Of a DNA stretch of 64,000 bases, positions 1-64,000 are shown one piece after another. The stretch covers positions 57,165 to 121,164 of the forward strand of contig CAZBLD010000004.1 in assembly GCA_964492875.1 (NCBI GenBank), read 5' to 3'. Source of the DNA: an uncultured Planctomycetaceae bacterium. GTDB lineage: Bacteria; Planctomycetota; Phycisphaerae; Sedimentisphaerales; UBA12454. The notes below the pieces were generated by a model, which was not told the origin of the DNA, did no database searches, and saw nothing but the letters and a program-made list of their open reading frames with translations. The position numbers and the translations under genes are program-made. Numbering within the stretch: position 1 is the first letter of the stretch; each line of letters opens with the position of its first letter.

Positions 1-513
1 GTGTCCAATTGAAGCACCGAATTCTACTGTATCAGGCTCCCAATTACCAATAGGAAAATAACAACCCACCATGTCTGGATGAATCCATTCTCCAAATTCT
101 TTTTTGTCTGATTTTGAATGTTGAATAGTTTTCGTATATGCCTTGAGATAATAATGTGCATAATACGCTAAAAATGGATGAATATCCTTTTCTAAATATT
201 CAGGCTGTTTTGAAAGTATTACATTTTCATCTTGTACTTGTTCAATAAATTTTAAATTACCATTACTGGCAAGCTTTTTTAGATAAAAGAGTTTTGGTCT
301 TGTTCCTACTTTGATAAAAGGACTGTCATTTCGATCCCTTACATTGCAATAAAGTTGCGACCCCAATGTTGCCCATGGCGTTTTACCTTGACTGTTGAGA
401 AGGTTATCATAACCTTTACTTTTAGCAATCTCCCAAATATCCGTTGAAGATAATGGTTTTTGTTCCTCTTCAAGAATTCGTTTTGCCAGTTCAATGAATG
501 TCAGTTTTTCCAT
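1..513 (-). CDS. HARE-HTH / COG2958 (HrgA-like) protein, N-terminal part only; the 3' end runs off the window
   Basis: Absent from the ORF track because it is open at the window edge. ATG is the complement of 511-513 and the frame stays open to base 1 (171 codons). My translation: MEKLTFIELAKRILEEEQKPLSSTDIWEIAKSKGYDNLLNSQGKTPWATLGSQLY...KEFGEWIHPDMVGCYFPIGNWEP. The N-terminal winged helix resembles the HARE-HTH found on restriction-enzyme-like proteins. Confidence 0.6.
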   Translation of the reverse strand, partial: MEKLTFIELAKRILEEEQKPLSSTDIWEIAKSKGYDNLLNSQGKTPWATLGSQLYCNVRDRNDSPFIKVGTRPKLFYLKKLASNGNLKFIEQVQDENVILSKQPEYLEKDIHPFLAYYAHYYLKAYTKTIQHSKSDKKEFGEWIHPDMVGCYFPIGNWEPDTVEFGASIGH

Positions 514-640
514 TTTTTTAATCCTTAAACATAGATTAAATAGGGGACGTTTGCCTATTTTTAATTTTCCGCTGTTGTCCGTCCTCGCTGCTTTCCAAAA
601 TTCTATCTCTTTTTCTTCCCAAACTCAACGACAAAATTTA

Positions 641-681
641 CTTGCCCTGTGAGATGACGCTTCGTCTATCTCATCAGGGTC
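641..681. repeat. 41-nt hairpin repeat, copy A (CTTGCCCTGTGAGATG...CTATCTCATCAGGGTC)
   Basis: Near-identical to 903-943. The arms CCCTG-GAGAT / ATCTC-CAGGG can pair around an internal loop. A T-rich run follows on the + strand. Confidence 0.6.
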
Positions 682-902
682 CGCCTTTTATCCTCCGGGG
701 TTTAGCCGCCGTCGGTCCAGCCTTCGCAGCCGAAGCGTCTGCTTCGGCGGAGTAGGCCACGACGACGTTTTTATCTTCAATTTTAAATTTTCAATCTTAA
801 ATTCTTGCTCCTCTCCCACACGTTGATTGATAATTATCAACTACCCATTTTCAGCCCCAAAACGGTTATTTTGAGTATTTGTATTTTGGTAATTTGAATT
901 TG

Positions 903-943
903 CTTGCCCTGTGAGATGCCTCTTAGGCTATCTCATCGGGGTC
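903..943. repeat. 41-nt hairpin repeat, copy B
   Basis: CTTGCCCTGTGAGATGCCTCTTAGGCTATCTCATCGGGGTC. Same arms as copy A with an A-to-G change that keeps pairing as a wobble. Followed by TTTTTATTTTTAATTTTT. Confidence 0.6.
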
Positions 944-980
944 ATTTTTATTTTTAATTTTTGATATTTGATATACTTGA

Positions 981-3848
981 TTATATCAAGCCATAAGCCT
1001 CCGCCAAGACCTTAATCGGATGCTCGACTTTTTTGTGTGTCAGTTGTTCAATCTGCATTTTACAGGTTGAACATTCTGTAAGGACAATATCGGCGCCTGA
1101 TTTTTCTATTTCGTCTGCAAGTTTTTTGCCGATTTGCATCGAAAGGTCATAATTTTTCTCCTGCATACCAAATGTTCCCGCTATTCCGCAGCATCCGCCG
1201 TTAAGCTCTTTTACATCAATTTCTGCAAGCTGCTTTAAAACCTCTATTGACGCGTTCTTTTTGCCGAGGGCAAGAAGATGACAGGGTGTATGATGAACAA
1301 GTCTTTCTGTAATCTCTGCCGCCGTTTTCTTCAGTTTACCTGCGTTTGCAAGACTGCTTAGATAATCAAAAAGCTCATACGTATTTTCCGAAACTATTTT
1401 TGCATCGGGACTATCGACAAAAAACCGTAAATCTTCTTTGAGACACAAGGCGGCACTCGGTTCAGAACAGATAATTTTATAACCCTGCTTCGCAACCTCG
1501 GAAAGATATTCGACATTATACTGAAAATCTCTTTTGCTTGTCCTTATATCGCCGTAAACAATGGCGGGGAGCGGCGCAGGTCTTTGCTGCGGAACAATTA
1601 CGTCAATATTATTATGCCTTAGAAACTTTATAACGGCAAAACCAAGCTGGTGGTCATTGAAATTTACAAACGTATCTGTAAAATATGCAGCCTTATCAAC
1701 CGAATTTTCTATTTTTGGCAGACTGTTTAGATATTTTTGTGCCTTGCTGATGAAGCCTGAAAATTCAAATTTCGGTATCGTTCTTCTTGTGTCTATACCT
1801 GTCAATTTTTGCATAATCCACCTGACAGGTGCAAGGCTCATCAAAATATTGCTCACCGGAGCGAAAACAGAAGCAACCATACTCATATAGCGATTGGAAG
1901 CTAAAACCTTTGCAGCGCCGTTCAGTCCGCGCCTTTTTGCAAGCCTTGCGCGGACCTCCATCATCATCTTTGAAACATCCACTCCCGAAGGACAATCAAT
2001 GACACAGGCTTTGCAGTTCAGACAGGTTGCAAGAAGCTCTCTGAATTGCTCCGATTCAAAATCTTTCTCTGTCAGAATCCCTTTTGCCCAGGCGCTAAGC
2101 AGGTTTGCCCTTGCCCGGCAAGAATACATCTCATCACCGGTTGCCCGGAACACCGGGCACATACGCAGGGCAGATTCGGTGCTCCGGCATACGCCGCAGC
2201 CGCTGCACAATAGAAGCTCGAATTTAAACTCGTCTGGCGCAAAATTTAGCTCCGTCTTTGCCCTTTGGTCGATAATTTTATTTTCAGCTCGCAAATTCTG
2301 CGTCATTATATCCGGCCTGTCATTTATTATTTTGCCCGGATTGAGAATGTTCGATGGGTCGAAGATTTTTTTTATCTGTTTTAGAATCCCATAATATTCA
2401 TTGCCAAATTGTTTTTTAATAAATGCCGCTCGCACTAAGCCGTCAGCGTGTTCGCCGCTTATCGAGCCGCCCAGCGACCAGGCAAGCGAAAAAACCTCAT
2501 CAGCTATTTGTGTCATCTTTTTAACATCATCAGGATTTGACAAGTCCAGATATGGCCTTATATGCAGTTCGCCGTCGCCGGCATGACCGTAATAGGTCAT
2601 ATTAACATCGAATTTGACGCCGATTTTTTGCAGACCTTTGACATACTCGGCAAGCTTTGTGTTTTCGACAGAGATATCTTCAATGAAGGGTATCGGCTGT
2701 TTTAAGCCCTTGGCTCTGCTCAAAAGAGGTGCTGCATCCTTTCGGCATTTCCATAACTTTTTCTGCAAGACAGGGTCAAAGACAGTTACTTTGTCGAAAG
2801 CAAGAGAGCCGATTGCCGATATGGTTTTTTCAATTTTCCGCTTAACCTCCTCCATCGAACTGCCCGTATGCTCAACAAGAAGACTTGCAGCAGAAGCAGG
2901 ATTGAGAATATCGCGGTACTGCCCAAAGGCGCCTCTGGCAATTTTAATCAGTTCTCTGCCCATTAGCTCACAGGCGTCTGCACCACAATCGACAATCAAT
3001 GGCACTGCATTTGCCATTTTCTCAAGCGAATCAAATTCAAGCTGCACCACAGCGCTGACCTGCGGCACATCAACCGTCCGCAGCGTAATTTCCGTAAAGA
3101 CCGCCAGTGTGCCTTCCGAACCTGAGAGCAGTTTTGCCATATCAATTTTGTTGCCCTGAACAACGTCTGCAATATTATAGCCGCTGTGGCTGCGCTTCGT
3201 CCTCGGCTGAACTTTTTCAATCACCGCAGCATTTGAACTCAACAGCCTAAAGCAATCCTGTGAAATCTGTGATGGTGTGGGGTCAAAGTTATTTGCAAAT
3301 TCAACAACCGTACCGTCTGCAAGAACTGCCTTTACTTTTTCAACGTATTGGGCGATATAGCCATACCTGAGCGAATGGGCGCCGGTTGCGTTATTGGCAA
3401 CTATTCCGCCGATTACCGCACGATTGCCGCTCGATGGGTCCGGGCCGACTTTTTTGCCGAATTTCGCCAAATAATTATTCAGCTCATCAAGCACAACGCC
3501 CGGCTGACAGACTACGGCGCCGCCGTCAGCGCTTGCACCAATAATTTTGTTCATATAGCGGGTCATATCAAGCAAAATGCCGCTGCCTAAAGACTCCCCT
3601 GCGAGACCGCTGCCTGCCCCGCGAGCCACAACAGGTATATTGTTCTGATGAGCGTATTTTACAACAGCAACAACATCGTCCGTGCTTTTCGGCGCTATGA
3701 TACAAAGCGGGATTATCTGATAGATGCTCGCATCGGTGCTGAACGCTACGCGGGTAAAAATATCAGACAAACAATCGCCCGAAATCAATCGCGAAATTTC
3801 TTTGGCAATCTGCTGTGGCGCTGAAAGACTTTCGATGGGTTTGTTCAT
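981..3848 (-). CDS. FAD-binding oxidase fused to an Fe-S / cysteine-rich (CCG) domain; YdiJ/GlcD-GlcF-like 2-hydroxyacid dehydrogenase
   Basis: 955-aa ORF. The N-terminal half has the FAD-linked oxidase pattern (VVARGAGSGLAGES, later HAGDGELH). The middle has 4Fe-4S ferredoxin-type motifs (CSGCGVCRS...CP and CLNCKACVIDCP). The C-terminal part has Cys-rich CCG-like repeats (CCGIAG, ECSTC). Confidence 0.8.
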   Translation of the reverse strand: MNKPIESLSAPQQIAKEISRLISGDCLSDIFTRVAFSTDASIYQIIPLCIIAPKSTDDVVAVVKYAHQNNIPVVARGAGSGLAGESLGSGILLDMTRYMNKIIGASADGGAVVCQPGVVLDELNNYLAKFGKKVGPDPSSGNRAVIGGIVANNATGAHSLRYGYIAQYVEKVKAVLADGTVVEFANNFDPTPSQISQDCFRLLSSNAAVIEKVQPRTKRSHSGYNIADVVQGNKIDMAKLLSGSEGTLAVFTEITLRTVDVPQVSAVVQLEFDSLEKMANAVPLIVDCGADACELMGRELIKIARGAFGQYRDILNPASAASLLVEHTGSSMEEVKRKIEKTISAIGSLAFDKVTVFDPVLQKKLWKCRKDAAPLLSRAKGLKQPIPFIEDISVENTKLAEYVKGLQKIGVKFDVNMTYYGHAGDGELHIRPYLDLSNPDDVKKMTQIADEVFSLAWSLGGSISGEHADGLVRAAFIKKQFGNEYYGILKQIKKIFDPSNILNPGKIINDRPDIMTQNLRAENKIIDQRAKTELNFAPDEFKFELLLCSGCGVCRSTESALRMCPVFRATGDEMYSCRARANLLSAWAKGILTEKDFESEQFRELLATCLNCKACVIDCPSGVDVSKMMMEVRARLAKRRGLNGAAKVLASNRYMSMVASVFAPVSNILMSLAPVRWIMQKLTGIDTRRTIPKFEFSGFISKAQKYLNSLPKIENSVDKAAYFTDTFVNFNDHQLGFAVIKFLRHNNIDVIVPQQRPAPLPAIVYGDIRTSKRDFQYNVEYLSEVAKQGYKIICSEPSAALCLKEDLRFFVDSPDAKIVSENTYELFDYLSSLANAGKLKKTAAEITERLVHHTPCHLLALGKKNASIEVLKQLAEIDVKELNGGCCGIAGTFGMQEKNYDLSMQIGKKLADEIEKSGADIVLTECSTCKMQIEQLTHKKVEHPIKVLAEAYGLI

Positions 3849-3900
3849 TTAACTTCCATTATAGTTAATCTTCATTATTTTGTCTATACCTGTGGCAGAG

Positions 3901-4509
3901 CTATCGCTCCGCCCTGCTCCTTAAATCCTCTTCCAGCAAAAAACTCCTGAATGGCTCGTTTCTGAAACACGGGAAATTCAGCGGAGCATAATCTTCTTCT
4001 CCTGCCTGCAGCACAAATTTATCACGCGCAAAGGCTGCGATGACTCTATTGTGGGGACTATCCGGCAGTTGAAATGATAGCTGTTTTCCGCTTCTGGGTT
4101 GAAATTTTGCTATGCAATAGTTCCTTCCTTTTCTGCATCTGATGCTAACGCCGACAAATCCTGACCCGTTTTTACATTTTCTATTCAGGCAGTTTTGCCT
4201 CTTCGTTACAATCCGCAGGTTTTTTCTTCGGTTATCGAGCGGGTCCCTGTTTCTATGGTCGATTATCCGGCCTTCTTTGGCGTCCATTACAAATCGTGAT
4301 AGATGGATATTTCTGCTTGGTTTTGTTCCGCGCACGACTATCGGATAGCCTGCACTGGAAAGGTGAACCGAAGTAATATCGCCATTGTATTTTCTGCAGG
4401 GCAGTTCGTGTCGGCCGCTTCTGATTTTATAAAAAACGTCAGGGTCAACCTTTACTAATCGCCCTCTTATTTTAAACATCAGGTAATTGATTTTGCATTT
4501 AGTCGCCAT
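3901..4509 (-). CDS. HNH endonuclease with C-terminal AP2 DNA-binding domain (homing-endonuclease-like)
   Basis: HNH signature IIDHRNRDPLDNRRKNLRIVTKRQN, followed by an AP2-like segment SGFVGVSI...YCIAKFQ...RVIAAFARDKFVLQAGEEDYAPLNFP. Lies in an AT-richer patch, divergent from the DUF5131 gene. Confidence 0.75.
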   Translation of the reverse strand: MATKCKINYLMFKIRGRLVKVDPDVFYKIRSGRHELPCRKYNGDITSVHLSSAGYPIVVRGTKPSRNIHLSRFVMDAKEGRIIDHRNRDPLDNRRKNLRIVTKRQNCLNRKCKNGSGFVGVSIRCRKGRNYCIAKFQPRSGKQLSFQLPDSPHNRVIAAFARDKFVLQAGEEDYAPLNFPCFRNEPFRSFLLEEDLRSRAER

Positions 4510-4863
4510 ATAAAACTCCGGGAAATTTAAGGGTAAATGGGTTAGTGAGTAAACGGGAAGATGGTCTGTGGCAGAATTGGGATATAAAAAGGCGGGGTTC
4601 TCTTAGTTCGCAGTTGACTGTTTGCAGTTCACAGTAAAATTCGAGAAAATATCAACTGTAAGCTGTTTACTGTAAAGTTGTTATGCAAACATAAGCCAAA
4701 AAATTTGCTAATTATCAAATAACACTGGTATTTTACCATATTTTTAACAAAAGTCAAGGAAAAAACCCCTTTTTTATTAAAAAACGTGTTTTATATTGGT
4801 TATTTTTCCCAACTTTTTCATCCTCAATGAGATGCATTCCCAATATAATGCATAGGTGGTACA

Positions 4864-5628
4864 ATGGCACAGAATTCTAAAATAGAATGGACAGAATCAA
4901 CTTGGAACCCTTGTACCGGCTGCTCAAAAATTAGTAGCGGGTGCAGGAACTGCTATGCGGAACGTATGGCACTGCGATTGCAGGCCGCAGGCAGTCCGAA
5001 TTACATAAATGGCTTCAGGCTTACAACACACGAACACGCCCTTGAGCTTCCATTGCGTTGGAGACTTCCCCGAACAATATTCGTAAACTCTATGAGTGAT
5101 CTTTTTCATAAAGATGTATCTCTTGAGTTTATTGTCAAAGTTTTTGGTGTAATGCATCAGGCTTCTCACCATCGTTTTCAAGTCCTCACCAAACGTTCAT
5201 CTCGACTCGCACAGATTAGTTCCAATTTGCGCTGGTCGGACAACATCTGGATGGGCGTTACGGTGGAGAATGCTGACTATCTATATAGAATTGAAGATCT
5301 TAGACAGACGAACGCTGCCGTAAAATTTATTTCCTTCGAGCCGTTATTAGGACCAATTCCTGATATCGACTTTTCAGGAATAGATTGGGTTATTGTCGGC
5401 GGTGAATCCGGCCCCGGCGCAAGACCGATGAATCGTCAATGGGTTATCGATATCCGAGACCGGTGTATTGCTGCTAATGTACCCTTCTTCTTCAAACAAT
5501 GGGGCGGTGTAAATAAGAAGAAGAATGGTAGAATTCTCGATGGTCGAAGTTGGGATAATATCCCTAATAAGAGGGGATGTGATGAGTTAGTCTATTCGAG
5601 GAGAATAGCTTTTGGACAGTACACATAA
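4864..5628 (+). CDS. Phage Gp37/Gp68 family (DUF5131) three-Cys-motif protein
   Basis: N-terminus [30 protein letters not shown] is the hallmark IEWT..TWNP..GC...GC.NCYA start of this family. The C-terminal FFFKQWGG is also typical. Confidence 0.8.
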
Positions 5629-6730
5629 CTTTTTCCGCAAAAAGCATGCTTGGTCAAAGTACAAAGATTTAATACTTGATTATTATCTTGAGCCATATTT
5701 GAGAAAGGTTGCTACACTAAAGAAACCAATAGTCATAGTTGATTGCTTTGCGGGACCAGGCAAATTTGGTGATGGTGAACTAGGGAGCCCTCTTATAATA
5801 TCCAAGAAAATAGCTGACTTTCACTCAAGAGGAATTCCAGTTAAAGCTCTTTTTGTAGAGGCGGATCCTGCTTTATATGGCGAGTTACAGAATAATTTAA
5901 AATCTGCCACAATTGTACCGGCACAGATTCGTTTTGGTAATTTTCAGGATTACATGAAGGAGATTTTTGATTTAGCAAAAACACACACTACCTTTATTTA
6001 CATCGATCCATTTAAGCCGACGCAATTTCTGTTTGAAGACATGGCATCAATTTACGATCAGTTATATCGGGGGCAAAGTGTAGAAATCCTCATTAATTTT
6101 ATGAGTACCAATTTTTTACGAATCATTTGGGCAGCGGAAAATAATATAGTATCACAAGGCATAATAAAAATTCAGCATCCGCAAGTTTTAAGCTTAAACA
6201 AAATTGCCGGAGGAACTTACTGGCAAAAAATTGCTTTTGACAGAAACCTTTCAAAGAAGGAACAGGTAGATAGAGTAGCTGATGAATATGCTAAACAACT
6301 TAACAAATGGTTTGAATGGACATTGACCTATCCAATTCGTGAAAAATATCATCACAAATTTCCTAAATATCATTTGGTCTTTGGCTCTCGACATCCCGAT
6401 GCGATTGATTTGATGAATCGGGCAATGGTAAAAGCGAGGAGAGAGTTTGTTGGAGCGTGGTTTGTGAAGGGTCATTTATTTGAAAACCAGCCTGCCAAGG
6501 AGATTGTTAATCTTGATGACGTAGAAAACTTGCTAATGAAAGTGTCACGAAAGTTTGGTAGAACTTCTTGGCAACTATTACGGGTTCAGGCAACAGTAAC
6601 CGATCCTGGTAAGTACACTGATTCTGAGTTTAACAAAGCTATCAAAACTGCCATACAAAGAGGTCGATTAAAAAGTAATTGTAATGGTGCCAAGACTGAA
6701 CAGAACGCTCATATATGGTTTCTGTCATAA
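5612..6730 (+). CDS. tcmP: Three-Cys-motif partner protein TcmP-like (Rossmann/methyltransferase-like fold predicted)
   Basis: TTG start 9 nt after an AGGAG, overlapping the upstream gene by 17 nt. N-terminus [19 protein letters not shown]...[23 protein letters not shown] matches my memory of the TcmP family, which is defined by adjacency to Gp37/Gp68 proteins. Confidence 0.65.
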
Positions 6731-6802
6731 TAGTTTTTAATAATCCGTCCTTGCCGTTCTTCCCCTGTCCGCCGCAGGCGGGGTAACCGTTCAACGTTGC
6801 TT

Positions 6803-7624
6803 TTACTTGCTATCGGTAGTTTTTATATCCTCAAAGGAAATCTGCAGCGATTTTAAGTCTTTATCGCTTACCTGTCCCCTGATAAATCCCTGAACAATCG
6901 GCAATGTGCTGTTTCGAATAGTATCAGCGTTGCCGTCAACGAGGATTTTGCCGTTGTGCAGCATAATTATCCGGTCGCCGATTTTGTATGCGCTGCTCAT
7001 ATCGTGCGTTACCACTATGCTCGTAACGCCAAGCTCTTTTTGAGTTTTCAAAACTAATTCATTAATTATATCCGCCCTGATGGGGTCAAGTCCGGTTGTC
7101 GGCTCATCGTAAAGAATAACTTCAGGGTTCAACGCAACCGCCCTTGCCAGAGCGACCCTTTTTTTCTGCCCGCCGGAAAGCCTGGCAGGAAAATAGTCCT
7201 GGAAGCCGTCCATACCCATCATCGCAAGTTTCGTTTTAACAATTTCATCGAGTTTTTGGTGGTCCTTGATATGACGATGCTGTTCGATTGGGAAGGTGAT
7301 ATTTTCGTAAACGGTCATACTGTCAAAGAGTGCTCCGCTCTGGAACAAAAAACCCATCTGGGTGCGAATATCGCCAAGTTTGCTTTCAGGCAGGTCATCG
7401 ATTCTCTGGCCGTGAAAATAAACTTCCCCGGCGCCGGGCCGCAGAAGGACTATTATGTGCTTTATCAAAACCGTCTTGCCGCAGCCGCTGGGCCCGATTA
7501 TGACCGTTGTTTTGCCCTTCTCAAAGGCGAGCGATACATCATTAAGCACAACAAGTTTGCCAAACCTTTTGGTAAGGCCTTTGAGCACAATTATTCCATC
7601 TGCTGGTTCGATTTCTTTTTGCAT
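6803..7624 (-). CDS. mlaF: ABC transporter ATP-binding protein, MlaF-like
   Basis: Walker A GPSGCGKT, signature LSGGQKKRVALARA, Walker B ILYDEPTTGLD. I prefer the internal ATG at 7624 (MQKEIEP...). The longest ORF extends to 7657 but would read through the intergenic repeat. Confidence 0.8.
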   Translation of the reverse strand: MQKEIEPADGIIVLKGLTKRFGKLVVLNDVSLAFEKGKTTVIIGPSGCGKTVLIKHIIVLLRPGAGEVYFHGQRIDDLPESKLGDIRTQMGFLFQSGALFDSMTVYENITFPIEQHRHIKDHQKLDEIVKTKLAMMGMDGFQDYFPARLSGGQKKRVALARAVALNPEVILYDEPTTGLDPIRADIINELVLKTQKELGVTSIVVTHDMSSAYKIGDRIIMLHNGKILVDGNADTIRNSTLPIVQGFIRGQVSDKDLKSLQISFEDIKTTDSK

Positions 7625-7640
7625 TTTTAATAACTCTTTT

Positions 7641-7713
7641 AGCCACCAAGTCACCAAGACACAAAGGTTTTTATTATTTATTTTTTTCTTAGTGCCTTCG
7701 CGCCTTTGTGGCT
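7641..7713. repeat. AGCCAC...GTGGCT intercistronic element, copy 1
   Basis: AGCCACCAAGTCACCAAGACACAAAGG - AT-rich core - AGTGCCTTCGCGCCTTTGTGGCT. It fills the mlaE-stop to mlaF-start gap almost exactly. Confidence 0.7.
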
Positions 7714-7715
7714 AT

Positions 7716-8552
7716 CTATAATAGAATTTTCAACGGCCAGATTGATGAGTAAATAGCCTTGAATATCACAACCAGAATAAAATCGATTGCCAAAATCAAA
7801 ATAAAACTGCCGACAAAAGCCTCTGTACAGGCCTGGCCTACACCGTGAGCGCCTTCCTTGCAGTGAAAGCCTTTGTAGCAGCTGACTCCTGCGATTGCCG
7901 CACCGTAGAAGAAGCCTTTTACTATTCCTATGACTATATCCCACAGTTCAACTCCCGCCGCGCTCAGGCTCCAGTAGACTTTGCTGTTTATTCCAAGGTA
8001 AGGCACGCTGATGAGATAGCCGCCAATTACGCCCAAAAGATCGGCGTAAATAATCAGAAAAGGCGTAAGAAACAGACAGGCCATTAACCGCGGAGCGACC
8101 AGATACCGGATAGGGTCTGTGCCCATACTCCGGACTGCCAGTATCTGCTCGGTTACGTTCATAGTTCCAAGTTCAGCGGTAAGCGCACCGCCGACTCTGC
8201 CGGCAAGCATTATTGCAGCAAGCACAGGCCCCAGCTCCTTTACAACCGACAGATTTATCAGCACGCCGAGATGTTCTTCAACTCCCAAACCCGCAAGCTG
8301 GTCATAAGCCTGAATCGCCAGCACCATTCCAACAAAAGCACCCGTGATCATCACGACCGGCACGCTCCGCACGCCGATGGCAAGCATCTGATTCCATATC
8401 AACGGATAAGTTATAGGCCTCAAACACGCCACGAAGGAGGCGACTAACGAATCAGCCTCAAATCTCGCAAATCTGCCGCTATTACCCACAGCAGTTATAA
8501 ACCAGCCGCCCAATTGCTCCATCATCGAACTTTTTATCTGCTGCTCTGCCAT
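7716..8552 (-). CDS. mlaE: ABC transporter permease, MlaE-like
   Basis: 278-aa polytopic membrane protein directly upstream of the MlaF-like ATPase. The overall pattern is typical of the MlaE/Ttg2B family. Confidence 0.75.
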   Translation of the reverse strand: MAEQQIKSSMMEQLGGWFITAVGNSGRFARFEADSLVASFVACLRPITYPLIWNQMLAIGVRSVPVVMITGAFVGMVLAIQAYDQLAGLGVEEHLGVLINLSVVKELGPVLAAIMLAGRVGGALTAELGTMNVTEQILAVRSMGTDPIRYLVAPRLMACLFLTPFLIIYADLLGVIGGYLISVPYLGINSKVYWSLSAAGVELWDIVIGIVKGFFYGAAIAGVSCYKGFHCKEGAHGVGQACTEAFVGSFILILAIDFILVVIFKAIYSSIWPLKILL

Positions 8553-8554
8553 AT

Positions 8555-11293
8555 TTATTGCGTAAGTTTTTGTTTAATATACTCTATTGCCCTTTGTAGT
8601 GCCTCTGGAAGATTTTCGCTTTTTCTTCCGCCAGCCTGAGCCATTTGCGGCCTGCCGCCGCCGGCGCCGCCGACGAGCGGAGCAATCTCCTTTAACAAAT
8701 CAGCGGCACTAATTCCTTTCTTTATAAGGTCATCAGTAACACCTGCAAGCAGTGTAACCTTATCACCGGAAGCCTGTCCAAAAACCACTGCTGCCGAGCC
8801 GGCCTTTTTCTTTATCATATCAATTGCGTTTCTGACCTCTTCAACCGGTGCAGGAACAAGGCTGCTCACTATAATCGAACTCGAGCCGATTTTCTCGCAA
8901 TTTTCCAGAAGCTGCCTTGCCCTGCTCATAATGTCAGTACCGCTTTGCTTTGAAGCACTTTTGAGCTGCTTTGCAAGATTTTTATTGTCCTCAACAATCT
9001 TATTGACACGCTCACAGATTTGTTCGGCGGGCACCTTGAGAGTCAGGCTTAGCTTTTCGACGATTTCGCTGATTTTTTCGTAATGTTCCGTAAGTCCCTT
9101 ACCCGTCAGAGCGGTAATCCTGCGAACGCCTGCGGAAATGCTTTCCTCCCTTATAATTTTAAACCCGCCCAAACAAGCAGTATTAGCAACATGTGTCCCG
9201 CCGCAGAACTCCCTGCTGAAGGCTTGCGCAAGATTATTTTCATCCGCAGCACCGACGGCAACGACCCTCACCGTATCGCCGTATTTTTCGCCGAAAAGCG
9301 CCATTGCTCCGAGCTTTTTAGCTTCCTTAATCGGCAGGGTTGCACTCGTTACCGGCAGGGCCTGAGCAATTTTCTCATTTACAAGCTTTTCAACTTCCTT
9401 GATTTCCTGGGGTTTCAAAGCTCGCGGCGAAGTAAAATCAAACCTCAGATATTCAGGACAGACTAAACTTCCCTGCTGGGCTACGCTCCTGCCAAAGACC
9501 TGCTGAAGCGCCCACTGTAAAAGATGAGTCGCGGTGTGATTCTTTTTGCTCTCCCTCCTGGAGGCATCGACTATTGCCTTAGCTTCATCGCTGATGTTTA
9601 TCTCGCCCTGCTCGATTTTGCCTCTGTGAAGGACACAATCTGCAACCTTTTCAGCTACCTCAACAACAAAAGTGCCTTTGGGTCCGACAATCCTGCCGGC
9701 ATCGCCAGTCTGTCCACCAGACTCTGCGTAAAAGCAGGTCTTGTCCAGCACGACAGCAACCTGCTCATCTGCACTGTTGTCCGCTTGGGGATGGCTTGCG
9801 CCAACACTGCCTTCTGTATGAAAGCCTTTGCTGTCAACCCAGCCGAGAACTTTCGCAATTACTTTTTCATCAGAATATTTTGCAGAATCTTCGGTAACAG
9901 GAAGTTTCGTATCTGTAACCAGCGAGGCAAAACTACTTGTTTTCTGTGCCGCTCTTGCTCGTTGTCTCTGCTGCTCCATAAGATTATCAAAACCGGCTGT
10001 ATCAACCGCAAGACCTTTCTCTCTTGCCATAAGCTGGGTCAAATCGAGCGGAAACCCGTAAGTATCATACAGTTCAAATGCGTCTTGGCCGCTGATAATA
10101 CCGCTACTTTTTGCTTTTTCGGCTGCCGTGCTGAATATTTCAAGCCCTCTGTCGAGAGTTCTGCCGAAACTTTCTTCCTCCGATTTTATAACGGTCCTTA
10201 CAAGCTCAGCCCTTTGTCTGATTTCCTCAAACGCCTGTAACATTGAATCGACAACTACATCCACAAGTTTATAAATAAATGGCTCGTGCATACCGAGCTG
10301 TCGGCCGAATCTTGCAGCTCGTCTTAAAATCCTTCGCAGAACATAACCTCTGCCCTCGTTGCTCGGTATCCCGCCGTCGGTGATAGCAAAGACAAGCGAC
10401 CGCAGGTGGTCCGACACAACACGAAATGCAATATCGGTTCTTCCATTGAGGCTTCCGGTGTATTTTTTGCCGGTTATCTGACTTATTGCTTCGATGATGG
10501 GGCTAAAAAGGTCTGTGTCATAATTGGAATTTTTATTCTGCAGAACGGCTGCAACTCTCTCAAGACCCATACCCGTATCGACGTGTTTCGCCGGCAGCGG
10601 CGTAACCTTTCCATCCTGCCGGCGGTTATATTGAATAAAGACAAGATTCCACAATTCGATAAACCTGCTGCATCCTGCATTAACCGCACATTTATGCCCC
10701 GGAACATTTTTTTTATCGCATCTCTTGGAACCAAGGTCTATATGAATCTCGCTGCACGGTCCGCACGGACCTGTATCGCCCATTTCCCAGAGATTGTCCT
10801 TTCTGCCAAACGAAAGGATGCGTTCCTTCGGCAACGTCGTAATCTTCGACCACAATTCGGCGGCTTCCTTGTCAAATTCAAGTCCATCTGATTTATCGCC
10901 CGCAAAAACAGTAGCATAAAGTTTGCTCTCGTCGATTCCCCAGACTTTCGTCAAAAGTTCCCAGGCCCATTCGATTGCTTCGGCCTTGAAATAATCGCCG
11001 AACGACCAGTTGCCCAGCATCTCAAAAAACGTGTGATGATAGGTATCAGTTCCTACATCTTCAAGGTCGTTGTGTTTGCCGCCGGCACGGATACATTTCT
11101 GGCTGTTGACAGCGCGACTGTATTCTCTGCGGCCGGTGCCGAGAAACACATCCTTGAACTGATTCATACCCGCATTTGTAAAAAGAAGCGTATCATCGCC
11201 GAGCGGAACAACAGGCCAGCTCGGCACAAAGGTATGTTTCTTTTCAATAAAGAAATCAATAAACGAACTTCTGATTTCTGCTGCTGTTAACAC
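8555..11293 (-). CDS. alaS: Alanine--tRNA ligase
   Basis: 912 aa. N-terminus MLTAAEIRSSFIDFF..KKHTFVPS and FTNAGMNQFKD, an editing-domain HTATHLL motif, and a C-terminal DHHA1-like GGGRPQMAQAGG. Confidence 0.97.
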   Translation of the reverse strand: MLTAAEIRSSFIDFFIEKKHTFVPSWPVVPLGDDTLLFTNAGMNQFKDVFLGTGRREYSRAVNSQKCIRAGGKHNDLEDVGTDTYHHTFFEMLGNWSFGDYFKAEAIEWAWELLTKVWGIDESKLYATVFAGDKSDGLEFDKEAAELWSKITTLPKERILSFGRKDNLWEMGDTGPCGPCSEIHIDLGSKRCDKKNVPGHKCAVNAGCSRFIELWNLVFIQYNRRQDGKVTPLPAKHVDTGMGLERVAAVLQNKNSNYDTDLFSPIIEAISQITGKKYTGSLNGRTDIAFRVVSDHLRSLVFAITDGGIPSNEGRGYVLRRILRRAARFGRQLGMHEPFIYKLVDVVVDSMLQAFEEIRQRAELVRTVIKSEEESFGRTLDRGLEIFSTAAEKAKSSGIISGQDAFELYDTYGFPLDLTQLMAREKGLAVDTAGFDNLMEQQRQRARAAQKTSSFASLVTDTKLPVTEDSAKYSDEKVIAKVLGWVDSKGFHTEGSVGASHPQADNSADEQVAVVLDKTCFYAESGGQTGDAGRIVGPKGTFVVEVAEKVADCVLHRGKIEQGEINISDEAKAIVDASRRESKKNHTATHLLQWALQQVFGRSVAQQGSLVCPEYLRFDFTSPRALKPQEIKEVEKLVNEKIAQALPVTSATLPIKEAKKLGAMALFGEKYGDTVRVVAVGAADENNLAQAFSREFCGGTHVANTACLGGFKIIREESISAGVRRITALTGKGLTEHYEKISEIVEKLSLTLKVPAEQICERVNKIVEDNKNLAKQLKSASKQSGTDIMSRARQLLENCEKIGSSSIIVSSLVPAPVEEVRNAIDMIKKKAGSAAVVFGQASGDKVTLLAGVTDDLIKKGISAADLLKEIAPLVGGAGGGRPQMAQAGGRKSENLPEALQRAIEYIKQKLTQ

Positions 11294-11413
11294 TAAAAAC
11301 CTGTCATATAAATTATTGGTCTTTTATAGATATTTAGCCTCTGCCACTTGCGGCATCCTTTGACTACGCTCAGGACAAGAGGGATTAGGCCGCCTCAAGC
11401 GGCGGCCGCTAAA

Positions 11414-12457
11414 TTATTTTTCTTTCACTCCCACTGCAACAAGAATTTTGTCTTTGATTTCTTCTGCAAGCTGTTTGTTTTCGACGAGATATTTTTTGGC
11501 ATTTTCTCTGCCTTGTCCGAGTCTTGTTTCACCATAGAGCAGCCAGGCTCCGCTTTTGGCAATAACGCCGCAGTTTGTGCCCATATCGATAAGGTCGCCT
11601 TCATAGCTGATGCCGGAATCGAACATAATATCGAACTCCGATTCGCGGAACGGCGGAGCAATCTTGTTTTTCACAACCCGTGCCCTCACCCTGCTGCCGA
11701 TAGCGATATTTGCTTCCTTTATTGTGGAAATTCTCCTGACATCGAGTCTCACTGCGCTGTAAAACTTAAGGGCGTTGCCGCCCGTTGTGGTTTCCGGGTT
11801 GCCGAACATCACGCCGATTTTCATCCTTATCTGATTGATGAAAATCAGACAGGTCTTGCTCTTGCTTATAACGCCGGTAAGCTTTCTCATCGCCTGGCTC
11901 ATAAGTCTTGCCTGAAGTCCGACATGAGCCTGTCCCATTTCGCCTTCGAGCTCAACCGCCGGCGTAAGAGCCGCAACGGAATCGATAACAATAACGTCAA
12001 CAGCATTAGACCGGATGAGCATATCTGTAATATTGAGTGCCTGCTCTCCGGTATCGGGCTGACTGACCAGCAGGCTACCGACATCAACGCCAAGTCTTTT
12101 GGCCCAGGTGGTATCGAGCGCATGCTCAGCATCAATAAACGCAGCGACTCCGCCTGCCTTCTGAGCACTTGCTATAACATGCAGCGCAAGAGTCGTCTTT
12201 CCGCTGGATTCAGGCCCGAAAAGCTCAATTGCCCTGCCCCGCGGCATACCACAGCCGCCCAGCGCTATATCGAGAGACAGAGACCCTGTCGGAATGCCCT
12301 CAATCTTCGCATACCTGCTTTCGTCCATCTGCATTATTGAGCCGCTGCCATACTGCTTTTCTATCTGCGCGATGGCCCTTTCAAGCGCGCCGCTTTTTGT
12401 GCTCGACTTTTCCGCTTTTTCTTCAGGCGTTTTCTTTGCCCCGGTAGTCTTTGCCAT
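11414..12457 (-). CDS. recA: Recombinase RecA
   Basis: [36 protein letters not shown] (Walker A) and [28 protein letters not shown] are canonical RecA sequences. Confidence 0.98.
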
Positions 12458-12485
12458 AAATTTTTCCTCCTAAAAGTCCTTTTTC

Positions 12486-12552
12486 ACCCCGTTAGAGACG
12501 GGCCGCCCTTGTCGGCCGTCAGGAATCTATGATTCCTTGTCTCTAACGGGGT
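12486..12552. repeat. 67-nt palindromic element, copy 1 (spans the thpR stop codon)
   Basis: ACCCCGTTAGAGACGGGCCGCCCTTGTCGGCCGTCAGGAATCTATGATTCCTTGTCTCTAACGGGGT. The terminal 14-nt arms are perfectly complementary. It supplies the last 8 codons (NPVRDKES) and the stop of thpR. Confidence 0.85.
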
Positions 12553-13177
12553 TAAGCTCGATTTTCCTCAACAGGGTATATACCGGACCATCCGATGTCA
12601 ACTGACTTTTATACAGGCAGACCGAATCAACTGAAATCTTCGGAATCTGCACCCCGTTAGAGACAGGCCGCCCTTGGCGCCCGTCAGGAATCTTTGATTC
12701 CTTGTCTCTAACGGGGTGCACCTGCTGATAATCTTTCAGAAGCTGTCGCAAATTTTTGTCAACGCCGTTATCTCTCACCCTTGCCAGGGTCAGATGCGCA
12801 CTGAACGGCCGGACCTCTTTTTCGAAACCCAACTCCTCAAGAGCCTGCTCCAAATCGGCGGCAAGCTTAGCAAGCTCGGCACTGATTTCTTCACTGCCCA
12901 GCCAGAGCACCTTTGCGGGTCTGCCGAATGCACCGACTACGGAAAGGCTGAATTCAAAGGCTTTTTTATCAGCACAGGCAATTTCAACCGCAGCACAAAT
13001 TTCATCAATCCTGTTTTCATCCGCTTCGCCGAGGAATTTCAGGGTCAGGTGCATAAGTTCGGGCTTGACCCATTTTAATCCGTTCTGATTTTTCATCCTG
13101 CCCTTAAGTTCCTGCTGCAGTTTTGCAACAGCCGCCCGGACATCATCGCCAATATCAATCGCAACAAATAATCTCAT
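12527..13177 (-). CDS. thpR: RNA 2',3'-cyclic phosphodiesterase (2H family, ThpR/LigT) carrying in-frame repeat-derived insertions
   Basis: Two H-x-T-x motifs (HLTLKFLG and HLTLARV) and the typical C-terminus VDSVCLYKSQLTSDGPVYTLL. The peptide segment HPVRDKESKIPDGRQGRPVSNGV and the C-terminal NPVRDKES are encoded by the palindromic repeat. Confidence 0.8.
   Translation of the reverse strand: MRLFVAIDIGDDVRAAVAKLQQELKGRMKNQNGLKWVKPELMHLTLKFLGEADENRIDEICAAVEIACADKKAFEFSLSVVGAFGRPAKVLWLGSEEISAELAKLAADLEQALEELGFEKEVRPFSAHLTLARVRDNGVDKNLRQLLKDYQQVHPVRDKESKIPDGRQGRPVSNGVQIPKISVDSVCLYKSQLTSDGPVYTLLRKIELNPVRDKES
12651..12717. repeat. 67-nt palindromic element, copy 2 (entirely inside the thpR reading frame)
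   Basis: ACCCCGTTAGAGACAGGCCGCCCTTGGCGCCCGTCAGGAATCTTTGATTCCTTGTCTCTAACGGGGT. It differs from copy 1 at only a few positions, and the ORF stays open through it. Confidence 0.85.
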
Positions 13178-13185
13178 AAATACTT

Positions 13186-13260
13186 AGCCACGAAGACACC
13201 AAGGCACAAAGAAAATTGATATTAAATTGAAAAACTTCGTATCTTCGTGCCTTTGTGGCT
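13186..13260. repeat. AGCCAC...GTGGCT intercistronic element, copy 2
   Basis: AGCCACGAAGACACCAAGGCACAAAG - AT-rich core - CTTCGTATCTTCGTGCCTTTGTGGCT. It fills the pfkB-family stop to thpR start gap. Confidence 0.7.
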
Positions 13261-13265
13261 CCTTA

Positions 13266-14171
13266 TTAAAATTCTGTCATTTTGCGAAGCTGCTGAAGCC
13301 GCTGGTCTATAACGCTTCTGCCGACAGATGCGATAGCTGAAAGTGAAAACCCTTCAATAACCAGCGAGGCCGTTATCGTTCCATAAGCGATAGCGGTTCT
13401 TAAATAGCTGGTATCTGTTTTGCCCGCGTTCGCCAAATAACCCATAAGCGCGCCTGCAAAGGCATCGCCCGCTCCTGTCGGGTCTCTGATATTGCTGGTC
13501 GGATACGCCGGCAGTGTAAACCAGCTGCCGCCGCCTTCCAGAGAAATTGCACCGTGTGAACCTTTCTTGATAATTATCACCTTCGGGCCCATCTTCAGCA
13601 GCTCTTCTGCGGCAGAGGGGAGATTATCACACTTGGTCAGCATCTTCGCCTCGCCTTCATTAAGTATCAGCGCATTTATTCGCTGCAGCAGTCTTTTTAA
13701 TTCGTCCGTCTGATTTTCAATCCAGCAGTTCATCGTATCGGCCGCAACAAATTTAGGGCCTTTGAGCTGTTCAAGAAGCTGTATCTGCAGTGACGGATGG
13801 GTATTTGCGAGAAATACAAATTCGCTGTCCCTGAAGTGTTCCGGCACGCTCGGCGGCCTTTCTGCAAGGACATTTAATTGAACTGCATCGGTCAGCGCCT
13901 GGCTCATATCACCTTGATATGAGCCTTTCCACCTGAAAGTTTTGCTGCCGCTCCTTACCTCAAGGCCTGAAAGGTCCACATCCCTGCCGGCAAAGACCTT
14001 TGCCAGGTCAAACGGACAATCATCGCCAACGACGCCGATAAATCGCACCGGTGAAAAGAAACTCGCCGCCATTGCAAAATATACCGCCGAACCGCCGATG
14101 CAGTTTTCACTCTTGCCAAATGGCGTCGTTACCGTATCAATTCCTATCGAACCTGTTACTAATAGTGACAT
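13266..14171 (-). CDS. PfkB/ribokinase-family carbohydrate or nucleoside kinase
   Basis: C-terminal DPTGAGDAFAGALMGYL (the PfkB signature 2 region) and an N-terminal GSIGIDT...GG pattern. Confidence 0.8.
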   Translation of the reverse strand: MSLLVTGSIGIDTVTTPFGKSENCIGGSAVYFAMAASFFSPVRFIGVVGDDCPFDLAKVFAGRDVDLSGLEVRSGSKTFRWKGSYQGDMSQALTDAVQLNVLAERPPSVPEHFRDSEFVFLANTHPSLQIQLLEQLKGPKFVAADTMNCWIENQTDELKRLLQRINALILNEGEAKMLTKCDNLPSAAEELLKMGPKVIIIKKGSHGAISLEGGGSWFTLPAYPTSNIRDPTGAGDAFAGALMGYLANAGKTDTSYLRTAIAYGTITASLVIEGFSLSAIASVGRSVIDQRLQQLRKMTEF

Positions 14172-14244
14172 AGTTTAAATCCCCAAAATTAGTGCTTCTG
14201 CAGAATGATTTGTACTCAAAACATACTTTACTCTTAAACCTTCT

Positions 14245-14421
14245 CTATATTGCCATAATCTCCATTTTCCAACTACATCCGTAATAATTTCCTTTATCAT
14301 CCTTAATTTCACTAATCCAATCAAAACCACCCTTTGCAGCGTGGCCGTTTTCAATATATTCCTTTAACTCCGCTTTGGTAACAAATTTTTTCTCGCCGCA
14401 ATCAGTATATAAGAAAAACAT
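14245..14421 (-). CDS. Small hypothetical protein (58 aa)
   Basis: Below the ORF-track cutoff. My translation: MFFLYTDCGEKKFVTKAELKEYIENGHAAKGGFDWISEIKDDKGNYYGCSWKMEIMAI. It sits in the AT-rich patch next to the R-M genes. No recognisable family. Confidence 0.3.
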   Translation of the reverse strand: MFFLYTDCGEKKFVTKAELKEYIENGHAAKGGFDWISEIKDDKGNYYGCSWKMEIMAI

Positions 14422-14446
14422 ACCTATCGTCCTTCAAACTAAAATA

Positions 14447-15196
14447 TTAGGTTGTTTTATTCAGGTCTAAATTTCCACTGTTAAACTGTACTAATTTTTT
14501 CCAATCTATTAAGCCATTTTTGCAAAATTCCTGCATAAACTCCTGTGTAAATGAATTTATAACCTTTGCTTTTTGCTTGAAATATGCGTCATTGTGCTGC
14601 TTTGCTCTGTAGCCAAGAGGTTCTACAATATCTGTATATAGGTTCTCATTCTCACTGATAAGATACCAGAAATTCTGGCCGACCACTTTCATATATCCCC
14701 TCAAAAATGTCGTTCTGGTTTTGCCGTAACAAATACCAAGTACCGGCTGCACACTTAACTTGTGGTTAGTCTGCTTTAAAACCCGAACCGCAGTTTGAAA
14801 ATCCTGCTGTTGTTTGTTTTGTTGACCGCTGTCACCCCAGTTTGGGCCGGATTTTATTGAAACCAAATACAGAGTACCTTTATTTATAAATTCAATATCT
14901 ATACCAGTAGCGGCAGATTTTCGACCTTTGCAGGTTTTGCCGGAAATAAAAACTGCAAGTTCTTCAAGAAAACTCCCAAAAAACCCCTCTTCGGAAGAAG
15001 ACAAAAAAGCATCAAGAAGGTTGCTTATTAAATCACTTGCAACGGTTATATTTTTTGCTCGAAAGAGATATGGATTTTTCTTTTTGAGTATTTCCTTCAA
15101 CTTAATTTTTTCGAGTGCCTTGAGTCTGTTCTGGTGGAATATGCAGATATTTCTATTTACAAAACCTTTTATGTCATTGAGATTCAATTTTTCCAC
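14447..15196 (-). CDS. Putative type II restriction endonuclease (cognate of the adjacent methyltransferase)
   Basis: 249 aa. It overlaps the 3' end of the methyltransferase gene by 13 nt. A GIDIEF...LVSIKSGPNWGDSG segment is compatible with a PD-(D/E)xK-like core. AT-rich codon usage. I did not recognise a specific enzyme family with certainty. Confidence 0.55.
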   Translation of the reverse strand: MEKLNLNDIKGFVNRNICIFHQNRLKALEKIKLKEILKKKNPYLFRAKNITVASDLISNLLDAFLSSSEEGFFGSFLEELAVFISGKTCKGRKSAATGIDIEFINKGTLYLVSIKSGPNWGDSGQQNKQQQDFQTAVRVLKQTNHKLSVQPVLGICYGKTRTTFLRGYMKVVGQNFWYLISENENLYTDIVEPLGYRAKQHNDAYFKQKAKVINSFTQEFMQEFCKNGLIDWKKLVQFNSGNLDLNKTT

Positions 15197-16068
15197 TTAA
15201 AGCTCCTCTGTATAACAACTTCTTCGAGCTTACGCCCTGCGATTTTGCAATATTCTCTGCTTATATCTATACCTATGTATCTTCTTTCTAATTTTTTTGC
15301 GATGATTACCGAAGTTCCTGAACCTGAGAAAGGATCAAGCACAATATCTTGTTTCTCGGTAAATAATTTGATGAACCATTCGGGCAAAGAAAGCGGAAAA
15401 GTTGCACTATGATTTCTGTTTGCGCATTCAGTAGCAAGATAAAGAACGTTTGTCGGATAGGCTTTATCCCTGTTGAGCCAATTTGATATATTTTTCCCGA
15501 AACCACTTTTTACCTTTGACTCATCTCGTATTTTGTCTGTTTGACTTAACTTTTTAAGTCTTGTTTTTGCCCAATCACCAGTTGGGACCATTACTTCATC
15601 CTGAAACATTTTGAAATTTTTGGTTTTGTTGAATTGCAGACATCTCTCCCAGGCGTCTCTGAAACGGTTTGGCCATTTGCCGGGATAACAATTTTTCTTG
15701 TGCCAGACAAATTCCTCCGTCCACAACCATCCCTGTTTTTTCATTTCAAGTATAAGCTCAATTACATAAGTATGTCGCTGACCTCCTACAACTTTTTCCT
15801 TTATATTCAGGATAAACGTTCCATCGGGCTTAAGAACCCTTAAGAACTGTTCGGATTTTGGTAAAAACCACTCAACATATTTATTTGGACTTACTCCTCC
15901 GTAAACGTTTTTACGTGCTTCGGCATAAGGTGGTGAAGTTATTATAAAATCTATGCAATTATCAGGAAATGTTCGTAAAACTTCCTCACAACCCCCGCAG
16001 ATTATCATATTTTGTGGGACTTTCGTTTTCATAACATCCAATATTTGTCGCGTTGCAATATTAAGCAT
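15184..16068 (-). CDS. Beta-class N4/N6 DNA methyltransferase (SPPY type, N4-cytosine favoured)
   Basis: Motif IV FIITSPPYAEA lies near the N-terminus and motif I LDPFSGSGTSVIIAKKLERRYIGIDI near the C-terminus. This is the circular permutation of beta-class amino-methyltransferases. Confidence 0.85.
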   Translation of the reverse strand: MLNIATRQILDVMKTKVPQNMIICGGCEEVLRTFPDNCIDFIITSPPYAEARKNVYGGVSPNKYVEWFLPKSEQFLRVLKPDGTFILNIKEKVVGGQRHTYVIELILEMKKQGWLWTEEFVWHKKNCYPGKWPNRFRDAWERCLQFNKTKNFKMFQDEVMVPTGDWAKTRLKKLSQTDKIRDESKVKSGFGKNISNWLNRDKAYPTNVLYLATECANRNHSATFPLSLPEWFIKLFTEKQDIVLDPFSGSGTSVIIAKKLERRYIGIDISREYCKIAGRKLEEVVIQRSFKWKN

Positions 16069-16108
16069 CTATGCTCTATTATAACCCTTCAAATCCATTT
16101 TTAAATTT

Positions 16109-17740
16109 TTATTTTCTCTCGCTAAACTCATATACCGCCCTGTCAATCCGCTTGATAGTCTCCTCAATGCCGAGCATATCAACCGACTCAAAAATCGGCA
16201 GCGAAACCGTTGTGCCGCAGATTGCCAGCCGCAGCGGCTGAGCAACTTTGCCGAGCCCTGCCTTTTTTTCCTCTGCAAGTTTTCTGAGCATATCTTCTAT
16301 TGCCTGCTGACTTACGGTTTCCAGTTTCAGCAGCCGTTTTTTCAATTCGCCAAGCATCGCAAGCCCCTCACCGTCATTTTTAAGGAGGACTTTTTCAACA
16401 TCCTTTTCGTTGTACTCGATTTTGTCGCAGTCAATAAATAAAAATCTGCTCTTTTGCTCAATCTCCGCGAGAATCCTCGCACCGGCGCTCGCCTTTAGTA
16501 TCCTCAAAAGCATCCTGTCATCAGCATCAGCAGCGGGAGAATCTATGCCTCTGAGAAAATCTCTGTATCTTTTCAAAAGTTTTTCTTTGCCGAGCAGTTT
16601 TATATGCTCAGTGTTAAACGCCAATAGTTTCTTGCGGTCGAACAGGCTGTTTGTTTTGTTGAACCGCGATGGGTCAAAAGTATCGACTAACTGCTGCATT
16701 GTTAAAATCTCTCTATCAACCGGCGGATTGTAACCCAAAAGGGCAATGAAGTTGACAATCGCTTCCGGCAGATAGCCGCTTTTGAAAAAATCAACGATAT
16801 TTACTTCAGGAAGCTGGACATTGAGATACTCAGCCATTGCGTTTATGGCGGGACTATCCGGTGTGCTGTCGCCAGTGAGAAATTCATCAAGCTCCTGCAC
16901 GGAAACCCCGCCAACAGAGGCAAGCTCTTCCATATCCAAATCTTCTGCCTTTTTTATTGCATCTTTCAGAACCTTTGCCCTGTCGCGTTTTGACATCTTT
17001 CCGCCGGCTTCGCTGACGGTAACGGACATATGAGCGTAGACCGGCGTCTTAAACCCCAGCGCCCTCTGCAGAGCAATATGACAGGGTGTGTTCATCAAAT
17101 GTTCCTGCCCTCTAATAACGTGAGTAACGCCCATAAGCTCATCGTCGACAACACAGGCAAAATGATACGTGGGAAAACCATCACTCTTGAGAATAATAAA
17201 ATCGCTTATGTCGTCTCCATTGAACTTAACCTGACCACGAATACAATCGTCCACAACAATTTCTCCACTGCTCATACAGAAACGCACTGCAGCAGGCTTG
17301 CCTTCCGCTCTCGCTATTTTAACCTGCCGCTCGTCAGGAAACACTTGAGGCCGAGGATACAGAAAATTCTTTTTTTCGGCGGCGGCTTTCTGCCGCATTT
17401 GCTCCAGCTGGTCCGCTGTATCGAAACAATAATACGCCTTGCCTTGTTCGATAAGCTGACGGGCATACTTTTCGTATATAACCCTTCTCTGCGACTGAAA
17501 ATACGGCTCAGCCGGCCCGCCAACTTCCGGGCCGTAGTCCCATTCGATTCCAAGCCAGCGTAAATCGTCCATCACCTGTTTCGCCGCGGTGGAAGTGTTT
17601 CTTCTTTGGTCGGTGTCCTCAATGCGTAAGATGAATTTGCCATTGGTTTTACGGGCCCAAAGCAAACTAAATAACGCGGTCCTTGCCCCGCCAATGTGAA
17701 GATAACCCGTCGGTGAAGGCGCAAATCTCGTAACAGCCAT
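16109..17740 (-). CDS. gltX: Glutamate--tRNA ligase
   Basis: RFAPSPTGYLHIGGARTALF (HIGH region) and GGKMSKRD (KMSKS), at 543 aa. Confidence 0.93.
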   Translation of the reverse strand: MAVTRFAPSPTGYLHIGGARTALFSLLWARKTNGKFILRIEDTDQRRNTSTAAKQVMDDLRWLGIEWDYGPEVGGPAEPYFQSQRRVIYEKYARQLIEQGKAYYCFDTADQLEQMRQKAAAEKKNFLYPRPQVFPDERQVKIARAEGKPAAVRFCMSSGEIVVDDCIRGQVKFNGDDISDFIILKSDGFPTYHFACVVDDELMGVTHVIRGQEHLMNTPCHIALQRALGFKTPVYAHMSVTVSEAGGKMSKRDRAKVLKDAIKKAEDLDMEELASVGGVSVQELDEFLTGDSTPDSPAINAMAEYLNVQLPEVNIVDFFKSGYLPEAIVNFIALLGYNPPVDREILTMQQLVDTFDPSRFNKTNSLFDRKKLLAFNTEHIKLLGKEKLLKRYRDFLRGIDSPAADADDRMLLRILKASAGARILAEIEQKSRFLFIDCDKIEYNEKDVEKVLLKNDGEGLAMLGELKKRLLKLETVSQQAIEDMLRKLAEEKKAGLGKVAQPLRLAICGTTVSLPIFESVDMLGIEETIKRIDRAVYEFSERK

Positions 17741-17940
17741 TAATTGCCTTTCTTTAAAAATATCCAGAACAACTGAATTTAAGCCTCCAAATAACTAAAG
17801 TCAAGCTTGATTAAAACCCCCATATTTCATAGCCAAACGAATCTCTGAATTTATCTGCCTTAACAAATCTAACAGCTTGACTTCTGACGTTTGAGAATTT
17901 ATTCTATTTATAATCTAACCTTGGTGAATGGACTTAATCT

Positions 17941-20900
17941 ATGGCAAATAAAGGATTTACACATCTTCATCTTCATACGCAATTTTCATTGCTGGACGGA
18001 GCAATCGTGCCGGAGAGGCTTTTTGGCCGATGCTCAGAGATGGGAATGAACGCTGTAGCCATAACCGACCACGGCAATATGTTCGGCGTTGTCGATTTCT
18101 ACACAGCGGCCCTTGCAGCAAACATAAAACCTATCATCGGAATCGAGGCTTACATTGCGCCGGATTCTCGATTCAACAGGCAGAAATCCTCCATCTCCGA
18201 TGCCGCATATCACCTGATTCTGCTTGCGGAAAACAATATCGGCTACCGCAACCTGCTCAAACTTGCAAGTATCGGCTACACCGAAGGTTTTTACTACCGG
18301 CCGCGAATCGACAAAGAAGTTCTGGCCCAGTTCAATGAAGGTCTGATTTGCTCGACGGCCTGTATGAAAGGCGAGGTCAATGCAGCACTTGCGAAGCGGG
18401 ACATTGAGGCTGCGAAAAAAGCTGTCGAAGATTATCTGAAAATCTTCGGCTCCGAGCGGTTTTATCTCGAAATTCAGCAACACGAACCTTCAGACACCCC
18501 ACACGTCCGCCAGGCAATAATAGATTTGGCGCAAAAAATGTCGCTGCCACTTTTGGCGACAAACGATGCGCACTTTCTCGATGCGGACGATTATGAAGCG
18601 CACGATGTGCTTACCTGCATAAGCACCGGCAAACGCGTAACTGAGACAAACAGAATGACTTATCCGCCGGACGTGTTTTTCAAATCGCCGCAGCAGATGC
18701 GCGAGATGTTCAGCGACGTGCCAGAGGCCTGCGATAACACGCTGATTGTCGCGCAGAGATGCAATGCTGAAATTGATACAAAGAGCCGACATTCGCCTAC
18801 TTTCAAGCCGCCGGACGGCACAACGCCGGAACAATTCCTTACGAAACTGTGCTATGAAGGCGCAAAAAAACGATACGGCAGAATTACCGACGAAATAAAA
18901 CAACGTCTCGACCGTGAGCTTGAGATTATCGAAAGCAAGGGCTTTTCGAGTTATTTTCTGATTGTCTGGGATTTTTGCCGATACGCAGCGGAGAACAACA
19001 TCCCCACCGGCGCGCGCGGCAGCGGCGTCGGCACAGTAGCCGGCTACTGCCTCGGCCTGTGCAACGTCGACCCGATTCGTTACGATTTGCTCTTCGAGCG
19101 GTTTATGGACCCGCAGCGGAATGAAATGCCGGATATCGACATCGATATCTGCCAGGACGGCCGGGCAAAAACGCTCGAATACGTCCGCAGCAAATACGGT
19201 CATATCGCACAGATAATCACTTTCGGAACGATGAAGGCCCGCGCGGTAATCCGGGACGTCTGCAGGGTGCTGGATGTGCCGCTGGCCGAGGCCGACAGAC
19301 TGGCAAAAATGGTGCCGGCAAGTCTCGGCATAACACTTGAAGATGCCCTCAAGCAGGAGCCGGACTTCAAAAAAGCCTATGATTCAAACCCGACAACGAA
19401 AAAGGTCATCGAAATAGGCAAAAGGCTCGAAGGCCTTACACGCCACGCCTCGGTTCACGCCTGCGGCGTTGTCATCGCCGATGAGCCGCTGACAAATTTC
19501 GTTCCGCTATATCGCGACCCGAAATCCGACGACATCATCACACAATTTGAAGGGCCTGTCATAGACAAAATCGGCTTGTTGAAAATGGATTTCCTTGGCC
19601 TGCGGACTTTAAGCGTAATTCAGCGGACGATTGAACTGGTTGAATCGATTCATAGCGTAAAAGTCGACATCGAAAAAATTGACCTTACCGACCTAAAGGT
19701 TTTTGAGGTCTTCGCTACCGGCAGAACAAAAGGAATCTTCCAATTCGAATCCGGCGGGATGCAGGACTTGCTTATGCGGCTGGTGCCCGACCGCATTGAA
19801 GACCTCATCGCAGCAAATGCACTTTACCGGCCCGGTCCGATGGCCCTTATCGGCGACTTTATCGACCGCAAACACGGCGCAAAATGGTCCGTACCGCATC
19901 CTATTATGAAGGAAGTTCTCCAGGAAACTTTCGGAATAATGGTCTATCAGGAACAGGTTATGCGAATCTGCAACCTTCTCGGCGATATTCCGCTGCGACA
20001 AGCCTATACGCTCATCAAGGCAATCAGCAAAAAACAGGCCTCGGTAATCTCAAAACAGAAACATAAATTCATCGAGGGCTGCGGCAAAAAAGGTCTGAAC
20101 GAAGAAAAGGCAACCGAAATATTCGAGCTTATACATCGCTTCGCAGGCTACGGCTTTAATAAAAGTCACGCGACACGCTATTCAATCATCGCATTTCAGA
20201 CTGCTTATCTGAAGGCTTACTGGCCGATAGTGTTTATGGCTTCGCTTTTGACTTATGAAAAAGGCGATGCCGGCAAGGTGGCAGATTATATCAATGAATG
20301 CAGACAGATGGGCATCGAGGTTGCCCCGCCCGACATAAATGAGAGTTTCACCGATTTTACCGTAATTTATCAGCAGCAGCACAGAGTCGACAGCGGTCTT
20401 ATACGTTTCGGCCTTGCAGCGGTAAAAGGTGTCGGCGAAAAAGCCGTAGAGCAGATTATCATTTCAAGAGAAAAACTCGGCCGGTTCCACAGCCTGTTCC
20501 ACTTCTGCGAAAATGTCGATTTGCGTCTTGTCAACAAACAGGTAATCGAATCGTTGATAAAGGCCGGCGCATTCGACAGGCTCGGCGGAAGCAGAGCACA
20601 GATGACAGTGGCGCTGGAGGCGGCGATGAAAGCCGGTTCTGTCCTGCAATCCGACCGAGCAACAGGTCAGTTAGGGTTGTTCGAGGCAGGGTCTGCAAAA
20701 ATGGATTATGACAAAGACCACCAGAGGCTGCCGGATGTACCTGCCTGGCCGGAAGTGCAGATGCTCACCTTTGAAAAAGAGGTGCTCGGCCTTTATGTTA
20801 CGAAAAATCCGCTGAGCAAATACGCTGATACAATCAGCGTTTACAGCACGGCAAATACCTCACAGCTTACCGAAGACAGGACAGGCCAGATAGTCGTTAT

Positions 20901-21402
20901 CGGAGGAATGGTTCAGAAAATCCGCAACATTGTAACCCGCAACGGCAGAAACGCCGGCGCAAAGATGGCTGTCTTTACGCTCGAGGATTTGCAGGGGAGC
21001 TGCGAGGTTGTGATGTGGTCGGATTGCTACGCGCGTTTCGGCAGTGTCCTCAAAGTCGACCAGGTCTTGTTCGTAAGGGGCAGGCTGGATTTCACTCGTG
21101 AGACGCCGCAGATAATCTGCGATGAATTAATTGAACTCGACCGGATTAGTCAAAGGCTGGCAGGAAAAAATATAAATATTCTTCTGTCGGAGGCCGAGGT
21201 AACAAAAGAGAAGATTGCACAGATAAAGAGTATCTGCTCAGCTCATCGGGGAAGGAGTCCTGTTTATGTAACGGTAAAGACAAACAAGGGCCTTACCGTA
21301 AAAGCTGCTGTAGGCAAAAATCTTTCGGTCAATCCTTCAACTGATTTCTGCCGCCAGATGGAAAACCTCGTCGGGGCAGAAAATTTCCAACTGTCCAGAT
21401 GA
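17941..21402 (+). CDS. dnaE: DNA polymerase III alpha subunit
   Basis: 1153 aa. PHP domain start FTHLHLHTQFSLLDGA, polymerase core motifs (GSGVGTVAGYCLG, MPDIDIDI) and a C-terminal OB fold region. Confidence 0.97.
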   Translation: MANKGFTHLHLHTQFSLLDGAIVPERLFGRCSEMGMNAVAITDHGNMFGVVDFYTAALAANIKPIIGIEAYIAPDSRFNRQKSSISDAAYHLILLAENNIGYRNLLKLASIGYTEGFYYRPRIDKEVLAQFNEGLICSTACMKGEVNAALAKRDIEAAKKAVEDYLKIFGSERFYLEIQQHEPSDTPHVRQAIIDLAQKMSLPLLATNDAHFLDADDYEAHDVLTCISTGKRVTETNRMTYPPDVFFKSPQQMREMFSDVPEACDNTLIVAQRCNAEIDTKSRHSPTFKPPDGTTPEQFLTKLCYEGAKKRYGRITDEIKQRLDRELEIIESKGFSSYFLIVWDFCRYAAENNIPTGARGSGVGTVAGYCLGLCNVDPIRYDLLFERFMDPQRNEMPDIDIDICQDGRAKTLEYVRSKYGHIAQIITFGTMKARAVIRDVCRVLDVPLAEADRLAKMVPASLGITLEDALKQEPDFKKAYDSNPTTKKVIEIGKRLEGLTRHASVHACGVVIADEPLTNFVPLYRDPKSDDIITQFEGPVIDKIGLLKMDFLGLRTLSVIQRTIELVESIHSVKVDIEKIDLTDLKVFEVFATGRTKGIFQFESGGMQDLLMRLVPDRIEDLIAANALYRPGPMALIGDFIDRKHGAKWSVPHPIMKEVLQETFGIMVYQEQVMRICNLLGDIPLRQAYTLIKAISKKQASVISKQKHKFIEGCGKKGLNEEKATEIFELIHRFAGYGFNKSHATRYSIIAFQTAYLKAYWPIVFMASLLTYEKGDAGKVADYINECRQMGIEVAPPDINESFTDFTVIYQQQHRVDSGLIRFGLAAVKGVGEKAVEQIIISREKLGRFHSLFHFCENVDLRLVNKQVIESLIKAGAFDRLGGSRAQMTVALEAAMKAGSVLQSDRATGQLGLFEAGSAKMDYDKDHQRLPDVPAWPEVQMLTFEKEVLGLYVTKNPLSKYADTISVYSTANTSQLTEDRTGQIVVIGGMVQKIRNIVTRNGRNAGAKMAVFTLEDLQGSCEVVMWSDCYARFGSVLKVDQVLFVRGRLDFTRETPQIICDELIELDRISQRLAGKNINILLSEAEVTKEKIAQIKSICSAHRGRSPVYVTVKTNKGLTVKAAVGKNLSVNPSTDFCRQMENLVGAENFQLSR

Positions 21403-21406
21403 CAAA

Positions 21407-21432
21407 AAAGGCGGCTTTTCATTGCCGCCTTT
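21407..21432 (+). terminator. Hairpin after dnaE (AAAGGCGGC-loop-GCCGCCTTT)
   Basis: Perfect 9-bp stem 5 nt after the dnaE stop, with an A-run before and a short T-run within or after it. It could act in both directions (tRNA-His converges here). Confidence 0.5.
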
Positions 21433-21462
21433 CCCCGAGCGTGGTCGAGGACAAGTTTTACG

Positions 21463-21537
21463 GGTGAGAGACGGGAATTGAACCCGCGACCCTTGGAACC
21501 ACAATCCAATGCTCTATCCAACTGAGCTACTCTCACC
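21463..21537 (-). tRNA. tRNA-His (anticodon GTG)
   Basis: Manual cloverleaf of the reverse complement: G(-1) + GTGAGAG acceptor, GCTC/GAGC D-stem, TTGGA-TTGTGGT-TCCAA anticodon arm, GCGGG-TTCAATT-CCCGT T-arm, CTCTCAC, discriminator C. The extra 5' G pairing with C73 is the His identity element. CCA is not encoded. Confidence 0.9.
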
Positions 21538-21540
21538 ACA

Positions 21541-21656
21541 AACGAATTTAAAATTTAAGATTGAAGATTTAAGATTTTTTAAATTAAACCCCCCTTAGGG
21601 GTTCCACAAATCTTCAATGTTCAATTTTCAATCCCTGCCTTCGCAGGGACAAGTTT
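21541..21656. repeat. Composite AT-rich inverted repeat with GC mini-hairpins (CCCCTTAGGGG, CCTGCCTTCGCAGGG)
   Basis: AATTTAAGATTGAAGATTTAAGAT on the left is mirrored by ATCTTCAATGTTCAATTTTCAATC on the right. The same ATCTTCAAT.TT.AATTTTCAATC word and a GCCTTCGCAG hairpin recur at about 725-800. Confidence 0.55.
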
Positions 21657-24377
21657 TCAATTTTTAACTGCTGCCTGGGCCGCCGCGAGCCTTGCAATCG
21701 GCACCCTAAACGGCGAGCAGGACACATAATTCATACCAACTTTATGGCAAAATTCAATACTTGCCGGTTCGCCGCCGTGTTCGCCACAGATGCCGACCTC
21801 AAGATTTTTGCGGGTTTTTCTGCCGCGTTCGATGCCGATTTTTATCAGTTCGCCGATGCCCTGCTGGTCGATGCTCTGGAACGGGTCGCCGGGCAGGATA
21901 CCTTTGCTGATATAGTCCGGCAGAAAACCGCCGATATCATCGCGCGAAAAACCAAAGCCCATCTGCGTAAGGTCGTTCGTGCCATAAGAGAAAAATTCCG
22001 CCTCCTCGGCGATTTTATCGGCCACAAGAGCGGCTCTGGGTATCTCAATCATTGTGCCGCACATATGACGAATCTTTTTCAATCCGAATTTCCTGCAGAT
22101 TTCCGCATAGACTTCGCGGACAATATTCATTTGATTATTGATTTCCTTCACATCGCAGACAACCGGTATCATTATTTCAGGATACGGCTTTTTGCCTGCC
22201 TTGAGCAATTCCGCTGCCGCCTCGAAAACAGCCTTTATCTGCATTCGACTTACCTCCGGATAGGTAATGCCGAGTCTTACGCCGCGATGCCCCATCATCG
22301 GATTAGACTCGTGCAGTGCTTCGGCACGCCTGCTGAGCTCATCGAGACTGATACTTAACTCCTTTGCAAGCTGCGAAAGTTTTTCCGGGTCGCGAGGCAC
22401 AAACTCGTGCAGCGGCGGGTCGAGCAGCCTGATTACCACCGGCAGATTGTCCATCGCTTCGAGCGTCGCCTTTATGTCCTTCTTGACAAACGGGTAAAGC
22501 TCGTCAACCGCCTTTTGTCTCTCTTCTTTAGTGCTGCTGACTATCATTTTGCGAAGCAGAAACAACGGCTCATCAGAGCCTTTGCCGTAAAACATATGCT
22601 CCGTCCTGAAAAGTCCGATGCCTTCTGCGCCAAATTGTCTCGCTTTTGCCGCATCTTCAGGAGTGTCGGCGTTTGTGCGAATACCAAGCTTTTTAACTGA
22701 ATCACAGACCTTGAGAAAATCGTTAAATACCTTATTTTCTTCGGAAGCATCCATCATCGCAAGCTTTCCTTCATAGACAAGGCCTTTTGTGCCGTTAAGC
22801 GTAATCCAGTCGCCCTGGTTGAATTTTTTGCCGTCCATATAAATCTGCTTTTGCTCATAGTCAACGTGCAGTGCACCGCAGCCGACGATGCAGCACTTTC
22901 CCCAGCCTCTTGCAACAAGCGCTGCGTGGCTTGTCATTCCTCCGCGTGCAGTAAGAATCGCCTGTGCCGCCCTCATACCCTCAACGTCTTCGGGATTGGT
23001 CTCTTCACGGACAAGAATAACCTTTTTCCCCTGCTTTGCCCATTCAACTGCGTCAACAGCAGAAAAAACGATTTGTCCTGCCGCTCCGCCGGGCCCTGCT
23101 GGCAGTCCCTTTGCAACCGGCTTACGTTCTTTCTCAACTTTATGGTCGATAATCGGATGCAGAAGCTCATCAAGCTGCGACGGCGTTACACGCATAACAG
23201 CCATTTCTTTCGTGATGAGCTTTTCCTTGAGCATATCTACTGCCATTTGCACTGCAGCAGGCCCATTTCGCTTGCCGACCCGGCACTGCAGCATAAATAA
23301 TCTGTTATTTTCGATGGTAAATTCTATATCCAGCATATCGCGGTAGTGCTTTTCAAGTTTCTTTTGTATCGCAAATAGTTGCTTGTAGGCAGCGGGCATT
23401 TTCTTTTCGAGCGAGACTTGGTGTTTGTTATGTTCGCTCTTTGAAGACTCGTTTATCGGTGCAGGCGTCCGTATGCCGGCAACGACATCTTCGCCCTGCG
23501 CATTGACGAGATATTCGCCATAGAATTTATTTTCGCCGTTGCCGGGGTTTCGCGTAAACGCCACGCCGGTGGCACTCGTTTCGCCCGTATTGCCAAACAC
23601 CATCGTCTGAACGCTGACAGCCGTGCCCCATTCATCAGGAATGCCTTCGATTTTCCTGTACGATACTGCCCTTTTTCCATTCCACGATGCAAAAACTGCT
23701 TCGATTCCGCCCCAGAGCTGTTTTTGTACGTCGTCCGGAAATTCCCTGCCGAGCACTTCTTTTATCTTTGCCTTAAACTCTGCGCATAACTGTTTCAAGT
23801 CCTGGGCCGTCAACTCGGTATCGCTTTTATAACCTTTCTGCTTTTTAAGCTGGTCCATTATTCTTTCAAGCTGTCTGCGAATACCCATATCCTCGGCAGG
23901 CTCGATTCCAGCGGCTTTTTCCATCACAACATCGCTGTACATCATCATTAGACGACGATACGCATCATATACAAACCGTTCGCTGCCGCTTAGAGCGACA
24001 AGGCCGGGGATTGTCTTTTCGGTGAGGCCGATATTGAGTACCGTTTCCATCATTCCAGGCATACTGCTTCGAGCACCGCTGCGGACGGAAATCAGCAGAG
24101 GGTTATCGGCATCGCCGAGTTTTTTACCCATTATCCGTTCGACTCCGGCAAGTGCTTTCTCGACATCGGCCTTTAGCCGGGCCGGATATTTTCTTTTATT
24201 CTTATAAAAATAAGTGCATACTTCCGTTGTGATTGTAAAGCCCGGAGGTACAGGCACGCCGAGGCTTGCCATCTCAGCAAGGTTTGCGCCCTTGCCGCCG
24301 AGCAACTCCTTCATCTTTGCATTACCTTCGGCCGAGCCTACGCCGAAAAAGTAAACCATTTTTTTACGCTTAACCAT
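21657..24377 (-). CDS. ppdK: Pyruvate, phosphate dikinase
   Basis: 906 aa. LLGGKGANLAEM ATP-grasp start, phospho-histidine region TARGGMTSHAALVARGWGK, and C-terminal PEP-utilising motif GICGEHGGEP. Confidence 0.96.
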   Translation of the reverse strand: MVKRKKMVYFFGVGSAEGNAKMKELLGGKGANLAEMASLGVPVPPGFTITTEVCTYFYKNKRKYPARLKADVEKALAGVERIMGKKLGDADNPLLISVRSGARSSMPGMMETVLNIGLTEKTIPGLVALSGSERFVYDAYRRLMMMYSDVVMEKAAGIEPAEDMGIRRQLERIMDQLKKQKGYKSDTELTAQDLKQLCAEFKAKIKEVLGREFPDDVQKQLWGGIEAVFASWNGKRAVSYRKIEGIPDEWGTAVSVQTMVFGNTGETSATGVAFTRNPGNGENKFYGEYLVNAQGEDVVAGIRTPAPINESSKSEHNKHQVSLEKKMPAAYKQLFAIQKKLEKHYRDMLDIEFTIENNRLFMLQCRVGKRNGPAAVQMAVDMLKEKLITKEMAVMRVTPSQLDELLHPIIDHKVEKERKPVAKGLPAGPGGAAGQIVFSAVDAVEWAKQGKKVILVREETNPEDVEGMRAAQAILTARGGMTSHAALVARGWGKCCIVGCGALHVDYEQKQIYMDGKKFNQGDWITLNGTKGLVYEGKLAMMDASEENKVFNDFLKVCDSVKKLGIRTNADTPEDAAKARQFGAEGIGLFRTEHMFYGKGSDEPLFLLRKMIVSSTKEERQKAVDELYPFVKKDIKATLEAMDNLPVVIRLLDPPLHEFVPRDPEKLSQLAKELSISLDELSRRAEALHESNPMMGHRGVRLGITYPEVSRMQIKAVFEAAAELLKAGKKPYPEIMIPVVCDVKEINNQMNIVREVYAEICRKFGLKKIRHMCGTMIEIPRAALVADKIAEEAEFFSYGTNDLTQMGFGFSRDDIGGFLPDYISKGILPGDPFQSIDQQGIGELIKIGIERGRKTRKNLEVGICGEHGGEPASIEFCHKVGMNYVSCSPFRVPIARLAAAQAAVKN

Positions 24378-24510
24378 CTCTGTAAATCTCCTAAAACAAA
24401 TAAGATAATTGTTGGACTGTTAAAACAAAAAGAGGCGCACCAGTATAAGGATATGCAAAAAAATTGTCAATCAAAAATAGGGTTTAGGGAATAGAGGATA
24501 GAAAAAGAGC

Positions 24511-25125
24511 CTAAAGTATCGGTCTTCTAATCTTCTTGAGGCTCATAAAACCGCTGATGACAGTGATTGAGAGCGTGATTATGTAAGTAATAACAGTGAA
24601 CCAATAACCCCAAAGAGCTGTCTGAACATGGGCCATTTTTATAATCACCGTGCCGACGGCAAAAGCCTGGCAGAACATCTTTAGTTTGCCAGACAGGGTG
24701 GCTGGAAATGTTACCCCCTTCGATTCACTATAGTGTCTAAGGAAGGTAATGAAAGCCTCTCTTGCGATAATTACCGCAGCAAAACCCCATTGAATTACAG
24801 CAAGCTGAGCGGCAGAAAGGTCAAACAATTTCGGCTGACCAATAAGAGCAAAGATAACAAATGAACCGCAGATGAGAATCTTATCTGCAAGCGGATCAAC
24901 CATCCTGCCGAATTTGCTTGCAACATTTAATTTTCTGGCGACCGGCCCATCCACCATATCGGTAAGACCTGCGATGACAAAAAGAACAAAGGCTGTGTCT
25001 AAATACAGCCAGTTAGGCTGAGCAACCTGAGGTGAAAAAAACACCATAACAAGAAAAATCACACTCAGCACCAGTCTCCCGGCCGTCAGGATGTTTGGAA
25101 TCTGCCTTAACATAAAATAAACCAA
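24511..25125 (-). CDS. pgsA: CDP-alcohol phosphatidyltransferase (PgsA-like)
   Basis: DGPVARKLNVASKFGRMVDPLADK matches the D-G-x2-A-R-x8-G-x3-D-x3-D signature. Multi-TM protein. The start could be the internal Met 4 codons in. Confidence 0.8.
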   Translation of the reverse strand: MVYFMLRQIPNILTAGRLVLSVIFLVMVFFSPQVAQPNWLYLDTAFVLFVIAGLTDMVDGPVARKLNVASKFGRMVDPLADKILICGSFVIFALIGQPKLFDLSAAQLAVIQWGFAAVIIAREAFITFLRHYSESKGVTFPATLSGKLKMFCQAFAVGTVIIKMAHVQTALWGYWFTVITYIITLSITVISGFMSLKKIRRPIL

Positions 25126-25169
25126 AAGTTTACGGTGAACAGTTTACAGTTCACAGAAGGAAAAATCAA

Positions 25170-25273
25170 TCCCGCACCTACTCTGATGTTTTAGCATTTA
25201 ATTATCTTCCAAAGGTTATTTCAAAAACGACCCATTTTTAGCTCCAACCTATATTGTCAAAGTAGGTGCGGGA
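25170..25273. repeat. TCCCGCACCTA inverted-repeat pair, copy A (13-bp perfect arms, 78-nt spacer)
   Basis: TCCCGCACCTACT at 25170-25182 and AGTAGGTGCGGGA at 25261-25273. The right arm overlaps the last codons of rimO. Confidence 0.7.
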
Positions 25274-26654
25274 CAACCAGCAGGTCATAGCCTTTAAAGC
25301 CGGTAATTTTTGCCTTTACGAAATTACCTGTTTTATCTGTGCAGCTGTTTATAAAGCAAAGGCTGTCGATGTGCGGCGCCTGACCGTAGTATCGGCCAAC
25401 AGCCCTGCCGCCTGAACGGTTTTCATCAACCAGACAATCACAGAGCTGTCCGATACGCGACTTGTTTTTTTCGAAGGCTATTCTCTGCTGGACAAGCATA
25501 AGCTGTTTCCTTCTTCTCCCTTTTATGTCGCAGGGAACCTGGTCAGCCAATTCTGCTGCTTTTGTGCCCTCTTCCGGCCAGAAGGTAAAGCAGCCCAACG
25601 CATCAAAGCGGGCCCACCTTATAAAATCCACAAGCTCTGTAAACTGCTGCTGGGTTTCGCCGGGAAAACCGACAATCACTGTCGTCCGCAATACAATGTC
25701 AGGAATACTTTTGCGCAGCCTTTCAATAAGTTTTGTAATCTCCTGTCTTGTATCAGGTCTGTGCATCTTCTTTAAAATCTGGTCGCTGATATGCTGTATC
25801 GGCATATCGATATAATGAACAACTTTTTTGCTTTTTGCGACAGACTCAATAAGATTATCGTCAATGCCTGCGGGATTAAGATACATAAGCCTAAGCCATT
25901 TGAGCTTTTCAATTTTCTCAAGCTCGCTTATAACCTTGACAAGTCCATTTTTCTCTCCGAGGTCTTTGGCGTAGTTGGCGGTATCCTGAGCAATAACCGA
26001 TAGCTCGACAACGCCAGCCTCGGCAAGCTGATTCGCCTCAGCGATAATATCGTCAAGCGGTTTGCTTCTGAACCTGCCCTTAATTGCCGGTACCGTACAG
26101 AACGAACAATTCCAATCGCAGCCTTCGCTTATCCTCAGATACGCCCAGTGTGAAGGATTTATTAAAAGTCTGTCGGCGTCTTTTTGTGTTTTTTCCGTCC
26201 AGCAGGCAGGACTACCATAAAATTTCGCACCAGATTCGCTGAAGAGATTTTCAATAACGCTTACTATGTTGTCTCTCTGTCCCAGACACACGACAGCATC
26301 GATGTGAGGAAACTGCTCCAGAATTTTTTCTTTCATTCTCTCCGGCAGACAGCCCGCAACGACAACCTTCTTTATCTTTCCTTTGTGCTTATCGGCAAGC
26401 GTCCGATTTATTACTTCAACCGCCTCATCAACAGCAGGCTTTATAAATCCGCAGGTATTGATTATCACGATATCGGCTTTGCTGACGTCATAATCTATTA
26501 CGAAGCCTGCTTGGGCAATCAGCGCAAGCATTCTTTCCGAATCAACAACATTCTTCGGACAGCCCAATGCAACAAAGCCTACCGTTCGCCGCGGTGCGAC
26601 CGCGTCGCAACGGGCCGGAGCTTTCGAAAATGGAGAAATTTCTCTGCCGACCAT
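25257..26654 (-). CDS. rimO: Ribosomal protein S12 methylthiotransferase RimO
   Basis: GFVALGCPKNVVDSE N-terminal MTTase domain, radical-SAM ISEGCDWNCSFCTVP, and a C-terminal TRAM domain. Confidence 0.85.
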   Translation of the reverse strand: MVGREISPFSKAPARCDAVAPRRTVGFVALGCPKNVVDSERMLALIAQAGFVIDYDVSKADIVIINTCGFIKPAVDEAVEVINRTLADKHKGKIKKVVVAGCLPERMKEKILEQFPHIDAVVCLGQRDNIVSVIENLFSESGAKFYGSPACWTEKTQKDADRLLINPSHWAYLRISEGCDWNCSFCTVPAIKGRFRSKPLDDIIAEANQLAEAGVVELSVIAQDTANYAKDLGEKNGLVKVISELEKIEKLKWLRLMYLNPAGIDDNLIESVAKSKKVVHYIDMPIQHISDQILKKMHRPDTRQEITKLIERLRKSIPDIVLRTTVIVGFPGETQQQFTELVDFIRWARFDALGCFTFWPEEGTKAAELADQVPCDIKGRRRKQLMLVQQRIAFEKNKSRIGQLCDCLVDENRSGGRAVGRYYGQAPHIDSLCFINSCTDKTGNFVKAKITGFKGYDLLVVPHLL

Positions 26655-27281
26655 TCACATTTTCCTGAAAGCCATGGTGTAAACCGGCCTTCTTTCCACC
26701 AGATATTTCCTTTCATAGTTTGTGCCGACAAGCTCGTTTTCATTTGCACCTGCAGGCCTGACAAATTCGACAGGCCGCAGCCTGTCTGAAAAACTCCCAA
26801 ACACCTGCTGCATCCATTGATAATAATCCTTATCGTCCGTAGCGATATTGATTAAACCGCCCGGCTCGAGACACCGAATCAGTTGTGCAACATTTTCTGC
26901 GCAGACAAAGCGCCTTTTATGATGCCGCCTTTTCGGCCACGGGTCGGGAAAATAGATATGAAAACATTCAACAGTGCTGTCATTTATTGAATCAGCAATA
27001 AAAGATGCGGCCTCAGCTCGAATGATACGAACATTCTCCACTGCCCTCCGCCCAATTCTATCTACGGCATACTTGTAATATTTGTTTGCCCATTCGATGC
27101 CCAGAAAGTTTACCCGCTCAAAAGCCCTCGCCTGGCAAAGCAGAAAAGTGCCTCTGCCGGAACCTATCTCAATGTGAACCGCATTTTTACGTCCGAAAAC
27201 GCCGAAAAAATCATTTTTGCCCCTGACATCTTCAGGTTGCAAAGCGACGTTTGGATACTCTTTTAACCGCCTTTTTGCCAT
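26655..27281 (-). CDS. trmB: tRNA (guanine-N7)-methyltransferase
   Basis: IEIGSGRGTFLL SAM motif, FPDPWPKRRHHKRR (the classic TrmB motif), and 208 aa. Confidence 0.9.
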   Translation of the reverse strand: MAKRRLKEYPNVALQPEDVRGKNDFFGVFGRKNAVHIEIGSGRGTFLLCQARAFERVNFLGIEWANKYYKYAVDRIGRRAVENVRIIRAEAASFIADSINDSTVECFHIYFPDPWPKRRHHKRRFVCAENVAQLIRCLEPGGLINIATDDKDYYQWMQQVFGSFSDRLRPVEFVRPAGANENELVGTNYERKYLVERRPVYTMAFRKM

Positions 27282-27432
27282 ACAGAAGCCTTTTTATTAC
27301 TGCCAGCCTTATTCTGGCCTAAAACCATCTTAAGTCAAGTCCGGCAAAATTCGATACAGATTTTGAGAAACTGCCAAGCCAATAATAACGTAGAGATTAG
27401 AGAAGTCTGTATTTGCGATAGGAGCAGGGAAA

Positions 27433-28125
27433 ATGATAAGGCCTATAGCAATAAGACGAAGGCGCGTGTTAATAGATATCGACACACAAAAGGATTTTTT
27501 TCTGGCCAGCGGCTCGGCGTGCATTAGAAATCATCGCAGGGTCTTAATGAATATAAGAAGGACGCTGGCCTGGGTGAGAGTAAAGAATCTCAGAGTGGTT
27601 TCAACCGCATTGTACAAGTCGGGCAAGAATAGCGACAGATTTTGTATTGTCGGCACCGATGGTCAGCACAAAATATCATATACACTTCGCAACAGAAAAA
27701 TAGAGTTCGTGGCCGACGGCTGCACTGACTTTCAGAGAGATATTTTCACACATTACGACCAGGTAATTTTAAACAAACGATGTGAGGACCCGTTTGACGA
27801 ACCTCGTGCTGAAAGACTCCTGTCGGAGCTGAAAGCCAATGAGTTTATCGTCATCGGAGCCATTGCCGAAGGCGCTGTCGTGGCAACCGTCCTCGGTCTT
27901 TTACAAAGAGGCAAAAAGGTAACCGTTTTCATTGACGCCGTCGGCACACACAACAGGCGAAAAGCCGATGTCGCTTTCCGCAAGATGAAGGCAAAAGGCG
28001 CAGCTCTTGTCGAGACGCGGGATTATACGGGTTCAACTCATCTCAAAACCGTCGGCATCTGCAACTGCAAACTCTGTGGAACCGATGAAAAACAGCTGCA
28101 GCTTAAAACCCATGTCGGCGCATAA
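27433..28125 (+). CDS. Isochorismatase-family (cysteine hydrolase-like) protein lacking the catalytic Cys
   Basis: VLIDIDTQKDFF resembles the D-x-Q-x-DF start and ILNKRCEDPF the Lys region. The nucleophile position reads IVIGAIAEGAVVATV, with Ala where Cys is expected. Confidence 0.55.
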   Translation: MIRPIAIRRRRVLIDIDTQKDFFLASGSACIRNHRRVLMNIRRTLAWVRVKNLRVVSTALYKSGKNSDRFCIVGTDGQHKISYTLRNRKIEFVADGCTDFQRDIFTHYDQVILNKRCEDPFDEPRAERLLSELKANEFIVIGAIAEGAVVATVLGLLQRGKKVTVFIDAVGTHNRRKADVAFRKMKAKGAALVETRDYTGSTHLKTVGICNCKLCGTDEKQLQLKTHVGA

Positions 28126-28140
28126 CCAGTTGTTCTGAAT

Positions 28141-29028
28141 TCAAATCCTTTGTGTCGCAGTCCGTAGTTCCTCTTTGGCAGTGCTGTCCGCCTGCGCTTT
28201 TTTGCCGCGATATACAATAACACTGGTAGGACATTTGTTCACCGCTGCTTCAAAAGATGGTCCCGGCTGATATTTTGTATAATCCAGTTTTGCAAGATTA
28301 TCGGTTACCTTAAAGGCATCATTCTGTTTTGTGCATAACCCGCAGGCGATACACCCAACTTTACAGAAGGCTTTCGTATCCTTTGCGTTTTCACGGCTTC
28401 GACAGGCAACGGTCATCATAACGTCATACTTGAACGGCACCATTTCGATAAGCTCCCTGGGGCAGGCTCTCGAACAGGCACCGCAGCCCGTGCACCTTTC
28501 ATAATTGATTGTCGCCAGACCATCGACAATACTGATTGCGCCGAATTTACACGATGCCTTACAGTCGTCAAAACCGAGACACCCAAACTTGCAGGCCTGT
28601 ACGTTCGCAAGCGCATTTGCGCTTGTGCAGCTTGGTATGCCGGCATACTTTGCCAGGTAAGTCCTATCGCCGGTTCTAGCCCGGCAGTGAACTATAGGTC
28701 TTTTGGGAGCATGTGAGCTGCTTATCTGCAGATTTAGTATCCGGGCAACTCTTTCCATAGTCTTTTGCCCACCAGGAAAACATCTCCCCAGGAGCGCTGG
28801 TTCGGCAACCACCATTTTTGCATACTCCTGGCAGCCGGCAAAGCCGCAGACTCCGCAGTTAATATTCGGCAGCGCAGCAAAAACCCTCTCAACTCTTTCG
28901 TCCTGCAGAACCTTGAGCTTTTCGCTGGCAATCAGCAAACCTATCGCAAAACCCAGACCCAGCAGGAGCATCGTAACCCCTGCTGGCCAGGAAGAATTCC
29001 ACAGCGAAATTATGCCAGCTAAAATCAT
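28141..29028 (-). CDS. rnfB: Rnf complex subunit B (polyferredoxin type)
   Basis: N-terminal TM anchor, a CGVCGFAGCQEYA motif, then several 4Fe-4S motifs (CTGCGACSRACP, CIACGLC). Last gene of the rnf cluster. Confidence 0.88.
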   Translation of the reverse strand: MILAGIISLWNSSWPAGVTMLLLGLGFAIGLLIASEKLKVLQDERVERVFAALPNINCGVCGFAGCQEYAKMVVAEPALLGRCFPGGQKTMERVARILNLQISSSHAPKRPIVHCRARTGDRTYLAKYAGIPSCTSANALANVQACKFGCLGFDDCKASCKFGAISIVDGLATINYERCTGCGACSRACPRELIEMVPFKYDVMMTVACRSRENAKDTKAFCKVGCIACGLCTKQNDAFKVTDNLAKLDYTKYQPGPSFEAAVNKCPTSVIVYRGKKAQADSTAKEELRTATQRI

Positions 29029-29615
29029 TTTATCATTCCCGTAAAGCCCATAAACGCCAGCGTCAGCAGGCCGGCGGTTATCAGAGTAATCGGAGGCCCG
29101 TCAAGACATTCAGGTACATCAGCAAATCTTAGTTGTTCTCTAATGCCAGCCATTATGCATATTGCCAGCGTAAAACCAACTCCCGCACCAAAACTTAGTA
29201 CCGCGGCTTCAAGGAAATTATCAATACCCCAAACATAAAGAAACAGACAAAGGCCTAAAATAGCACAGTTGGTGGTGATAAGGGGCAGAAATATACCGAA
29301 ACTTTCGAACAGCGGCGGGAAAAATTTCCTTATGTACATCTCAACAAGCTGCACTGCTCCTGCAATAACGACTATGTAACAAACATACCGGGTAATTTCC
29401 AGCCCGTAAGGCATCAGCATCATATGGTCGATAAGCCACGTCATTACGCTGGCAAGGGTGATAACAAACGTTACCGCCATACCCATACCGAATGCCATAT
29501 CTATTCTGCCGGATACGCCGAGGTAAGGACATACGCCAAGAAATTTCGAAAAGACAAGATTATTGATAATCACTATCGAAATAAAAGCCATCAACAAAAC
29601 ATAAAAAGTATCCAT
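29025..29615 (-). CDS. rnfA: Rnf complex subunit A
   Basis: 196-aa polytopic protein with the RnfA/NqrE-like pattern (LGVCP, ITTNCAILG). Confidence 0.88.
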   Translation of the reverse strand: MDTFYVLLMAFISIVIINNLVFSKFLGVCPYLGVSGRIDMAFGMGMAVTFVITLASVMTWLIDHMMLMPYGLEITRYVCYIVVIAGAVQLVEMYIRKFFPPLFESFGIFLPLITTNCAILGLCLFLYVWGIDNFLEAAVLSFGAGVGFTLAICIMAGIREQLRFADVPECLDGPPITLITAGLLTLAFMGFTGMIK

Positions 29616-29642
29616 TGCTGAACCTTTCTCCGTCAGGAGTCC

Positions 29643-30257
29643 TCACGGACAGGATTTTTTACGAGTCAGGGCATTAACAAGGCCTATCATAAGTCCAAGC
29701 GTAATAAACGCCCCGACAGGCATTCTCATTGCCGTACAAGGCACAAAACTTTTGGACAAAACGGGAATATCCCAGATAGTTCCCACAGCCAGCAATTCCC
29801 GAATAGCTGCGAGAATGCAAAGCACTATGGTGAAACCTATACCCATACTTACTCCATCAACGGCACTTACAAAGACACTGCACTTGCTCGCGCAGGCCTC
29901 GGAGCGGGCGATAATTATGCAGTTGACGATAATCAGTGGAACGTAAGGCCCAAGTATATCGCTCATCTGCGGAATAAAGGCCCGCAGATAAAGGTCGCAA
30001 ATGGTAACAAAGGTCGCAATCGTCAGCGTAAACATCAGGATTCGCAGATGTGGCTTGAGAAGTTTTCGCATAAAACTAACGACCACATTGCTGCAGACGA
30101 GAACAAACAAAACGCTCAGCCCCATAGTTAGAGCCGGCTTTACCGCCGTGGTAACGGCAAGCGTCGGACACATACCGAGAATTAAACGCAGCACCGGTAT
30201 TTCGGTCCACAGACCGCCCTTGACCGCATCCAAAGCCGTCATTGTCCTGTCTGCCAT
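29643..30257 (-). CDS. rnfE: Rnf complex subunit E
   Basis: 204-aa polytopic protein with the RnfE/NqrD pattern (LGMCPTLAVTT, PLIIVNCIIIARSEA). Confidence 0.88.
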   Translation of the reverse strand: MADRTMTALDAVKGGLWTEIPVLRLILGMCPTLAVTTAVKPALTMGLSVLFVLVCSNVVVSFMRKLLKPHLRILMFTLTIATFVTICDLYLRAFIPQMSDILGPYVPLIIVNCIIIARSEACASKCSVFVSAVDGVSMGIGFTIVLCILAAIRELLAVGTIWDIPVLSKSFVPCTAMRMPVGAFITLGLMIGLVNALTRKKSCP

Positions 30258-30871
30258 TACTTCACAAGTCCTTTTTGCTTGAGCTGCTCTTTTACCTGTT
30301 TGATATAATTGTTAAAAATATTGACAACAGCGGTGCTGGATACCGTTGCGCCGCTGACGGCAATAATTTCTTTGTCGATTTTTCCGGCATTTCCACTCTT
30401 TGACAAATCAAGTTTCATTACAGGAGCGCCCGCAAACTGTCTGCGAAAATAATCCTCCTTAATCCGGTCGCCAAAACCAGGCGTCTCGTTACTGGCAAGA
30501 ACGCTATATCCTGCGATTTTTTCAAATGCCGCATCGACGGCAACGACAAGCTCAATCTTGTCGGCAAAACCCATTCCTTCCGCTCTGAAGCAGAATCCCA
30601 CCTCATTACCATCGGCGCCAACGGCTTTATAGACATCCGTCTTTGCGAGTCTGCCCCTGCCCAGGTCAACCTGCACACCCTCCAGAACAAGCTCAAATCT
30701 GCTCGCATCGGTTATAAGAGATTTCATAAGCCCGTTGAGCTTGTCCTTTTTGTTTTGTTCTACTTTTGGCGACCATGCAGCATTAGCCAGTGCAAGCAGC
30801 AGACCAAAGACAAAGGCCGAGACAAGCAGCAGCCAGCTCTGTTCAACATAATGCTTTATCACTTTAAGCAT
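30257..30871 (-). CDS. rnfG: Rnf complex subunit G (FMN-binding)
   Basis: N-terminal TM helix. C-terminal IIAVSGATVSSTAV is the covalent-FMN S-G-A-T motif. Confidence 0.88.
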   Translation of the reverse strand: MLKVIKHYVEQSWLLLVSAFVFGLLLALANAAWSPKVEQNKKDKLNGLMKSLITDASRFELVLEGVQVDLGRGRLAKTDVYKAVGADGNEVGFCFRAEGMGFADKIELVVAVDAAFEKIAGYSVLASNETPGFGDRIKEDYFRRQFAGAPVMKLDLSKSGNAGKIDKEIIAVSGATVSSTAVVNIFNNYIKQVKEQLKQKGLVK

Positions 30872-31892
30872 TTCTTCTGCCTCCCGCCGGCGTAATTTTG
30901 CATAATCTGTCTATCAGCGGCGTTAAGGAATTCATCATCAGAACGGCAAACATCATCCCCTCCGGATATTCTCCAACCACTCTTATAAGCATTGTCAGGC
31001 CTCCTACGCCTATTCCGAAAATCCACGTCCCTTTGGCGGTGAGCGGCGATGTAACAGGGTCCGTTGCGATGAAGAATGCTCCTATGAGCATACCGCCGGC
31101 CATCAGGTGGAAAACCGGAGAGGCATATGCTGTGCTATCTATCAGATAACCGACTGACGAGACAACAAACGCAGAGCTTAACACGGCCAAAGGAATATGC
31201 GGCCCTATTGTCCTGGTCAGTAACAAATATATTCCGCCGATAATTAGAGCAATCGAGCTTGTCTCCCCCAGACAGCCGCCTCTCCGGCCGAAGAACAAAT
31301 CCTTGAGCATATTATTTGCTATTGAGGCATTTACTTTTACGCTGCCTTGGGCATTTCTACTTTTTATCGCTTCTTTGCTCCACGCAAGTGGTGTCGCCTG
31401 CGTTATAACCGCAGCATTTTTGAGTGAAATTTGAGGCATACTTTTATCTATCGTCGCCGGCACCGTCCAAGTAGTCATCAGCATTCCGAAAGAAGCAGTC
31501 AGAAAGGCGCGTCCTATCATTGCAGGATTAAATATATTTGCGCCAATCCCACCGAAAACCATTTTGCCGACCGCTATCGCAAAAACGCCTCCGATTACCG
31601 CCGCCCACCACGGCAGCGCAGGCGGAAGGGAAAAAGCCAGGATAACACCTGTTATCGCAGCGCTGAAATCTCCCAGCGAATTGGGCTTTCTCCTGATTAG
31701 ATTACAGAGCCATTCCGTCAGACAGCAGGCCGCAACACAAACCCCCGTAAGCACCACAGCTTTGGCGCGAAAATACCATACAGCCGCAATGCCAGCAGGC
31801 AAAAGTCCAACCAGCACGTTAAGCATTATCAGGCTTGTCGGAAAATGCCTGCTGATATGCGGCGAAGGTGAAACTTTAATTTTCTGCAGCAT
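30864..31892 (-). CDS. rnfD: Rnf complex subunit D
   Basis: 342-aa polytopic protein of the RnfD/NqrB family (FNPAMIGRAFL, FFIATDPVTSP). Confidence 0.9.
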   Translation of the reverse strand: MLQKIKVSPSPHISRHFPTSLIMLNVLVGLLPAGIAAVWYFRAKAVVLTGVCVAACCLTEWLCNLIRRKPNSLGDFSAAITGVILAFSLPPALPWWAAVIGGVFAIAVGKMVFGGIGANIFNPAMIGRAFLTASFGMLMTTWTVPATIDKSMPQISLKNAAVITQATPLAWSKEAIKSRNAQGSVKVNASIANNMLKDLFFGRRGGCLGETSSIALIIGGIYLLLTRTIGPHIPLAVLSSAFVVSSVGYLIDSTAYASPVFHLMAGGMLIGAFFIATDPVTSPLTAKGTWIFGIGVGGLTMLIRVVGEYPEGMMFAVLMMNSLTPLIDRLCKITPAGGRRNA

Positions 31893-31907
31893 CTTTGTTT
31901 CCTGTGA

Positions 31908-33218
31908 TTACTTCGGCATAAGTTTTTTCTGTCTTGCGATGAGAATTTTTCCGGTCTTTATAAAACCTGCGAGCTCTATATTTGCAGGACAGACGTAACT
32001 GCAGCAGCCACATTCAATGCAGACGGACATATAATAGTCCTCGGCTGTTTCAAGCAAATTGTGTTTGACAGAATGTGCAATCCTTGTCGGATTAATATTC
32101 ACCGGACAGACTGCAATACATCTGCCGCAGCGGATACACGGTGCCTCTTTTTCGAGCATCTTCGCTCTGCCTATTTCTTTTTTGGTCAGGACGACAATCG
32201 CGCCTGATGTTTTCGTTATCGGCGTTGATAAATCAGCGATGGCAAAACCCATCATCGGGCCGCCAAGTATAACTTTCACAGCATCTTTGGTTAAGCCGCC
32301 GACAAGTTCAATCAGCTCTCCGGCAGTCATACCAATCGGTACATAGAAATTACCGATGCCTTTTATCCCGCTGCCGGCAACGGTAACCACACGATGCGTA
32401 AGCGGCCGGTTAAATACAACCGCTTCTGCTATCGCCGCTGCCGTAGCAACATTTGTAACAAGCACGCCTATCATCGGCGGTATCCCGTCTGCCGGCACAT
32501 CTTTGCCAAGTATTGATTTTATAAGTTGTCTCTCGCCGCCCTGCGGGTACCTGGTCTTTACGACAACAACCTCAATGCCCGCCGCTGCCGGCATTTTTTT
32601 AATCGCTTCCCTAAAAGCATCTGCCGCTTTGGGTTTGTTATCTTCGACACCTATAAATATGTCCCCGCAGCCGAGCGCCTTTCCGACAAGCAGGGCCCCC
32701 GCAACAATCTGATTTGTCCATTCGAGCATTATCCGATAGTCACAGGTAATGAAAGGCTCACACTCGCAGCCGTTGATTATAACAGTATGTATAGGTGAGG
32801 AGGGATTTGCCTTTATCTTGACAGATGTCGGAAAACCTGCCCCACCCATGCCAACTATACCCGCCTTTCGGACAGCATCGAAAATTTCTTCAGGCGCAAA
32901 CTTTTGGGGATTAAAGTTGCTGTCAAACTTATCTGCACAGAATTGCTTGAGCGGGTTTTCTTCATCGGACTCAATAATAATTGCTTGGGCCCTGCCCAGT
33001 ACCGGGTGAGAGCAGAGCGCGACGTCCCTGACCGTTCCGTTTACGGGTGAATGAACAGGTGCTGAAACGAAGGCGTCGGCATTGCCAATTAACTGGCCTG
33101 CTGTTACGCGGTCTTTTTTATTGACAAGCGATTCACATATTGCCCCAATGTGCTGGCTGAGCATAACGGCAAGCTGTTTCGGCACAGGCACAGACTTTAT
33201 CGCTTCGTTTTCCGTCAA
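31908..33218 (-). CDS. rnfC: Rnf complex subunit C
   Basis: IVGMGGAGFPT NADH/FMN site and two 4Fe-4S motifs (CIRCGRCIAVCP, CIECGCCSYVCP). Confidence 0.92.
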   Translation of the reverse strand: MTENEAIKSVPVPKQLAVMLSQHIGAICESLVNKKDRVTAGQLIGNADAFVSAPVHSPVNGTVRDVALCSHPVLGRAQAIIIESDEENPLKQFCADKFDSNFNPQKFAPEEIFDAVRKAGIVGMGGAGFPTSVKIKANPSSPIHTVIINGCECEPFITCDYRIMLEWTNQIVAGALLVGKALGCGDIFIGVEDNKPKAADAFREAIKKMPAAAGIEVVVVKTRYPQGGERQLIKSILGKDVPADGIPPMIGVLVTNVATAAAIAEAVVFNRPLTHRVVTVAGSGIKGIGNFYVPIGMTAGELIELVGGLTKDAVKVILGGPMMGFAIADLSTPITKTSGAIVVLTKKEIGRAKMLEKEAPCIRCGRCIAVCPVNINPTRIAHSVKHNLLETAEDYYMSVCIECGCCSYVCPANIELAGFIKTGKILIARQKKLMPK

Positions 33219-33273
33219 CTGCTTATAATCAGGCAGATGAATGCCCCCCTTAAACGTCAGTCTGCCGATACGC

Positions 33274-33603
33274 TTAATGGTTGCTTCTCCATAATCTCAA
33301 AACCGCAAGATACAAACATACAACCATCACCCCCGTGACAAGCGCAAGCAGATTTCTGCCGAGCGAACTGCTAATCCTTTCAGCAAGTGCTTTTTCCATT
33401 GCAGCAAGAACAACAATAAAGAGAATCAGCGGCAGCAGAAAGGCTTGGACAACTTTCAACAATATCGGTGGAGCCTTTGAGCCGCTAAGCTTCTCAAAAA
33501 TCTGCTGGCAGCTTTCCTTCTGACCGCAGTTTTTACATTGCTGGTCCACAACCTGCGCCCAAAAATAAACCTTTCTTATAAGCCAAACCGATTCAGCTTT
33601 CAA
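33274..33603 (-). CDS. RseC/MucC-like small membrane protein preceding rnf
   Basis: 109 aa with a Cys cluster (CKNCGQKESC) followed by two hydrophobic helices. Proteins of this type commonly precede rnf operons. Confidence 0.5.
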   Translation of the reverse strand: MKAESVWLIRKVYFWAQVVDQQCKNCGQKESCQQIFEKLSGSKAPPILLKVVQAFLLPLILFIVVLAAMEKALAERISSSLGRNLLALVTGVMVVCLYLAVLRLWRSNH

Positions 33604-34082
33604 GCCATTTCAACCTCGCCAAAACTTCCAAAAGGTCAAAAACGATTGCCGGGACCTCCGCTCAAGCACAAAAGTTGCGTTCTTCCCCCGGCATCAGGAA
33701 TGATATCCTCGCCTTCATTCCACAGAAAATCTGCCAAAAATAAGTCCTATAACTAAATTTTTCGAGAAACTATAGCTTCTTAGAAAGCACTTTCATAACT
33801 CGCTTTTTTAAAAAGACTTACATTTAAATTATTTTTAGTCCTATAATATAGCTATTTACTATATAAAGGTCATCCTTTGGTAAATTTCCCCCAAAATACC
33901 ATTTTTGCCTTGATTTACATTATAGGACGAGGTAGAATACATACAGCTTTGATAGGAAGGAGTTTGGAGGAGCGAGAAGACAACGGACTTTCGTCCAAAC
34001 TCCCTTATGAATACTGTAGGGCGTACCGAACGGTGGTCATTCCGAGTACGCATGAACGTTGAGTAATCTTTTCTGCGCGTAC

Positions 34083-35111
34083 ATGGAAAGAGCAAAAGGA
34101 AAACTGTCGCGAAGGAACGATAACACTATGGGTGATGCTATGGCTCCAGCACAGCGTAACATTATGCACAGCGAGTTTGTTACCGGCACATCTCCTGCCT
34201 TCGGCTCAATTCTTGAAACAATCAACACAGTTGCCTCAAGGCAGTGTTCGATGATAATCACCGGCGAAACCGGCGCAGGCAAGGAAATGGTTGCCCGTCA
34301 GATACACCTGTGCAGCGACAGAGCAGACAAGGTTTTTGTCCCAGTTGACTGTACGACGCTGACAGGGCAGTTATTTGAAAGCCAGTTATTCGGCCACGTC
34401 CGCGGCGCGTTTACCGGCGCTGTAAGCGACACGCTGGGCTTCTTCAGGGCCGCTGACGGCGGAACAATATTCCTCGACGAAATTAGTGAAATACCTTATG
34501 ACCTACAGGCAAAGTTCCTCCGCGTCCTGCAGGAATCTTCTGTTACGCCAGTCGGTTCGGTCAAATCTTATCCGATAGATATACGTGTGCTCTGCGCCAC
34601 GAATCAGGACCTAAAGCAGCTCGTTGACAGCGGCAAATTCCGTGCAGACCTGTTCTATCGGCTCAATGTTGTAACTGTTCACGTGCCTCCGCTCAGAGAA
34701 CGCCCGCAGGATATCATCGACCTTGCCGAATATCTTCTTGCCCGCCAAGCTGAGTTCTACAACGAGCCTTATAAGGTCTTGACCGACCAGACCAAAAAGC
34801 TTCTGCTCGAATATCACTGGCCGGGCAACGTCCGCGAGCTTGCCAACGTAATGGAACGGGCCTATGTCCTGACGGATACGGAACTGATAACGCCTGCCGC
34901 CCTTCCTGCCGAGATTCTCACAGCCGCTCCCGTGGAAAACGGAAAGGCTCGTCTGCCGACGCTTAATGAAGCACAGCGAAAGGTCATTGTTCAGGCCCTT
35001 GAAACAACCGGCGGTAGAAAGATAGCCGCCGCAAAAATTCTCGGCCTTGAACGAAGAAAACTCAACCGCCTCCTCGAAAAACTAAACATCCCGCTGGTTG
35101 AAACAGAGTAG
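34083..35111 (+). CDS. Sigma-54-dependent transcriptional activator (AAA+ and Fis-type HTH only, no N-terminal sensory domain)
   Basis: Walker A GETGAGKEMVARQIH, ESQLFGHVRGAFTGA (GAFTGA loop), Walker B FLDEI, and C-terminal HTH AAAKILGLERRKLNRLLEKL. The start is uncertain: the ORF opens at TTG 34059, with ATGs at 34083, 34128 and 34137. Confidence 0.85.
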   Translation: MERAKGKLSRRNDNTMGDAMAPAQRNIMHSEFVTGTSPAFGSILETINTVASRQCSMIITGETGAGKEMVARQIHLCSDRADKVFVPVDCTTLTGQLFESQLFGHVRGAFTGAVSDTLGFFRAADGGTIFLDEISEIPYDLQAKFLRVLQESSVTPVGSVKSYPIDIRVLCATNQDLKQLVDSGKFRADLFYRLNVVTVHVPPLRERPQDIIDLAEYLLARQAEFYNEPYKVLTDQTKKLLLEYHWPGNVRELANVMERAYVLTDTELITPAALPAEILTAAPVENGKARLPTLNEAQRKVIVQALETTGGRKIAAAKILGLERRKLNRLLEKLNIPLVETE

Positions 35112-35115
35112 CTGC

Positions 35116-35844
35116 TTATTTCTTCCCTTTTTGTTCCTTTAGCGCCTTTTTTTCTTGCTCTTTAGCTATCCTGTCGATGTCCTTCGCCTTTTTGGCCTCT
35201 TTGGTGGGCAGCTGAACCTGTACGCCAAGTCTGCCCAGTTCGCCTGCAACTTCAGGCTGGTCGGGGTTAAGTTCAAACGTCTTGCGAAGATACATCTCCG
35301 CGTTTGCATTGTCCTTTTTGAGCAGATAATAGTAGCCAAGCTGCCTGTTTATAGCCACCGAGTCGGGCGCCAGATTATGCGCCTGCTTGTAGCAGGCAAG
35401 GGCATATTCATCAAGGCCTCTGTCCTGAAAGGACCTCCCCAAGAGGAGCGAATGTTTGGCACTGACGCTTGCCTGACTAATATACATATCTGCGACTACT
35501 TCGCCTCTTGCTGTGTCACCTTTGTCCACCTGTAGTTTGACTATCGAGGCCTGGGCATCGTGATGCATCGGGTCGAATGCGAGTGCCTTATTGTATTCCC
35601 ACTCCGCGTTATCCCACATTCCTTGGCTGTGATAGAGCTTACCGAGGTCATAATGAGCCTTCGGGTTTTCGTACTTTTTGTCAAGGTCTTTCAAAAGCTT
35701 ATCTTTCTGCTTCTCTGATTCGCCGCTAAGCTCCTTGTCGGTGACCTTTTCACCATACATTGTTTTTTGCTGTTTCTTGTCACAGCCGGCCGTAATAATG
35801 GCTATTCCGGCAATAATTAACAGAATTTTAAAAAGTCTCGCCAT
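35116..35844 (-). CDS. TPR-repeat lipoprotein
   Basis: Signal peptide with lipobox IITAGC, then TPR-like repeats (YDLGKLYHSQGMWDNAEWEYNKALAFDP, ACYKQAHNLAP). Confidence 0.7.
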   Translation of the reverse strand: MARLFKILLIIAGIAIITAGCDKKQQKTMYGEKVTDKELSGESEKQKDKLLKDLDKKYENPKAHYDLGKLYHSQGMWDNAEWEYNKALAFDPMHHDAQASIVKLQVDKGDTARGEVVADMYISQASVSAKHSLLLGRSFQDRGLDEYALACYKQAHNLAPDSVAINRQLGYYYLLKKDNANAEMYLRKTFELNPDQPEVAGELGRLGVQVQLPTKEAKKAKDIDRIAKEQEKKALKEQKGKK

Positions 35845-35954
35845 TTCTCAATCCTTTCCAATTCCGTCCGTCTTATGCTGTCTATCAGTATGCAAAACTG
35901 ACAAGCCATTTTCAAGTCAAAACTTGTCCGCCTTCGGCGGAACTGCCGAAAGCA

Positions 35955-38471
<2,517 letters not shown>

Positions 38472-38822
38472 TTATTCCGAGCAAACCAGCTTGATTTCCC
38501 GAATGTTCGACAAAGGGCACTGTTGTCTCAGCTCTTCGACAATCTGCCCTGCGTTTGTACGAAGCTCAAACATATACGGCCCGGACTTTACCTTCACTTT
38601 CATAACTCCCGCTCTAAGTGATTCTATCCGGCAATTCCGGGCAAGGTCGTCTCCCGCTATCTGCTCAAATGCCTCGGGGACAGATATATTCCGCCTGGCA
38701 GGACTGGCAACGCTCCTTAAAAACAGCTTCAGTTCGCCAGCGATGTTGCTGTTGCTTTTGGCCCTCCTTCGCCTGAATTTTATTGCTCTGTTCGCTTTGG
38801 TTAGTAAAACTTCCGTGTTCAT
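38472..38822 (-). CDS. DUF721 (DciA-like) protein
   Basis: 116-aa basic protein between dnaN and gyrB, the usual position of DUF721 proteins. Pattern L.V.V.S..W..EL......I...L. Confidence 0.6.
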   Translation of the reverse strand: MNTEVLLTKANRAIKFRRRRAKSNSNIAGELKLFLRSVASPARRNISVPEAFEQIAGDDLARNCRIESLRAGVMKVKVKSGPYMFELRTNAGQIVEELRQQCPLSNIREIKLVCSE

Positions 38823-38836
38823 GAACTACCAACCCT

Positions 38837-39943
38837 TCAGGACAGGCTCACTGGCATAACGATATACAGATAGTTAGCACCGCTTTTAATAAGTCCCGGC
38901 CGGTCAGACTGACCCAGCTGTAGCTCGAAAGAGTCTTCTCGGATAACTTTCAGCACATCGATAAGGAACTGTGGATTAAAGCCTATTTCCATAGCTTCGC
39001 CTTTATAGTCGACCTCCATCGCAATTTCCGCATCGCCCATCTCGGGCGCCCTGCTGGTAAACACAAGGGACTTTTTGCTCAGCGCCAACTTGACTCCTTT
39101 TGAATCCTCGTTGGTTAGTAATGCCGCTCTTCTAATAGCGCTAAGTGTGGCCGCCGTGTTAAGCTGAAGCTTGTTCTTATAGTCGGTTGGGACAATCTCT
39201 TCATACTTTGGAAAGCTTCCTTCAACAAGCGTTGAGCTTATCACCGTGCCGCCGCAGGCAAGTATAATCTTGTTATCGACAAAACGAATGACTGCTTCAT
39301 CATTTTCACCGGCCCCGATTCTTTCTAAAAGCGCCATAGCCTTGGCAGGCACTATAATCTTTTCCGCTTCAAGTTTCCTGTCTGCCTCACCAGCAAGAGC
39401 AAGCTTGTACTTTGCAAGCCGCCTACCGTCTGTTCCCACAAGTGTCAGCTTCTTGCCAGCCGTCTCCCACAGAATCCCACTTAGGGCATAGCGTGTGTTT
39501 TCCCTTGCCGTTGCAAAAAGACAGTGCTCAACTGCTTCCTGGAGTTTTATAAGGTTAACTTTAATTTGTGCTTCACCGTCAACGCCTGGCACTGTGGGAT
39601 ACTGGTCCGGCGGAAACCCGTAAATTGTAAAATGGCTGTCTGCGCCTCGCACATGACAGGTTCCCTCGGCGGCCTGAAGGTCAAGAATCTCATCAACACT
39701 CTCACGAACGATAGCAGTAAATCGCTCTGCGGGGACTACTGCCTCGCCTTCTTCCTCAATCTGTACTTGGGAGATAAAGCAAGTTATGCTGATTTCAAAA
39801 TCGGTAGCACTTATTAAAACGCCCCCTTCTTGTGCACCCATCTTCAAGCCTTGAAGTATAGGTTTTGTAGTCCTTGCCGGCACAACTGAAGTAACAAGCG
39901 CCAGTGCTTCAGACAACGCTGCTCGATTAAATTTTGCCTTCAT
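38837..39943 (-). CDS. dnaN: DNA polymerase III beta subunit (sliding clamp)
   Basis: 368 aa. MKAKFNRAALSEALALVTSVVP..TTKPILQGLK start and a three-domain length. Confidence 0.95.
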   Translation of the reverse strand: MKAKFNRAALSEALALVTSVVPARTTKPILQGLKMGAQEGGVLISATDFEISITCFISQVQIEEEGEAVVPAERFTAIVRESVDEILDLQAAEGTCHVRGADSHFTIYGFPPDQYPTVPGVDGEAQIKVNLIKLQEAVEHCLFATARENTRYALSGILWETAGKKLTLVGTDGRRLAKYKLALAGEADRKLEAEKIIVPAKAMALLERIGAGENDEAVIRFVDNKIILACGGTVISSTLVEGSFPKYEEIVPTDYKNKLQLNTAATLSAIRRAALLTNEDSKGVKLALSKKSLVFTSRAPEMGDAEIAMEVDYKGEAMEIGFNPQFLIDVLKVIREDSFELQLGQSDRPGLIKSGANYLYIVMPVSLS

Positions 39944-40375
39944 CTTATATTCCTCACAAGCTTGTAAAAAAAGAATAATACTATCGATTTATTAATCCAT
40001 TAATTTATACCAAAAAAGTAAATTTGGCAAGAGGTTTTCGCCATATACCTATGACAAATTTTAGTAAATTTTTCAGCGAGGCACCGGAGAGTATTGGGCC
40101 TAATAAAGAAATATTCGTAGTAGTAATCTTAAGGGAAGCCAAATTGTTAAAAACACGACTGGGCAAGAGGCATAACCACTTAAATAGCAGCAGCTTATAT
40201 AAAGCAAGCCCCTCTTTTCTGTGTGGGGATATGCTGTTATATAGGATGTTGTTCTGGCGCCGCGGGCAACAGGTCTAAGGATGGCCGCGCTTGAGGGGTA
40301 GAAATGTCTCCTGGTGGGGGGAAGGTTACAGACGGAATAACAGTTTATACGCTTGATTTGTAACAGGTGATAATT

Positions 40376-41347
40376 CTATAGTTTTCTGTGATTCTCAACA
40401 ATTCCCTGCGCCTTTTCAAGCACCCTTTTTCTTAGCGCAGCGGGTGCTAATATCTGCACCTGGTCGCCGTAGCCCAGTACCCACCAAGTGATTTCCCCCA
40501 GTCCATCAACCCTAAAGCTTAGGGTTACGGAGCCGTCCTCATTCCATTGCGCTTGCTGAGTGCTGTGCCATTGAACTTCCGAGACGTTGTGAGCCACAAG
40601 AGGCGAAAACTTCAGTTTGACATCGTACAGTTTCCCTTCCGGTATGAGAGACCAGGCCCTGCCGAGGTACTCATACAGGTCAAAGTTATCACCGTCTGTA
40701 AAGTGGGTGCCAAGGGCTTCGACAGCCTTTATTCTGCCGAGATTAAAGGTCCTAACCATCTTATGAAAGCCTGAGAAGCCTATTACATACCAAGAGCGTT
40801 TCTTATAGAGCAGATGATATGGGTGTAATGTGGCATTTATGGCCTGTTGTTCGTAGAGCGAATGATACGACAGGCGCAGTACAGTTTTTTTCCTGATTGC
40901 TTTTTGAATGGTATTATAGATTGTATCAAGTGATTTAATTGTTGCGTGCTGTTCCGGGGCGATGGTTACCTTTTGGAGTGAGGCTTGACAGTAATTTCGC
41001 ACCTCGGCAGGCAGATTGTTTTCAACCTTTAGGCCTGCCAGCAGAGCGGAGTTCCTGAACGGGAGGGGCAGATGGTTTCGCACTTTATGGACGAGCATTA
41101 GCAGACTTAAGGCTTCGGCAAGGTTAAAATCTACGGGTGGCAGGAAAAATTTAGGGTCGATACTGTAGCCCCTGCTTTTTGCGTCGTACTTGCAGGGCAC
41201 GCCGATGCTCTGCAGCTCAGCCAGGTCGCGAAAGACTGTTCGTCTGCTTACGCCGAGGATGTTTTCAAGGTCAGTCGGCGAGTACTTCTCATCGGACTGT
41301 AGCGTCGTGAGGATTTTTACAATCCTGCTGACTCTGCTCTGCTTCAT
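40376..41347 (-). CDS. WYL-domain transcriptional regulator (YafY-like: HTH-WYL-WCX)
   Basis: N-terminal HTH RIVKILTTLQSDEKYSPTDLENILGVSRRTVFRDLAELQSIGVP, and a central segment YHLLYKKRSWYVIGF typical of WYL domains. Confidence 0.8.
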   Translation of the reverse strand: MKQSRVSRIVKILTTLQSDEKYSPTDLENILGVSRRTVFRDLAELQSIGVPCKYDAKSRGYSIDPKFFLPPVDFNLAEALSLLMLVHKVRNHLPLPFRNSALLAGLKVENNLPAEVRNYCQASLQKVTIAPEQHATIKSLDTIYNTIQKAIRKKTVLRLSYHSLYEQQAINATLHPYHLLYKKRSWYVIGFSGFHKMVRTFNLGRIKAVEALGTHFTDGDNFDLYEYLGRAWSLIPEGKLYDVKLKFSPLVAHNVSEVQWHSTQQAQWNEDGSVTLSFRVDGLGEITWWVLGYGDQVQILAPAALRKRVLEKAQGIVENHRKL

Positions 41348-41436
41348 CCTCGTCTTCCCTTATCAAAAAACAATATAGCTGTGATTTATCCGACAAGATT
41401 ATACCATAAACAGGGGCTGATTCAAGGGCAATAAAA

Positions 41437-42606
41437 TTATTCAGCCGCTGGTTTTGCCGGCGTCTTTGCTAATTGCTCTATTACAAGTTGCGCAACATTT
41501 TGTGATGTCTTGCTGCCGGCAAGAGGTTTGGCAAGTTCCATAAGTCCACTGCTTAAACTCAGGAGTTTTTCAGGAGCATTTAACAGGCTTTCGCATACGC
41601 TGACGACGGGGACGATTGACGAGAAGTATGGCATAAATTCCGGCACAAGCTCTTTTTGCGAAAGGATATTAACAAGCGAAAGATATTTTGTTGTTACCAA
41701 TCTTCTGCCGACAAGGTGCCATAGATATTTATTGGACTGATACATTATTACCATCGGGCAGGCTGCCGCAGCGACCTGCAGAGTGGCAGAGCCGCTTGTC
41801 ACAAGAGCAAAATCAGCCTTTTTGGCCGTCTCATAGACGCTGTCAATTGTGTAATCGCAGCAGAGGGACTTGATTTCGTTTTGTCGCAGGAAATCCGCGA
41901 TTTTTTCATCTGCAGCAACGGCGGTAAACCGAATGCTCGGATGGCGAGCCCTCAATCTTCTGGCAATCTGTTCCATTGCCGGCCAGAGTGTTTTTATTTC
42001 AGCCGGTCTTGAGCCTGGCATAAGTGCGATGTGGGCGTTGGATATCGAGTATGCGGCGTAATTTTTAGGTCTTATCTGTTCAGACTTTATGTCTTCGAGT
42101 ATAGGAGAACCAACGAATTTACATTCTAAACCTCTTTTGCCGAACCAGTCTGGCTCGAACGGCAGAATCGCTACCAATCCGCCTGTGCAGAGTTTTTTTA
42201 ACTTTTTAATTCGCCACGGCGCCCAGGCCCACAATTGCGGCGCAACGTAAAAAAGCGTTTTTATGCCGGCCTTTGCAGCGGCCTTTGCGACGTGGAAGTT
42301 GAAGCTTGGCGAATCACAGACTATTACGATATCGGGTTTGCTTTGAGCAAAGTGTTTTTCAGTTTTTTTTACCGCCTTGAGGAAGAAAAGAATTTGACGA
42401 AAAGCCTTATAACTCATTGCTGCTCTTTCGGTTGTGTTCAGGATGATTTCGCAGCCGGCATCAGCCATTCTCGCTCCGCCAAGGCCGGCAAATTCAAGGT
42501 TGTAACCTGTTTGTTTTAAGGCGGTTATGAGATTTGCGCAAAGTCTGTCGCCGCTGGCCTCGGCGGCACTTAAAAATATCCGGTATGACCCGCTTGAATC
42601 CTGCAC
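41437..42606 (-). CDS. lpxB: Lipid-A-disaccharide synthase
   Basis: RIFLSAAEASGD start, GTSGSATLE-like VTSGSATLQVAAAACPMVIMY, 389 aa, GTG start. Confidence 0.88.
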   Translation of the reverse strand: MQDSSGSYRIFLSAAEASGDRLCANLITALKQTGYNLEFAGLGGARMADAGCEIILNTTERAAMSYKAFRQILFFLKAVKKTEKHFAQSKPDIVIVCDSPSFNFHVAKAAAKAGIKTLFYVAPQLWAWAPWRIKKLKKLCTGGLVAILPFEPDWFGKRGLECKFVGSPILEDIKSEQIRPKNYAAYSISNAHIALMPGSRPAEIKTLWPAMEQIARRLRARHPSIRFTAVAADEKIADFLRQNEIKSLCCDYTIDSVYETAKKADFALVTSGSATLQVAAAACPMVIMYQSNKYLWHLVGRRLVTTKYLSLVNILSQKELVPEFMPYFSSIVPVVSVCESLLNAPEKLLSLSSGLMELAKPLAGSKTSQNVAQLVIEQLAKTPAKPAAE

Positions 42607-42651
42607 AGGTCCTTAATAGGGTAAAACTTATTAAAATTCAAGAATAAATTG

Positions 42652-42717
42652 AGCCACAAGGGCACCAAGGCACAGAGGAAATTAAGATATACCTACAAAA
42701 CTTTGTGTCTTTGTGGT
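42652..42717. repeat. AGCCAC...GTGGYT intercistronic element, copy 3
   Basis: AGCCACAAGGGCACCAAGGCACAGAGG - AT-rich core - CTTTGTGTCTTTGTGGTT. It abuts the thioesterase stop codon and lies upstream of lpxB. Confidence 0.65.
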
Positions 42718-43133
42718 TATTCGCCCGGGTACATAAACTCCGGCACTCTTTTTGGTTTGCCGTTATCGTCAACGCAGGCGAGGATACTTGAGCCTTCGGC
42801 AAGTAATAGTCCGGTTTCGGAGCGGATTAGTTTGTAGGAATGTTCAATCTTTGCAGCGGTAACTTTTGTACATTCGGTTGTAAGCTCTAATTTTTCATCG
42901 TAGTATGCAGGTCTGCGGTATTTAACGTGCAGTTCCGCGACGACCATATAGAAACCTTCTTTTTCGAGTTCTTTGTACGCAAGGCCGTTTGCGCGTAAAA
43001 GTTCCGTTCTGCCCAGCTCGAAATAAATCGGGAAGACACTGTGATGGATGACCCCTGCCTGGTCAGTCTCGCAGTATCGCGGAATGATGGTTATCGTATG
43101 TGATTGAACCGTTGTTTTTTCGGGGAATTTCAT
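42717..43133 (-). CDS. Acyl-CoA thioesterase, 4HBT/YbgC family
   Basis: RYCETDQAGVIHHSVFPIYFELGRTELL hotdog-fold motif. I prefer the ATG at 43133 (138 aa); the longest ORF reaches 43187. Confidence 0.8.
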   Translation of the reverse strand: MKFPEKTTVQSHTITIIPRYCETDQAGVIHHSVFPIYFELGRTELLRANGLAYKELEKEGFYMVVAELHVKYRRPAYYDEKLELTTECTKVTAAKIEHSYKLIRSETGLLLAEGSSILACVDDNGKPKRVPEFMYPGE

Positions 43134-43293
43134 AATAGAAGGAGAGGCTAACAGATTTCGGGAAAAATTCAAGAGGGCAGAGAGCAAAAAACATCAGCGT
43201 CCGGTAAAAGCAGGCAGGATTTGCTGAAAAATCGCGGCTGACAGGCTAAAGACAGACAGTGAATAAAATTTCTGCTGTAAAGTTTTACCTAAA

Positions 43294-43322
43294 TTGACAC
43301 CGGCGTTACAATCTGTTAAGAT
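43294..43322 (+). promoter_or_regulatory. Sigma-70-type promoter candidate (TTGACA-17-TAAGAT)
   Basis: TTGACA at 43294-43299 and TAAGAT at 43317-43322, about 80 nt upstream of the small lipoprotein/cdaA genes. Confidence 0.45.
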
Positions 43323-43400
43323 AGAGGTTGTCAAAGGATTATTTTTGATAATAAGCTTGTGGAGCTTATGAGTTTAACTACCTTTTTGGGGAGGGAGTGA

Positions 43401-43616
43401 ATGAAGAAAGTGTTGCTTAATATTTTGCTTGCAGCGATATTGCTGGTCTCAGCAGCAGTAGTTGTTGGCTGTCACGGCCTTGGCGAAACTTCTGCGGAAA
43501 GGGCGGACGACCACGCGAGGCAGTTGAGGCTGAGTGGCTCGATGCTCATCGATGATATTGATGCAATCCTTCAGTGGGACCGGACAACCAGACTGACTGA
43601 GTACCACGTGAGGTAA
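43401..43616 (+). CDS. Small lipoprotein (71 aa), hypothetical
   Basis: GGAGGGAG RBS. Signal peptide ending in lipobox VVGC. Confidence 0.6.
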   Translation: MKKVLLNILLAAILLVSAAVVVGCHGLGETSAERADDHARQLRLSGSMLIDDIDAILQWDRTTRLTEYHVR

Positions 43617-43772
43617 ACGGCACTCACCGCGGTCGGGCTGCGGTGGGCTTCGACCCGACGAGTGCGACCGCATCGCAACGAGCAGGGAAGGCTGGTACCG
43701 AATGGAGACTTGTCCCGTCAGATAAAGGCTGTCTGGCGGGATAAATAAAAAAGGATTTGAGGCTGAATGTAA

Positions 43773-44636
43773 TTGGATGCGATTGTCGAATATTTCGGTC
43801 GTCTGGTAGTATACAATCCGCTTATAGTTATTATTGAGCTTCTGCTAATAGGATTTGTTGTTTACTGGGCGATAAATTTTCTCGAAGGGACTCGTGGCGA
43901 GCGATTGTTCAGGGGAGTTATAATTCTGCTGCTTGCAGCATCGATGATTCTTAAGCTGGTGATTGTGCGTTTTGATTTTGCAAGACTTCAGTATCTCTAT
44001 AACAGTTTTCTTGTCCTTGTATTGATAATCGCAGTGGCGGCATTTCAGCCGGAAATAAGAAGGATGCTTATCAGGATAGGCCAGGCCGGCAGCTTTGGCG
44101 GTTCGGCACATCGACAGCTTTTGCAGACCGTCGAAGAGATTATAAATGCGGTTACCAATCTTTCCGAAAAGAAGATAGGAGCAATTATTATTCTTGAGAG
44201 ACGGGTCGCATTAGGCGAGTTTATCGAGACGGGGGTGAAACTTGACGCCAAGGTTAAGGCGGCGCTACTCAGGACGATATTTCATCCGGGCACCGCACTG
44301 CACGACCTTGCGGTAATAATCCAGGGGGACAGAATTGCTGCGGCACGTGTGCAGCTTCCACTCGCAGAGGTCGGTCTTGCAGGAGGCTCGCTCGGCTCAA
44401 GACACAGAGCGGCGATAGGCGTAACGACCGGCAGCGATGCGGTCGCCATAGTGGTCAGCGAGGAGACGGGAGTTATAAGTATCGCTGAGGATGGTAAACT
44501 CGACCAGTATATAACCGAAGAAGAACTTCGCAAGAGACTGACAAGCATAATCATCGACGCCGGTCCGCTGTTGGCCAGGCTGCGGCGAAGTGCAAAAGAT
44601 AAAAAAGACTCCGGCATAGTAAGTCAGGGAAGGTAA
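43773..44636 (+). CDS. cdaA: Diadenylate cyclase CdaA (DisA_N domain) with a DLA variant of the DGA motif
   Basis: Three N-terminal TM helices. ALHDLAVIIQGDRIAAA (normally HDGAVI) and GSRHRAAIGVT...VSEETG (RHR motif). TTG start. Confidence 0.85.
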   Translation: MDAIVEYFGRLVVYNPLIVIIELLLIGFVVYWAINFLEGTRGERLFRGVIILLLAASMILKLVIVRFDFARLQYLYNSFLVLVLIIAVAAFQPEIRRMLIRIGQAGSFGGSAHRQLLQTVEEIINAVTNLSEKKIGAIIILERRVALGEFIETGVKLDAKVKAALLRTIFHPGTALHDLAVIIQGDRIAAARVQLPLAEVGLAGGSLGSRHRAAIGVTTGSDAVAIVVSEETGVISIAEDGKLDQYITEEELRKRLTSIIIDAGPLLARLRRSAKDKKDSGIVSQGR

Positions 44637-44640
44637 GGCT

Positions 44641-45651
44641 GTGTTCGCGAAAGTCAAGAAAGCAATGCTTGTGATTTTTATAACCTGCCTGATATGGGTC
44701 TGGGCGGATTTGAGTCTCGATGAAGGACTGGACAATCAGACGATAACAATAACCGCGAGCAAGGCAAATCCGCGGCTGTGGGTTACGCTGGAAGGCAGGC
44801 CGGAAATACAGGTAAAAGCTGATTTAAGGGGGCCGGTAGCAAAAGTGCGCGAACTTTCAAAAAAGATAGAAGGCGGCAGGGAAAAACTCGAAGTTGTCTT
44901 CGACGCGGAACAACAAAACATGGGCACGGAGGGCGAATATGCTCTGCAGGATTTGCGAAAGTTTCTGTCGGAAAGCAAAAAGATGCATGAATACGGGCTG
45001 GCTGTAAAGGCTGCCAGGCCGGATAAACTACAGCGCATAAAAGTGGTGGAACTGAAGGAAAAGACGCTGCCTATAAAATGTGTGGATGAGACAGATACCG
45101 AAATGGCCGGTGCCCGTACCACGCCGGATGTTGTTACTATGCTTGTACCGCAGCAGTTGACGGAGGCAAAGGTAAAGATAATGACACTGGCCGAGAAGAA
45201 ACAGGCACGCGGCGGAGCAATCGACAAAAAACCTTATATCGAACTTGCCAGCGGAGAGATAAGATATGCTGATACGGCCGTAAAGGTTGAACTGCCGGCA
45301 ACCCAGGAAGATATGAAGCAGTACACAATCAACGGCACACTCGGCTTTATTTTCAGCGAGAATCTTGCCGGCGGCTATAAGGTGGAATTCATCAAGCGGC
45401 CGGAAATCAGCAGTATTCCCATTGTTGCTACCGAAGAAGCCAAAGCCGCGTACGAGGAAAAGGGCTTCGAAGTACTGCTTGAAATTCAGGATGACGATGC
45501 GGGCAAGCCGGAAGTAAGTCGGCAGATAATTTATAATTTTCCCGCCAAATATGTTCGCGAAGACAAAATTCACCTCAAGGGCGACCCTGTCGAGGCAAAA
45601 TTCAAACTTGTGCCTGTAACCGACCAGAACCAGCCGCCGAGCACAGAGTAA
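44641..45651 (+). CDS. cdaR: CdaR/YbbR-like regulator of CdaA
   Basis: N-terminal TM helix followed by repeated beta-rich YbbR-like segments. Immediately downstream of cdaA, as in the conserved cdaA-cdaR operon. GTG start. Confidence 0.65.
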   Translation: MFAKVKKAMLVIFITCLIWVWADLSLDEGLDNQTITITASKANPRLWVTLEGRPEIQVKADLRGPVAKVRELSKKIEGGREKLEVVFDAEQQNMGTEGEYALQDLRKFLSESKKMHEYGLAVKAARPDKLQRIKVVELKEKTLPIKCVDETDTEMAGARTTPDVVTMLVPQQLTEAKVKIMTLAEKKQARGGAIDKKPYIELASGEIRYADTAVKVELPATQEDMKQYTINGTLGFIFSENLAGGYKVEFIKRPEISSIPIVATEEAKAAYEEKGFEVLLEIQDDDAGKPEVSRQIIYNFPAKYVREDKIHLKGDPVEAKFKLVPVTDQNQPPSTE

Positions 45652-45657
45652 CCTATG

Positions 45658-46977
45658 TTAATCCTTCCGATGTGGACGTATCAAAAGCCTTATCGGGACT
45701 TCGGCAAAGCCTAAATGAGCGCGAAGTCTGCCGATGAGAAATCGTTTGTAGTTTTCATCGAATAACTTAACCTTATTGACAAATAAAAGGAGCGTAACCG
45801 GCCTTGTCGCAATCTGCGTTGCATAGTAAATTTTCGGAAACAGGGAGGTTTTTCTCCTGCCGCCGAGACGCTCGGAGCTTATCTGCTCAATAGCCTTGTT
45901 CAGTTTTGGCGTGGAAATCTTCGTTGTCGCCTGCTTGTAAAGCTCACGGGCCAAATCGAGCACCGACTGAATGTTTTTGCTCTCAGTGGCGGTTGTAAAG
46001 GCAATCGGGGCGTAACTTAACTGCGGCAGAGTTTTAGTGAGATAATCAGCGTAATCGTCGCTTGAGGCCTTGCCCTTTGCAAGGTCCCATTTGTTTATCA
46101 CAAGAATACAGGCCTTGTATTCATCAGCGATGAAGGCAGCAAGTTTTTTGTCAACCTGTGAGAGCGGCTCGACCGCATCTATCAAAAGCAGCACGACATC
46201 GGCCTGCCGGATAGATTTGGCCGCCCTTACGTGGCTGTAAAATTCTATGCTGTCCCTAATGCTGCTTTTTTTTCTTACTCCTGCGGTGTCGATGACGATA
46301 AATGTTTTGCCGTCCTTCTCAAATCGCACATCAATTGAGTCGCGTGTTGTGCCGGGGATTTCACTGACGATTACACGCTCCTGGCCTGCGATTGCATTTG
46401 TGAGGGTACTTTTGCCGGCGTTGCGTTTGCCGACGATTGCGAGCTTCATCTCGACATCCTGCGGTTTTTCAGAAGTACGGTCTTTGAGAAACTCCGTAAT
46501 CCTGTCAACAAGAAGGTGCTTGTTGAGATTATTTGTCGATGAGACGCAAAGGGCGTCGCCAAAGCCGAGCTTTGAAAATTCCGCTGCGGCGGGGAACATT
46601 TTTGCCTCATCAGCCTTATTGGCGACGAGGACGACGTTAAGATTGTTCTTTCTCAAGAGCTGAGCAATCTGCTTGTCGAGCGGGACCAATCCGTCACGGA
46701 TGTCAACTACGAAAATAACAAGGTCTGCTGAACTGATAGCCTGCCTTATCTGATTTTCGATGTGCTCTTTAAGCTGGTCTGAATCGACGATACCGTAGCC
46801 GCCGGTGTCAACAAGCTCAAAATAACGGTCATTGTACTCGATGATTGTACTTACACGGTCTCTGGTTACGCCTGCGGTCGGCTCAACGATGCTTATCATT
46901 TTGCCTGCGAGGGCGTTAAAGAGAGAGCTTTTGCCCACGTTAGGCCTTCCAATTATTGCGACAACAGGCAGTGCCAT
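45658..46977 (-). CDS. der: Ribosome-associated GTPase Der (EngA)
   Basis: Two tandem G domains (GRPNVGKSSLFN and GKRNAGKSTLTN; DTGG and DTAG) plus a KH-like C-terminus. Confidence 0.95.
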   Translation of the reverse strand: MALPVVAIIGRPNVGKSSLFNALAGKMISIVEPTAGVTRDRVSTIIEYNDRYFELVDTGGYGIVDSDQLKEHIENQIRQAISSADLVIFVVDIRDGLVPLDKQIAQLLRKNNLNVVLVANKADEAKMFPAAAEFSKLGFGDALCVSSTNNLNKHLLVDRITEFLKDRTSEKPQDVEMKLAIVGKRNAGKSTLTNAIAGQERVIVSEIPGTTRDSIDVRFEKDGKTFIVIDTAGVRKKSSIRDSIEFYSHVRAAKSIRQADVVLLLIDAVEPLSQVDKKLAAFIADEYKACILVINKWDLAKGKASSDDYADYLTKTLPQLSYAPIAFTTATESKNIQSVLDLARELYKQATTKISTPKLNKAIEQISSERLGGRRKTSLFPKIYYATQIATRPVTLLLFVNKVKLFDENYKRFLIGRLRAHLGFAEVPIRLLIRPHRKD

Positions 46978-47068
46978 CTTGCTTCCAATAAAAAGTATTT
47001 CTGACGTAAACGGGACAGGAGTATAACAGAAATGTGCGGCTGTTTAAATGATTATCCGTCTTCGCCCC

Positions 47069-47827
47069 TTAGGGGCTACGACGGACAAGTTGGTTTGACT
47101 TTTGGGCGGTGTTTCTGTCGTACCACAGACGACATTTGTTTTTATCCCCTTTTACAAAAAACCCAAAGGCAAGATTCAATACAATTGTTTTATAGCTGAA
47201 CCAGTAGAATTTTCGCAGGGAAGTCCGGACAGGAATATCAAGTATACGGAAATTCATTTTGTGTTTTTTTGCCCATTTTTTGAGCTGTTTGGAGAAAATC
47301 AGCTCCTCTGCAATGTAAACACTTTCATCGAATCCGCCGACATCCTGCCAGGCCTGTCTGAGACAAAACAGATACAGACCTGCAGCAAGCTTTCGAGAGC
47401 GCGAGATAAAATTCCAGAGGTGGAGCAGGAGTTTAACCTTCAAAAGATTTGTCTGGGAGTAGTCGAGAATCGTTCCTCCGCCGGCAATTTTGCCGGAGTC
47501 CAAAAGCTCCAGAGTTTTAGCCAGAAGCTTCTCTGGAAGGATGGTGTCGGCATCGAGGAAAATCAGGTATTTGCCTTTTGCGGTCTCTGCGCCATGGTTT
47601 CTGGCGCGTGAAATCTGATTTACCGGCTCAAAAACCACAGTCGCACCAGAAGATTTTGCTACTTCAGCAGTGTTGTCGGTGGAATTGTTATCAACAACTA
47701 TAATCTCGCCTGTTCGGTGTGCAAAGGAACCTTGTGCGGTTTTCACAGCCGCAAGAGTGCTGCCTAAATATGCCGCCTCGTTAAAGGCGGGAATGATTAT
47801 TGAATAATCCGGCTGAGAGGTGGTCAT
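47069..47827 (-). CDS. Family 2 glycosyltransferase
   Basis: YSIIIPAFNEAAYL, VVDNNSTD and IFLDADT motifs. I prefer the ATG at 47827; the longest ORF starts at TTG 47860. A GC hairpin (CCGTCTTCGCCCCTTAGGGGCTACGACGG) overlaps the stop codon. Confidence 0.8.
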   Translation of the reverse strand: MTTSQPDYSIIIPAFNEAAYLGSTLAAVKTAQGSFAHRTGEIIVVDNNSTDNTAEVAKSSGATVVFEPVNQISRARNHGAETAKGKYLIFLDADTILPEKLLAKTLELLDSGKIAGGGTILDYSQTNLLKVKLLLHLWNFISRSRKLAAGLYLFCLRQAWQDVGGFDESVYIAEELIFSKQLKKWAKKHKMNFRILDIPVRTSLRKFYWFSYKTIVLNLAFGFFVKGDKNKCRLWYDRNTAQKSNQLVRRSP

Positions 47828-47924
47828 AGAACAACCAGCGGAGGAACGGCTTTTAGCCAAATTTAATCAGTGCATCCAAAAAGGGCAGGCGATGGACCTG
47901 CCCTTTCGTGTTCGCCTTTGCGGA

Positions 47925-48068
47925 TTATTGTGCGTTGGTGTCAGGCTGTACCTGCGGAGCCGCGGGGGCTTCTGGAGCAGCTTTTGGCGCGGCTTTTTGA
48001 GTTTTCTTGCAGCCGAAGACAACAACTAAAGCGAGGACAAGAGCAATTGTCAGAATTTTTCGCAACAT
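47925..48068 (-). CDS. Mini-lipoprotein (47 aa), paralog of 48100-48318
   Basis: Below the ORF-track cutoff. My translation: MLRKILTIALVLALVVVFGCKKTQKAAPKAAPEAPAAPQVQPDTNAQ. The lipobox is VFGC. The upstream AAGGAGAACACAAA is almost identical to that of the neighbouring gene. Confidence 0.55.
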   Translation of the reverse strand: MLRKILTIALVLALVVVFGCKKTQKAAPKAAPEAPAAPQVQPDTNAQ

Positions 48069-48099
48069 TTTGTGTTCTCCTTAAATAAAAATTGTCTGT

Positions 48100-48318
48100 C
48101 TATACGTTCGGTTCAGTCTCAGCAGCGTCTTTTTTGATTTCTTTCTCAATTTTTTCGAGCTGCTGATTCATGTTTTCCTTTGTTACTTCCTTTTCAGCCT
48201 GTTTTTGGGCGTCAGTTGCCGTTTTTGAAGGAGCGACAGGTTGTCCGGTTTTCTTCCTGCAGCCGAAGGCGACAACCAAGACAAGGATGATAGCAAGAAT
48301 CAGGATTTTTCGCAACAC
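48100..48318 (-). CDS. Mini-lipoprotein (72 aa)
   Basis: MLRKILILAIILVLVVAFGC lipobox, then a Lys/Glu-rich tail. GTG start preceded by AAGGAGAATACAAA. Confidence 0.6.
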   Translation of the reverse strand: MLRKILILAIILVLVVAFGCRKKTGQPVAPSKTATDAQKQAEKEVTKENMNQQLEKIEKEIKKDAAETEPNV

Positions 48319-48349
48319 TTTGTATTCTCCTTAAATAAAAGCCGTTTGT

Positions 48350-48913
48350 TTATTTGTTTGGTTCGCCCGCTGTGCTCGTGCCCTGTCGCGGCAGGTTCGT
48401 TTCAGCGAGGCTGATATCAGGAGTTTTGATTTGGCGGTTTTTTTCGGATTTTTCAACAGGCCAGAGGGGTTTGCGGTGAAGCTGGGTTACCTTTTTCGTA
48501 TGTCTGTCGTTTTCCATCTTTATGAGATTGTCGGCCTTTTCGATTGTGTCAGCGAGTCCTTCCTGCTCGGCGAGCTGGCGGATACGATTCAATATTGCGA
48601 TTCGCAGATTGTGTTTCCGATATTCCTCAGCAAGCTGAGTCTCGAATGCCTGATACCGGCCGGCGCGCCGCCTGACATTAGCCCTCCGTTGTTCTGCCGC
48701 AGGCCGGTTTATTTCTCCGGGCCGCTGATTTTTGATAAGCCTTTCACGAACGACTTGTAGCCGCTGAACCATATTAGGCTCGTTTGACTCGGGCAGCGGT
48801 GCTGTTACAGACGAAGATTGAGCCGGCCCCTGTGGGTCGTTGCCGGTGTCCCCTGCTGCTGCGATGAACAGGATGAAACAATTCAAAAACAAAAATGGAA
48901 GCGCCCTTTTCAT
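48350..48913 (-). CDS. Secreted hypothetical protein (Arg/Gln/Glu-rich, probably helical)
   Basis: N-terminal signal-like MKRALPFLFLNCFILFIAAAG. No recognisable domain. Confidence 0.5.
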   Translation of the reverse strand: MKRALPFLFLNCFILFIAAAGDTGNDPQGPAQSSSVTAPLPESNEPNMVQRLQVVRERLIKNQRPGEINRPAAEQRRANVRRRAGRYQAFETQLAEEYRKHNLRIAILNRIRQLAEQEGLADTIEKADNLIKMENDRHTKKVTQLHRKPLWPVEKSEKNRQIKTPDISLAETNLPRQGTSTAGEPNK

Positions 48914-49164
48914 TTCTTGTCTCCGGTTTATTCAAAGTCTTATTTTTTCTGTATTATTGTGCATTTCACCCGAATATGTCAATAACAAAAAGAATCAATG
49001 ACTAATACTATGTGCAAGTTTTAAACGGCAGCCGACTTTTTAAAGCTTAATAGCGTTAGATTTTGTTTTATACACTGTTGAAAAAGCCGGCCGGTTCTGG
49101 TAAACTCCCCGTCCCAGTTTTGTGTGTTTTTGTAAATGGACCCTTACCATAGGCAACGGAGCGG

Positions 49165-50478
49165 ATGGAAATAAAAGCCTTCAAAGCGTATCGTTATAAT
49201 CCTGATGTTGTCGGCGATGCCGGCAGGTGTATCGCGCCGCCTTATGACGTTATAAGCAGCGAGCAGCAGGAGCGACTCTATCGGCAGAGTCCGTATAATA
49301 TTGTCAGAATTATCAGGGGGAAAACAGAGGCGGGCGATAACGAAACGGAAAATCAGTACACCCGGGCGGCTGAATATCTGAATGACTGGCTGAAGAAGGG
49401 AGTTTTGGAGCAGGATGGCAAAGAGGCGATTTACGCATACGCTCAGGATTTTGAAGTTGGAGGAAAGAAGTACAGCCGAAGCGGATTTATCGCCCTTGGA
49501 AAGCTGGTTGAGTTCGGCTCAGGCGTTCGGCCTCACGAAAGCACGCTCGATGGTCCAAAGGCGGACAGGCTCAAACTTATGCAGGCAACGGCGGCACAGT
49601 TCGGCCAGATTTTTATGCTCTATGACGATGTGCAGAAAACGGCAGATAAAATTATTGAAAAAACGGCCGCAGCAAAAAAATCTGTGATTGATTTTACCGA
49701 TGAGGATAAGGTAAGACACCGAATGTTCATAGTAGATGACGCAGGAGATATTTCGGCGATAGCAGAGGCGATGAAAGACAAAGAAATACTGATTGCGGAC
49801 GGTCATCATAGATATGAGACTGCGCTTAACTATCGGCGCCAGACAGATAATCCTGCGGCACAATGGCAAATGATGACCTTTGTCAATATGCGAAATGAAG
49901 GCCTTGTGATTCTGCCGACACACAGACTCGTCGGCGGTGTCGCAGACTTTGATTTTAAAAAGTTGCTGGCCGGACTGGCGAAAGATTTTGAGTGCACCAA
50001 ATTTGGCATCTGGGCCAGGCTCAACAAAGCCGGTGCGAAGGGGAAAATGTTTGAAAAGATGCGTTCGGGATTTGACACCGGCCGGACCTGTTTCGGACTT
50101 TATGCCGCTGATGGAGCCTTTTATGCAATTGAGCTGAAGAACTATGCGGTGATGGATAAAATTGCCGGGCAGTTCGGCGACACTTTGCGAAAACTCGATG
50201 TTACAGTACTGCACAAGCTGATTCTGGAAAGGATTCTGGGTATCGGTGAGCGGCAGCTTGCAGGCGAGACAAATATCGAGTATATAAAGGATTTCGGCAG
50301 TGCCGTTGACGAGGCAGTAACAGCAGTCGATAAGGCACAAAAACAGGCTGTTTTCTTTATGAATCCAATACGCGCCGAGCAGATAAAACAGGTTGCGACA
50401 GCGAATGAAAAAATGCCGCAGAAATCGACGTTCTTTTTCCCGAAGATTTTTTCGGGACTAACAATAAATAAACTTTAA
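49165..50478 (+). CDS. DUF1015 family protein
   Basis: Start MEIKAFKAYRYNPDVVGD...IAPPYDVIS and ADGHHRYETAL are hallmark DUF1015 motifs. Confidence 0.8.
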   Translation: MEIKAFKAYRYNPDVVGDAGRCIAPPYDVISSEQQERLYRQSPYNIVRIIRGKTEAGDNETENQYTRAAEYLNDWLKKGVLEQDGKEAIYAYAQDFEVGGKKYSRSGFIALGKLVEFGSGVRPHESTLDGPKADRLKLMQATAAQFGQIFMLYDDVQKTADKIIEKTAAAKKSVIDFTDEDKVRHRMFIVDDAGDISAIAEAMKDKEILIADGHHRYETALNYRRQTDNPAAQWQMMTFVNMRNEGLVILPTHRLVGGVADFDFKKLLAGLAKDFECTKFGIWARLNKAGAKGKMFEKMRSGFDTGRTCFGLYAADGAFYAIELKNYAVMDKIAGQFGDTLRKLDVTVLHKLILERILGIGERQLAGETNIEYIKDFGSAVDEAVTAVDKAQKQAVFFMNPIRAEQIKQVATANEKMPQKSTFFFPKIFSGLTINKL

Positions 50479-50497
50479 TAATTCTGGAGAAACAAAG

Positions 50498-51586
50498 ATG
50501 GTTGACTGGAAGAGTCCGCCGAGATTGTTTATACCCGGGCCTGTGCATGTCCTGCCTGAGGTGCTACAGCAGTTAAGCAGATATACCCTCGGCCACAGAA
50601 GCAAGGAGTATTCGCAGCTACACAAAGAGACAACAGATATGCTCAAAAAGATTCTTTTTACCGAACAATATGTGTTTATCAGCACATCGAGTGCATCGGG
50701 CATCTGGGAAGGAAGCATTCGCAACTGCGTTGACCACGACGAAACAGTGCTGTGCACAATGTGCGGCGCGTTCAGCGATAAATGGGCTGACGTTGCCAGA
50801 AGCTGCGGCAGAAAGGTTGAGGAACTCAAGGTCGACTGGGGCAAGGCGACAACGCCCCAGATGATTGATAAGAAACTTGCCGAAGGAAAGTATGCGGCGA
50901 TAACACTGATGTATAATGAAACCAGCACGGGACTGATGAATCCTGTTTATGAAATCGCAGATATGATGAAGAAAAAACACCCTGATGTGCTGGTACTTGT
51001 CGATGCGGTAAGCGCGATGGTCGGCCTGCCTATGCATTTTGACCAGCTTGGGTGGGATGTAGCGTTCGCTTCAGTTCAAAAGGCCTTTGCGATTCCGCCG
51101 GGATTGACCGTCTTTGCAGTGAGCAAACGAGCTATAGAGAAGAGCAAGAAGGTTAGCGGCCGCGGGTATTATTTTGATTTTCAGGGGTTCGCAAAGAGCA
51201 ACGAAAAAGACCAGACACCTGCTACCCCTGCCGTTCCGCACATTATGGCATTGAATTATCAGTGCCACAGGCTCGTTAAGGAAGGTATGGAAAACGTCTG
51301 GAAGAGACATAAACAGATGGGTGATTTTGTCAGAGGCTGGGCAAAAGAGAGGTTCGAGCTGTTCTGCGAAGAAAGATATGCGTCAAACACACTGACCACA
51401 GTTAAGAATACTCGCGGCATTGCTGTCGGCGATGTTATTAAAGCTGTTCAGGCAAAGCATAACACAGTTTTTGGCAATGGCTACGGCAAGCTCAAAGACC
51501 AGACGTTCAGAATCGCACATATGGGCGACATTACGCTGAAAGACCTCAAGGAGCTTGTCGGGTGGATTGACGACGAGTTAAAGTAA
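50498..51586 (+). CDS. Class V PLP-dependent aminotransferase (serine-pyruvate / phosphoserine aminotransferase-like)
   Basis: FIPGPV start. SVQKAFAIPPGL contains the PLP-lysine context of this class. Commonly paired with DUF1015. Confidence 0.75.
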   Translation: MVDWKSPPRLFIPGPVHVLPEVLQQLSRYTLGHRSKEYSQLHKETTDMLKKILFTEQYVFISTSSASGIWEGSIRNCVDHDETVLCTMCGAFSDKWADVARSCGRKVEELKVDWGKATTPQMIDKKLAEGKYAAITLMYNETSTGLMNPVYEIADMMKKKHPDVLVLVDAVSAMVGLPMHFDQLGWDVAFASVQKAFAIPPGLTVFAVSKRAIEKSKKVSGRGYYFDFQGFAKSNEKDQTPATPAVPHIMALNYQCHRLVKEGMENVWKRHKQMGDFVRGWAKERFELFCEERYASNTLTTVKNTRGIAVGDVIKAVQAKHNTVFGNGYGKLKDQTFRIAHMGDITLKDLKELVGWIDDELK

Positions 51587-51606
51587 ACCCCCCTTCTCCA
51601 AAACCT

Positions 51607-51636
51607 AAAAAGGCCGGGATTAACCGGCCTTTTTTA
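51607..51636 (+). terminator. Rho-independent terminator after the aminotransferase gene
   Basis: AAAAAGGCCGG-GATTAA-CCGGCCTTTTTT: a perfect GC stem flanked by A- and T-runs. Confidence 0.8.
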
Positions 51637-51639
51637 CTT

Positions 51640-51802
51640 GTACTGCCATACGGTTGGCACTGGCCGCGGATAATTGTAGATAGGATTTCTACGTATGGTG
51701 GTATTTTAAGTGGATACTTTTTGCGGTCGCCTCCGGCAGGGGTGCCCATAGTGGGCAGCGGCGCTGTGACCGCGTCCAACCCGGCCGGAAGCGACCTTTT
51801 TA
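51640..51802 (+). ncRNA. Candidate structured small RNA with its own terminator (unassigned)
   Basis: Hairpin 51645-51699 (GCCATACG...CGTATGGT). Long stem GGTCGCCTCCGG (51725-36) / CCGGAAGCGACC (51785-96) followed by TTTTT. Competing stem GCGGTC (51723-28) / GACCGC (51768-73). Inner TGCCCA-TAG-TGGGCA hairpin. No + strand CDS lies downstream. Confidence 0.3.
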
Positions 51803-51855
51803 TCGGCCGTTGTTCTGGATACCGAAGGAAGCTATCCGTGCTGAAGTTTAACTGG

Positions 51856-51984
51856 TTATTTTTGCTTCTCGGCTATTTTTGATACTGATGCTGCGATTGA
51901 CTCAAAGGCTTTCATTATACGCCAGCCGATAACGATGGTTAGAACCACCCCCGCGAGTCCAATGAGTGTAGAAATTACTGCCAT
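51856..51984 (-). CDS. Small membrane protein (42 aa), hypothetical
   Basis: Below the ORF-track cutoff. My translation: MAVISTLIGLAGVVLTIVIGWRIMKAFESIAASVSKIAEKQK. One TM helix and a GGGAG-like RBS upstream. Confidence 0.35.
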   Translation of the reverse strand: MAVISTLIGLAGVVLTIVIGWRIMKAFESIAASVSKIAEKQK

Positions 51985-52088
51985 AACCAAATCTCCCTTA
52001 AAATATTTTATCAGGTACGGAATTTATTTTCCAAAACCGCAAGGCCGCTTTCGTTGCTCAGCTTTACGCAAATGATTTTAGAAAGCAA

Positions 52089-52367
52089 TCAGTCGAAATT
52101 ATAGTGTTTTTTCACCGGCTCAGAGACCTGCCAGGTACACTTAAGGCCGTTAGGGAAAATTATAAGGTCGCCCGGGCCGAATGACACTGTCCCGCTGCCG
52201 GGCCGGTCCTTTACCGTTACCCTGCCCTGCAGAATAAGACAGGTCTCAGTCTGCGTATAATCCCAGTCGAATGTGCTTTTTTCACAAGTCCAAATAGGCC
52301 AGTTTTTACATTCCTTTACTTCCTCTTTGGTCGGTTTTCTGACGATAACGTCTTTAACAGTAGGCAT
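52089..52367 (-). CDS. Small cupin-domain protein (DUF861/EutQ-like)
   Basis: 92 aa. WPIWTCEKSTFDWDYTQTETCLILQGRVTV...GDLIIFPNGLKCTWQV is the typical single-cupin pattern. Confidence 0.75.
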   Translation of the reverse strand: MPTVKDVIVRKPTKEEVKECKNWPIWTCEKSTFDWDYTQTETCLILQGRVTVKDRPGSGTVSFGPGDLIIFPNGLKCTWQVSEPVKKHYNFD

Positions 52368-52452
52368 TTGAAACTCCTTGTCTTTATTTTTAATTTTTCA
52401 ACTCGGCATAGTTTAGGCAAATCGAGCCATAAGTGCAAGATTTTTTGAGTTA

Positions 52453-52557
52453 ATCCCGCACCTATTTGCGTTGTGGCAACGAATAGAAAATTTGGTAATA
52501 TTTTTATTTTCAAGGTGTTCAGCCTTTCCTGCGTAGTTGTGCAAATAGGTGCGGGAT
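52453..52557. repeat. TCCCGCACCTA inverted-repeat pair, copy B (17-bp perfect arms, 71-nt spacer)
   Basis: ATCCCGCACCTATTTGC at 52453-52469 and GCAAATAGGTGCGGGAT at 52541-52557, in the divergent cupin / HD-protein intergenic region. Confidence 0.7.
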
Positions 52558-52619
52558 AAAACTATGGAGTTAAAGGCCTTGTTGCGGTAGATTAACGGCT
52601 TTATTAAAACAAGGGAATT

Positions 52620-53411
52620 ATGACGCGAGAACAGTTCGAACAATTAAAAAAATGGTTCTATGATTATGCGGCGGGCTTTTACGGCGATGATGAGCTGACG
52701 AACGACAACATCAGGCTCAAGGAAGACCATACCCGCAGGGTATGTGCCGATATTCTGCTGATAGCTGACCAGCTCGGTCTAGACGATGAGCGGAAGATGC
52801 TCGCAGAAACGGCAGCGCTGTTTCATGACGTCGGCAGATTTGAGCAGTTTATGAAGTATAAATCCTATAATGATGTCGGGACCGAAGACCATAGTCTGCT
52901 CGGCCTGAAGGTTCTTGCCGAAAATAAGGTGCTCGATTGTCTTTCGCAGCGGGAAAGAGAAATTATAGAGGAGGCAATCAGGCTTCACGGCGAAAAAGAA
53001 CTGGCCTGTAATCTTGATGAGCAAACAAAGTTTATTGCAAAGCTGGTTCGCGATGCCGACAAGCTCGACATCTATTACGTAATGATTAACTGGCTTGGCG
53101 ATTTGCAAAAAAATCCTGGCAAGTATCTTGGAACTATGGGCTTTTCTGCAGAAAATAAGTATTCAAAACATATTATTCAGGCCGTACTCAATAACAGGAC
53201 AATAGATTACAAGGACTTCAAGACGCTCAATGATATGGTAATTGCACAGTTAGGCTGGGTAGCAGATGTGAATTTTGTGCCGACACTTAAAGAGATAAAA
53301 AAACGGGGACTTCTTGAGCAAATGACGACATTTCTGCCTGATACGGAGGACATTAGAAAAGTTATACGGCATTCGCGGCAGCAGCTTGAGGTGCGAATAA
53401 GTCAAGGTTAG
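52620..53411 (+). CDS. HD-domain phosphohydrolase
   Basis: H...LFHDVGR (HD motif) and a later DADKLD. Confidence 0.7.
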   Translation: MTREQFEQLKKWFYDYAAGFYGDDELTNDNIRLKEDHTRRVCADILLIADQLGLDDERKMLAETAALFHDVGRFEQFMKYKSYNDVGTEDHSLLGLKVLAENKVLDCLSQREREIIEEAIRLHGEKELACNLDEQTKFIAKLVRDADKLDIYYVMINWLGDLQKNPGKYLGTMGFSAENKYSKHIIQAVLNNRTIDYKDFKTLNDMVIAQLGWVADVNFVPTLKEIKKRGLLEQMTTFLPDTEDIRKVIRHSRQQLEVRISQG

Positions 53412-54469
53412 GCGAAGGGGGATTTTTCTTTTTCGGATATTTCGAAAAATTTTCGGGGCGATTCGGGCATACCGGTTTTAGCGCTTAAATAGGCTGTCTC
53501 GATAAGTGACATTGTCGCAAGGTCGAGTCTGAGATTGTTTCGCAGCTTATATTTGTCCGGCTCAAGCAGTGCCCTGCCTGCATCAATAAACATCTCGGTT
53601 ATACATTTTTCAGGCCTGAGTGGATATTTATGCTCAGCGACTATTGAGCCGCTTCTGTCTGTGACGGTGAGTCTATTTGGCGTTGCGGCGATATTATTTT
53701 CTGCTCCACAGATTCTCACCGGCACTGTGATAGTGGTGCCGGATAGATGAGCAGCAAGAAAGGTGCCAATAAGACCGTCGCTGAAAGCAAGCGATGCGGT
53801 TACGGTATCTTCGCCGAGATACTGTTTTGCCTTCTTGTCGGGGTTTTGGTTCGTTATTAGAGCGTAAACCTGCTGCGGCAGAGAGAAGCTTTCAATGATA
53901 AGGCTGAGCAGTTCAAAACAATCGTTGAGCAGGACTCCCCCGCCGGCAAGTTTCATATCGGCCTGCGCATCAGAGACAATGGGCTGAAAAAAATCGCTGC
54001 CGGTCGATGCACAGATATTGATAAAATAAAGCTGCCGTCGGTCAACGGTTTTTAGGTGGTCGCTTAGCCTCTCAAAACCCGGCGCAAATCTTGCGGGACA
54101 GGCGGTAATGTATTTTACATTATTTTTCTCGGCAAGATTTGTAAGTTCGGCAGCCTGCTCGAAATTTGCCGCTGTTGGGATTAGCTTGAGGATGTGACAT
54201 TTTTTGTTTAGCGCGACTCTGACGAATTCAGTGCACCTGTAAAGCGGTTCTGCAACTATAAGAATGTCGATATCGTTTTGCAGGATGAACTGTCTGTAAT
54301 CGTCAAAGGCCGTGCAGTTATATTTCTGTGCGGTCTGCTGAGCGACAGCCAAGCCGCTGTCGGAAACCGAAACAATTTCGTAAAGACCGGTCGAAGACGC
54401 CAAATCAAGAAGCTGCGGTGCCCTTCTGCCCAGTCCCAAACAAGCGGTTTTGAGTTTGCCGATACTCAT
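53408..54469 (-). CDS. Gfo/Idh/MocA-family oxidoreductase
   Basis: N-terminal Rossmann start KTACLGLGRRAPQ plus the usual C-terminal alpha/beta domain length (353 aa). Confidence 0.65.
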   Translation of the reverse strand: MSIGKLKTACLGLGRRAPQLLDLASSTGLYEIVSVSDSGLAVAQQTAQKYNCTAFDDYRQFILQNDIDILIVAEPLYRCTEFVRVALNKKCHILKLIPTAANFEQAAELTNLAEKNNVKYITACPARFAPGFERLSDHLKTVDRRQLYFINICASTGSDFFQPIVSDAQADMKLAGGGVLLNDCFELLSLIIESFSLPQQVYALITNQNPDKKAKQYLGEDTVTASLAFSDGLIGTFLAAHLSGTTITVPVRICGAENNIAATPNRLTVTDRSGSIVAEHKYPLRPEKCITEMFIDAGRALLEPDKYKLRNNLRLDLATMSLIETAYLSAKTGMPESPRKFFEISEKEKSPFA

Positions 54470-54500
54470 TTGTCAGCCTCTGCCTGTGAGGCGGTCGAGT

Positions 54501-55769
54501 TTAGAGCGAATTTTTCGCGGGTATTATAAAATGTTCCGGCACAGGAAATTGCGAACACAAAAGCAGCGATTCTCTGCCAACCTGCGCGATAGCTTCTTCG
54601 TTGTCGATATTTTCGGCGACTCTGCTTATAAGCGAAGCGATGATTTTCATCTGTTCTTCTTTCATACCTCTTGTCGTAACCGCAGGCGTGCCGATGCGAA
54701 GGCCGTTCGGATTGAGCGGTTTTGCAGGGTCGCCCGGAATGGTATTGTAATTTGTTTCAATTCGTGCCCTGTCGAGAGCCTTTGCGAGTTTCTTGCCGGG
54801 GATGCCCTTGTTACGAAGGTCTATTAGAATAAGATGGTTGTCTGTGCCGCCGCTGAATAGCTTGAACCCTTTTTCCATAAGGGATTCGGCAAGAACTTTT
54901 GCGTTTTTGACAATCTGTTTTGAGTAAGTGACAAACTCCGGCGTATCAGCTTCCTTGAGTGCAACGGCAAGAGCGCTTATAGTGTGCATATGCGGGCCGC
55001 CCTGCAGACCGGGGAATACTGCCCTGTCGATTGCCTCGGCAAGCGAAGCATTGCACAGAAGCATTCCGCCTCGCGGACCGCGCAGAGTCTTGTGTGTTGT
55101 TGTCGAGATAACATCGGCATATGGAACAGGACTTTGATGCAAACCTGCCACGACAAGGCCACTGATGTGCGCGATATCGCTCAGATGATAGGCGCCGACT
55201 CTTTTTGCAATTTCGCCGAATGTTTTAAAATCTATTTTTCGCGGGTAAGCACTTGCGCCGGTGATGATGATTTTCGGCCTGTGTTTTTTTGCAAGCTCTT
55301 CAATCTTGTTAAAGTCAAACAGTCCTGTCTCGGGGTCAACTTCGTAACTGACCGAATTGAAAATTTTACTGGTAAAACTTACCTTCCAGCCGTGGCTTAA
55401 ATGCCCGCCGTGCGGAAGCGCGAGGCCCATAATCGTTTCACCTGGCGCAGCAAGAGCGCTATATGCAGCAAGATTGGCAACGGCGCCAGAATGAGACTGC
55501 ACGTTTGCATGGTCGGCCTTGAAAAGCTTCTTCGCCCTTTCGATGGCGATTGCTTCAACAAGGTCGGTTACCTGCTGACCTTCATAATAGCGTTTGCCGG
55601 GATAGCCTTCGGAGTATTTGTTGGTCAGGCAGCTTCCGGTTGCAGCCATAACTGCTTTGGAGACATAGTTTTCCGATGGAATAAGGCGGATGCAGGCGCT
55701 TTGGCGAGCGGCCTCTTGCCGCAAAAGCTCATACATTTGTGGGTCATACTGCTCAAGTGCGGTAATCAT
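54501..55769 (-). CDS. glyA: Serine hydroxymethyltransferase
   Basis: LIPSENYVSKAVMAATGSCLTNKYSEGYPGKRYY and TTTHKTLRGPRGG (PLP lysine). I prefer the ATG at 55769, preceded by AAGGAG; the longest ORF reaches 55814. Confidence 0.95.
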   Translation of the reverse strand: MITALEQYDPQMYELLRQEAARQSACIRLIPSENYVSKAVMAATGSCLTNKYSEGYPGKRYYEGQQVTDLVEAIAIERAKKLFKADHANVQSHSGAVANLAAYSALAAPGETIMGLALPHGGHLSHGWKVSFTSKIFNSVSYEVDPETGLFDFNKIEELAKKHRPKIIITGASAYPRKIDFKTFGEIAKRVGAYHLSDIAHISGLVVAGLHQSPVPYADVISTTTHKTLRGPRGGMLLCNASLAEAIDRAVFPGLQGGPHMHTISALAVALKEADTPEFVTYSKQIVKNAKVLAESLMEKGFKLFSGGTDNHLILIDLRNKGIPGKKLAKALDRARIETNYNTIPGDPAKPLNPNGLRIGTPAVTTRGMKEEQMKIIASLISRVAENIDNEEAIAQVGRESLLLCSQFPVPEHFIIPAKNSL

Positions 55770-55968
55770 ATCTTGCTCCTTTAGACAAAATTTTTTCTGC
55801 GAGAAGTTTATCAAAACAAACGCAGGTAGTCTAATAATTTTTGCTTAGCCCCCCTGCCGTAAAAGAAATCGAGCGTGTTTGTTATTCAGATAACAAAATC
55901 AAAAATGGCACAGAACATAGTAGACAACAGAAAAGCTTTATAGGTAAAATCCATCTTCCGCGAAGGAA

Positions 55969-56040
55969 TACTAACAGCCAGCGACTATTGGCTAACGGCC
56001 AGCGATGGACTATTGACTAACGACCAATGATTATTAACCA
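55969..56040. repeat. Degenerate tandem CTAAC-N-CCA repeats (3-4 units, 21-25 nt period)
   Basis: ACTAACAGCCAGCGACT / ATTGGCTAACGGCCAGCGATGGACT / ATTGACTAACGACCAATGATT / ATTAACCATTGAG. CTAAC occurs at 55971, 55992 and 56017. The block sits directly upstream of parS-1. Confidence 0.55.
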
Positions 56041-56045
56041 TTGAG

Positions 56046-56061
56046 TGTTCCACGTGGAACA
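56046..56061. promoter_or_regulatory. parS: parS site 1 (TGTTCCACGTGGAACA)
   Basis: Perfect 16-bp palindrome matching the bacterial parS consensus tGTTNCACGTGAAACa at all but 1-2 positions. Lies about 200 nt upstream of parB. Confidence 0.85.
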
Positions 56062-56146
56062 ACCACTTTGTCGGTCAGGAGATTCTGTTAAAACTCCCCT
56101 GTCGAGGGTAAAAAAACTTTTGTATCGAGGAAATTACTTGTATCAG

Positions 56147-56162
56147 TGTTTCACGTGGAACA
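56147..56162. promoter_or_regulatory. parS: parS site 2 (TGTTTCACGTGGAACA)
   Basis: Second parS-like palindrome, 101 bp from the first. Both are preceded by AGTG. Confidence 0.85.
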
Positions 56163-56262
56163 ATTAAAGTTTTTTATGCTGGAAAACCGAAAACGAATCT
56201 GTTAGAACTACGACAATCAGTTTTACAAGGATGAACAAGTCTAAGAGAAAAGGAGGCGTAAA

Positions 56263-57204
56263 ATGACGGCATCCAAAAAAGAAAAACCAAAACATCTCGG
56301 CAGGGGACTGGAATCTTTAATAGGTCCGATAATGAATATGGGACAAGAAAACTCCGATACTGCTTTGGCTGACATTGCCGTTAACTTCCCTATTGACAAG
56401 GACTTACAGAAGAATCTTGCGGAATTAAATCTTTATGATATAGACCCTAACCCATATCAGCCGAGGCAAAACTGGAATGAAGAGCAGCTGCGAGAGCTTG
56501 CTAATTCCATCAAGGAGAATGGCATAATCCAACCAATAATAGTCAGGCGGAAGGGCAGTAGATTCGAGATTGTAGCTGGGGAGAGGCGATTGCGGGCTGC
56601 TGAAATGGCAGGAATTGACAGGATACCTGCAATGGTCAGGGCGACAGAAGATTCCGAAATGCTGGCCCTTGCTCTGGTGGAGAATATTCATCGAGCCGAT
56701 TTGAACCCGATTGAAAGGGCAAAGGCATATAAGAATTTTATGGAGACTTTCGGCCTGACACAGGAACAAGCTGCACAAAAGTTGGGCCAGGACCGCTCGG
56801 TTGTTGCAAATTATATTCGTCTGCTTAACCTGCCAGCTGAGGTAAAGCAGATGCTTATTGACGGCTCTTTAGATATGGGACACGCAAGGGCGATACTTGC
56901 TCTGCCAACAGATGATTTAAGGAAGAGACTTGCCAATCGCGCACTGGCAGGGCGATTGAGTGTTCGTGAAGTGGAAAGACTCGTAAGACTTGCGCTGACG
57001 GAAAAGGACGGAACGGCACAAAAATCACAAGTTGAAAAACCCGCTCACATAAGAGACCTTGAAGAAAAAATCAGGAGCAGGCTCGGCACAATGGTAAAAA
57101 TTCAGGCTCGCAAAAACGGCCAGCGGGGCAGAATAATTATAGAGTTTTATTCGCTCGATGAGTTTGACAGCATCGCAGAAAAGCTCGGCGTTTCGTCGGA
57201 ATAG
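56263..57204 (+). CDS. parB: Chromosome partitioning protein ParB
   Basis: NPYQPRQ, IIQPIIVRR, and IVAGERRLRAAEMAG (the GERRxRA CTP/ParB box), followed by an HTH. AAGGAGG RBS. Confidence 0.93.
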   Translation: MTASKKEKPKHLGRGLESLIGPIMNMGQENSDTALADIAVNFPIDKDLQKNLAELNLYDIDPNPYQPRQNWNEEQLRELANSIKENGIIQPIIVRRKGSRFEIVAGERRLRAAEMAGIDRIPAMVRATEDSEMLALALVENIHRADLNPIERAKAYKNFMETFGLTQEQAAQKLGQDRSVVANYIRLLNLPAEVKQMLIDGSLDMGHARAILALPTDDLRKRLANRALAGRLSVREVERLVRLALTEKDGTAQKSQVEKPAHIRDLEEKIRSRLGTMVKIQARKNGQRGRIIIEFYSLDEFDSIAEKLGVSSE

Positions 57205-57252
57205 GAAGTTAAAAGGAAGTAAAGAAGTAAGGATGTAAGGAAATAATTTCAT

Positions 57253-57284
57253 AAAGGCTGATTTGAAAAAGTCGGCCTTTTTTG
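57253..57284 (+). terminator. Paralogous terminator cassette 1 (AAAGGCTGATTTGAAAAAGTCGGCCTTTTTT)
   Basis: Stem GGCTGA/TCGGCC with one G-U pair and a T6 tail, after parB. Confidence 0.75.
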
Positions 57285-57334
57285 TTGGTTTTGGGGGCAA
57301 AAATAGGGAATTTTAAAAATATTTCAAAATTGTC

Positions 57335-57381
57335 TTGCATACCTTACAGTGTATAGTATAATACTTTATGCTGTAAGGTAT
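57335..57381 (+). promoter_or_regulatory. Promoter (TTGCAT-16-TATAAT) overlapped by an 11-bp perfect inverted repeat; probable PadR operator
   Basis: TTGCAT at 57335-40 and TATAAT at 57357-62. ATACCTTACAG (57339-49) and CTGTAAGGTAT (57371-81) bracket the -10. Confidence 0.55.
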
Positions 57382-57428
57382 TTTTGAGAAAGTATCGTTG
57401 TTTTTATTTAAAAATCAGAGATTTAGCT

Positions 57429-57794
57429 ATGAAACATCTTAAAAAACAAACGCTGGATGGTAACGTTGAGACTCTTTTGCTGGCAATTCTGCAATCAGGC
57501 TCAAGTTATGGTTATGCTATAATTAAGGAACTGAATAGCCGTGCTGAAGGGCTGCTGGAGATGGGCGAAGGCACTATTTACCCCGTTCTTCACCGTCTCG
57601 AGGAAAAAGGCCTGATAACTTCCTACTGGTCTGATGCCGAAAACAACCGGCAACGTAAATACTATCGACTTTCACCTAAGGGCAAAAAAGCCTTGTCGGC
57701 CAATTATGTTCAGTGGCAAACGATGTCAAAAGTAATTGAAAAAGTCCTTGCCCCGACCGGTAAACTTGCCCCTATACTTTTATGGAAAGGATAA
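57429..57794 (+). CDS. PadR-family transcriptional regulator
   Basis: LLLAILQSGSSYGYAIIKEL...GTIYPVLHRLEEKGLI..W......RKYYRLSPKGK. I prefer the ATG at 57429 over the longer ORF from 57384. Confidence 0.88.
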   Translation: MKHLKKQTLDGNVETLLLAILQSGSSYGYAIIKELNSRAEGLLEMGEGTIYPVLHRLEEKGLITSYWSDAENNRQRKYYRLSPKGKKALSANYVQWQTMSKVIEKVLAPTGKLAPILLWKG

Positions 57795-57798
57795 TATT

Positions 57799-58470
57799 AT
57801 GAGTCAGACATTGGAAAAATATCTCGACCGTATAATGAGTTATGCCAATCGCAACAAAAGTGATGCTCCAAAAATCAGAGCAGAACTCCAAGACCATTTG
57901 CTCAAAAAGATTGAGGAGTTAGAGGCACAAGGCGTAAAACCCCAAGACGCAATATTTCAGGCTATCGAAACTCACGGCAATCCGAGAAATATCGGCTACG
58001 GTTTAAGACCGAGGTTTCCGTGGATTGATATAAGGACAAAAGGCACTGCAAGAGGATTTATTGCTGTCGGTCCAAAAGCGGTCGGTGTTATAGCTTTTGG
58101 CGGAATTGCCTGCGGTGTTGTGTCCTATGGCGGTCTTGCGATAGGTTTGTGGTCTTTCGGGGCTCTTACGATAGGTTTGATTACAGCTATAGGATATTGG
58201 GCATTTTCTCCTGCCGGTTGGGCCTATGGGGTAGTAGCTCTGGGTCTTATGGGAACTATAGGTGTTACGGGAGGAGGGTCATTATCGGCAGGTATTAAAG
58301 GGGGCGGTTTGCTGGCGGTCAATGTTGTGATGTTTTCTTGGATATTGCGCATATGTATGCTGACTTTCTTGATAAGTTGTATAATTACGCTGGTAGTCCG
58401 GCTGTTAATGTTTTTATCAAGGCGCAAACAGCGGAGAATAATACAGGCAGCCCCCTCGCCGGCTGAATGA
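57799..58470 (+). CDS. PadR-associated membrane protein (N-terminal helical 'permease-prefix'-like domain, Gly-rich TM region)
   Basis: LEKYLDRIMSY...IRAELQDHLLKKIEELEAQGV...AI...GNPRNIG, followed by about 5 Gly/Ala-rich hydrophobic segments. ATG at 57799, 4 nt after the padR stop. Confidence 0.6.
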   Translation: MSQTLEKYLDRIMSYANRNKSDAPKIRAELQDHLLKKIEELEAQGVKPQDAIFQAIETHGNPRNIGYGLRPRFPWIDIRTKGTARGFIAVGPKAVGVIAFGGIACGVVSYGGLAIGLWSFGALTIGLITAIGYWAFSPAGWAYGVVALGLMGTIGVTGGGSLSAGIKGGGLLAVNVVMFSWILRICMLTFLISCIITLVVRLLMFLSRRKQRRIIQAAPSPAE

Positions 58471-58496
58471 GAATTAATGACGGATTTTAGTCTTTT

Positions 58497-58530
58497 AAAA
58501 AGGCCGATTTGAAAAAGTCGGCCTTTTTTG
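58497..58530 (+). terminator. Paralogous terminator cassette 2 (AAAAAGGCCGATTTGAAAAAGTCGGCCTTTTTT)
   Basis: Perfect GGCCGA/TCGGCC stem with a T6 tail. Confidence 0.8.
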
Positions 58531-58531
58531 C

Positions 58532-58559
58532 TTTACAAATATCCAAAAATTTGTAAAAT
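58532..58559 (+). promoter_or_regulatory. Promoter candidate for xylA (TTTACA-16-TAAAAT) with embedded 8-bp inverted repeat
   Basis: TTACAAAT (58533-40) / ATTTGTAA (58549-56) spans the spacer and the -10. Confidence 0.4.
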
Positions 58560-58641
58560 GCCGGAGACTTGTTTAGGAAGGGTTTTTGTAGCTAATTGTT
58601 AACAAAGGCGTTATAGGATTTTTCAAAAACAGGAGTTTGTT

Positions 58642-59952
58642 ATGAAAGATTTTTTTCCGAATGTAAAGAAAATAAAATATGAAGGGCCGAAGTCGAAAAA
58701 CCCGCTGTCCTTCAAGCACTATAATCCCAAAGAAAAGATACTCGGCAAGACGATGGGAGACCATCTTCGATTTGCGGTCTGTTACTGGCATACATTAAAA
58801 GGACTCGGCAGCGACCAGTTCGGCTCAAATTCCATTATCCGCAGTTATAATCAGTTTAATGACCCGATGGAGGTCGCTGAAGCGACGATGTATGCAGCGT
58901 TTGAATTCTTTACGAAACTCGGCGTAAAGTTCTGGTGCTTTCACGATAGGGACATAGCTCCACAGGGAGAAAATCTTGCCGAGACGAATAAGAATCTTGA
59001 CAGGATTGTCGCCTTGGCAAAAAAACTCCAGAAGGATACCGGTATAAAGCCATTATGGGGCACGGCAAATTTGTTCAGCCACAGAAGATTTATGGCAGGG
59101 GCGGCAACGAATCCCTCACCCGATGTTTTTGCTTATGCGGCAGCTCAGGTTAAAAAAGCTCTTGAAGTTACGAAAGAATTAGGCGGAGCAGGCTACGTTT
59201 TCTGGGGCGGCAGGGAAGGCTATGATATGCTTCTTAATACGGATATGAAACGCGAATTGGACCACCTGGCGAAATTTATGCACCTGGCGATTGATTATAA
59301 AAAGAAGATTGGGCTCAGAGGGCCGTTTTATATCGAGCCAAAGCCGAAAGAGCCGACAAAGCATCAATATGATTTCGATGCGGGAAACTGTTTTGCGTTT
59401 TTGCAAAAGTACGGCCTTTTAAAATATTTCAAGCTGAATATCGAAGCCAACCACGCTACTCTTGCGGGGCACAGCTTTCACCATGAGCTTCAATTCTGTG
59501 TGGATAATAGTATTCTTGGCTCGGTCGATGCCAACAGGGGCGATTTGCTTCTCGGCTGGGACACCGACCAGTTTCCTACAGATATTTACGAAACGGCTCT
59601 TGCGATGTATATAATTTTAAGCGGCGGGGGGTTCACAACGGGCGGGTTGAATTTTGACGCTCACGTTCGTCGGCAGTCGATTATGCCGGAAGATTTGTTC
59701 TATGCTCATATCGGGGCGATGGATGCATTTGCAAGGGGCCTTAAAATTGCTGCAAAGATGATTAAGGACGGCAAATTCAGGAGAATGTTAAAGGCTCGTT
59801 ACGGCGGCTGGGACAAAGGCATCGGCAGAAATATTGAGAAAGGCAAGACAACTTTTGAACAATTAGAAAAATATGCGCTGCGAAAAGGAGAGCCGAAGCT
59901 GCAAAGCGGCAGACAGGAACTGCTGGAGAATCTGCTGAACGAATACATCTGA
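58642..59952 (+). CDS. xylA: Xylose isomerase
   Basis: [52 protein letters not shown]. Confidence 0.96.
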
Positions 59953-59993
59953 AAAATAGTAGGGGGTAGGGTTCAGGGTATAGCAATTTTGTG

Positions 59994-60037
59994 AAAGGCT
60001 GATTGAAAAATTGGCCTTTTTATTTTTTTGTCGCAAA
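59994..60037 (+). terminator. Paralogous terminator cassette 3 (degenerate: AAAGGCTGATTGAAAAATTGGCCTTTTTATTTTTTT)
   Basis: Same architecture as the other three, with two wobble pairs and a long T tail after xylA. Confidence 0.6.
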
Positions 60038-60101
60038 GGGGGGTTTTTCTGCACTATATAGTGAGAGTTCGAATTCTCGAAAAGCTCTTTGAGAGGCGTT
60101 A

Positions 60102-60626
60102 ATGGCTGAAAACGACAAATACTACATTGAACAGTGCTTAGACGGCAGGCCGGATGAATTCCGGTATCTTATTCGGCGGTATCAAACGGCCGTAACTGCT
60201 TATTTGACAGGTAAATTAGGCAATAGAACTTCTGTTGAGGAGGCTGCACAGGAAACCTTTGTCCGGGCATATTTCGGGCTGACTGACCTGAAAAAACGTG
60301 ATTCTTTCTATTCGTGGCTGCTGGGTATTGCAAACCGGGTAGCGAAAGAACAATTGAGAAATAAAAATCAATTTGCTGATATGGACTTGCTGCCCGAGCA
60401 GCAAAGCCGGGAGCAAAAAGCTGGAGATGATTTTGAGTTGCAGCGGGCTTTTGCAAAGCTGCCGGATTCTTACAGGGAAATACTTCTGCTGAGATTCTAT
60501 GCCAGTCAATCCTGTCAGCAGATTGCCGGCAATCTCAATATGCCGCTCGGCACAGTTACAAAAACACTTTCGAGAGCTTATTCGGAATTACGCCGATTGC
60601 TTGAAAAACAGAAAAATGAAAGATAA
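60102..60626 (+). CDS. ECF-type RNA polymerase sigma factor
   Basis: Region 2 (AAQETFVRAYFGL..L....F.SWLLGIANRVAKEQLR) and region 4 (LPDSYREILLLRFYASQSCQQIAGNLNMPLGTVKT.LSRA). Confidence 0.88.
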   Translation: MAENDKYYIEQCLDGRPDEFRYLIRRYQTAVTAYLTGKLGNRTSVEEAAQETFVRAYFGLTDLKKRDSFYSWLLGIANRVAKEQLRNKNQFADMDLLPEQQSREQKAGDDFELQRAFAKLPDSYREILLLRFYASQSCQQIAGNLNMPLGTVTKTLSRAYSELRRLLEKQKNER

Positions 60627-60638
60627 TGAGGTGCAAAA

Positions 60639-62012
60639 ATGAATTGCACAGAATGTATTGAAAAACTTGTTGAATATATCGAAGGGCTTTTGCCTGATTC
60701 ACAGAAACAGCAGCTTGAAGCGCATCTGAGAGGTTGCCAAAAATGTCAGACCGAATTACACCAGATAACTTCTCTTGGCAAAAGGATAACTTCTGATGCC
60801 GAAAGCAAACAGTCGGCTGATTTCGAAAATGCGGTATTAAATCGGATTGTTCGTGAACAAAGCTTAAAATTAAAGCGGGCTGACAGAATTAATCGTCAGC
60901 GCCAGATTTGGAGAATGATTATGAAAAGCAGAATAACAAAATTCGCCGCTGCTGCGGTGATAGTCGTTGCAGCGGTTTTAAGCGTAAATATCTTTCATAA
61001 ATCTGTTCCTGTGGCGTCTGCGGCACAAGTGTTGCAGAATGCGGTTGAGGCGGTATCCAATGTGTGGTCGGTACATATGAAGGCGAGAATGCGCACATTA
61101 CCGGCTGACAACTTTTCTCTGATTGGGGTCAACTATGAATTTGTGCCGATTGAAGTGTGGAAGAAGGTTGACGACTCCGGGCAGATAAAATGGAAAGTCG
61201 AAAAACCCGGGAGGATGCTTGTTATGGATGGAAACTCTACAACGTTTTTGGTAAAGCCCAATTTTATTCGAAAATCAGGACCATCTTCCTATATCAGGGG
61301 CTATGATTGTGATTGGCTGGGAAGATTGGCCGATGTCAGAGACCTTCTCGAAAGCGAATACAAATACGTCTGCCACGCCAGAAACACCGAATCGCTGCTC
61401 AGGCATGATACGGTTGACGGGAGAGAAAAACTTATACTTGAAGTTGATTTTACCGCTCAGGGCGATTACACAAACGACTATCTTAAAAATTCTTTTCTGG
61501 GTGACTCAGACCGCACAAATATTTATTGTTTTGACGCTGAAACGAAGTTGCTGGAAGGTTTCAAAATAATCGTTCACGCCGAGCAAAAAGATATCCTTGT
61601 TTTTGAAACCACCCAGATAGAATATAACCCTCAAATCACTGACGGGATTTTCACTCTTGAGTTGCCGGCTAATGTGATTCAATTCAAAGAGCCTGAAATT
61701 TTGTCTGACAATGAGAAATATCGGAAGATGTCTCCCAAAGAAACAGCGCAAGCCTTTTTCCAAGCCTGCGCTCAGGAAAACTGGGACGAGTTTTTGAAAT
61801 TCTGGATGATGTCGGATGTGGATTCGAAAATAAAGGGTTATCTTGGAGGTTTGGAAATCATAAGTATCGGAGAACCTTTCAAGTCGGGGCTGTATCCGGG
61901 CTGGTTTGTGCCGTATGAAATTAAGGTGAGAGATGGTACTGTTAGAAAACATAATCTGGCGGTTCGAAACGACAACGCCGCGGGGCGATATGTTGTTGAC
62001 GGCGGGATTTAG
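60639..62012 (+). CDS. Anti-sigma factor (zf-HC2) with single TM and large extracytoplasmic domain
   Basis: N-terminal CTECIEKLVEYIEG...LEAHLRGCQKCQ (H-x3-C-x2-C) and TM helix ITKFAAAAVIVVAAVLSV. Directly follows the ECF sigma gene. Confidence 0.8.
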   Translation: MNCTECIEKLVEYIEGLLPDSQKQQLEAHLRGCQKCQTELHQITSLGKRITSDAESKQSADFENAVLNRIVREQSLKLKRADRINRQRQIWRMIMKSRITKFAAAAVIVVAAVLSVNIFHKSVPVASAAQVLQNAVEAVSNVWSVHMKARMRTLPADNFSLIGVNYEFVPIEVWKKVDDSGQIKWKVEKPGRMLVMDGNSTTFLVKPNFIRKSGPSSYIRGYDCDWLGRLADVRDLLESEYKYVCHARNTESLLRHDTVDGREKLILEVDFTAQGDYTNDYLKNSFLGDSDRTNIYCFDAETKLLEGFKIIVHAEQKDILVFETTQIEYNPQITDGIFTLELPANVIQFKEPEILSDNEKYRKMSPKETAQAFFQACAQENWDEFLKFWMMSDVDSKIKGYLGGLEIISIGEPFKSGLYPGWFVPYEIKVRDGTVRKHNLAVRNDNAAGRYVVDGGI

Positions 62013-62041
62013 AAAATAGCTTGATTTTTTGAGCGTTTTAG

Positions 62042-62071
62042 AAAGGCCGATTTTAAAAATCGGCCTTTTTT
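62042..62071 (+). terminator. Paralogous terminator cassette 4 (AAAGGCCGATTTTAAAAATCGGCCTTTTTT)
   Basis: Perfect stem with a T6 tail. Followed by a GATTGGTTTTTGGGGCGAAAATGAGG tract that also follows cassette 1 (GTTGGTTTTGGGGGCAAAAATAGGG). Confidence 0.8.
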
Positions 62072-62133
62072 GATTGGTTTTTGGGGCGAAAATGAGGTTT
62101 TTAGGAGAATTTTCAAAAAAATTTATTTTTTTA

Positions 62134-62168
62134 TTGCATATAAGCTTTGTGATATTATAATAATATCA
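62134..62168 (+). promoter_or_regulatory. Promoter (TTGCAT-16-TATAAT) overlapped by a 19-bp perfect palindrome
   Basis: TTGCAT at 62134-39 and TATAAT at 62156-61. TGATATTAT-A-ATAATATCA (62150-68) covers the -10. A further TGATAT half-site follows. Confidence 0.5.
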
Positions 62169-62206
62169 TAATGATATTTATGTATTAAGATTTAAGGAGT
62201 AAAATT

Positions 62207-63154
62207 ATGCAAGAACGTCAAGTGACAAGATTGAGCGGTTGGGTAGTTTTGCCGGTGGCAATAGTAACATGGTTGCTCGTGCCAGCAATTGTCATCTATG
62301 CCGGTAAGCACGGACGGCCGGACTTTTTGCTCGTTTTGACAATTATATGTAATGTTTTGCTGGCGATATTTTTGTCTCTGGGATTTTTCACACTGCAGCC
62401 GAATGAGGCAAGGGTATTGATTCTTTTCGGCAAATATGTCGGCACTGTAAAAAAGGATGGGTTTCACTGGGCCAATGCTTTTACAGTCCTTCGCGGCGGT
62501 TTTATTGCGACCCGCGAAGGCAAAGGTCAAGTTCAATTTGCCAGGGGTAAAAACAAGTATCATGTTTCATTGAGAGCCCGCAATTTTCAAACTGACATAC
62601 TGAAAGTCAATGACCAGCGAGGCAACCCTATAGACATTGGAGCAGTAGTAGTATGGCGGGTGGCTGATACAGTTAAAGCCCTGTTTGATGTGGACGATTA
62701 CGAACAATATGTCAAAGTGCAGAGCGAAACGGCCGTAAGACATCTGGCTAATATGTATTCCTATGACCAAGGAGACGATAACGAGGAAGCGGAACTGACT
62801 CTGCGGGGCAGCAGTGAAACCATCAATAATACGCTCAAAAATGAATTGCAGAGCCGGTTGGCTATGGCTGGCGTTGCAGTTGAAGAAACTCGGTTGACTC
62901 ATTTGGCTTACGCGCCTGAGATTGCAGGTGCAATGCTGCGGCGTCAGCAGGCACAGGCGATAATCGCCGCCAGAAAGAAAATTGTCCACGGTGCGGTAAG
63001 CATGGTGGAAATGGCGCTGTCAGAATTGTCCGCCAAAGACGTTGTGAAGCTGGACGAAGAACACAAGGCCACAATGGTCGGAAATCTGCTGGTTGTGCTT
63101 TGCGGCGAAGCGCAGGCGGAACCGGTAATTAACGCCGGGACGCTCTATCGTTAA
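62207..63154 (+). CDS. SPFH/band-7 domain membrane protein
   Basis: Two N-terminal TM helices, then FTLQPNEARVLILFGKY.G........W.......VSLR..NF....KVND..GNPI.I.AVVVWRV.D, typical of SPFH domains. Confidence 0.8.
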   Translation: MQERQVTRLSGWVVLPVAIVTWLLVPAIVIYAGKHGRPDFLLVLTIICNVLLAIFLSLGFFTLQPNEARVLILFGKYVGTVKKDGFHWANAFTVLRGGFIATREGKGQVQFARGKNKYHVSLRARNFQTDILKVNDQRGNPIDIGAVVVWRVADTVKALFDVDDYEQYVKVQSETAVRHLANMYSYDQGDDNEEAELTLRGSSETINNTLKNELQSRLAMAGVAVEETRLTHLAYAPEIAGAMLRRQQAQAIIAARKKIVHGAVSMVEMALSELSAKDVVKLDEEHKATMVGNLLVVLCGEAQAEPVINAGTLYR

Positions 63155-63199
63155 GCGAACAGGATTAAGTTTTGAAAAAATTTACAGTTTTATACTATT

Positions 63200-63382
63200 A
63201 TGGCTCAAAAAAAGGATTTTCTTCTGCGTATAGACCCTGCGATATGGAATGAACTGCAGGCTTGGGCTGCTGATGAACTGCGAAGCGTTAACGGGCAGAT
63301 TGAGTTCATTTTGCGAAAAGCGATTGAATCGCGCGGACGAAAAGTTCATGACGAGACGAAGGATAACACAAACCCCTTGTGA
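63200..63382 (+). CDS. Arc/MetJ-type ribbon-helix-helix DNA-binding protein
   Basis: 60 aa. KKDFLLRIDPAIWNELQAWAADELRSVNGQIEFILRKAI is the beta-strand/helix/helix pattern of Arc-like repressors. Confidence 0.65.
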   Translation: MAQKKDFLLRIDPAIWNELQAWAADELRSVNGQIEFILRKAIESRGRKVHDETKDNTNPL

Positions 63383-63460
63383 AATATTCTTAAATTTTTT
63401 GTAATAAAAGGGTTTTAGTGGTGTATAATTAAAAAAATAATACTTTTAAGGAGAGCTAAA

Positions 63461-64000
63461 ATGAAGATTAAGAGAATAGTTTCAATTTTTGTGTATGTTC
63501 TTGTTTTGTCAGCGGTTGTGTGTCTTGCTGCTCAGGAAGGTCAGACCCCAGCCGGTAAAATTGACCTGAAATTGCGCCTTAAGGCAGGCGAATCTCACGA
63601 AATGAAGATGACGCAGACCCAGAACATTGCCCAGACGATGAACGGCCAGGAACAAAAGATGACTCAGGTGCAGGAAATGATTATGGGCCAGGATGTCCTG
63701 AGCGTCGACGCCAACGGCAATATGGATGTCGAAATGACCTATAAGTCTATAAAGGTGGTTATGGACGGCCCGATGGGACATCTCGAATTTGATACGGCAA
63801 ATCCTAAACCACCGGACCCAAACAGGCCTGATGAAAAAATACTTGCCGGGATATTCTCAGCAATGGCCGGCAGTAAGTTTCAGATGAAGGTTTCTCCTAC
63901 AGGCAAAACCTTAGATATTCGCGGTCTTGAGGCAATGGTTGCAAGGATGAAGGAAAAAATAGGCAGTAATCCTGAAATGCAGGGATTGGATAAATTCTTT
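63461..64000 (+). CDS. Secreted hypothetical protein, N-terminal part (runs off window)
   Basis: Absent from the ORF track (open at the edge). AAGGAGAG RBS. MKIKRIVSIFVYVLVLSAVVCLAAQEG signal peptide, then a Met/Gln-rich beta-like sequence. In frame to base 64000. Confidence 0.55.
   Translation, partial: MKIKRIVSIFVYVLVLSAVVCLAAQEGQTPAGKIDLKLRLKAGESHEMKMTQTQNIAQTMNGQEQKMTQVQEMIMGQDVLSVDANGNMDVEMTYKSIKVVMDGPMGHLEFDTANPKPPDPNRPDEKILAGIFSAMAGSKFQMKVSPTGKTLDIRGLEAMVARMKEKIGSNPEMQGLDKFF

Follow-up and report, generated by a model that had tools for sequence, protein, structure and literature searches.

A 65-bp palindromic element in a planctomycetal thpR gene and longer elements with the same ends that encode a GIY-YIG nuclease

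Introduction

How did thpR, the gene for an RNA 2',3'-cyclic phosphodiesterase of the LigT family, come to hold two nearly identical palindromes, one translated within the protein and the other supplying its stop codon? The gene lies in a 64,000-nucleotide stretch of DNA from an uncultured Planctomycetaceae bacterium, the whole of which was analyzed and is called the window here. A sequence-only reading took the palindromes for a mobile hairpin element that resembles the Rickettsia palindromic elements (RPEs), reportedly described by Ogata et al. in 2000. The elements would constitute a second system of this kind; in-frame selfish palindromes have so far come mainly from one genus, Rickettsia. 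What the present analysis adds to that reading is the spread of the element across phyla and its nuclease-encoding relatives.

Results

Two palindromic elements in thpR

The two repeats extend over positions 12486-12552 (copy 1) and 12651-12717 (copy 2), including 14-nt termini that are perfectly complementary (ACCCCGTTAGAGAC / GTCTCTAACGGGGT), and are 94% identical to each other, so that both the pair and its termini are as the sequence-only reading described them. The 14-mer occurs four times in the window, compared with 0.14 expected from shuffling, and a covariance model detected no other good copy in the window, leaving a total of two. The length of 67 nt that had been assigned to the unit holds for the repeat and not for the inserted unit, which measures 65 bp and, together with a 4-bp target-site duplication, adds 69 bp, or 23 codons, per insertion (Table 1). 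Each element is bounded by 13-bp terminal inverted repeats, Y-CCCGTTAGAGAC ... GTCTCTAACGGG-R, which are perfect over 13 to 14 bp in both window copies, and its interior consists of two hairpins without coding capacity of its own. The predicted fold of each copy is Y shaped, with an outer stem of 14 to 18 bp and the two hairpins, and has a folding free energy of -42 to -51 kcal/mol (z, -7 to -10). Changes on both sides of the stem were found at 7/7 pairs of inner hairpin 1 (41 copies) and at 6/7 pairs of inner hairpin 2. Compensatory changes thus affect 13/14 inner pairs, and paired cells amount to 92%, versus 34 to 41% in slid controls.

Table 1 Positions in the window of the two elements, their target-site duplications, and the neighboring genes
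Feature	Position	Strand	Remarks
thpR (RNA 2',3'-cyclic phosphodiesterase, LigT family)	12527..13177	-	Received both insertions; encodes 216 aa with two LigT_PEase domains
Current thpR stop codon, TAG	12527..12529	-	Within the hairpin-1 loop of copy 1; copy 2 reads AAG there
Displaced ancestral thpR tail, AAA AAG GAC TTT TAG (KKDF and stop)	12470..12484	-	Downstream of copy 1; its TAG shares bases with the recA Shine-Dalgarno sequence (TAGGAGG)
recA	11414..12457	-	Immediately downstream of thpR; distance to the thpR stop 69 nt vs 11-12 nt at empty loci
Copy 2, a 65-bp palindrome within thpR	12652..12716	-	23-aa segment absent from orthologues P0004-P0008; DNA of L112 and L115 empty here
Copy 1, 65-bp element 4 codons before the ancestral thpR stop	12487..12551	-	Now between thpR and recA; L112 and L115 empty (..TTGAAAAA..)
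Copy-2 target-site duplication TGCA, first copy	12648..12651		Empty allele has a single GG-TGCA-G; filled allele TGCA[element]TGCA
Copy-2 target-site duplication TGCA, second copy	12717..12720		From the DNA alignment
Copy-1 target-site duplication (+ strand TTCA, coding strand TGAA)	12483..12486		Single TGAA at the empty site
Copy-1 duplication, second copy, one base diverged (TTAA)	12552..12555		L114 retains TGAA here
Inner hairpin 1 of copy 2 (AGGAATC-AAA-GATTCCT)	12686..12702	-	Copy 1 counterpart at 12521-12537
Inner hairpin 2 of copy 2, GC-rich	12666..12682	-	Copy 1 counterpart at 12501-12517

Copy 2 lies wholly within thpR, whose frame reads through it (...V-HPVRDKESKIPDGRQGRPVSNGV-Q...), as had been claimed. 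The in-frame peptide, (V)HPVRDKESKIPDGRQGRPVSNG(V), occupies about residues 154 to 176 of ThpR, after the second HxTx motif. A structure model, one of the checks proposed by the earlier reading, places the insert in a low-confidence unstructured stretch (pLDDT, 45 to 56; no predicted secondary structure) between the helix at residues 142-149 and the strand at residues 181-183. Copy 1 had likewise been correctly credited with the residues NPVRDKES and the stop codon: the open frame ends with ...RKIEL-NPVRDKES and a TAG that lies inside the element. The natural C terminus is not LLRKIEL, as had been supposed; judged from the orthologues, it is ...RKIEL-KKD[FI], and the codons of the KKDF tail persist in the window, where they are now untranslated.

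Through copy 1, a strong hairpin now separates thpR from recA; the recA ribosome-binding site is intact. An intrinsic terminator was considered and rejected because no U-tract follows the hairpin on the minus strand; no terminator-like U-tract or site was found on this coding strand at either copy. Comparison of positions 12400-12800 with Rfam 15 gave no match at the gathering threshold and none at E values up to 10.

Filled and empty alleles

The 23-aa segment is missing from ThpR orthologues that are 84 to 89% identical over the shared sequence. In the protein alignment, this block is confined to the window protein and two others (P0002 and P0003), and most orthologues end with KKD[IF] and a stop codon where the window protein has NPVRDKES and a stop codon. 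In the DNA alignment (A3), two loci, L112 and L115, present precise empty sites, and TGCA and TGAA are duplicated at the filled sites. The copy-1 insertion is shared by L114 (P0013). At the thpR site, hairpin 1 of the window sequence differs from that of L113; a 24-nt insert of L113 at the copy-1 site, tried as an excision footprint, has no convincing similarity to the element ends. Filled relatives were also found for two other stretches at which the window is empty. L009 is filled where the matching window stretch (27040-27300) is empty, and both L021 and L049 are filled where window positions 3053-3266 are empty.

On the evidence of these alleles, the two thpR repeats are independent insertions of a small, nonautonomous, MITE-like transposable element, copy 2 having landed at TGCA within thpR and copy 1 at TGAA, 4 codons before the stop. 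With empty alleles and duplicated 4-bp targets in hand, the interpretation of the repeat as a mobile element proves essentially right. An alignment of orthologues had been named as a check that could refute it; the ThpR relatives without the repeat also lack the segment, and their DNA provides the empty sites.

Distribution, targets, and reading frames of the short element

Restriction of the element to its two positions in thpR, the other outcome that would have counted as a refutation, does not hold. The same arms are present at at least 109 other loci, with a chance expectation of about 0.1 (our estimate, for 24 fixed bases), in Planctomycetota, Patescibacteria, Omnitrophota, Nitrospirota, Desulfobacterales, and Nanoarchaeota, that is, in six or more phyla, with the phylum labels taken from the bins of the metagenome-assembled genomes (MAGs). 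Related Sedimentisphaerales MAGs carry the element on several contigs each. Family members were retrieved by their exact arms and counted among the matches listed, and both the arm conservation and the copy numbers are biased for this reason.

A 4-nt direct repeat (positions -5 to -2 on the left equal to positions +2 to +5 on the right) flanks 94 to 104 of the 114 copies, and about two thirds of the duplicated 4-bp targets read TNNA and about one third CNNG. Most loci contain a single element, and the interior is conserved between copies. Lone arms, considered as possible ends of a long parent, turned out to be ordinary copies with one point mutation.

The in-frame tolerance seen in thpR is general: the length is divisible by 3 in 97 of 115 copies (84%), and 61 of the 115 are located inside long open frames. 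One frame of the element, CCC GTT AGA GAC (PVRD) ... GTC TCT AAC GGG (VSNG), is free of stop codons (open in 64/69 canonical copies), so that an element inserted in this phase extends the protein and does not truncate it. This is also the commonest phase within open reading frames (ORFs) (33/61). The element is read in three other phases as well, in both orientations and in unrelated genes, and is found outside genes, and the peptide PVRDK..SK..DGRQ.RPVSNG recurs in many proteins.

Several known structures were compared with the element and rejected. A ribozyme or known structured RNA (a three-way junction, hammerhead-like) is not supported by Rfam, which returned nothing, and the multiple-of-3 lengths favor translation over excision. 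A CRISPR repeat with the interior as spacer does not agree with an interior that is conserved between copies or with single elements at most loci. In an integron attC site, the order would be RYYYAAC...GTTRRRY, opposite to that of the GTT/AAC motifs here, and no cassette arrays were seen. Finally, a translational bypass ("hop") element, with matching codons for take-off and landing, is contradicted by a frame that is open throughout and by lengths that are multiples of 3.

Longer elements with a nuclease gene

The same arms also stand 235 to 265 nt apart at at least 120 metagenome loci, delimiting a form of ~275 bp. About 100 of these loci have an intact GIY-YIG ORF of 86 aa (Pfam PF01541; E value, 1.5e-16), the last residues of which, LSLTG, are encoded by the right arm. 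The ORF is under purifying selection (median dN/dS, 0.17), and the GIY-YIG motif positions (Tyr, Tyr, Arg, and Glu) are >90% conserved across 90 unique ORFs. The closest solved relatives of the protein are the UPF0213 proteins 1zg2 and 1ywl and SLX1 (7wme). It consists of the catalytic domain only and scores 21.6 bits against the NCBIfam group I intron endonuclease model, which has a cutoff of 56. Membership of a defense system was considered and rejected, with no match in PADLOC.

The right flank of the long form is ATG or GTG in 73/100 copies, followed in 55 of these 73 by an open frame of 60 aa or more; the long form is usually placed exactly on host start codons (ATGAA). Tandem insertions were seen. 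An exact 4-nt direct repeat is present in just 43/100 copies, and no clean empty site was found for the long form, one diverged pair (L167/L212) being suggestive. Some insertions are retained between genomes although the sequences around them are now about 80% identical, and this persistence agrees equally well with a stable resident gene and with an active transposon.

The short and long forms have asymmetric subterminal bases in common and little else beyond the ends. A Planctomycetes MAG also contains the ORF-bearing form, the arms of which have a single compensated change; no GIY-YIG homologue was detected in the window by tblastn. Among the matches listed, the GIY-YIG gene is the only ORF bracketed by the arms, in about 100 independent contexts, and the 1.58 Mb fetched around 280 element copies contained no arm pairs 0.3 to 3 kb apart. 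Viral contigs yielded 0 matches to the short form and the long form alike, and phage carriage as a vehicle between phyla was rejected on this basis. Related GIY-YIG subfamilies with other flanking repeats (L121 and L219) were also observed.

Discussion

The explanation that we consider likely, taken as a whole, combines MITE-like insertions in thpR, which the alleles demonstrate, with mobilization in trans by a GIY-YIG nuclease, which is inferred. The 65-bp family would be moved by the 86-aa SLX1/UPF0213-type nuclease of the ~275-bp elements that have the same terminal repeats. This nuclease, probably a dimer, would recognize paired or cruciform arms and cut at the arm/target boundary with a stagger of 4 bp, and host repair and ligation would finish the move. 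The long form would insert at A-TGAA, exploiting gene starts; the nuclease would be expressed from the host ribosome-binding site and the duplicated ATG, its ORF would terminate on the TGA of GGG-A-TGA-A, and the host ATG would be re-created in the ATGA overlap. That the nuclease may mobilize the elements has not been demonstrated, and the window contains no such gene. No strand-transfer or ligation activity was identified for the 86-aa protein, a point against a nuclease-driven move, and to our knowledge, transposition by a hydrolytic nuclease of this size is not known. No published description of these arms with a GIY-YIG nuclease was found in the searchable literature, which leaves out most subscription journals.

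Bacterial MITEs, for example, Correia, RUP, Nezha, Chunjie, and the Coxiella QMITEs, have ends in common with transposase-encoding insertion sequences (PMC3184786, PMC5896051, PMC10969869). Like them, the thpR element is small, noncoding, and multicopy, with filled and empty alleles and occasional in-frame fusions, and it meets the criteria of small size, terminal inverted repeats, target-site duplication with empty alleles, and dispersed copies. As for an autonomous partner, the ends are common to the ~275-bp GIY-YIG element, and no partner of the size of an insertion sequence was seen. Unlike in known MITEs, the sole coding relative carries an 86-aa GIY-YIG nuclease and not a recognized transposase, the ends are identical across phyla, and the lengths are under a pronounced multiple-of-3 constraint.

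The elements could also be ordinary MITEs of a conventional DDE insertion sequence, for instance of a family with 4-bp duplications, the transposase of which recognizes the 13-bp ends, with the GIY-YIG ORF as a passenger or a second nonautonomous derivative. DDE transposition is classically recognized by terminal inverted repeats, a duplication of fixed length, and a preference for palindromic targets, and the family has all three; the limited likeness of the short and long forms beyond their ends and the lack of a nuclease gene in the window point the same way. We nevertheless regard this origin as unlikely, given the lack of arm pairs at 0.3 to 3 kb around the 280 copies and the GIY-YIG gene as the sole arm-bracketed ORF, among the matches listed, in so many independent contexts. 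This ORF is, moreover, maintained by purifying selection, and the right arm forms part of its coding sequence.

It is improbable, though conceivable, that the GIY-YIG gene is a free-standing homing endonuclease, the short element being its homing site, spread by other means, and the long form a short copy invaded via cleavage and repair. GIY-YIG homing endonucleases are an established class, in which the free-standing Seg proteins of T4 are similar to the present case as products of small selfish genes between or at the edges of host genes (PMC2988022). Both the arms and the asymmetric subterminal bases common to the two forms and an interior that is exchangeable at a fixed site, as hairpin 1 is at the thpR site between the window and L113, are compatible with such an invasion. 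However, homing copies a gene into the cognate allele without terminal repeats or target duplications and relies on separate DNA-binding domains (PMC2988022), whereas the 86-aa protein has no separate DNA-binding domain such as I-TevI-type enzymes possess and groups with the SLX1/UPF0213 clade, not the homing-endonuclease clade (PMC1564403). No site was found that is filled by the short form in one genome and by the long form in another; ATGAA gene starts are strongly preferred by the long form, but the short forms are spread over TNNA; and, in contrast to the Seg proteins, the elements were not found on viral contigs. The best sequence matches are to the Slx1-like/UPF0213 family (YhbQ-type; 1zg2 and 1ywl), likewise a minimal stand-alone GIY-YIG domain, members of which are regarded as vertically inherited repair nucleases (PMC1564403). 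Unlike these, the element clade is bracketed by terminal repeats, has a repeat-encoded C terminus, and occupies many unrelated sites, mostly start codons.

Very little speaks for the hairpins being selected host regulatory structures, with roles in RNA stability, processing, or attenuation of a thpR-recA operon, and not mobile DNA. The very stable predicted RNA folds, the covariation in both inner hairpins, and the position of copy 1 between two co-oriented genes would accord with such a role, but presence or absence varies in close relatives, with the 4-bp targets duplicated, and the empty alleles already contradict it; the element also occurs in unrelated genes, in both orientations and several frames, across phyla, without an Rfam match or a coding-strand terminator U-tract. 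The view that ThpR has had the 23-aa segment and the C-terminal extension from its ancestor, or that they form a conserved peptide module, as the recurrence of the PVRDK...VSNG peptide in many proteins might suggest, is practically untenable: the protein and DNA empty sites, including those of close orthologues, already refute it, the conservation is that of a nucleotide palindrome, which also has copies in three other phases and outside genes, and the segment is predicted to be disordered.

Returning to mobilization by the nuclease, a bolder version, advanced here tentatively and with somewhat less than even confidence, is that the arms define an undescribed class of minimal autonomous elements of ~275 bp, in which the sole gene, an SLX1-like GIY-YIG nuclease, drives insertion, and which spawned the 65-bp derivatives. 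The GIY-YIG enzyme would replace a transposase of the DDE, HUH, or recombinase type and yield the 13-bp terminal repeats and the 4-bp duplication. Such elements would target A-TGAA gene starts, borrow the host translation start, and return the ATG via the ATGA overlap, and their frame-neutral 65-bp derivatives would reside in coding genes of Patescibacteria, Planctomycetota, Omnitrophota, and DPANN archaea. Subfamilies of the L121 and L219 type would extend this class to a broad superfamily that now goes unrecognized as "GIY-YIG nuclease family protein." If the nuclease does mobilize the elements, it would be a new catalytic class in prokaryotic transposition, and the elements would be among the smallest autonomous ones known, with an unusual start-codon strategy. 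More than 6,000 protein clusters, now annotated as "GIY-YIG nuclease family protein," "excinuclease ABC subunit C," or "putative endonuclease," would then need reinterpretation.

Among other systems, REP/REPIN-RAYT is similar in combining many short palindromic nonautonomous repeats with a small nuclease-type gene that is bracketed by inverted repeat copies. RAYTs are HUH/Y1 enzymes, usually single copy, and REPs are palindromes of 20 to 40 nt that lie outside genes and have a GTAG or CGTC head (PMC2817692, PMC3116915, PMC3333891, PMC8266576). The present family does not meet this definition: the element ends are YCCCGTTAGAGAC, many copies are intragenic, the associated ORF is of the GIY-YIG type, the ORF-bearing unit is found at many sites, and 4 bp are duplicated.

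With RPEs, the element has in common that short palindromes reside in unrelated protein genes, keep the frame, and add a peptide where the fold tolerates it. According to one account, RPEs measure about 100 to 150 bp, occur only in Rickettsia and its close relatives, and lack any known mobilizing enzyme (PMC10969869). The thpR element differs in its 65-bp length, its 13-bp terminal repeats and 4-bp duplication, its presence in several phyla, and the ends that it shares with a nuclease-encoding form. The label "RPE-like" therefore stands as an analogy and not as membership of the Rickettsia families, outside which the element is placed by its length and by its hosts in Planctomycetota, Patescibacteria, and others (no RPE consensus was compared). 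Among its hosts, in at least six phyla, are Patescibacteria, with their reduced genomes, and a Nanoarchaeota MAG. The explicit rules that it follows (69 bp per insertion, a phase without stop codons, and TNNA as the target) open the effect of such elements on protein evolution to systematic study. In these phyla, gene callers and protein alignments should be expected to encounter palindrome-encoded inserts of 18 to 36 residues and N-terminal extensions.

Two insertions of a palindromic element in thpR

Two near-identical repeats (94% identity) lie in thpR, copy 1 at the 3' end and copy 2 inside the gene, both bounded by perfectly complementary 14-nt arms, ACCCCGTTAGAGAC and GTCTCTAACGGGGT, as a reading of the sequence alone had described. 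The 14-mer arm occurs 4 times in the window versus 0.14 expected from shuffles, and a window search confined the longer internal pattern to the two repeat positions. On either strand, the copies fold into a Y shape with a 14- to 18-bp outer stem and two inner hairpins (free energy, -42 to -51 kcal/mol; z, -7 to -10), and no Rfam family matches them, even at E values up to 10. A covariance-model scan of the window recovered only these copies plus one weak, truncated hairpin (TCCCGTCAGA...TGTCTGGCGGGA) that is arm-like, precedes an A-rich tract, and could be either a degenerate relic or simply an unrelated terminator.

Coordinates of the features in the window and in the fetched loci (L-numbers)
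Feature	Location	Strand	Remarks
thpR ORF	window 12527-13177	minus	216-aa LigT/ThpR-type phosphoesterase
recA	window 11414-12457		directly downstream of thpR
Copy 1	window 12486-12552
Copy 2	window 12651-12717
Truncated hairpin	window 43712-43742		31 nt; 18.8 bits, rough E 0.01
Empty allele of L009	window 27040-27300
Empty allele of L021, L049	window 3053-3266
AGCCACRAGGRCACCAAGGCACA...TGTGCCTTTGTGGCT hairpins	window 13186-13260, 42652-42715, 7688-7713
47-nt hairpin repeat	window 635-681, 897-943		87%
111-nt direct repeat	window 48004-48114, 48254-48364		78%
AAAAAGGCCGA...TCGGCCTTTTTT hairpins	window 57247-57284, 58493-58530, 62036-62073		terminator-like
P0002 locus	L113 1590-1885
P0021 gene	L237 108-848
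P0018 gene	L238 1001-1624
115- to 120-nt class (approximate; examples)	L125 6625-6739; L168 2137-2255, 4074-4194; L201 8601-8714, 9287-9401; L212 8116-8231
Nuclease element locus	L239 1-6261		Planctomycetes MAG
Distant GIY-YIG homologues	L121 4906-5270; L219 ~4190-4560	L219, minus

The thpR frame runs on through copy 2, in agreement with the in-frame insertion proposed from the sequence, and ends at a TAG within copy 1. Most of the 1,379 ThpR homologues are 185 to 193 aa long; in an alignment of 27 of these, the 23-aa block HPVRDKESKIPDGRQGRPVSNGV is limited to the window protein and the homologues P0002 (94% identical) and P0003 and is missing from orthologues 84 to 89% identical over the shared sequence. 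Filled and empty alleles are cleanly resolved in a DNA alignment of the window with four related loci, all in the order pfkB-thpR-recA-alaS. The two loci that are empty at both sites (L112 and L115) read ...CAGG-TGCA-GATT... and ...T-TGAA-AAA..., whereas the window has TGCA[C-CCC...GGG-G]TGCA at copy 2 and T(T)AA[...]TGAA at copy 1; L114, a related locus filled at the copy 1 site, keeps TGAA where the window sequence reads TTAA. Because TGCA and TGAA are duplicated in the filled alleles and single in the empty ones, each insertion comprises 65 bp of element and 4 bp of duplicated target, rather than the 67-nt unit initially described, and adds 69 bp, or 23 codons. These alleles demonstrate that copies 1 and 2 are insertions of an element bounded by terminal inverted repeats that duplicates 4 bp. 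An ancestral origin of the sequence is ruled out, since orthologues without the repeat also lack the 23-aa block and the DNA sites are empty in L112 and L115.

Taking out copy 2 with one TGCA yields YQQ-VQIPKI, which matches the orthologous YTQ-VQIPKI. In the protein alignment, ThpR usually ends in ...RKIEL-KKD[IF]; the window protein, P0013, P0022, and P0023 end instead in ...IEL-[NS]PVRD[KR][EK]S. The old tail, AAA AAG GAC TTT TAG (KKDF*), still lies in phase 3' of copy 1, and the loop of hairpin 1 has TAG in copy 1 versus AAG in copy 2, so that ThpR translation now stops in copy 1. Thus, copy 1 does supply a new end and stop codon, as suggested, but the IEL taken for the natural C terminus is not the usual one. 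At the empty loci, 11 to 12 nt separate the thpR stop from the recA ATG, and the stop overlaps the recA Shine-Dalgarno sequence; in the window, this spacing is 69 nt, half a strong hairpin included, with the Shine-Dalgarno sequence left intact. At the copies, the coding strand has no terminator-like site.

In an AlphaFold model of ThpR computed from the protein alignment (mean pLDDT, 81.6; pTM, 0.77), residues 154 to 176 lack secondary structure (pLDDT, 45 to 56) and lie after helix 142-149 and before strand 181-183; the remaining fold is confident. The proposed placement of the copy 2 insert in a tolerated surface loop fits this model, on the strength of a prediction only.

Other insertion alleles were also observed in thpR. 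In the closest relative (P0002 locus; 94% amino acid identity), copy 2 is at the same site with hairpin 1 swapped for a different hairpin (ACCCCTAAGGGG), making the insert 6 nt shorter than that of the window; this locus lacks copy 1, and its copy 1 TGAA site is occupied instead by 24 nt of in-frame sequence (TSASSVES), an insert also found in P0005. These differences could reflect a module swap, reinsertion, or a footprint. In the orthologues P0021 and P0018, further palindromic elements form in-frame inserts, bounded by CCCC...GGGG arms and flanked by repeats of TGAA or TTGA; among them are inserts of 54 nt (TTGA-C-CCCGCACCTTC...GAAGGTGCGGG-G-TTGA) and 108 nt (TGAA-CCCCCACACCTATT...AATAGGTGTGGGGG-TGAA) and a 63-nt GC-rich hairpin. 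Together with the window copies, these inserts indicate that thpR was struck at least five separate times in the lineage; such palindromic elements probably make up a wider superfamily.

The short elements form a widespread family

When one genome per species was scanned for exact matches to CCCGTTAGAGAC-N30-50-GTCTCTAACGGG, at least 109 loci were identified, against an estimated ~0.1 chance matches (24 fixed bases), which excludes the confinement to two positions that would have refuted a mobile element. The first 80 loci listed belong to Planctomycetota (33), Patescibacteria (29), Omnitrophota (6), Desulfobacterales (2), Nitrospirae (2), Nanoarchaeota (1), and unclassified bacteria (7), with one MAG often contributing several contigs.

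The properties of the family were drawn from 115 copies ascertained by exact arms. The CCC-to-GGG length is a multiple of 3 (63, 60, 66, 57, 69, or 54 nt) in 97/115 copies, the outer stem is prolonged by two further pairs, and a 4-nt direct repeat (consensus TNNA or CNNG) flanks 94 to 104 of 114 copies. Long open frames enclose 61/115 copies, 17 others are at the N-terminal and 4 at the C-terminal edge of such frames, and 33 are associated with none; random 63-nt windows from the same loci are covered by open frames more often (80%), so the element is tolerated in genes, not enriched there. In each orientation, one phase always contains TAG; the phase PVRD...VSNG is open in 64/69 canonical copies and is the commonest inside genes (33/61). 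The family is demonstrably constrained so that reading frames stay open. Among 41 distinct 63-nt copies, 92% of cells are paired versus 34 to 41% in slid controls, with changes on both sides in 7/7 pairs of hairpin 1 and 6/7 pairs of hairpin 2. Filled alleles for which genes of the window are the empty counterparts were found in related MAGs at L009 (GG-TGCA[...]TGCA-T versus GG-TTCA-C), L021, and L049.

Several short copies occupy recurrent contexts, namely, TTTA within the prepilin-type N-terminal motif G-FTL(V/I)E of different proteins (L022, L025, L099, and L108) and TTGAC -35-like boxes (L053, L091, L096, and L100). Elements of a third size class (~115 to 120 nt) combine the family arms with an AT-rich segment and a single GC hairpin adjacent to one of the arms; most are bordered by ATGAA or TTCAT, at the starts of genes in CPR-like contigs.

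A long form encodes a GIY-YIG nuclease

At L100, both arms of a 273-nt variant lie tightly around an 86-aa ORF whose product has a GIY-YIG domain (Pfam E, 1.5e-16). A single metagenome scan for arms 235 to 265 nt apart yielded at least 120 loci, with total lengths clustering at 265 to 283 nt (mode, 275), of which ~100 encode an intact conserved protein (...YYVYVL.S.KD..WYTG.T.DLRKRF.EHN......TK.RGPFELIYYEAC.N..DA..REKYLKSGMGKRYLKNRLKRFLSLTG*). The nuclease-encoding element was shown to have the same ends as the short form; the subterminal bases, which are asymmetric (AA following the left arm, CCT preceding the right), are also common to both. No arm pairs 0.3 to 3 kb apart were found in the 1.58 Mb fetched, and neither form was present in the viral contigs searched.

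The nuclease ORF is under purifying selection (median dN/dS, 0.17; 721 pairs; arm-encoded codons excluded), and its catalytic motif positions are >90% conserved. The closest solved structures are the UPF0213 proteins BH0048 (1zg2; E, 8e-10) and EF2693 (1ywl) and an SLX1 homologue (7wme); no defense family matched, and a group I intron endonuclease model matched only below threshold. Database searches returned 6,154 and 4,913 protein clusters, annotated solely as "GIY-YIG nuclease family protein," "excinuclease ABC subunit C," or "putative endonuclease." The named matches are mostly from Patescibacteria, with another from WOR-3; in OHC05214.1, from a Planctomycetes MAG, the arms around the ORF are the same apart from a compensated change (AGAGAT/ATCTCT).

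The right arm encodes the final residues, LSLTG, and the stop (TGA or TAA) lies in the flank, which reads R-T-[G/A]-A-A in most copies. The first right-flank codon is ATG or GTG in 73/100 unique long copies, and an open frame of ≥60 aa follows in 55, creating an ATGA overlap with the host gene start. An exact 4-nt flank repeat (ATGAAY...ATGAAN) is seen in 43/100 copies, in which the nuclease frame is open starting at the duplicated ATG on the upstream side (MNPVRD...); the remaining copies carry an ATG of their own, 3 to 10 nt into the left arm, and have lost the match between left and right flanks. Tandem insertions occur at L187, L208, L219, and L228.

One nuclease element resides within a type I restriction-modification/Fic/ORF6N cluster (L239) that recurs in L240 to L246, identical over many samples. 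Distant GIY-YIG homologues (~40% identity) have other bracketing repeats, in one case a pair of ~27-nt inverted repeats (GTCATCCCGAGCGCAGTCGAGGGATCT) and in the other a duplicated tRNA 5' segment beside a tRNA gene; flanking repeats around small GIY-YIG genes may be a general architecture.

Inferred mobilization and relation to known systems

We infer that the long-form nuclease mobilizes short and long forms alike. SLX1-type enzymes cut branched and hairpin DNA, suggesting that extruded arms would be recognized and cut with a 4-bp stagger at the arm/target boundary, after which host functions would complete the move. Judging from the sequence, the long form would borrow the host ribosome-binding site and ATG, end on TGA, and give back an ATG. 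Against mobilization, exact direct repeats are found at only 43% of long-form flanks, and some long-form insertions are kept between genomes with flanks only ~80% identical. No clean empty site was found for the long form, no nuclease gene is present in the 64-kb window (the rest of the source genome was not covered), and ascertainment by exact arms remains a caveat.

The window element is an in-frame, MITE-like palindrome. Structurally, it qualifies as a MITE in all but one respect, its coding partner being no known transposase, and it behaves like those bacterial MITEs that generate in-frame fusions (PMC10969869, PMC3184786, PMC5896051). The likeness to Rickettsia palindromic elements is functional only (PMC10969869, PMC3184786, PMC5896051): the in-frame invasion proposed by the sequence-only reading holds, but the copies are not members of that family. 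Overall, that reading's observation was confirmed and its interpretation supported. The combination of many short palindromes with a nuclease gene that has this repeat on both sides recalls the REP/REPIN-RAYT systems (PMC2817692, PMC3116915, PMC3333891), which differ from the present family in enzyme class, target duplication, and intragenic habit. A 2006 survey of GIY-YIG nucleases considered prokaryotic Slx1-like proteins vertically inherited repair enzymes and derived the selfish members from the other lineage (PMC1564403). In the literature searched, we found neither the arm sequence nor a description of bacterial GIY-YIG genes with terminal repeats; coverage was incomplete, and an earlier description is not excluded. 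The surprising part, the family of the window element and its candidate nuclease partner, deserves follow-up.

Other repeats in the window

The window also contains a second repeated hairpin family (AGCCACRAGGRCACCAAGGCACA...TGTGCCTTTGTGGCT), composed of GGCAC-containing octamers, one member of which falls between thpR and the pfkB-family gene upstream of it, in a gap of 88 nt. A 47-nt hairpin repeat, a 111-nt direct repeat, and a terminator-like hairpin family (AAAAAGGCCGA...TCGGCCTTTTTT) are present as well.
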